NCBI RefSeq assembly: GCF_001447785.1
Contig: NW_015170912.1
Span: forward strand, 352,977 to 416,976
Source: Gekko japonicus
Taxonomy: Eukaryota
Length of the DNA: 64,000 nt
Direction: 5' to 3'
In this document: positions 1 through 64,000 of the stretch, piece by piece
Layout: each line of letters opens with the position of its first letter
Numbering within the stretch: the first letter of the stretch is position 1
Program-made: the position numbers and the translations under genes
Notes under the pieces: model-generated
The model's input: only the letters and a program-made list of their open reading frames with translations
Told to the model about the DNA's origin: nothing
The model's database searches: none

Positions 1-464
1 GTGACTCAGGCAGGGGTGTGTGGAAGGGTTCACAGGGGCGTGCAATTAATCCGTTATCTGCATCACACACAAGTTGTGCCTTAGGGTCCGCAGCCCTTTC
101 TGCACTCTCCTTCTCATCCATGTTCACCATGGTGTCCTCCAGGCAATTCTGCACTAAAATTGAGTTCAACCTTTTTAATTCAGAATTTCCCCTCCATTCT
201 GCACTAAAATCGAGTTCAGCCTTCTTTTTATTCTGGGTTTTCCCGCCGTTCTGCATTACATTACCTCCCTACAGTGGTCAGCCCTGTTTCAGTCTGCTGT
301 TGCCCCGGGTTATTTGGATGCTGTTCTGCTGTGGACTTATATTGCCTCAACTCGAACACTGAGAAAATCCGGAGTGGGAGGCAAATGCGGGAAGGACCCT
401 AGTTTCCTTATGAACCATATACTAACATGGTTTTGGCACTTTAATAATACTGTTACTATAATTT

Positions 465-680
465 GTGCCCTGATCTGGATAGCCCAGGCTAGCCTGATCT
501 CATTAGATCTTGGAAGCTAAGCAGAATTGGCTCTGATTAGTACTTGCGTGGGAGACCACCAAGGAAGTCTAGGGTTGCTATGAAGAGGCAGGTAATGGCA
601 AATCACCTCTGAACGTCTCTTGCTTTGAAAACCCTACGGGGTTGCCATAAGTCAACTTCAACTTGGTGGCACTTTCCACC
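465..680 (+). mobile_element. 5S rRNA-derived SINE
   Basis: Head resembles 5S rRNA (gcctgatctc..agatct.ggaagctaagcag...ttagtacttg..tgggagacc), followed by a non-5S body and tail. Confidence 0.8.
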
Positions 681-782
681 CCTACTGTAATTTGTGGTTG
701 GGAGTGTGATGTGCAGAGGTTATTGGATGACGATAGCTGCAGCTAGTTAGGAGACACTCGTTAGGAGACTTTTCAATAGGTA

Positions 783-1138
783 AAAAGGTAAAGGTAAAGG
801 TTCCCTTGCTCGAAAGCCAGTTGAATCCGACTCTAGGGTTGCGGTGCTCATCTCCATTTCAAAGCCAAAGAGCCAGCGCTGTCCAAAGATGTTTCCGTGG
901 TCATGTGGCCAGCATGACTAAACACCAAGGCGCATGGAACGCTGTTACCTTCCCATTGAAGTGGTACCTATTTATCTACTTGCAATTTCTTGCTTTCGAA
1001 CTGCTAGCTTGGCAGGAGCTGGAACTAGAAACAGGAGCTCACTCCGTCATGCGGCACACTTGGGTCTCGAACTGCTGAACTACCGACCTTCCACAGCCTG
1101 CAGTTCAGCGTCTTAACCACTTGCACCACCACAGCTCC
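783..1138 (-). mobile_element. Sauria SINE (Squam1), full length
   Basis: (ACCTTT)n tail, core gtggtacctatttatctact and tRNA-like head; TSD ttttcaataggta at 770-782 and 1140-1152. Confidence 0.9.
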
Positions 1139-1179
1139 TTTTTCAATAGGTAGTAAGTAGGTAAATAACCATTCCCATT

Positions 1180-1515
1180 ATAAGAATATAAGAGAAGCCA
1201 ATGTTGGATCAGGCCAATGGCCCATCAAGTCCAACACTCTGTCACACAGTGGCCAAAAATACCAGGTGCCATCAGGAGGTCCAGCAGTGCCCCCCCCAAA
1301 GCACCAAGAATACAGAGCTTCACTTGCCCCAGACTGAGAGTTTCTATCTATACCTTGTGGCTAATAGCCACTGATGGACCTCTGCTCTGTATGTTTATCT
1401 AATTCCCTCTTGAAGCCATCCATGCCACCTCCTGTGGCAGTGAATTCCATGTGTTAATCACTCTTTGGGTGAAGAAGTACATCTTTTTATCTGTTCTGAC
1501 CCGACTGTTCTAATC
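1180..1515 (-). mobile_element. CR1 LINE 3' fragment
   Basis: taagaatataagagaagcc...ggatcaggccaatggcccatc-type CR1 3' end in reverse orientation. Confidence 0.75.
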
Positions 1516-1695
1516 CAGATCTGGTGCCTCGCCATTCATTTGGGAAGCTGAGAATCTAATTGGAAGATGAAAGAAAAGAACACCCTGTGGGGCAGAAAAT
1601 AAAAGCAAGCACCTATACATGCTCTAACTTTATGCCTTCAGCTGCATGCTTGGACTTTACTTTTATGCACTGCTTTTTTGTTTGTTTCATTTTAG

Positions 1696-4600
1696 TGTTT
1701 AAGTGGGTCAGGAAGACACTAATTGCACTAGTTCAAGTTACTTTTGGAAGAACCATCAACAAGTGAGTGAATTACACTTTTTTTTAACTTCTAGAACTGC
1801 TGCTCTGTAAATAAACTGCTTGATGCAAGGACCGTTGAAAACCAGAGTGTTCTGTGTAATTGGTTGATTTAGAAACAAGTTAAGTATCTCTGTCATTCCT
1901 GTTGTACAGATAGCCAGTCACTATTTCATCCGCTTTAGGTCAAAATTCAAGTGGTTCTTTGGGCCCAGTATGTCAGCCATCCCATATGATCAGGGTTATG
2001 TGTTATGCACTAATAACTCCCAAGTCCTGTAAAAATTTCAATAGTTTGCATAATTCTGTTTCTGCTTGTCAGGGTGTTTTGGGGGGTGAATTATGCAGGG
2101 TGTACCTATCCTCCCAAATTTCTGAGACGTCACCAGTCATATCAGGATGCAGAAATGAGACCCAGTCCCCCCCCCCAAGTGCTTGTGGACAGTAATTGCA
2201 CCTAGCATGTTATGCAACTGAAAACCACCAGAGGGGGCACAAGAGCAGCAGATGGGAGCTTTTCCGCAAAAGGGAGCGAGGCTCTTCCTGCCTGTCGCGA
2301 GTTAATAAACGCCATCCATTGAGTAGAGTTTTTTAAATGTTGTCCTTCCAATGAGCTCAGGGAGGAAAACATGGTTCTCTCCCCTTCTCCCGTTTTATCC
2401 TCGAAACAACAACTCTGAGGTAGGTTAGGCTTACAGAGTGACTGGCCCAAGGTCACCCTGTGGACGAGGATGCAAGAAGAACCCTTCTGAATTAGAATCT
2501 CCACCCAGCCCAGCATACTGTTTCACACAATAGCCAACCCGTTGCCCTGGTGGGATAACAGAGCATAGCAGGCAAGGCAGTGGGTTTGAGCCGGGTTCTC
2601 CCAGGTCTTAGTATTCTAACAGAATTCTGCAGTTGTGGGATGCCAGTTCTGATGATTCCCTGTGTTTAAAGCAAAACAAAACTAGCCTATCGGGGGAGAG
2701 ATTCTAGCCCTGCCTACTCTGTATTTGCAAGGTGTCTTTACAGAAGACAGCTTTAAAAACACAGGTTTTGTTCCCCACCTGCATGAAATGAGACCGATCT
2801 TTCTATACCCCATTTTCTGGCATGTTTAGGCTAGGCCACATTTCTACGGAATGAGATGGCTTCTCCAGTTTTCGGTTTTGCTATCATCATTTATCATTCT
2901 CCTAAATGAGACTTGGTTCTGGGCTTCCTTCCCCTCTTTAATGCTGCACCCTTCCAGAATCTAAGTATTGCCATTTCAAGAGTACCCTTTAGATCAATCC
3001 AAACTGCATTCTCTCTAAAGAACATTGTAACTGTGGCTACATAGGTAAATGTCACGACAGGAGAATAGCAGCTGTATTGTCTGAAAAGCAGGTTTGAAGG
3101 GTAGGGGTTCAGAGCACGTCTGTCTGGCATAGCATTTACAGCTTACTCATTCTTATCACCTCTTTTCAAGGCAAATTCGTGACACTGTTAATTGGATCTT
3201 CAGTGAACCAATGCTTGTATACTATATTAATGTATTCCGAGATGCTTTTTGGCCAAATGGGAAACTGGCATCCGGCACAAAGCCCAGAAGTGAAGAACAA
3301 GGCCTGGAGACGAAACAGAAAGCACAGCAAAAATTACTTGAAAACATTCCAGGTGCGTATATCAATTACAGGAAATGTAATTAGTCAGAGGACAATGAAA
3401 GCGGCTTACCTTTCATATTGTACGTTAGAGATTTAGAAGAGCTTCACAGATAAGGTGAATCTGTTTATTATCTCTCTTTCTCTGTCTTGCACTCAAACAC
3501 ATAGGCACACAGAATTTAGCAGCTACTCATGCACATTCAGACTTGCTTATTTAACCTTTAACAGGGTCACCCAGTGTCTTAACCATTGTGTTTCCCTATG
3601 GATAACGATTAGAAATGCTCCTTTTGAAGCAAGTCTGGGTAGCATTTATATAATGGGAAATATCAGAGAGAGAGAAAATCCAAAAAGGGCATTCTGCATG
3701 TCGATTCATTGGTCCCACAGATGTAAGATTAGCAAGTCCTGTTATATTTCTTGGTATTCTGGGTTAGTTTTTTTCTGTGTCCCCCCCCCCTTTCATCTTA
3801 GGAGCTTACAATAATATACATAGTTCTCCCCCCCCCCCCATTTTGTCCTCAAGATGGCTTTGTGAGAGAGGTTATACTCTGTGATTGGGCCAAGTAAGCT
3901 TTATGATGGTGGGAATTTGAACCCAAGTTTGTTTGTTTATTTATTTCATGAGGCTTCGATACTCCCCTCCCCCATGACTGGGCTCATGGGGATGCACAAC
4001 AAAATTAATAAAAATATATATAAAAACAATACACATTCTAGAATCCTAGTCTGTAAACCAAAACATCTGCATGGTACGATGATATAAATTCCTGACCCCG
4101 TCAATTTACATCAGCATGTGGGAAAGGGGGTGAAAAGCAGTTAAAAGCTGGCTAGATGTTAAAACTGCTAAGAACCGTTAAACCATTAAAAAACCCATTG
4201 CTGTCCTCAACCATATGTTTGGCAAAAGAGATCTACCTTGCAGGCCCTGCAGAATTGTAACAGATCTCACATGGCCCCGATGTCAGTAGGCAAAGACTTC
4301 CACCAAGTCGGAGCCTGGTTGAGGACTTTACTTTTATGCTTTGAGCCAGGGACGTCCAGTAGGTGTTGGTCTCCTGAGCATAATGTTCTTCGGGGGACAT
4401 ACCAGGAGAGGCGGTCCCTGACTGTTTAGGGCCTTATAGGTCAAGACCAAAACCTTGTACCTGACCTGGTACTCAACACAGAGCCAGTGCAGTTGGCGAA
4501 GCACATGTTGTATGTTCCCATGTTGTATGTGTGCAGTTATTGGTGTCCCCGTAAGGACCCAAGCCACTGTGTTCTGGACAAGGTGTAACTTCTGGATCAG

Positions 4601-7600
4601 CCTCAATCAAGCCTAGAAGTGACCGTTGCATAGATTACTGTGGCTAAGCCGGGGCAAGACAGGTAGGGGGCCAGTTGCTTGACCTGGAATAGTTGGAAAA
4701 ATGCCAGCCTGGCAATGTTTGTGACCTGGGCCTCCATTGACAAGGAGGCATCCAGGACCACACCCAAACTCTAGACCGTCTGTGCGGTGTTAGAGGCATG
4801 TGGTCAAGGGTCAGGAGTTGGCACTCCAAACCTGAATCTCCCCCACCCAGCCAGAGAACCTCCATCTGGTTATTTGTTTATATTCATCCTTGGTTATAAG
4901 GCCTTCCATTTCCTAAATGAGTCTTTTTTTATTTCTCAAGTCTTTAGAAAGCTATTTCTGGAGCCACTTTGGCTTCTTTAGGCTCTTCCCATTTTCCCTT
5001 CTCATAGGAATCATTTGTGATTGTGCCTTCAGTATTTCACTTTTAAGAAACTCCCACCCCTCTTGAACGCCCTTCTACTTAAGTATTTCTGACCACGGGA
5101 TTCTACCCAGCATAACTTTAAGTTTGTCACAATTGGCTTTCCTGAAGTCCAACCTATATGTCTGACTACATACAGCTTCTTCCTTACCCAAGACTGTAAA
5201 TTCCAAAATTACATGGTCACTACTACCCAGGGTGCCCACTACTTTCACCTCGTCAGCCAGTTCTTCCTTCTTCCTTGTTGGTGAGACTCAAGTCCAAGAT
5301 AGCAGATCCCCTTGTTTCCTTCTCCAGTTTCTGGAAAATGAAGTTATCAGCAAGACATGTCATTAATTTATTTGACCTTTCATTTTTAGCAAAGTTGGGC
5401 TGCCAACAGATACCTGGGTAATTGAAATCTCCCATGACCACTGTGTCCCATCTCTTTGAGAACTTTGTAATCTGTTCTAGGAGTGTCTCTAGGCTTGCCA
5501 AGTCCCCCCGGGGGGCCGGGAAACCCCCGCCCCAGAGGCCTGTTCCCCGCCGCTGGCAGATCGGGCCCCGGGGGGAACCCCACCCCGACGTGCACATCAC
5601 CCGTCACTCTATGGTTTTCCCTCGGATGGTCGTGGCCAATGTTCCCTCTAAGCTGTGGAGTCTTGTGAGCAAAAATTCTACTTTGTGAGCCACTGGAATT
5701 AAAGTTGTGAGCAAGTGATTTGGCTGCTGCATAAATTAGTTTGCTTGGAGCCATCCTTCCTGAGCTAAGACAAAAATGTGTGAGCCGGAGGCTAAAGAAC
5801 TGTGAGATAGCTCACACTAACTCAGCTTAGAGGGAACAGTGGTCGTGGCCCCGCCCCCAGCGTGCCCGGCGTGGTCGTGTCACTTCCGAGTGACGTGGAT
5901 GCAGCGCGCGCGCACTCCAGTTGCAAGCCGGGCCAACCTGCTGCGGCTACCCGGGCCAACCCACTGCGGTGAAAATCTGACTTGGCAAACCTGAGTGTCT
6001 CATCTAAGTCCTCTGCCTGGCTTGTTGGTCTATAGCAGACCCCCACCATAATATCACAATTATTTCTTACTCCTTTTATTTTTACCCAGAGATTCTCAAC
6101 TGAACTTCCACGCTCAGATTCATGTACTTCCTCACAAGTATATTACCTCCTTTACATATACAGCTAAATTGGCACCTACTGCCACTGTTATAATTTAGGA
6201 AAGATCCAACTTAGAATAAATTATTTACCTACCCCAAGCTTCCAGTTTTGTTTTTTGAATTACAAGTCCACTTGTACAGTGGATTGATCTAAAGAATAGC
6301 TATTTAGCAAGCAGACCTGTGAGATCAAGAAGAAACCCTAACTAACATAAAGGGAAGGTGTTTTTTTAAAAAAAATCCTTAAATATCCATGCTACATGTT
6401 TTCAAAATGAACAGAATAAGTGCCGGGGAAAAGATAAGGAACGTTACAATAGAGGACAGCCCAGTTCATAACAATACTGTGTCCAGATTCCCAAAACACA
6501 TTTCGAATATCTCAAAAAAGAACTTGTTTTGACAAAGTATTTCTATTGGTGTTTTAGTATTAAGGGAAGCCCGGAGGATCATTTTGTCCGGTCCAGCGAA
6601 GTGATACATAAACCAGGCTTTGAAACTAGGGATCTCGGTTCCAGTCCTTCTGGGCATTCAGCCATATTACTGCCACGTCAGCTAGAGAGAAGAACATGCA
6701 GGGGGTGATGTGTTTCAAATTCAGGATGAATTGGCTCGGAGGGTAGCAGAGCTGTGTCTTTAGAAAGCAGGAGTCAGATCAAAAAGAAAGCAGAATCTTT
6801 CTCCCAGGTGGGCTCACTTCTGATGTCTGAGGCCAGCAGCGAGGAAAAGGAGTTTGGATGATGGACTTGGGAGGGTTGAGGGTTCAGCTTTCCTTACCCA
6901 TGGGTCCTAAATTAAAACCACCCATTTTTATAGGTGGCAGCTTTAAACATGGGAGGCCTGTGATCGTATCTAGTTTGGCCTTTAGGCACATACAGGCATT
7001 AAGTGGTGTTCTCCGAAGCAGACTAAAAATGTTTCTTTCAGACACTCTACAGAGTCTTGTTGGACAGCAGAATGCTCGCCATGGTGTAATCAAAGTATTC
7101 AATGCACTTCAAGAAACCAAGGCCAATAAGCATCTTCTCTATGTGAGTTATTAACTGCGCCTTTTTCGGCCTTTGAGGTTTTGGTTGCTGCTTAAACGTA
7201 TCCTTTTTCTTCAAGTCTTAAGACTTTACTTCCCAGAGCTCATCATTTGATTGTAGTATTATCTGTTATTTTATTCTCTACTGTATTTTTTTAAAGACTC
7301 ACAGCATTTTAAACTAGGGATTAAAAAAAAATTAAAAATGGTATTTACCCATCCCCCAAATAAGCGGATTCTCAGTTCCCTAGGAAACTCAGAAGAATTT
7401 GCCAGATCCTAAATCATGTCTCGTCTGTTAAGAATCCCCAGGGGCATGGCGTGGATTGGTCCTTCCCTTGTGCGGTAGTCCCGAGTTCTCTTCTGCCTAT
7501 GTGCTCTTTTTGTTTCCCTTTGTTAGCACTACTCTGAGTGCAGTATTCTACTGAGATTAAGGTTCAGACCAAGGTTTCAAAACTGAAGGAGGTGATTATA

Positions 7601-7945
7601 GGAAACCAGCTGCAATACAGTGATAATCAGCAGCTGTTTTTTTTCTGAAGGGCCACGTCAAGGAAGGTGTGAAGGTGATAATAAGTCAAGTTTTCTCTCA
7701 AAATGTGAATTGACAGCAGGCCCCTTAATCACCTCTGCTCCCTTCCATACAGTCCTCTTTACTCTGGATTTGCAATACTGGGGGGGGGGGGATTGTACCA
7801 TCTTGTTTTTAATGCCATAGACTGGAGGGTATCTTTCCAAATATCCTTCTTTTTGTCTTTCCAGGTATTATTGGAATTGCTGCTAATTGAACTGTGTCCT
7901 GAGTTAAGAACTCATCTAGAGCAGCTTAAGGCTGTTCCAGTTTGA
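1696..7945 (+). CDS. SNX25: Sorting nexin-25, last four coding exons (5'-partial): join(1696..1762,3171..3352,7042..7142,7865..7945)
   Basis: Spliced translation [54 protein letters not shown]...[68 protein letters not shown] matches the recalled SNX25 C-terminal (Nexin_C/PXC) region. All junctions are AG/GT with consistent phases; TGA at 7943-7945. Confidence 0.96.
3930..4860 (-). mobile_element. L2 LINE 3' fragment (degraded)
   Basis: Minus-strand peptide [16 protein letters not shown]...VLRQLHWL...[13 protein letters not shown] typical of the L2 ORF2 C-terminus. Confidence 0.75.
5490..5993. mobile_element. hAT-type MITE (TIR taggcttgccaag...cttggcaaacctg)
   Basis: Terminal inverted repeats and 8-bp TSD agtgtctc at 5482-5489 and 5994-6001; CpG-rich. 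Confidence 0.85.
5637..5841. mobile_element. hAT MITE (TIR ca.tgttccctctaagctg...cagcttagagggaaca.tg) nested in the previous MITE
   Basis: 8-bp TSD gtcgtggc at 5629-5636 and 5842-5849; same family at 36022, 40016 and 45590. Confidence 0.9.
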
Positions 7946-8457
7946 TTCTGCAGAAGTGAAATACTCAAGAAATGTCTGTGTTTTGTTCTGTTTTTTAATC
8001 ATAGACATGAAACTTATTTCCCTCTTTTTCACAGAGGGCTGATTGAAGACTGCTGAGGATTTATAGGGTTTTTTTTTTCCTTTTGAGTTTTATGTGAAGT
8101 AAACAAGACTTGAAAAGAACTGGTGACGATAGTAGGGTAGAACGGCCAGTACTGTGTAGTTTCTGGCTTTTATTTAACTTGTTACATGAATATAATTCTA
8201 TCAGAGATGCAGACTGAAATATAAATGTTAATATAAGAACTATAAAACTATTTTAAACATTTATGAAAGGCATTTTGCTTTAGTGGTTTACCAATGGATG
8301 TTGTACAGTTAATTTCCTGCTGAGGAAAATGAACATTCCTCTATTTTCTTGTGCATTGAAGAGCCTTGTTGTGCAATACTCTATGTAAAGATATTGTGTA
8401 AATTTTATTGTTTTTATTTTTACCAAAGATTTCCCATAGTTTTGAGCCTTTGTAAGC

Positions 8458-8463
8458 AATAAA
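8458..8463 (+). terminator. Putative polyadenylation signal of SNX25
   Basis: AATAAA about 510 nt after the stop, ending an AU-rich 3' UTR-like stretch. Confidence 0.6.
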
Positions 8464-9064
8464 TTACAAAACTGGCCTGCAGTGCTTCATAATTAAGCTC
8501 TGTTTTGTAGCTTGCAAATGGGGGTCTACTGTGCCTGCTGACTTCAGGGGGAGCCACATTGATGTCTCTGGGCAAAAGGGACATAGCTTCAGTTTCATGT
8601 TCTCCTCCGACTTCTCTTGCTGATGAACTGGATTTAAACCGCTTGTGGCCTCCTAATATTATCCAGAGCTGTTTTCTTTAAATGCCCCCCTCTTTAAAGA
8701 GGTATTAAATCAGGTTTGGATTTTATTCTAATGGTGCCAGTTCGCTTTTTTTAGAAGCTGAGCTACTGCTGCCTGCTTCTTAGAGGTATGGGCATTTTCT
8801 GAAATCCAATTTACAACATGGTCAGCAGTGTGGCAATGTTTCAGGGCTTGTATATATCCAAGGCGAGTCTTCCTTGCCATCACTCTTTTTTTTTCCATTC
8901 TTTGCACAGGGCTATGATATGGCTATGCAGCCAGTCTCCTTTCCACAGTTGAGTAGCTACTGTTGTGTGTTAATTCCCACCCCCCGGCCCAGAATGTGGC
9001 CACAACAACTTAATATAGGGAAGCTTCAAAGAATTGGGGGTGGGAGTATTTTTGCATTTGTGTC

Positions 9065-9272
9065 TGTGTGTGCGCCCGTGCCTGGAAGTCGCAACCTCCA
9101 GCGACTCCTACTGGGGCATGGAGGGCGTTCATAGAAGTGGCTTGATAGCCTGCCTCTCCCTCTCGGCCCTGGTATTCTTTGGAGGTCTCCCATTCAAATA
9201 CTTGCAGGGTTGGCCCTGCTTAGCTTCCGAGATCTGACGAGATCAGGCTTGTCTGGGCTATCCAGGTCAGAG
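9065..9272 (-). mobile_element. 5S rRNA-derived SINE
   Basis: Reverse complement of the 5S-like head (ctgcttagcttccgagatctgacgagatcaggct) with a (CA)n-like tail. Confidence 0.8.
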
Positions 9273-9311
9273 TGGAAAGCTTGAAAGGAATTTAATGGTA
9301 AAATGCACATA

Positions 9312-10107
9312 CCTAAAGAGCCTCTTGCTCAGAGTGAAAGAGGAGAGCACAAAAGTGGGCTTGAAGTGCAACATCAAAAAAACTAAGATCATGGCATCCG
9401 GCCCCATCACTCCTTGGCAAATATAAGGGGAAGTCGTGGAAGTAGTGACAGACTTCACGTTCCTGGGAGCCCAGATCACCGCAGACTGTGACAGCAGCCA
9501 TGAAATTAAAAGACGCCTGCTCCTTGGGAGGAAAGCGATGGCAAACCTAAACAGCATGATAGTCAAGTTTATTACGGTCATAGACCAGTATAATAGAAGA
9601 CATACAGCATGATAAAAAGTAGAGACATCAATCACCCTGCCAACAAAAGTCCGCATGGTCAAAGCAATGGTATTCCCAGTAGTCATGTATGGCTGCGAGA
9701 GTTGGACTATAAGGAAGGCCGAGCACCGAAGAATAGATTCTTTTGAACTATGGTGCTGGAGAAGACTCTTGAGAGTCCCTTGGACTGCAAAAAGATCAAA
9801 TCAGTCAATCCTAAAAGAAATCAACCCTGACTGTTCCCTGGAAGGCCAGATAATGAAACTGAAGCTCAAATACTTTGGCCACCAAATGAGAAGGGAGCAC
9901 TCACTGGAGAAGACCCTGATGCTGGGAAAGATTGAAGGTCAAAGAAGACGGGGACGGCAAAGGATGAGATGGTTAGACAGTGTCATAGATGCAACGAACA
10001 TGAAATTGAGCCAACTTCAGAGGACGGTGGAAGACAGGAGGGCCTGGCGAGAGATGGTCCATGGGGTCGCGAAGAGTCGGACTCGACTGTGTGACTGAAC
10101 AACAACA
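9312..10107 (+). mobile_element. BovB (RTE clade) LINE, 5'-truncated
   Basis: ORF 9655-10098 VKAMVFPVVMYGCESWTIRKAEHRRIDSFELWCWRRLLRVPWTA...GRQRMRWLD is the BovB ORF C-terminus; ends in a ctgaac(aac)n tail. Confidence 0.93.
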
Positions 10108-10547
10108 CACATATTTGACAGACTGTGGAGCTCACGTGAATAACTCAGCAAGTCTGGTTCAAGTTTGACAAAAAAGTCCCAAGTTTATAGATTACTTTGT
10201 GTACAGTCCACATCTGCCATGGGTGCTGTTGCTCACACACAGAACCAATGTGGTGATGTTGGAGCCTGTCGTCTTAGAATCAAATCCCTTCTCAGCCACG
10301 AAGTCCATGGGGCTTCCTTGGGTCAGTCACATTCTCAATCTAATCTGTGGGTTAAATGGGGTGGGGGAGACTATCTCAGCAGTCAAAGCTCCTTGAAGGA
10401 CCGACAACATAAAATGCAATAGATACATATGTAGTGGTTTCATGTGAAAAATGAAAGTGCTCTACAGATACTTGCTCATAAAACTGTTAAGGTAAGAATT
10501 TAGTTTGCAAACATATGAACAGATATCTATTTATTTCTCTTTATTTA

Positions 10548-11200
10548 TAAATAATTTTTATTTAATTATTAAAAAAAACAGACATAAACATCAAGTACAC
10601 ACCCCACTCCCCATAGAGAAATAACCTACAGTGTACACATAACAACAAAAAAGCAAAAAAAGAGGGGGGAAAGGTGAAAAAGGTGAAAAACAAGCAAATT
10701 AAGGCATTAGTTGAGAGCTCAACATTCAGCATAAATACAAAGAGAAGGACTTCTTTTCCCCTTTTTTCTTTTCCTATAGACATGCATAATTAATATATAA
10801 TTACAACATGATTAAAGTATAGAGAGAGGCTTATTTCACTTTATCCCATAATCTGAGGAAGGGCTTAAACATACTTTGGGTATTGTTCTGAGCTGCGTAT
10901 AAAATAAAATCATGCCACGTTTCAAAAAAGTGCAGTTTTGGCTTTGGATTTGATTATTCTAATTTTTCAGCTATTGCAATCTGCCATAACTCAGAATACC
11001 ATGAGTGTAGTGTTAATAATTCTGCGGCTTTCCAACTTTTAGCAACTGTCCTGTGCGCTGCCATTAACATAAACACTATTAGTCCTTTAGAAGTCACCTT
11101 TTCATTTTGTTTCTCCCATATTGTTAATAGGGCCAAAGCTGGTGTAACACAGATGGTTTGACGTGTAATTTTTGCCATTTCTGCAAAACTGTTCTCCCAG
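10548..11200 (-). mobile_element. L1/Tx1-clade LINE 3' fragment
   Basis: Minus-strand peptide LMAAHRTVAKSWK...WYSELWQIAIAEKL typical of an L1-type ORF2 C-terminus; A-rich tail; 16-bp TSD tatttctctttattta at 10532-10547 and 11201-11216. Confidence 0.8.
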
Positions 11201-12606
11201 TATTTCTCTTTATTTAGACATCTTCTTTGCTACCTCTCCAGAGAACCTGCTCAAGGCAGCTTACAAATTGAAAAATAATAAAAGCCTGTCACCATACAGG
11301 TTGTTAACCCAGCAAGACAATAAGAACAGCATAAAATTCTGTACATCTTGAAAAGAACATTTCTTGGGCTAGACACAGACTTTAATAATGAGGTTAAAAG
11401 ATCAGCAATTTAAAAGGCCAGGTTAAAAATGTTTGGGTGGAAAACAATGTAGGTGCCAGGCGAACCTTGAGGTAGAGGAGGAGTGTTGAAGGGGCCACTG
11501 CAGAGAAGGCCCTGTCTCTGGTTGCCATTAATAGCAGCAGTGCGAGGGTTCAGCTTTGCCTGGGGCCACAGCAGCCAACAAGTATGGTTTAGAAGACATG
11601 CCCTGCGTGTTTTTATCTATACAACTTATATCTGAAAGAAGTCTGATATACCTTTATAGGAAGGCTCAGTTAATTCACTAGCACAGGGGTACCCTGTGGG
11701 CATCATGGTGCCTGCCAACACCTTTTCTGACACCCCACAAGAGTTTGTAGAAAGTGGGCATGGCCAAGTGGGGCTTTTGCCCAGCAATGATTCTGACGGG
11801 TCACTGGAAATTTTATTGGCTGTGCAGATGTTTTAAAAAGTTGGTTTGGTAGCCGCTGCCGCCACCACACAAGGATTTTTACTGTGTGACTGAAGGTAAG
11901 CTGGAGCAGCCATTTTGTGTCTGGCAGGCCTGTAGCCAGGATGTTGTGGCTTGTGGAGCAAATTTTTTTCTGGTGGGGCTGAAGTTCTCAGTGCAGAAAG
12001 AAAAGCCATTGAGCCAATAGAAAGCCAGGATAGATCTCTAAATTGCAAGCTGCGATCCACTTTAGATGATAGTTCTCGGCTGCTGCAAGTCAATCACTTC
12101 TGTCAAGCAATTCTAATAACAAGCCAACAGGTGGGGGTGATGACTCCTATAGTCAAGAAAGCTAACACTTAGGCAGAAAAACTCCCTTAAAGGAGACCAG
12201 TTTCTTGACACAGAGTTAGAAGGGATCCTAGAGGTCACCTACTCCAACCCACCTTGTTCAGTGCATGAATCAGTTAACTACAGCACCCCAATCTGCTTAA
12301 AGGAGTGCATGCCTTTAAAAAAACATTTTAAAATGATTGGGGGGGGGGGACATTTACAGGAGAAATTCTTGTGGGGCTGTGCCTTTAAGAAAGGGGGTGG
12401 AGCCCCCAAAAGTTCCACCATAGCTACAGCCCTTGCTTGCATTACCATTCTCTGTCAGAATTCCAAAGGTGCCCACAGGTTCAAAAAGGCATATTCTTCC
12501 AGAATGTCCAATTACATGCATGCAGTGTTTTAAAACTGAATTAAGAGGTACAGGTTCAAAGTTCTTAAAATTTTGATCTTGTGCCTTAATTTTGCACAAT
12601 TAACAA

Positions 12607-13110
12607 TTTTATTATTATTATTATTATTAATGATAATAATGATAATCTTTCAGTTTATTAATCGCTCAATCCTGCAGAGCTTGCCGGCTCTGAGCGATTT
12701 ACAGTAATACACACAGGACTAACAATGATTCAAGGGGTAAGGGAGGACAACATATAATCTTTAAATCACACACGTTCGCAGCCGACGGGGAGTTTGTTCA
12801 GCTGTAAGGTCAGACGTGTTCCAGCGGCATTTTCCCCTCGGCGTGGCTTGATATCGTCAGCTTTCTTCGGACTGCTTCAAGTTGCAGCGCAGCACTGCCA
12901 CCGCCTGGCCGGACGGCCCATTACAGGCTTCCTTGATGTCGAAGAGTTCTTTCTAGGCTTTTCGGTCTTACGCGCTGGACATTCTGTTCGCCGGCAAACA
13001 CCTCCCCCACCGGGGGGTTTAGTGTGCCCACCCTCTCTAAGGAGTGGTACCCATTTTATCTACTCGCCGAAGCTTTCGAACCGCTGGGTGGACTGGTATT
13101 AACCCGGTAA
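12607..13110 (-). mobile_element. Squam2/Anolis-SINE2-like element (Sauria-type core with L2-type tail), head truncated
   Basis: Shares the ggtacc.atttatctact...gctttcgaac.gct core with Sauria SINEs; 3' stem-loop aatcgctca...tgagcgatt and (AAT)n tail; CpG-rich. Family name is tentative. Confidence 0.55.
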
Positions 13111-13338
13111 AGGAAAGCAAAACTTAGAAATGTCGATGGATACATGATACGTAGCTTGCATGCAAACCCCCCCCCCCCAATAATTTACTTTCAGAGAGAA
13201 ATTTGAGTTAAAAGTATATCAAAACATTGTGTCTAATGAAGGAAATTTGTTTACGATATTCATGATTTATAGAAAACAGTAGTCAGAAGTTACAAAGCAA
13301 AACCGTAGGAACTTGCTTAGACTTATCAAAACAATTCA

Positions 13339-29011
<15,673 letters not shown>

Positions 29012-29812
29012 TTCTTCCTTTCAAGTTCTCCTTCTCTGTAATAAACGAATAAAGGCAGGAGTAATGTGTCCGAATGTAAGAGATTATGAGGGCCACACAG
29101 AAATTCTTACTTTGTCTCTTCCACTACCTCTCCCAACCCAAAATGTCTCTTTTTCAGGCTCTCTTCTTAAGAGGGGCGTCCTATGTGGATTTTTCACATT
29201 ACTCCCACTCCCCTTTGCAGGTCAGTACAGCCCCGTATACTCCTACCTTTCAAGAGTCTCTTGTTATGAGGGTCATTCTGCACTTGGTCCCATTTTGTGC
29301 AGTTTGCTAATGCTGAGTGGCTTGACTGGAGAGATTAGTAGCTGGCACTTTTCAAAATGTGGGAGGCTTGAAACCTCTGCGTACCTCTTGAAAAACATCA
29401 GTGTGCGCCTTTTGAAGACCGGAGGCCCCTCACATTTCAAGGCACTTGAGAACTATTATGGACAAGGAGAAGCAACAGCCGCACTTTCCCTCCCTGAGAT
29501 CATAGAATCAAAGAATCATAGAACGTTAGAGTTGGAAGGGACCTTGCAGGTCATCTAGTCCAACCCCCTGCACTCTGCAGGAGCATAGCCGAGAGATAGC
29601 CCTACAACATACCTGAAAGACGGTCGTCCAGCCTCCGCTTGAAAATATCCAGCAAAGGAGCATCCACCATCTCCCGAGGCAGACTGTTCCACTGCTCAAC
29701 CACTCTTACAGTTAGGAAGTTTTTCCTGATATTTAGCCGGTAACGACTCCCTTGTAATTTCCACCCATTAGACCTAGTCTTGCACTCCGGAGCAAGAGAG
29801 AATAGATCTGCT

Positions 29813-30078
29813 CCAGTTTGGTGTAGTGCCAGTTTGATGTAGTGGTTAAGTGTGCGGACTCTAATCTGGGAGAACCGGGTTTGATTCCCCACTCCTCCAC
29901 TTGCACCTGGCTGGATGACCTTGGGCAAGCCATAGTTCTGATAAGAGCTGTTCTTGAAAAAGAGCAGTTTCTGTCAGAGCTCTCTCAGCACCACCCATCT
30001 CACAGGGTGTCTGTTGTGGGGAGGGGAAGGGAAAGGAGTTTGTAAGCTGCTCTGAGACTCCCTTGGGTAGTGAAGGGC
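29813..30078 (+). mobile_element. Squam3-like SINE inserted in CR1
   Basis: Same family as 34103-34390; its first approximately 15 nt are duplicated. Confidence 0.85.
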
Positions 30079-30217
30079 NNNNNNNNNNNNNNNNNNNNNN
30101 NNNNNNNNNNNNNNNNNNNNNNNNNNNNNNNNNNNNNNNNNNNNNNNNNNNNNNNNNNNNNNNNNNNNNNNNNNNNNNNNNNNNNNNNNNNNNNNNNNNN
30201 NNNNNNNNNNNNNNNNN
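30079..30217. other. Assembly gap (N run)
   Basis: Run of N. Confidence 1.
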
Positions 30218-31211
30218 CAGCCCTTCAAATACTTGAAGACTGCAATCATGTCCCTTCTAAGCCTTCTCTTTCCCAGGCTAAACATACCCAACTCTTTCAG
30301 CCTTTCTTCATAAGACTTGGATTCAAGCCCTCCCACCATCCTGGTTGCCCTCTTCTGGACACGCTCAAGCTTGTCAACATGTCTTGTATTTTTTCATTCC
30401 TGGAGCCAAGTGTTTTCAAAAGTGGAGAGGCTGCAACCTGCTGTCCCCTTGCTTGGGCTCTGGCATTATTAGTATGACAGCACGGCAGTTGTCAAACTGG
30501 CTTAGTCAAAGGAAAACAGTCTCAATCACCCCCACCCCTCAAGTTTCCTGACCACATTATGCTGGCAACCAGCCTTCAGACAAGATTCATCATCCTGACT
30601 GGCACAAAGAGCTGCAAAGGCTGTGACTCCCAATGCTCGCAGATTGAGAGAGCTTTCCCTCAGCTTAGGGAATTTTTTTCTCAAAGGAGGCAGGACCAAT
30701 GGGGGGCACTTGACCTGGGCCTCAAGCTCAAAGGGGGAGGGGCTCTGATTTAAGCACAGCGCATGTGTTTTTTTGGCATTCGATAAGTTTCACAACTTGT
30801 GTTTATACATACTGTGTGCCATCATTGTTAATTTTTTATTATGGCCAGGAGGTCACAAAAGCCAAAAGTGGCCAGGGCCTCTCTGGACCTCAGAGAAAAC
30901 CTGGGAAGACTAGAAAGAGAGAAAATGTTTACAACCTATCAAGCTGGTAGCAGCCTAGTTTTGCCAACTTCGAGATACTCTTCCTTCCGTGTATACTGTT
31001 TCCAAAGTGAGGAAGGGCACTCTCCTATCACAATGCCTGGTGTTTCCCTCCATACACTAAGATGTCCTTAGAGGCTGAAATGTAATAAGGCTTGCCCTGG
31101 TCATTCCATGATGCCTCTGGTGGAGTTTTTAGTACATAGAAATCTGGAAAGAAAACTGGTTTGAGAAAGGGAAATCTTTGTATGCATGTCAGAGGGATTT
31201 TTTTTTAATGA

Positions 31212-31399
31212 AGCAAAACAGAACTTGAGTCTAGTGGCATCGGAAAAAGTACCAAAACGTTTTCCAGAATAATTTTTTTGCAAGTCAGAGCTCACTGCTG
31301 AGTCACAAAAGCTGACGCTGGAACGCATTTTCTTAGTCTTTAAGATGCTACTGGACTCCTGCTTTATTTTGCAGCTAACACAGCTACCCATCTGGAATT
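31212..31399. mobile_element. Older Penelope-like terminus with inverted ends
   Basis: gagtctagtggca... / ...tgctactggactc...ctaacacagctacccatctggaa, similar to the younger copies. Confidence 0.5.
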
Positions 31400-31849
31400 C
31401 TCATTTGTAAAAGCAGGGTCTCCTTGGAGAAGATGCTCCATTGACTTCCTCTTTGTCACAGTAATCCCTGTAAGCTGAGCGAGCAATGATAACAGCCTCG
31501 ACCAGAACCAGAAGGACACCCATTTAATAATATAATATATGCCACAGAGCTGCAAAGTATAAATATATTAACTCAGTGGAATATGCGCTGCTCCATCACC
31601 ACTCCCTATCCCAATGGGAAGTTGCAGGACAAATGAAGACGGATTTGTGATTAATTTTTTAACCAGAACAACCAGGGATCAAGTCCACTTTAACACGACA
31701 GAGACTTTGCAAATTGCAAAGATTGCAACTTCCCCCTGATCATGCACAGAGTGCATTTTTTAATCATCAATACTACACTAAGTGATTCTGCACGTCCAGG
31801 ATCGGGGCTCAGAATTTCCAGGTCAGTTTGAGCCCCTCCCCCACCTCGA

Positions 31850-32300
31850 TTGAAAATTATATTAAAAATTTTACTCGCGTGGAAAAAAGGATGGATGTGC
31901 CCGCCCAATTACGTTCCCCCGGTAGGGAGCGCGCGTGACTCGCTCAATTCACCTTCGGTTTCCATCGCAATCTTCTCCGTCTTCCAAAATAGTTCGAGTT
32001 GTGAGACGCCAACTTCGGGACAGCTCCGCGTTGCTTAGCAACGGCGCCTACCGGCTCCTGAAACGCCCACTCAATGCCCCGCCCCTTCTTTCTACCTCCA
32101 ATCCCGAGGGAGTTAAGAGAGAAGCACCCGCGTATTGGTGGAAGGGCATTGAGCGGCATTGTTAGCTCTGAAAGAGGCGGGGCAAATCCTGAGATGTCAC
32201 AAACTGTGCGGGAGGCGGCATGTGGCGGTGCTGCGTAGTGGTTGAAGTGTCAGAACGGGCGCCCAAGTTCAAGTTCTCGCTCTTGCAGAGAACTCGCTGG
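31850..32300 (-). promoter_or_regulatory. CpG-rich promoter and probable non-coding first exon of LRP2BP
   Basis: Local CpG enrichment, GC boxes (about 32078-32085 and 32174-32182), CCAAT motifs and an X-box at 32030-32042. A minus-strand donor CCGAAG|GTGAAT at 31953/31952 could splice to the acceptor at 29035. Confidence 0.65.
32030..32042. promoter_or_regulatory. RFX X-box motif GTTGCTTAGCAAC
   Basis: Palindromic GTTGC-TTA-GCAAC, fitting the RFX X-box consensus, inside the CpG-rich promoter. Confidence 0.7.
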
Positions 32301-34102
32301 GTGATCTTGGGGCTGTCACTCCTCACCAACCGAGGTTTTACTGCTCCAGGGATTAAAAATAAGGGGGGGAAGAAGATTATCAGTCGTGGCTCACCCAGCT
32401 GTAGTGCTGCAGGAGCTACCTGTGAAGGGCAGAAATCTAACTGCTTTTCAGTCTCTGCTTAGCAGCAGAAGGGAGCACCCGTTATTGTGCATTGAATGCT
32501 CAGCCGCTCCCGAGGTTCAGCTCCGGCTGCAGCCTCTGGGGTTGCACCCGCGCCCATCATTCCAATCTGACCCAGATTAGAGGAGAGTTTTATTGACCTC
32601 CCTCCCTGCACAAGCACTAACTCTTTGTTTGTGTTTTTTTCAAGGAATTAATGCCAGATAAGTATCAAAGGCAGGAACGCCCCATGTGCCGAGTTTTATC
32701 TTCCCACAGCCCTTCACTGCACAGCAAAACTTGAGCAAAAGCGGAATTTTCAGGCAAATTCTATTCCCCTAGCTTTTCTTGGGAAAGCTTTTCTTTCTTT
32801 TAAAATGCATTTTAATCCCAATTTCTCAGGTGATCACATTATCCTAAATAAGGCCACCCCCCTTCATCATGAGTAATAATCACAGGCCCGTAGCTGCAGT
32901 GGGGCATCTCGGGGCTAGGCCCCCTGACTTCCCATCCAGCCCAGGGTCCCCAAGCAGCAGCAGGTGCAGGGAAGGAGCCAGGTATTCCTTTAATTCGATT
33001 AGCCAGTGCCCCCTAAGAAATTTAAATGCCCCTTGACTTAAAAAATCCTGGCTAGGGGCCTGAATACTTATTGTATGGTAGTGTGTTGTATAGCCAGGAG
33101 ATCTGAGGATTGTCTGGCAGCCAAAGTTCTAACTCTTTAGCATTATGCACCACAAAGTGGTGAGCTAGACTTGTTAGTGGGGTGAGAGAGCTCTGAGAGA
33201 ACTGACTGGCCCAAGGTCACCCAGCTGGCTTCATGTGGAGGAGTGGGGGACCAAACCCTGTTCTCCAGATTAGAGTCCTGCCACTCTTAACCACTACAAC
33301 AAGTAATAATGAGTTTGAAAGACTATCAGTAGCAGTAGTTTTTTGTATCATCAGGCAAATTGCTTTTTAAAATTTTCTTTAAAGGCAAAGATGCACCACA
33401 GGCCAGGATGTGTAGAAAGATGAGCCTGTGGACTAGTAACATTTGTGCATGTATTTTCAAGACTGGTTCAGAAGGAACTTTTTGACACTGAACAAAGAAA
33501 CAATGCTATGGCATCACTATGTGCTGTACGGAGAGTGTTACATGAGCCTTTGTACCTTGCTGCTGGGTGCAGATTTAGTGCTAAATTAAAAAACTTTATT
33601 GCTTCGTGCTCGGGCTTAATATAAATGTATCTTGAGCATATGTATTAAAATGTGTGTGACTGTATGCCGTGCAAGAGAATCTTGATTGCTATATTAATCT
33701 GAGTTGCTATGCTAACCACTGTACAAGTAGGTTCTGGAAGCATCCCTTTTGTAGAAGCAAAAGCTGTTCTGAAGTGTTCTTGTTCCAATTTCAGTAAGGC
33801 AAATCAGCATTTCAGGAAAGCCAAATCTGGGGACAGCTCTACACAATGATTCTTCTCCAAGTGACTTTGAATTTGTATTATGTTGCATTCTGTCAGTTTC
33901 CCAAAAGAGGAAAGACTGTGGAGGCTTTTAGAGAAGGGAAAGAAGAAATAGTGGGGGAAGAGAAAATGAGATGTCTCCCCCCAAACCCTTGTGGGTCCCC
34001 CAGTTGTCTCATATTAAACCAAGACATATCCTTATCCTTACGAGATTCTTGTGTCCATGATAGCAAGAAATGTATGTTTCTGGCTGAAGTTATTGCCTGA
34101 TG

Positions 34103-34390
34103 TGCCAGTTTGGTGTAGTGGTTAAGAGCACAGACTCTAATGTGGGAGAACCGTGTTTGATTTCCCACTCCTTCACATGCAGTTGCTGGTGTGACCTTGG
34201 GTCAATCATAAGTTCTTTCAGAGCTGTTCTCTCAAGGGCAGTTCTCGAAAGAGCTCTCTCAGCCCCACCTACCTCACAGGGTGTCTGTTGTGGGGAGGGG
34301 AAGGGAAAGGGATTGTAAACTGCTCTGAGACTCCTTCAGGTAGTGAAGGGCGGGGTATAAATCTAATCTCTTCTCTTCCTCTTCTTCTTT
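34103..34390 (+). mobile_element. Squam3-like SINE, full length
   Basis: tRNA-like A and B boxes, core ctctcagccccacctacctcacagggtgtctgttgtgggg and (CTT)n tail. Confidence 0.88.
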
Positions 34391-35080
34391 AAGAGGAAAC
34401 TGAGAGCTCACCCCTTCCCCTCCCTGCAGATTATCCACTGCCTATTGTAGGGAATCAATAGAAACTCCAGGATGGTGGAAGCAAAAGAACAAAGAGTGGA
34501 CAGGACCAGAATGTTCCCCCTTGATAGCCTTTGGGTGCACTTTAGCTCAGGGAGGTGCATCACTGGATAAAAAGCACCTTGGGGACACTTTTAAATTAAC
34601 ATGCCTTTAAAACACTAGACACGATTGACAGAGGTGTTTTCCACATGGTGAAAGCCTTGTGCAGGTTCCCTGTTGCTGCTGTGGCTGTGGATACAACCCA
34701 GTGGCAACAGGGTTCCACATGGCAGACGTCCCTGTAGTTTCCCTGCCCCTGCCCCAACCACCCTTCCTGGCACAGGCTAGTTTCCCCAGGGTAGCTATTT
34801 TCCCCAGGGTTGCCAACCTCTAGGTGAGGCCTGGAGATCTCAAAAAATTACAACCAATCTCCAAATTATAGAGATTAGTTCCCCTGGAGAAATTGACAGC
34901 TTTGGAAGCTGAACTCGATGACACTCTGTCCCACTGAGGTTCCTCCCCTCCCCCGGTTCCACACGCAGATCTTCAGGAATACCTGAAATTGGAATTCTAC
35001 TCCCCCTGGCTTTTCCAGTTTTTTTTTTTAATAGGCATTTTAATATAATCATAACGATATAGCAACTTGTATATCTTGTT

Positions 35081-35299
35081 TAGGGTTGCCAGGTCTGAGT
35101 TGGGAAATACCTGGACATTTTGGGGGTGGAGCCCGGGGAGGGTGGGGTATGGTGAGGCGAGAGACTTCAGCAGGGTATAATGCTATAGAGCCCACCCTCC
35201 AAAGCAGCCATTTGCTGCAGGCGAACTCACCTTGGTCATCTGAAGAACAATAGTAATAGCTGGAGATCTCCAAGTGCCACAGGGAGGCTGTCAACCCTA
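35081..35299. mobile_element. hAT (Blackjack-like) MITE; related partial copy at about 34805-35010
   Basis: TIR tagggttgcca...tgtcaacccta with a degenerate 8-bp TSD. Confidence 0.65.
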
Positions 35300-36021
35300 C
35301 GCTTGTTCTGTAAATTCCAAGCTTTCATTTTTTAAAAAAAGTCTATAGCCCCTTTTGTTGTGGAGATCTACTTTTCTCCTTTTATATCTTTGCAGCAAAA
35401 GAGGCTAGAGACTTACTTTAAAAAAAAAGAAAGCTGGGAATTTAGAGAACCTGATACACAGATAGTTATAATACCAATATAACAATATTCAGTTGCCAAT
35501 TAAAAAACCAAAACCAAAATGCCCCTTTGTGGGAGGAGAAAGAAATGGTGGCCATGGGGTAAAATGGCTGCTGTGTGGGCATGACTTCCCCATGCACACG
35601 GTTGCTATTCAGGCTTTGCTGCAATCTCTCTCAAAATTTCACAGCAAAGCAGGTTTAGAAAAGATTGGAGGAAAGCTGAGGAAGCCCCTGAGATGCTCAT
35701 GAATTCACCACAATGCAGTGGAGGAGCAGGGAAAACCCCACTTCCCGACTGAATCAAATTTAGGGCAAGTAAACTATTTAGAAATGTCCAGAGAGTATAT
35801 TGGGTCCATACTATTGAGTAATACAGTAGGTATTTAGTGCTACCAATGGGTTGGATCTAACCAGCTGTTCCACTGCTGAAAAAAGAAGGATGACCACCAA
35901 AAACAGTAATGCTGGGGATCATGGGACCAACATGGACAAAACCATGTGGGTTCTGGGCAGCAGGATCGTAGCAAGAAGCAAAATTAGGTGAGATGGAATG
36001 AAAAAAAAAACCTGACAGAAT

Positions 36022-36227
36022 CAATGCTCCCTCTAAGGTGTAGAGTCTTGTGAGCAAAAATTCTACTTTGTGAGCTACTGGCATTAAAGTTGTGAGCGGG
36101 TAATCTGGCTACTGCATAAATTAGTTTGCTCTGGAGCCATCCTTCCTGAGCGAAGACAAAAATGTGTGAGATGGAGGCTAAAAAACTGTGAGCTAGCTCG
36201 CACTAGCTCAGCTTAGAGGAAACATTG
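36022..36227. mobile_element. hAT MITE (same family as 5637-5841)
   Basis: TIRs present; degenerate TSD gacagaat/ggcaggat. Confidence 0.85.
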
Positions 36228-37542
36228 GGCAGGATCCAACTCACTGTCAAAGACAGGATAGTAGTCTAATTCACAATTGGTCTAAGCCTACTCTTGTATA
36301 AAAATAACTCTTAAAGGAGTTTTAAAAAACCTCTTGAGGGAACCAATCAGAGTGCATTTTTAGCCACACAGGAGGCACATAAATTCACAGCTCACTGAAG
36401 GCCAAACGACACAATACTCTTTTTAATAGGTTGGTTCCATGTTCCCAGATCCAGTTCACTTTCCCCACAGGAGCTGTGGCACACAGCCATTTTCCCAAGC
36501 TGAGCTAACCCCACACTCACCTGGTCTATTTCAGCTTGGGAAAATGGCATGGGGAAAGGCAGGCATCTCTCCTCCCCATATGCTGTAGTAGTCCTGAGTC
36601 AAATTAGGTCCTCACAGACTTTAAAAGCTGTTTACCTCAGCTGCTGTATGGAAAATTACTTCCCCTGACCGGACTGGTTGCAAATCGTTGTCACATAGTT
36701 TGGCCCTTAAGTTTCCTACAGTAATTTAGTTCCCACCCCCCAACTGATTTATGGTATATTTCAAATAACATCTATCTAAAGATATTTTAAATGAGCAGGA
36801 AAGAAATAACTGGAGCAACCAAAAACTGCTGTTTGAAAGCAAGGTGATAAATCAGTGGGAGATTCAAATCCAGAGGCAGCCATGGCAACTTGGAGTAAAC
36901 AGGATATGGGTTGCTAGGCTATGCGGAAGGTGACGGTTTCCCTGGCACAAATGCTGCTGTAGCTTACATGAATTGTTTGGCTGAAGAAGCATCTTATTAA
37001 CATCCAGTACTGGATGGTCCATGTTAGCTGTGAGCCTGGAAGTCCTTTGCTCTAATGTTGTCTGTGGCTCAGACTTGCTAGGTAGCCTTAAGCAAGCCGC
37101 TTGCTCTCAATTGACCTACCTTGTTGTAAGGATGTTTTAGGGTTCCTGAGATATGTAGTGCACACTGAGAGCTCTAAAATGCTATGTATGAAAAACCAGT
37201 GAGTTTCTGGCTCCAATTCTGTTGCCTTTAAATTTCCAAAGGATTTGGCTCCAGCTATCGGAAGAAGCGCCCTCTCTCCCATATTCCCTCCCATGCCATA
37301 ACAAGAGAAAGCCTGCCTTCTGTGATGCTGCAGATGCCAATCAGAAGGCCGCCTCCAGTGCAGCGCCACTAGTCTGAATGCTTTGCCAGGAGAGCCTGAG
37401 TTGCTCGTCTTCTCCTTTCCTGTATTCAAGGGACTGACAAGGAGTTTCCTTGTGATGACCTGATTGCTTGACTGAAGACAACTATTTCTATGTTTTATAC
37501 TGTTGTTTTACCTTAAGAACACCAGTCCCCTGTAGGATCAGA

Positions 37543-38113
37543 AAAAAAAATACAAAAAATTATAAAGGATCCAGCAATTAGAGTGGCACAAGATACAAAA
37601 AGACAGATATTGCTGTGTATGTTCATCAAATTTTCAATTTTCCAAGTTGTATTTTGTTTTTCAGATACATCAAACAACTCAATAAGAACAAAGTCTTCAG
37701 AAGAGAAGAAGAAGAAGGACGGACCTTCCCGGGCTTTCTGTAGTCCGTTTCGAACAATATCTTTCTCAGATGTCAATTCATGTTGTCTATAGTGTTCTTA
37801 CAATTCCAATCTTGACTGTATATGTGGTGTTTACAAAAGTTCAGAAACAGCTGCTCATAGCTCTATTGTCTATGAGCAGCTGTTTCTGAACTTTTGTAAA
37901 CACCACATATACAGTCAAGATTGGAATTGTAAGAACACTATAGACAACATGAATTGACATCTGAGAAAGATATTGTTCGAAACGGACTACAGAAAGCCCG
38001 GGAAGGTCCGTCCTTCTTCTTCTTCTCTTCTGAAGACTTTGTTCTTATTGAGTTGTTTGATGTATCTGAAAAACAAAATACAACTTGGAAAATTGAAAAT
38101 TTGTCTTTTTGTA
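37543..38113. repeat. Foldback insertion: 234-bp inverted repeat arms (37627-37860 / 37870-38103), 9-nt loop, 15-bp TSD
   Basis: Arms read as exact reverse complements; TSD ccctgtaggatcaga at 37528-37542 and 38114-38128. Confidence 0.92.
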
Positions 38114-38580
38114 CCCTGTAGGATCAGACCAGTGGTCCATCTAGTCCAGCACCCTGCATTACACAGCAGCCAACCAATTGACCAGAGGCCAGGTCTCCTT
38201 GGTGTTGCTTCCTAGTACCGGTATTCAGAGGTTTAGTGCCTCTGAATGTGAACGTTCACCTTGGTCATCATGACCAAGTAGCCACTCATGAGGGACCTAT
38301 CCTCCAGGAACCTGTTTAAAACCATCCATCCTCATGGCATGTAACTATTTACCTGTAAGGTCAAGAAGTAATTCCTTTTAACTATCCTGGATCCATTGCC
38401 CATCAACTTAATGGGTATCCCCCCATCCTACTATTACAGCAGAGAGATCTACTTTCTTCATTGCATGCATAAATTTATAAATATCTATTATTTCCCCCCT
38501 GTTGTCTTTTTTCTAAACTGAAAGGCTCCAGACCCTTTAGCCTCTCCTCATAGGAAAGGTGCTACAACCTTCTAATCACA
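38114..38580 (-). mobile_element. CR1 LINE 3' fragment (host of the foldback; continues at 37513-37542)
   Basis: ggatcagaccagtggtccatctagtccagc CR1-type 3' end and a degraded ctttttctaaactgaaa...ctctcctcataggaaagg segment. Confidence 0.7.
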
Positions 38581-38876
38581 TTGTGACTTTGTGTTACTAT
38601 TTTGTATACGTTGTATTCTTTCCTTTAGTACGCCACTTGGAGGGGGTGCCTTTCCGTTGGAGTTTGCAAGTTCATCTTTCAGTCATGAAAAAGTTAGCCT
38701 GTTTATGTATGCATGCCAATATTAGCTATTTGGCTTAGGGACCAGTTAGCCCTTACATACTTCTTTCTGCCAGAGATAAGGTGACAATATTCTTAATGAA
38801 GAGAGCCTTAGAACTTCTAAGTTAGTGGTGTGGGAGTTTTATTGGGGGGCTATGTGTGTTTGGTCACGCACACAAG

Positions 38877-39208
38877 TAAAGATGGGAAACTTTATCCCCT
38901 TTGTTCTCTTTCACATGAGTTTTAGGATCCAACTAGCCAACATGGACTTTGGAACTAGTTAGATAGGATGTTTGTTATTTTACTTCCTAATGCAACCCTT
39001 TTTCTCCTTTATATAGTAAACTCTTTTTCTTAAACTAATTAAGTATTAGAGTATTAGTTTAAGAAAAAAGAGTTTACTATATAAAGGAGGAAAAGGGTTA
39101 CATTTGGAAGTAAAATAACAAACATCCTATCTAACTAGTTCTAAGGTCCATGTTGACTAGTTGGATGCCAAAAAACTCGTGTGAAAGGAAATAAAGTTTC
39201 CCAACTTT
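38877..39208. mobile_element. Palindromic MITE-like element (about 330 bp imperfect hairpin)
   Basis: aaagatgggaaactttat...ataaagtttcccaacttt ends with long complementary arms, centre about 39045; no clear TSD. Confidence 0.7.
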
Positions 39209-39249
39209 CTTAAAGGTCAGGAAACAAGGTATATATTTTAATAATACTC

Positions 39250-39780
39250 TCGGGCTCCTGCTTAAAGGAACACGTCCCCAGGCGCCCTTCAGTAGGAATC
39301 GCCAGCATGTATCGTTTCCCTCCCTCCCCCTGTTGTGGCTGCTGTCGCAAGGAGACCAGACTGCGGGTGGCCGAGTGTGTGTGATACGTGTCTAGCCACA
39401 GCGTGCCCCATGGCTGCGCCACCTGCCACAAGCTCTTCCGGCTTCCTCTCTTCTCATAAATAAGCGCACCAAGAGCCGGCTGCTTGTCGACGGCCTCAGC
39501 AGGAGCCAATCAGCGCGCGGCACGGCGGCCTGCCCGGCATGTGCTCTTGTTTGCGTACGTGCGGAGCAGGCGGCTCCCGACAGAGAGGGCGGGGTCCCAG
39601 CCAGGGTGGCTCTTCTTCATCTGGCTCGTGCAAGATGCAGTGGCGGTAGAGAGGCAGTGCTGAAAACTTCCATCCCACCACGACTTTTCCCTCGGTGAAA
39701 ACCAGGAGGATGCTGTTACTGTTAGATGGCCACGCAGAGGTAAGTCTTGGGGCGCTTTTAACGTGGGCGTTCTGGAGGTT
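39250..39780 (+). promoter_or_regulatory. ANKRD37 CpG-island promoter with hypoxia-response elements
   Basis: RCGTG cores at 39271-39275 (-), 39386-39390, 39401-39405, 39557-39561 and 39761-39765; CCAAT 39506-39510; GC box 39587-39592. ANKRD37 is an established HIF-1 target in mammals. Confidence 0.75.
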
Positions 39781-42700
39781 GAATTGGAGGTGCTAGCAAA
39801 AGTTCTTGCACTACTGCTTAAGCGCTTGTGATCGATGAGAGAAATAACAAAATTCAGGTAGGTCGCCGTGTTGGGATCTGAAGAAGCGCGGATAAAACTT
39901 TGTTGGTCTTAAGGGTGCCACTGGACTCGAACTTTAAGTAGTTAAATTGTTATCTTGTAGCAAACTGCTGGTCGTTTCCTTTAAGATTGTGCCTTGTTAC
40001 TGCTCGGGGACCTTGCAGTGCTCCCTCTAAGCTGTGGAGTCTTGTGAGGAAACATTCTGCTTTGTGAGTTACTGGCATTAAAGTTGCGAGGGAGCGATTT
40101 GGCTGCTGCATAAATTAGTGTGCTCTGGAATCGTCTTTCCTGAGCGAAGACAAAAAATGTGTGAGCCGGAGACTAAAAAAACTGTGAGCTAGCTCACACT
40201 AACTCAGCTTAGAGGGAACACTGGGACCTTGGTTCCCGTTAGTGTGGTTGCGGTGAATCAAGCTTTAGGTACAAGCTGTACATTGCAATTGAATAAAACG
40301 TTGGTCTTAAAGGTGCCACTGGACGCAGTCTTTGTTCTGCTGCTTCAGACCAACGCGGCTGCACACCTGAACCTATTTCAATTGTTTCTCCACCTTCCTT
40401 CCAGTCGGAGAGCCTGAGCCACCTGCTCCAAGCAGGGACTGAAGTGAACATACCTGCCGATGCTCTGGGCCAGGACCCGGCTCACCTGGCTGCTCATGGA
40501 GGACAGGCTTTCTTACTGCTTTGGCAACTGCAGACAGGAGCCAATTTGAACCAACAGGTACAAGTCATGCTTTCTGTTTCTTGAGCAGTCTAACTCTAGC
40601 GAGGCTACCTTGTCTTTTATGGAGTGGAAGGATTTATATATATCTTTTATGGATTGGAAGGATTTATATATATATATATATATACTTGTATATCAACTGG
40701 CTACTGAGGTGGAATAGATCACCATTGGCTGGCACTGCAAATGAGATAGGTAAATGCAAAGGTAGGTCTGCTGTTGTAGGTTTTACAAGCTCTGCTCCCT
40801 TTGTGCTGAATAGGTAGAACTTTGGATTCTCATTTACTAGTTAACAAAGAGGACAGCAAGTGGCAGTGTTTTGTTATAGGAACTGACTGGTTTGCTAGTC
40901 ACATGGAAGGCAACAAGCCCAAATTATTCAGGTTCTTAGGGAGTGGGTTTTCACTCACAATAGAGGAAGGCCAGGAAAAATGCTTAAAATCTCACTTTTC
41001 AGTCTATCCAGATGACTTTTCATGAATGCATGGGTTCCCCTGTTTAATTGTAAGAAGCAGCTAGTTTTGTAATTGTAAGAAGAGCCAGTTTGGTGTAGTG
41101 GTTAAGTGTGTGGACTAATCTGGGAGAACCGGGTTTGATTCCCCACTCCTCTACTTGCAGCTGCTGGATGACCCTGGGCAAGCCATAGTTCTGACAAGAG
41201 CTGCTTGAAACGGCAGTTCTTGAAAGAGCTCTCTCAGCCCCACCTACCTCACAGGGTGTCTTTTTTTGGGGGGAGTTTGTAAGCCGCTCTGAGACTCCGA
41301 GTGAAGAAAGGGAAAGGTTCCCTTGCTCGAAAGCCAGTTGAATCCGACTCTAGGGTTGCAGTGCTTATCTCCGTTTCAAAGCCAAAGAGCCAGCGCTGTC
41401 TGAAGACGTTTCCGTGGTCATGTGGCCGTCATGACTAAACACCAAGGTGTTCGGAACGCTGTTACCTTCCCACGGAAGTGTTACCTATTTATCTACTTGC
41501 AATTTCTTGCTTTCGAACTGCTAGGTTCTGAGTGACTGAGATTACAAAATGCAACATCTTTGTTTAGGATTGGCTTGGGGAAGCACCCATTCACAAAGCC
41601 GCTAAAGTTGGGAGTTTGGAGTGTCTCACTTTACTTGTTGCCAGTCATGCCACCATCGAGTAAGTACCCCTTCTGCCATACTGATCACTTGTTGTTGTTG
41701 TTCAGTCGCACAGTCAAGTCCGACTCTTCGCAACCCCATGGACCAGATCAGTACTGATCACTAGCAGAAAATTTATCCAAGCAACATTGTAGTTTACACT
41801 GTAAAACTGTAAAACTGTGATTGAAGTATGTTTCAACATAGGCTTACCAAGTGGCGGCAGGGGATCCGCCGCGGGGACAGCGATATGTGTTGCACCGCCG
41901 TCGCCAGGATGTGACACAATGCGTCGCTCTGGCAATGGGGCTGTTTGGAGTCCCGTTGCCAGAGCGACACGTAGTGTCACATCCTGGCGACGGCGGGTGC
42001 AACGCGTGTCGCAGTCCCCGCGGCAGGGATCCTGTGAAAACATGCGGATCCCCCGCCGCCACTTGGTAAGCCTATTTCAACAAAATATGTGGTTATCTCA
42101 GTTCCCTCTAATACATATACAACTTTGAACTTCAGTTTACTTTACAAAAAGATCACTCACAAACTGGTAAAAGGAACTTCCAGATTGTTTTGGTTTTAAA
42201 AAAAAAAAAGGAACTTCAGACCTTGATTCAATTAAAACAAATGACTTTTACGCTTCCCAATGGGACTTGGAGGTGTCTGATTTGCCTCATTGATTTCAAC
42301 ATGATTTAGGCATGACTAATTGGATCACAGTGATGTAACCTGATCCTTCTCAGCCTTTGATATCAGGGAGCTGGCTGCCCACCCTTGTTGAGTGATGTAA
42401 CTTGATCCTGTTGCATTCAATACTATTTGCTCCCAAATGAGTGCACACAGTACTGCAAAGTTTGAGTCCAGTGGCACCTTTAACACCAACAAGGTTTTAT
42501 TCAAGCTATAAGCTTTTGTGTGCGAGCACACGTCTTCAGATAGTGAAACAGAAATCGGCTTCACTGTATCCTGAAGAACTGTGCTTGCACATGAAAGCTC
42601 ATGCCTTGAATAAAACTCTGATCTTAAAGGTGCCACTGGACTCAAACTTTGTTCTACTGCTTCAGATGAACACGGCTACCCACCTGGCACAGTACTGCAG

Positions 42701-44180
42701 TTTTTGTTTACGTACATTGCTCGACTTAACATCAGCAGTCAAATGTATTGTGTTGTCTTCATTTTGTATCCTAGCTTGCGCAATAAGAAGGGACAGACTG
42801 CGGAAGACCTGGCCCTGGCTTTTGGATTTTGGGAATGTGCTCAGTTCCTCAAGACAGTGAAAGAGACTCAGAATAGGAAAGCCATCAAACAAGTTCGGGA
42901 TTCCCTCAGTAACAAGAATGGCTTGCTGAGGGAGGCAACGACAAAACAAAAACGAGCAAGTGAAAGCAGAAGACCCATAAGCAAGAAGACAATGAGATCA
43001 AATGGTACGGTGTTTAGCCAGATGCTTTAAAAAGACATCTACTCCAAACTGCAGCTCCCAGTCAGAGGCTACTTCGGCATGCAGAAAGTGTGTCGATTAA
43101 CCTTTCCCTGTTTCGTGTTCTATTGGGGTATAGATCAATGAAAGTTGCTATTTCTAGAAATATTTCTAGCCTACTCAAAAGCCATTCACAATAGAATGTC
43201 CTTTTTTTGTATTTGTGTGTGTGTGTGTATGTATGCCTAGAAGTCATGGTTGACTTCTGGCGACTCCTAGTGGGGCTTGGACATTTCAGAGAGGTGGCTT
43301 GCTATTGCCCATCTCTGGGTCCTGGCCCTGCTACTCCTTGGAGGTCTCCTATCCAAGTATTTTGCAGGGTCGGCCTTGCTTAGCTTCCAAGATTGGGCTT
43401 GCCTGGGCTATCCAGGTCAGGGCAGTAGAAGTGCTTCTTGTTGGTGCTGTTGGTTGTCATCTAGTATCACCACCCTTGCTCCTTAAATACAACATACATT
43501 AAGCACTGCCCTCTCCAATCACCTTTCAAGGGTACCTAAGGCATACAGTTGTAGAATACAGTGCTTTTGAGAACAGTCAGGACACCTAAGAGTTAAGGAA
43601 TAGGGCTTCTTCCAGGACATACCAAGGTTCTCATGCATCTTCCTAAGCCAAAGCACCTCTTATTAATGTCAGCCTTTGCTGCCGCCTTCCATGATAACAT
43701 TTTGAGAACACGGAGCAAGACATTGTTTTGAAAATGTATAGCAACACTGTTTGTTAAACCAGATGCAAATACACTGTACCTGATTGTATCCCACTCACTT
43801 TCATTGGGTTGATATGTTCCACTAACAACTGTCATATTAATTTGCTGCCAAATGAATAGAGGAAGGAAGACCACCTCACTGAAAAGTGATTTCCCCTTCT
43901 GTGATGTGCCATACAGCAATAGGGATTTATGTGCTGGTTAAATTACTGGATGGGAGAATTCCAGGGTCATTGTGCGGAGGAAGGCAATGGTAAACCTCTT
44001 TCATTAGTCTCTTGCCATGAAAACCCTATAGGGTCATCAAAAGTTGGCTGCCACTTGATGGCACTTTTACACGCACACACAATGTTAAGTCAGTCATCCT
44101 GTGCATTGGAGGAAAAAAATAAACGCTTTATCTGCATTTAAACAGATGCAACGTTTCTGATGTCATGTGAAAGTACATGA
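39710..44180 (+). CDS. ANKRD37: Ankyrin repeat domain-containing protein 37, 179 aa: join(39710..39739,40405..40557,41568..41659,42775..43004,44146..44180)
   Basis: MLLLLDGHAE/SESLSHLLQAGTEVNIPADALGQDPAHLAAHGGQAFLLLWQLQTGANLNQQ/DWLGEAPIHKAAKVGSLECLTLLVASHATI/DLRNKKGQTAEDLALAFGFWECAQFLKTVK matches recalled ANKRD37. GT-AG junctions in phase. The last short exon (DATFLMSCEST*) is less certain. Confidence 0.93.
40016..40223. mobile_element. hAT MITE in ANKRD37 intron 1
   Basis: TIRs and perfect 8-bp TSD ggaccttg at 40008-40015 and 40224-40231. Confidence 0.9.
41083..41306 (+). mobile_element. Squam3-like SINE
   Basis: Family head and core as in 34103-34390. Confidence 0.85.
41311..41527 (-). 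mobile_element. Sauria SINE, head truncated
   Basis: Matches the tail-side approximately 215 bp of 783-1138. Confidence 0.88.
41690..41751 (-). mobile_element. Very short BovB 3' end
   Basis: (GTT)n tail plus cagtcgcacagtc..gtccgactcttcg; 11-bp TSD tactgatcact at 41679-41689 and 41752-41762. Confidence 0.88.
41839..42074. mobile_element. Palindromic CpG-rich hAT-type MITE
   Basis: TIR taggcttaccaagtggcggc...gccgccacttggtaagccta; 8-bp TSD tttcaaca at 41831-41838 and 42075-42082. Confidence 0.9.
42458..42687. mobile_element. Penelope-like element: inverted termini with two hammerhead motifs
   Basis: 12-bp TSD cacagtactgca at 42446-42457 and 42688-42699; hammerhead-like motifs at 42506-42543 (-) and 42566-42604 (+). 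Confidence 0.8.
42566..42604 (+). ncRNA. Minimal type I hammerhead ribozyme motif (Penelope-associated)
   Basis: GTATC-CTGAAGA-A-CTGTG CTTG CACAT-GAAA-GCT-C-ATGC: CUGANGA and GAAA boxes, stem II, palindromic AGCU stem III and stem I GUAU/AUGC. Activity is untested. Confidence 0.6.
43214..43424 (-). mobile_element. 5S rRNA-derived SINE
   Basis: Similar to 9065-9272, with a (TG)n tail on +. Confidence 0.78.
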
Positions 44181-44327
44181 AGAGAAATGTGAAGGACCCT
44201 CCAGAAAAACACCGGCCATGGACTAATGTTGCTCAAAACCAACTATTTTCAACAATTCCTTCTGAGAAGGAGAGTGGTTTGCTTCTTGAAGAAGATACCT
44301 TTTAAAGCATTCCTGTATTTATGCACT

Positions 44328-44333
44328 AATAAA
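44328..44333 (+). terminator. Putative polyadenylation signal of ANKRD37
   Basis: AATAAA about 150 nt after the proposed stop codon. Confidence 0.65.
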
Positions 44334-45589
44334 CTTGCATAAACAGTGCCTTGTCTTTTCTGCCATCATCTTTACACATAAGTGTGTCATATTTAACACT
44401 AACTGCAACTGTCACTCATCCCACTAAGAATGCTGCATGCAGTTGTGCATAACACATGCATGGGGAAGGCAGAGGGAATGGGATGGTGTTTTTAAAAAGA
44501 AGATATTGCTAGTTAAAACTACTATGCAAAGCCACAAGATTCTACTTTACTTCTGTACAGCACTGGGTCCGACAGATACTTTTAACCAGTATTCAGGATA
44601 CAATGATGTTTATCTTGAAGATCAATGTACATGCTGATCTGAACATGTGTATCTGCCTACAAAGGTAATGGGACCTCACTGCAACTGTAAGACTACCCCA
44701 GAGGTATCGAACTCATTTGGTACGAGGGCTAGATCAGACATAAATGTCACCTTGTTGGGCTGGGCCATGTGTGCCATAAAATGGAATTCCAGGTACCAGA
44801 GATATATCCTTTATAAATGATACAGCGTAAACCCAATTAATATTTTTTGCTCCAAATACAAACAAAAGCAATTGATTCCTAGGAGCAAAAGCAATAGATT
44901 TACTGGGGAACCCACAAAAGCCCCAATAAATGTTTTTAATCATATGCAAGCCTAATTTTTCCAAGGGATACCATAAAAGGTTTATCTTTTCCATACAAAC
45001 TAATTACTTTTTGTTTATGTAGCACTTTTAGGAGTCATTGTCCTTGCAAGTAAGGAAGGTAGTTTTCCTGCACACCCCCTTCATATGCCCAGCCTCAGCA
45101 GCTGAGCACAGCTACAATCTGTCTCTCACGCTTTGTTTTCTCTCTTCCCCGATCTCAAGGAGTCATACCGGACTTCCCTCTCCACTGCCCCATCCCTACC
45201 AACAAAACCGTGTGAGGCGGGCCAGGCTGAGCGACCAGTCCCGGATGACCCGTACAATAGGTTCCTGGCTCAGGAGGGGGGAGTCTGAACCTGGCTCTCC
45301 CAGATCCCCCCGCCCCCAGTTCTCATCCCTCCTGAATTTCCCACTGAAGCAGGGCTGAGGGAAAGGCCTGACGGAGAGGCTGTTTCTGAAACCTCCAAGG
45401 GGTACTTTTTGCCCTCCGCAACCCCTTTTCCTTCATGGGCTGAGAACAGGTGCATGGGAGAAGGAAGGTTGCCACACACACACACCCGGCACTCACTCTG
45501 TCTCCCAGTTCCATGTGTCCCTTCACTCCCTTCCAAGGCGCGATGTCTTTACCATTAGAGCGGCAGACACAAGACAGCGCAGTTACCTC

Positions 45590-46042
45590 CAATGCTCCCT
45601 CTAAGCTGTGTTGTGTGAGCTACTGGCATTAAAGTTGTGAGCGAGCAATTTGGCTACTGCATAAATTAGTTTGCTCTGGAAGAAGAAGAGGAGATTGGAT
45701 TTATACCCCGCCCTTTCAGAGCGGCTTACAAACTCCTTTCCCTTCCCCTCCCCACAACAGACACCCTGTGAGGTGGGTGGGGCTGAGAGAACTCTGACAC
45801 AAACTGCTCTTTTTCAAGGACAGCTGTGCCAGAGCTTGTGACTGACCCAAGGTCACATCAGCAGGTGCAAGTGGAGGAGTGGGGAATCAAACCCGGTTCT
45901 CCCAGATTAGAGTCCACACACTTAACCACTACACCAAACTGGCTCTAGTATTACCATTCCTCCTGAGCCAAAATGAAAATCTGTGATCTGGAGGCTAAAA
46001 AACTGAGCTAGCTTACATTAACTCAGCTTAGAGGGAACACTG
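45590..46042. mobile_element. hAT MITE interrupted by a Squam3-like SINE (about 45681-45944, minus strand)
   Basis: TIRs of the 5637-5841 family flank a near-complete SINE; degenerate TSD gttacctc/gttagttc. Confidence 0.85.
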
Positions 46043-46439
46043 GTTAGTTCCCAATCCTCACTAAGTTGCAGTTGGAGGAGGCAGGAAGGGAGAAAACACC
46101 ACACACCTTTCTCCACACGTTATTTTACCTCAGCCTCATAGTCCGGGCCCCTAGCAATTTCCTTTCTATTTCTTGACAGCTCTGACCACACACACATCAC
46201 CACATGTGCCTACTCCCCCACTCCTCCCCAGCAGCCTCCTGCCTGCCCTCCCTCACACCAGTTGCTCGTGGGCCACATAAGAGCCTTGGACGGGCCAGTT
46301 CTGGTCCTTGGGTCATGTTTGACTATCCTGTGTTGTCACAGCCTGCACTGCCACTACTGTTCTAATGCTGCACATCTTAGGGCCAGACGATAAAAGCAGA
46401 TGAAACAACTATTCGAACACGGCAATGTTTAATACTTAT

Positions 46440-46445
46440 TTTATT
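46440..46445 (-). terminator. Putative polyadenylation signal of UFSP2
   Basis: TTTATT on + (AATAAA on -) about 180 nt beyond the UFSP2 stop. Confidence 0.6.
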
Positions 46446-46625
46446 TAAAAGATCACCATATTCTTAATTTACACTCTAAAAATAGTGGAATTAACATTTG
46501 TATACGACTGGGACTCTCAGCAATACGGTAATATTTGAAGTGAAAATATGTAATCATTTCTTATAAGTGTGTACACATTTTTCTAGCTACAACAGCTCAT
46601 TTTCTATGATCTCCAAAATATATGT

Positions 46626-63214
<16,589 letters not shown>

Positions 63215-64000
63215 GCTCCTCTGCCTCAGGCCAGGCCAAGGGAGCTTCCCTGCGCGCCCCTCAACCAACTGACGCGGCGCCTCTCGGCCTCTCTCTGCGG
63301 TGGTCTCTCTCCGCCTCAAACGAGAGGGAAGAGCCGGCTTAGGCGTTTGAACTACATTTCCCGTCGGGCACCTCACGCGTCGCGCAGTGCCGCGCTCTTC
63401 TCCGGGGCTGTACCAAATATTCACAGGCGAAGGGGGGGGCTTAGAAAGCCCCTCTTGGTTTAGCGTTTGGGCTTTTCCGAATCCAGGGCAACGACGTCAA
63501 CAAACACTCTCGCTGGCAAAGAGATGTTTCGCCAGAAGAAGAGCCTGGTGGTGACGTGGGCGGCGGCGGCGGCGGCTGCTACTGCAGCTTTGGGGGCACG
63601 TGCACTCGCTCTTGCTGGGGGAGAGAAAGGGGTGAGTGGACTCTTCAGAGGCTCCAGTAAAGTAGGAGAATTGGGTAATCCCTTTTCCAGGTGATGCCTG
63701 TTTCCCAGTCCTGAAACTTGGTTCCAGACTCCGGCTCTGAAGTGTTCGACATGTATTTATTTTATATATTTATTTATATTTCACGACGTGGCTTATGACA
63801 TCATTCTTTGCTCCTCCGCTTTATCCTCACAACAACCCTGTGAGGTCGGCTAAACCAAGAGAGTGTTAATAGGCCAAGATCACCCAGAGAGCTTTTCTGA
63901 CGGAATGGGGATTCGAACCTTGATCCCACGGATCCTAGTCCAACACTCGAGCCACTATATCATGCTGCTGGATATATTCCATGCAACCATGATTCATGAA

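What the first reader, a model, noticed from the sequence alone, without database searches (positions are those of the whole stretch)
42446..42699. Back-to-back minimal hammerhead ribozymes in a TSD-flanked Penelope-like insertion (ANKRD37 intron 3)
Seen: a 230-bp insert with a 12-bp TSD, made of two inverted termini. Each carries N4-CUGAAGA-(N)-stem II-(G/A)AAA-GCU-H-N4. The plus copy (42566-42604, sense to ANKRD37 pre-mRNA) keeps CUGAAGA, GAAA and a CUC site. The minus copy has stem I CUAU/AUAG where other copies have GUAU/AUAC, an apparent compensatory change. Known: Penelope-like element pLTRs encode minimal type I hammerheads whose palindromic stem III is thought to work as a dimer. Inference: this is a non-autonomous, ribozyme-bearing PLE derivative placed about 85 nt upstream of an exon acceptor of a hypoxia-induced gene.
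Basis: partly seen in the sequence, partly recalled or inferred. Interest (0 to 1): 0.7.

Follow-up and report, generated by a model that had tools for sequence, protein, structure and literature searches.

The report
Decayed Penelope stub, two broken hammerheads
This 230-base mirror-image insert in an intron of the likely ANKRD37 gene is one of very many short leftovers of a known jumping gene; both of its self-cutting RNA motifs carry damaging changes and are predicted to be locked in one long hairpin, so it is likely an ordinary, inert insertion.

Summary
The insert (42458-42687), its 12-bp direct repeat and two opposed minimal-hammerhead motifs are real. They are the 3' ends (pLTR) of an abundant Penelope-like retrotransposon: longer copies run RT, Zn-finger-like linker, GIY-YIG, then this pLTR (Neptune-type). 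Inverted truncated arm + arm with a 30-40-bp tail + TSD is the published PLE insertion layout. Junctions differ from copy to copy, so this is most likely a short one-off insertion, not a non-autonomous family. Neither ribozyme is intact: the plus copy has an extra C next to the core and has lost G10.1-C11.1; the minus copy has G12A. The 'compensatory' CUAU/AUAG is a 2-nt deletion plus an unrelated C>G. Stem covariation exists only between subfamilies. In the pre-mRNA the arms are predicted to pair into one hairpin, 40 kcal/mol below the hammerhead fold, and the intron is spliced normally in RNA reads. The scan noted the same arrangement before in other genomes. Ordinary; low interest.

The parts
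42446..42457 (.). left target-site duplication (12 bp; last 2 nt also fit the element's left end)
42458..42552 (-). inverted, 5'-truncated pLTR arm without tail (reads on the minus strand from about 18 nt upstream of C3 to about +90)
42506..42543 (-). minimal type I hammerhead motif, damaged: G12A at 42517, 2-nt deletion at the outer end of stem I, C>G at 42506; site CUU (H17 at 42510)
   Evidence: sequence
42549..42556 (.). head-to-head junction of the two arms (exact point uncertain by a few nt)
42553..42687 (+). direct, 5'-truncated pLTR arm including the tail
42566..42604 (+). minimal type I hammerhead motif, damaged: extra C at 42570, G10.1>C (42579) and C11.1>U (42592), stem I G-U; CUGAAGA 42571-42577, GAAA 42593-42596, would-be cut after 42600
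   Evidence: sequence
42652..42687 (+). one-sided 'tail' (about 36 nt) present only on the direct arm
   Evidence: two classes of 3' ends, about +85-90 and +115-120
42688..42699 (.). right target-site duplication
41660..42774 (+). host intron (third intron of the ANKRD37-like gene), GT..AG
   Evidence: 46 reads from 36 starts in run X21, 1 read in X20, none in X22, one contig in X1
42775..43004 (+). downstream host exon (exon 4), spliced on to 44146

Best explanation
The insert is a short, 5'-truncated, two-armed copy of the end of an abundant Neptune-type Penelope-like retrotransposon, likely made in one landing event, and its two damaged hammerheads are predicted to be inert because the arms would pair with each other in the host pre-mRNA. 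Mechanism, inferred: the element's GIY-YIG nuclease nicked both strands about 10-12 bp apart; each 3' end primed reverse transcription on uncut element RNA, one at the far start site (giving the arm with the tail) and one at a site about 30-36 nt further in (giving the inverted arm); both cDNAs stopped just past the ribozyme and were joined head to head; fill-in gave the TSD. Since then each arm has drifted (10 changes in 118 and 10 in 91 positions from the family majority), including CpG decay at the C11.1-G12 dinucleotide that hit one base in each arm. Shown: anatomy, family link to RT and GIY-YIG, variable junctions, lesions, normal splicing of the intron. Predicted: the hairpin. Inferred from published work on another PLE clade: the two priming sites and the uncut template. 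Untested: lack of cleavage.
For: Family link: 25 of 30 loci fetched with the endonuclease-coding stretch carry this arm downstream on the same strand; 14 of 20 RT loci do too (13 of 19 without the locus that gave the query), 3 of 20 have an inverted arm at the 5' break of the body and 2 are partial tandems. Pfam RVT_1 in 5 of 8 ORF pieces (2 above cut-off, best E 2.5e-11), GIY-YIG in 1 of 8 (E 9e-4, below cut-off); atlas best hit 0.97 to clusters with PF01541 in 27-28% of members; linker reads C-x4-C-x2-C, the CX2-5CxxC mark of Neptune/Nematis in PMC8557442. TSD-like repeats of 10-17 bp with at most 1 mismatch in 27 of 49 two-armed inserts versus 4 of 300 random places reaching the same score. 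Two 3'-end classes about 30 nt apart. Among 28 distinct other loci chosen only on the 3' 83 nt, 14 have an adjacent inverted arm and no two share the pair of end points. Only 2 of 84 arms begin within 3 nt of the cut site. Non-CpG core positions diverge 6.0% versus 6.5% in a downstream block and 9.1% over the whole downstream part: little sign of selection on dispersed copies. Hairpin favoured by 39.9 kcal/mol, core bases unpaired with probability 0-0.2; the isolated plus motif folds no better than shuffles (z 0.57).
Against: One of the 25 distinct best whole-length matches (L003 = L007) joins within about 2 nt of the same point and shares the A>C after CUGAAGA and the AAAA core, which could mean a small unit subfamily or a preferred stop site. 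53 of 84 arms begin between -20 and +26, so short stubs are not simple random truncation; part of this is likely an artefact of local alignment and of sister families with other upstream sequence. No intact autonomous copy was found (all long ORFs broken; longest RT-bearing piece 368 aa). The core is slightly better conserved than the full downstream region (6.0% vs 9.1%). The empty site in a relative could not be checked. Folding is equilibrium prediction; co-transcriptional folding or protein help (PMC11167929) was not modelled, although the antisense arm is transcribed first here.
Confidence: 0.85

Rival explanations
1. The 230-bp two-armed unit is a non-autonomous element (retrozyme- or MITE-like) that is itself transcribed and re-inserted by the Neptune protein.
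For: Short two-armed inserts are common (L133, L161, window 47797-48008); L003 has a near-identical junction; pLTR-derived non-autonomous retrozymes are reported in vertebrates including reptiles (bioRxiv 10.64898/2026.07.22.740005).
Against: End points differ in all 14 two-armed loci of the less biased set; only 1 of 25 distinct best matches spans the junction; a continuum of lengths up to RT-bearing bodies with the same inverted arm; retrozymes are head-to-tail tandem repeats with same-strand ribozymes, this is head-to-head.
Confidence: 0.08
2. The insert has been co-opted as an RNA element of the host gene: the long hairpin is edited by ADAR or alters exon 4 splicing, or the plus hammerhead cuts the pre-mRNA under some condition such as hypoxia.
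For: Sense orientation of one motif, 75-87 nt from the acceptor; one contig of run X1 covering 42119-42651 has 6 substitutions, none listed in the 329 nt before the hairpin, 3 of the 4 that can be assigned are A>G, one opposite a C in the predicted helix; 45 of 144 family arms keep all core bases.
Against: Core and stem lesions in this copy; no same-strand partner ribozyme found elsewhere in the gene; normal GT..AG joint and no joint into the insert listed; the A>G changes rest on one contig of a run only guessed to be RNA, may be alleles, and were not seen again in 4 further runs, which barely cover the place. Editing of an inverted repeat would not by itself show function.
Confidence: 0.05
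3. The insert is a DNA-transposon MITE and the hammerhead look is incidental.
For: Long terminal inverted repeats and no coding capacity.
Against: TSD length varies 10-17 bp, arms are asymmetric with a one-sided tail, and the arm is continuous with RT and GIY-YIG coding sequence.
Confidence: 0.01

Closest known systems
Minimal hammerheads (min-HHR) of metazoan Penelope-like elements (Cervera and De la Pena 2014, PMC4209133)
   Same: Type I, short stem I, extra nucleotide between 9 and 10.1, G10.1-C11.1 in the family majority, palindromic 15.2-16.2, no loop 3; the paper reports such motifs in turtle and snakes, mostly as dispersed truncated copies, and pairs 100-700 bp apart on opposite strands.
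   Different: Stem II of this family is 5-6 bp with a palindromic loop; both motifs at this locus have lost defining bases (G12 in one, 10.1-11.1 pair in the other).
EN+ PLE insertions with inverted 5'-truncated pLTR, 30-40-bp tail and TSD (PMC8557442; Adineta Pen2a in PMC3846280)
   Same: Inverted truncated copy at the 5' end, tail at one end only, TSD of about 10 bp, partial tandems, C-terminal GIY-YIG after RT.
   Different: Here the insertion is the shortest form: both arms stop about 15-18 nt upstream of the ribozyme core, with no ORF sequence.
Neptune clade of PLEs
   Same: RT, then CX2-5CxxC linker, then GIY-YIG; hammerhead in the pLTR downstream of the ORF.
   Different: Clade placement was not tested by a tree; Nematis shares the linker; Repbase/Dfam were not available, so the family's existing name is unknown.
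Poseidon element PAc of Anolis (Frangieh et al. 2024, PMC11167929)
   Same: Two RT start sites bounding the tail, both strands cut and extended, uncut RNA as the main template: fits the two 3'-end classes and the lack of ends at the cut site here.
   Different: Other clade; in PAc the ribozyme overlaps the ORF start and needs the protein to cut; nothing of this was assayed for the present family.
Non-LTR retrozymes (PMC7229834; bioRxiv 10.64898/2026.07.22.740005)
   Same: Non-coding, hammerhead-bearing, pLTR-related.
   Different: Retrozymes are head-to-tail tandem repeats with same-strand ribozymes that yield circular RNA; this insert is head-to-head and its ribozymes are on opposite strands.

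Membership tests
EN+ Penelope-like element (Neptune type), truncated copy | terminal sequence continuous with an RT ORF | tested here: met
   14 of 20 RT loci carry the arm downstream on the same strand; RVT_1 in 5 of 8 ORF pieces
EN+ Penelope-like element (Neptune type), truncated copy | C-terminal GIY-YIG endonuclease | tested here: met
   PF01541 E 9e-4, below cut-off, in 1 of 8 pieces; atlas score 0.97; 25 of 30 EN loci linked to the arm
EN+ Penelope-like element (Neptune type), truncated copy | CX2-5CxxC linker between RT and EN | tested here: met
   seen in P0002; definition from PMC8557442 passages
EN+ Penelope-like element (Neptune type), truncated copy | inverted truncated pLTR, one-sided 30-40-bp tail, variable TSD | tested here: met
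EN+ Penelope-like element (Neptune type), truncated copy | RT groups with Neptune in a phylogeny | not tested
   no named PLE reference proteins were in hand
min-HHR (family level) | core CUGANGA / GAAA / UH with stems I and II | tested here: met
   family majority; 45 of 144 arms keep the core, 25 of 144 also the stems
min-HHR (family level) | stem covariation | tested here: met
   22 double-change cells versus 7.9 +/- 2.2 shuffled, 0 of 500 (47 of 50 arms, 3 with large deletions left out); driven by two inherited subfamily changes (U-A to A-U in stem II, 11 rows; A-U to G-C in stem I, 5 rows), so few independent events; pairs with a double change 6 vs 4.3, 61 of 500
min-HHR (this locus) | G12 present | tested here: not met
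   minus copy G12A; plus copy keeps it. G12 is the proposed general base (PMC6257768 passages)
min-HHR (this locus) | G10.1-C11.1 pair and stem I abutting the core | tested here: not met
   plus copy C/U at 10.1/11.1 and an extra C before C3; minus copy keeps both
min-HHR (this locus) | self-cleavage as a dimer | not testable with these tools
   needs an assay; fold predicts sequestration
non-LTR retrozyme | head-to-tail tandem units with same-strand hammerheads | tested here: not met
   arms are inverted, single insert
non-autonomous element amplified as a unit | shared internal junction across copies | tested here: not met
   0 shared end-point pairs among 14 two-armed loci; 1 near match in 25

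The most novel reading that the evidence does not exclude
The roughly 100,000 stubs of this family are a fossil record of how Penelope elements copy themselves in vivo: both target strands prime at two fixed sites about 30 nt apart on uncut RNA, the cDNAs stall in a narrow zone on and just upstream of the ribozyme, and the resulting antisense arm switches the ribozyme off, which would let two-armed copies persist in introns in either orientation while solo sense copies are purged.
Probability: 0.2. Interest if true: 0.45.

Novelty: new member of a known kind. Interest (0 to 1): 0.12.

Why it matters
As a locus it matters little: it is one decayed copy among very many. Its use is as a data point on PLE integration, which is still poorly understood: arm end points across the family can test whether cut or uncut RNA is copied and where reverse transcription starts and stops. 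If the insert did cut or edit the pre-mRNA of a hypoxia-regulated gene it would be a case of ribozyme co-option, but the evidence here points away from that.

Tried and rejected
Rfam scan at E up to 10 gave only hairpin (miRNA-model) matches below gathering score and no hammerhead family; these reflect the long inverted repeat. Pfam found nothing in the first 4 short ORF pieces; longer pieces were needed. The run search listed no holder on record as RNA; raw reads of X20-X22 barely cover the intron with locus-specific reads (most reads over the arms run on into unlike sequence, 54-100%), so no RNA ends at the cut site could be judged; the one 'begin' cluster at 42623 (5 molecules, X21) lies in the part shared by all copies. 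A second lay on X2-X5 neither confirmed nor excluded A>G editing. Sequence look-up of earlier scan findings returned nothing. Literature searches: Penelope+hammerhead+ribozyme 38 papers, 30 listed; Neptune+Penelope-like+gecko 0; Penelope+squamate+hammerhead 1; Penelope+gecko+transposable element 7, none on this family by title or abstract start; the lineage words were my guess from recall, not a tool result. Rejected: compensatory change at the outer stem I pair; DNA-transposon MITE; retrozyme; cis dimer between the two motifs.

Full report
Observation. The stretch 42458-42687 is flanked by an exact 12-bp direct repeat found only at these two places in the window. Its halves are inverted copies of each other (83% over 46 nt, 88% over 41 nt), and the right half carries about 36 extra nt. 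Each half has a hammerhead-like string. The insert lies in an intron that RNA reads join from 41659 to 42775 (46 reads, 36 starts in X21; 1 in X20; 0 in X22; one contig in X1). The host has weak ankyrin hits in exon 2, a further exon at 44146 and a convergent Peptidase_C78 gene nearby; the name ANKRD37 is from my recall of the human gene and its synteny with UFSP2. ANKRD37 as a HIF-1 target is from the abstract of PMC2724271, for human cells.

The family. A search of the own genome gave 4903 first-look candidates, 40 scored. The window itself holds at least six more pieces, two of them in intron 1 of the same gene. In 40 arbitrary 10-kb stretches from 8 large contigs (398 kb) I count 14 insertions by BLAST to one copy and 25 by a profile that also picks up sister families: 35-63 per Mb, of the order of 100,000 in the genome, a rough figure. 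Walking upstream from a longer copy in the window leads into coding sequence. 25 of 30 loci fetched with that stretch carry the finding's arm downstream on the same strand. One frame shows a C-x4-C-x2-C linker and a GIY-YIG-like domain (atlas 0.97, PF01541 in 27-28% of cluster members), another an RT core. Among 20 RT loci, 14 show RT, EN, arm in order; 3 have an inverted arm at the 5' break; 2 are partial tandems. Pfam gives RVT_1 in 5 of 8 pieces and GIY-YIG in 1 of 8. All copies seen are broken. This is an EN+ Penelope-like element of Neptune type by the linker; no tree was built.

Layout of insertions. In 49 two-armed inserts, total length runs from 203 to 1979 bp (the first 26 were selected for likeness to the 254-bp query), and 27 of 49 have a 10-17-bp flanking repeat with at most one mismatch, against 4 of 300 random places. 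Arms end at two fixed places about 30 nt apart: inverted arms near +85 to +90 and direct arms near +115 to +120 from C3. With loci chosen only on the last 83 nt (29 others, 28 distinct), 14 have an adjacent inverted arm and each has its own pair of end points. Only L003 (= L007) of the 25 distinct best whole-length matches joins near the same point. PMC8557442 (passages) describes exactly this: an inverted 5'-truncated copy at the 5' end and a 30-40-bp tail at one end; PMC3846280 (passages) gives an example with a 9-bp TSD; PMC4209133 (parts 1-2 of 4 read) notes min-HHR pairs 100-700 bp apart on opposite strands and motifs in turtle and snakes.

The ribozymes. The family majority over 213 arms is a textbook min-HHR: 4-bp stem I, CUGAAGA, one extra A, G10.1-C11.1 closing a palindromic stem II, GAAA-GCU-H. 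C11.1-G12 is a CpG and has decayed (C 48%, G 68%). 45 of 144 arms keep the whole core and 25 of 144 also the stems. This locus is not among them. Plus copy: extra C before C3, G10.1>C, C11.1>U. Minus copy: G12A; G12 is the proposed general base (PMC6257768 passages). Covariation does exist across the family (22 cells vs 7.9 +/- 2.2 shuffled, 47 of 50 arms aligned), but comes mainly from two inherited subfamily differences, so it speaks for selection on the master elements, not on this copy; a palindromic stem can also covary by DNA repair. Non-CpG core positions diverge 6.0%, a downstream block 6.5%, all downstream positions 9.1%.

How it works now. In the pre-mRNA the antisense arm is made first and is predicted to pair with the sense arm: -130.1 kcal/mol, 39.9 kcal/mol below a fold forced into the hammerhead shape, with core bases almost always paired. 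The two motifs are on opposite strands and no other same-strand motif was found in the gene, so the tandem dimer that min-HHRs are thought to need cannot form in cis. Even intact min-HHR dimers cut weakly in vitro (PMC4209133), and 8 of 9 Xenopus dimers did not cut (bioRxiv 10.64898/2026.07.22.740005, parts 1-3 of 5 read). Splicing across the intron is normal and no joint into the insert is listed. One contig of X1 crosses the cut site and shows 6 substitutions, with at least 3 A>G inside the hairpin; this may be editing or alleles and was not reproduced.

How it arose (inferred). PMC11167929 (parts 1-3 of 4 read) shows for an Anolis Poseidon element that both strands are cut and extended, that RT starts at two sites bounding the tail, and that uncut RNA is the main template. 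The two end classes here fit that, and only 2 of 84 arms begin within 3 nt of the cut site, while 53 of 84 begin between -20 and +26. The clustering may reflect stalling at the ribozyme's hairpin, a nearby RNA start, or alignment limits; I could not separate these.

Novelty and limits. The arrangement and the motif are published; I found no paper on this family, but Repbase/Dfam were not available, and I did not read the supplements of PMC4209133 (reptile motifs) or of the bioRxiv preprint (closed), which may already list it. PMC7229834 was seen as passages. Earlier notes of this scan describe the same arrangement in lizard, shark and fish genomes; they are unchecked and were used as leads only. 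Verdict: an ordinary, decayed insertion of a known kind of element; interest 0.12.

Noticed in passing
window 41838-42075: A second long hairpin insert in the same intron: 32-bp terminal inverted repeats (97%) and nested inner arms of 29 and 48 bp, GC-rich, MITE-like. Not related to the Penelope arm.
   Followed up: no
window 37627-38103: Perfect 234-bp inverted duplication with a 9-nt spacer, 100% complementary, about 1.6 kb upstream of the gene's first exon; a very recent event or an assembly artefact.
   Followed up: no
window 39855-39935 and 40289-40369: Two further fragments of the same Penelope family in intron 1 of the ANKRD37-like gene; neither holds a ribozyme core.
   Followed up: partly
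window 47797-48008, 61776-62178, 19803-19985, 31304-31395: More copies in the window: a 217-bp two-armed stub with a 13-bp TSD, a 405-bp insert whose inverted arm carries body sequence, and single arms.
   Followed up: partly
window 42510, 42530, 42596: A>G differences in one X1 contig inside the predicted hairpin, one at an A opposite C; possible ADAR editing or alleles; not reproduced.
   Followed up: partly
L131:6163-6205, L146:2108-2150, L169:5234-5276, L145:2450-2492: Sister Penelope families with other stem II sequences (GUGAG/CUCAC, GGGAG/CUCCC types) coexist in this genome.
   Followed up: partly
window about 39386-39565: Several ACGTG (HRE-like) words upstream of the first exon, as expected for a HIF target; read by eye, not tested against chance.
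   Followed up: no
L178, L180, L181, L197: Four direct arms begin 241-281 nt upstream of the ribozyme core, a possible second cluster of 5' ends.
   Followed up: no
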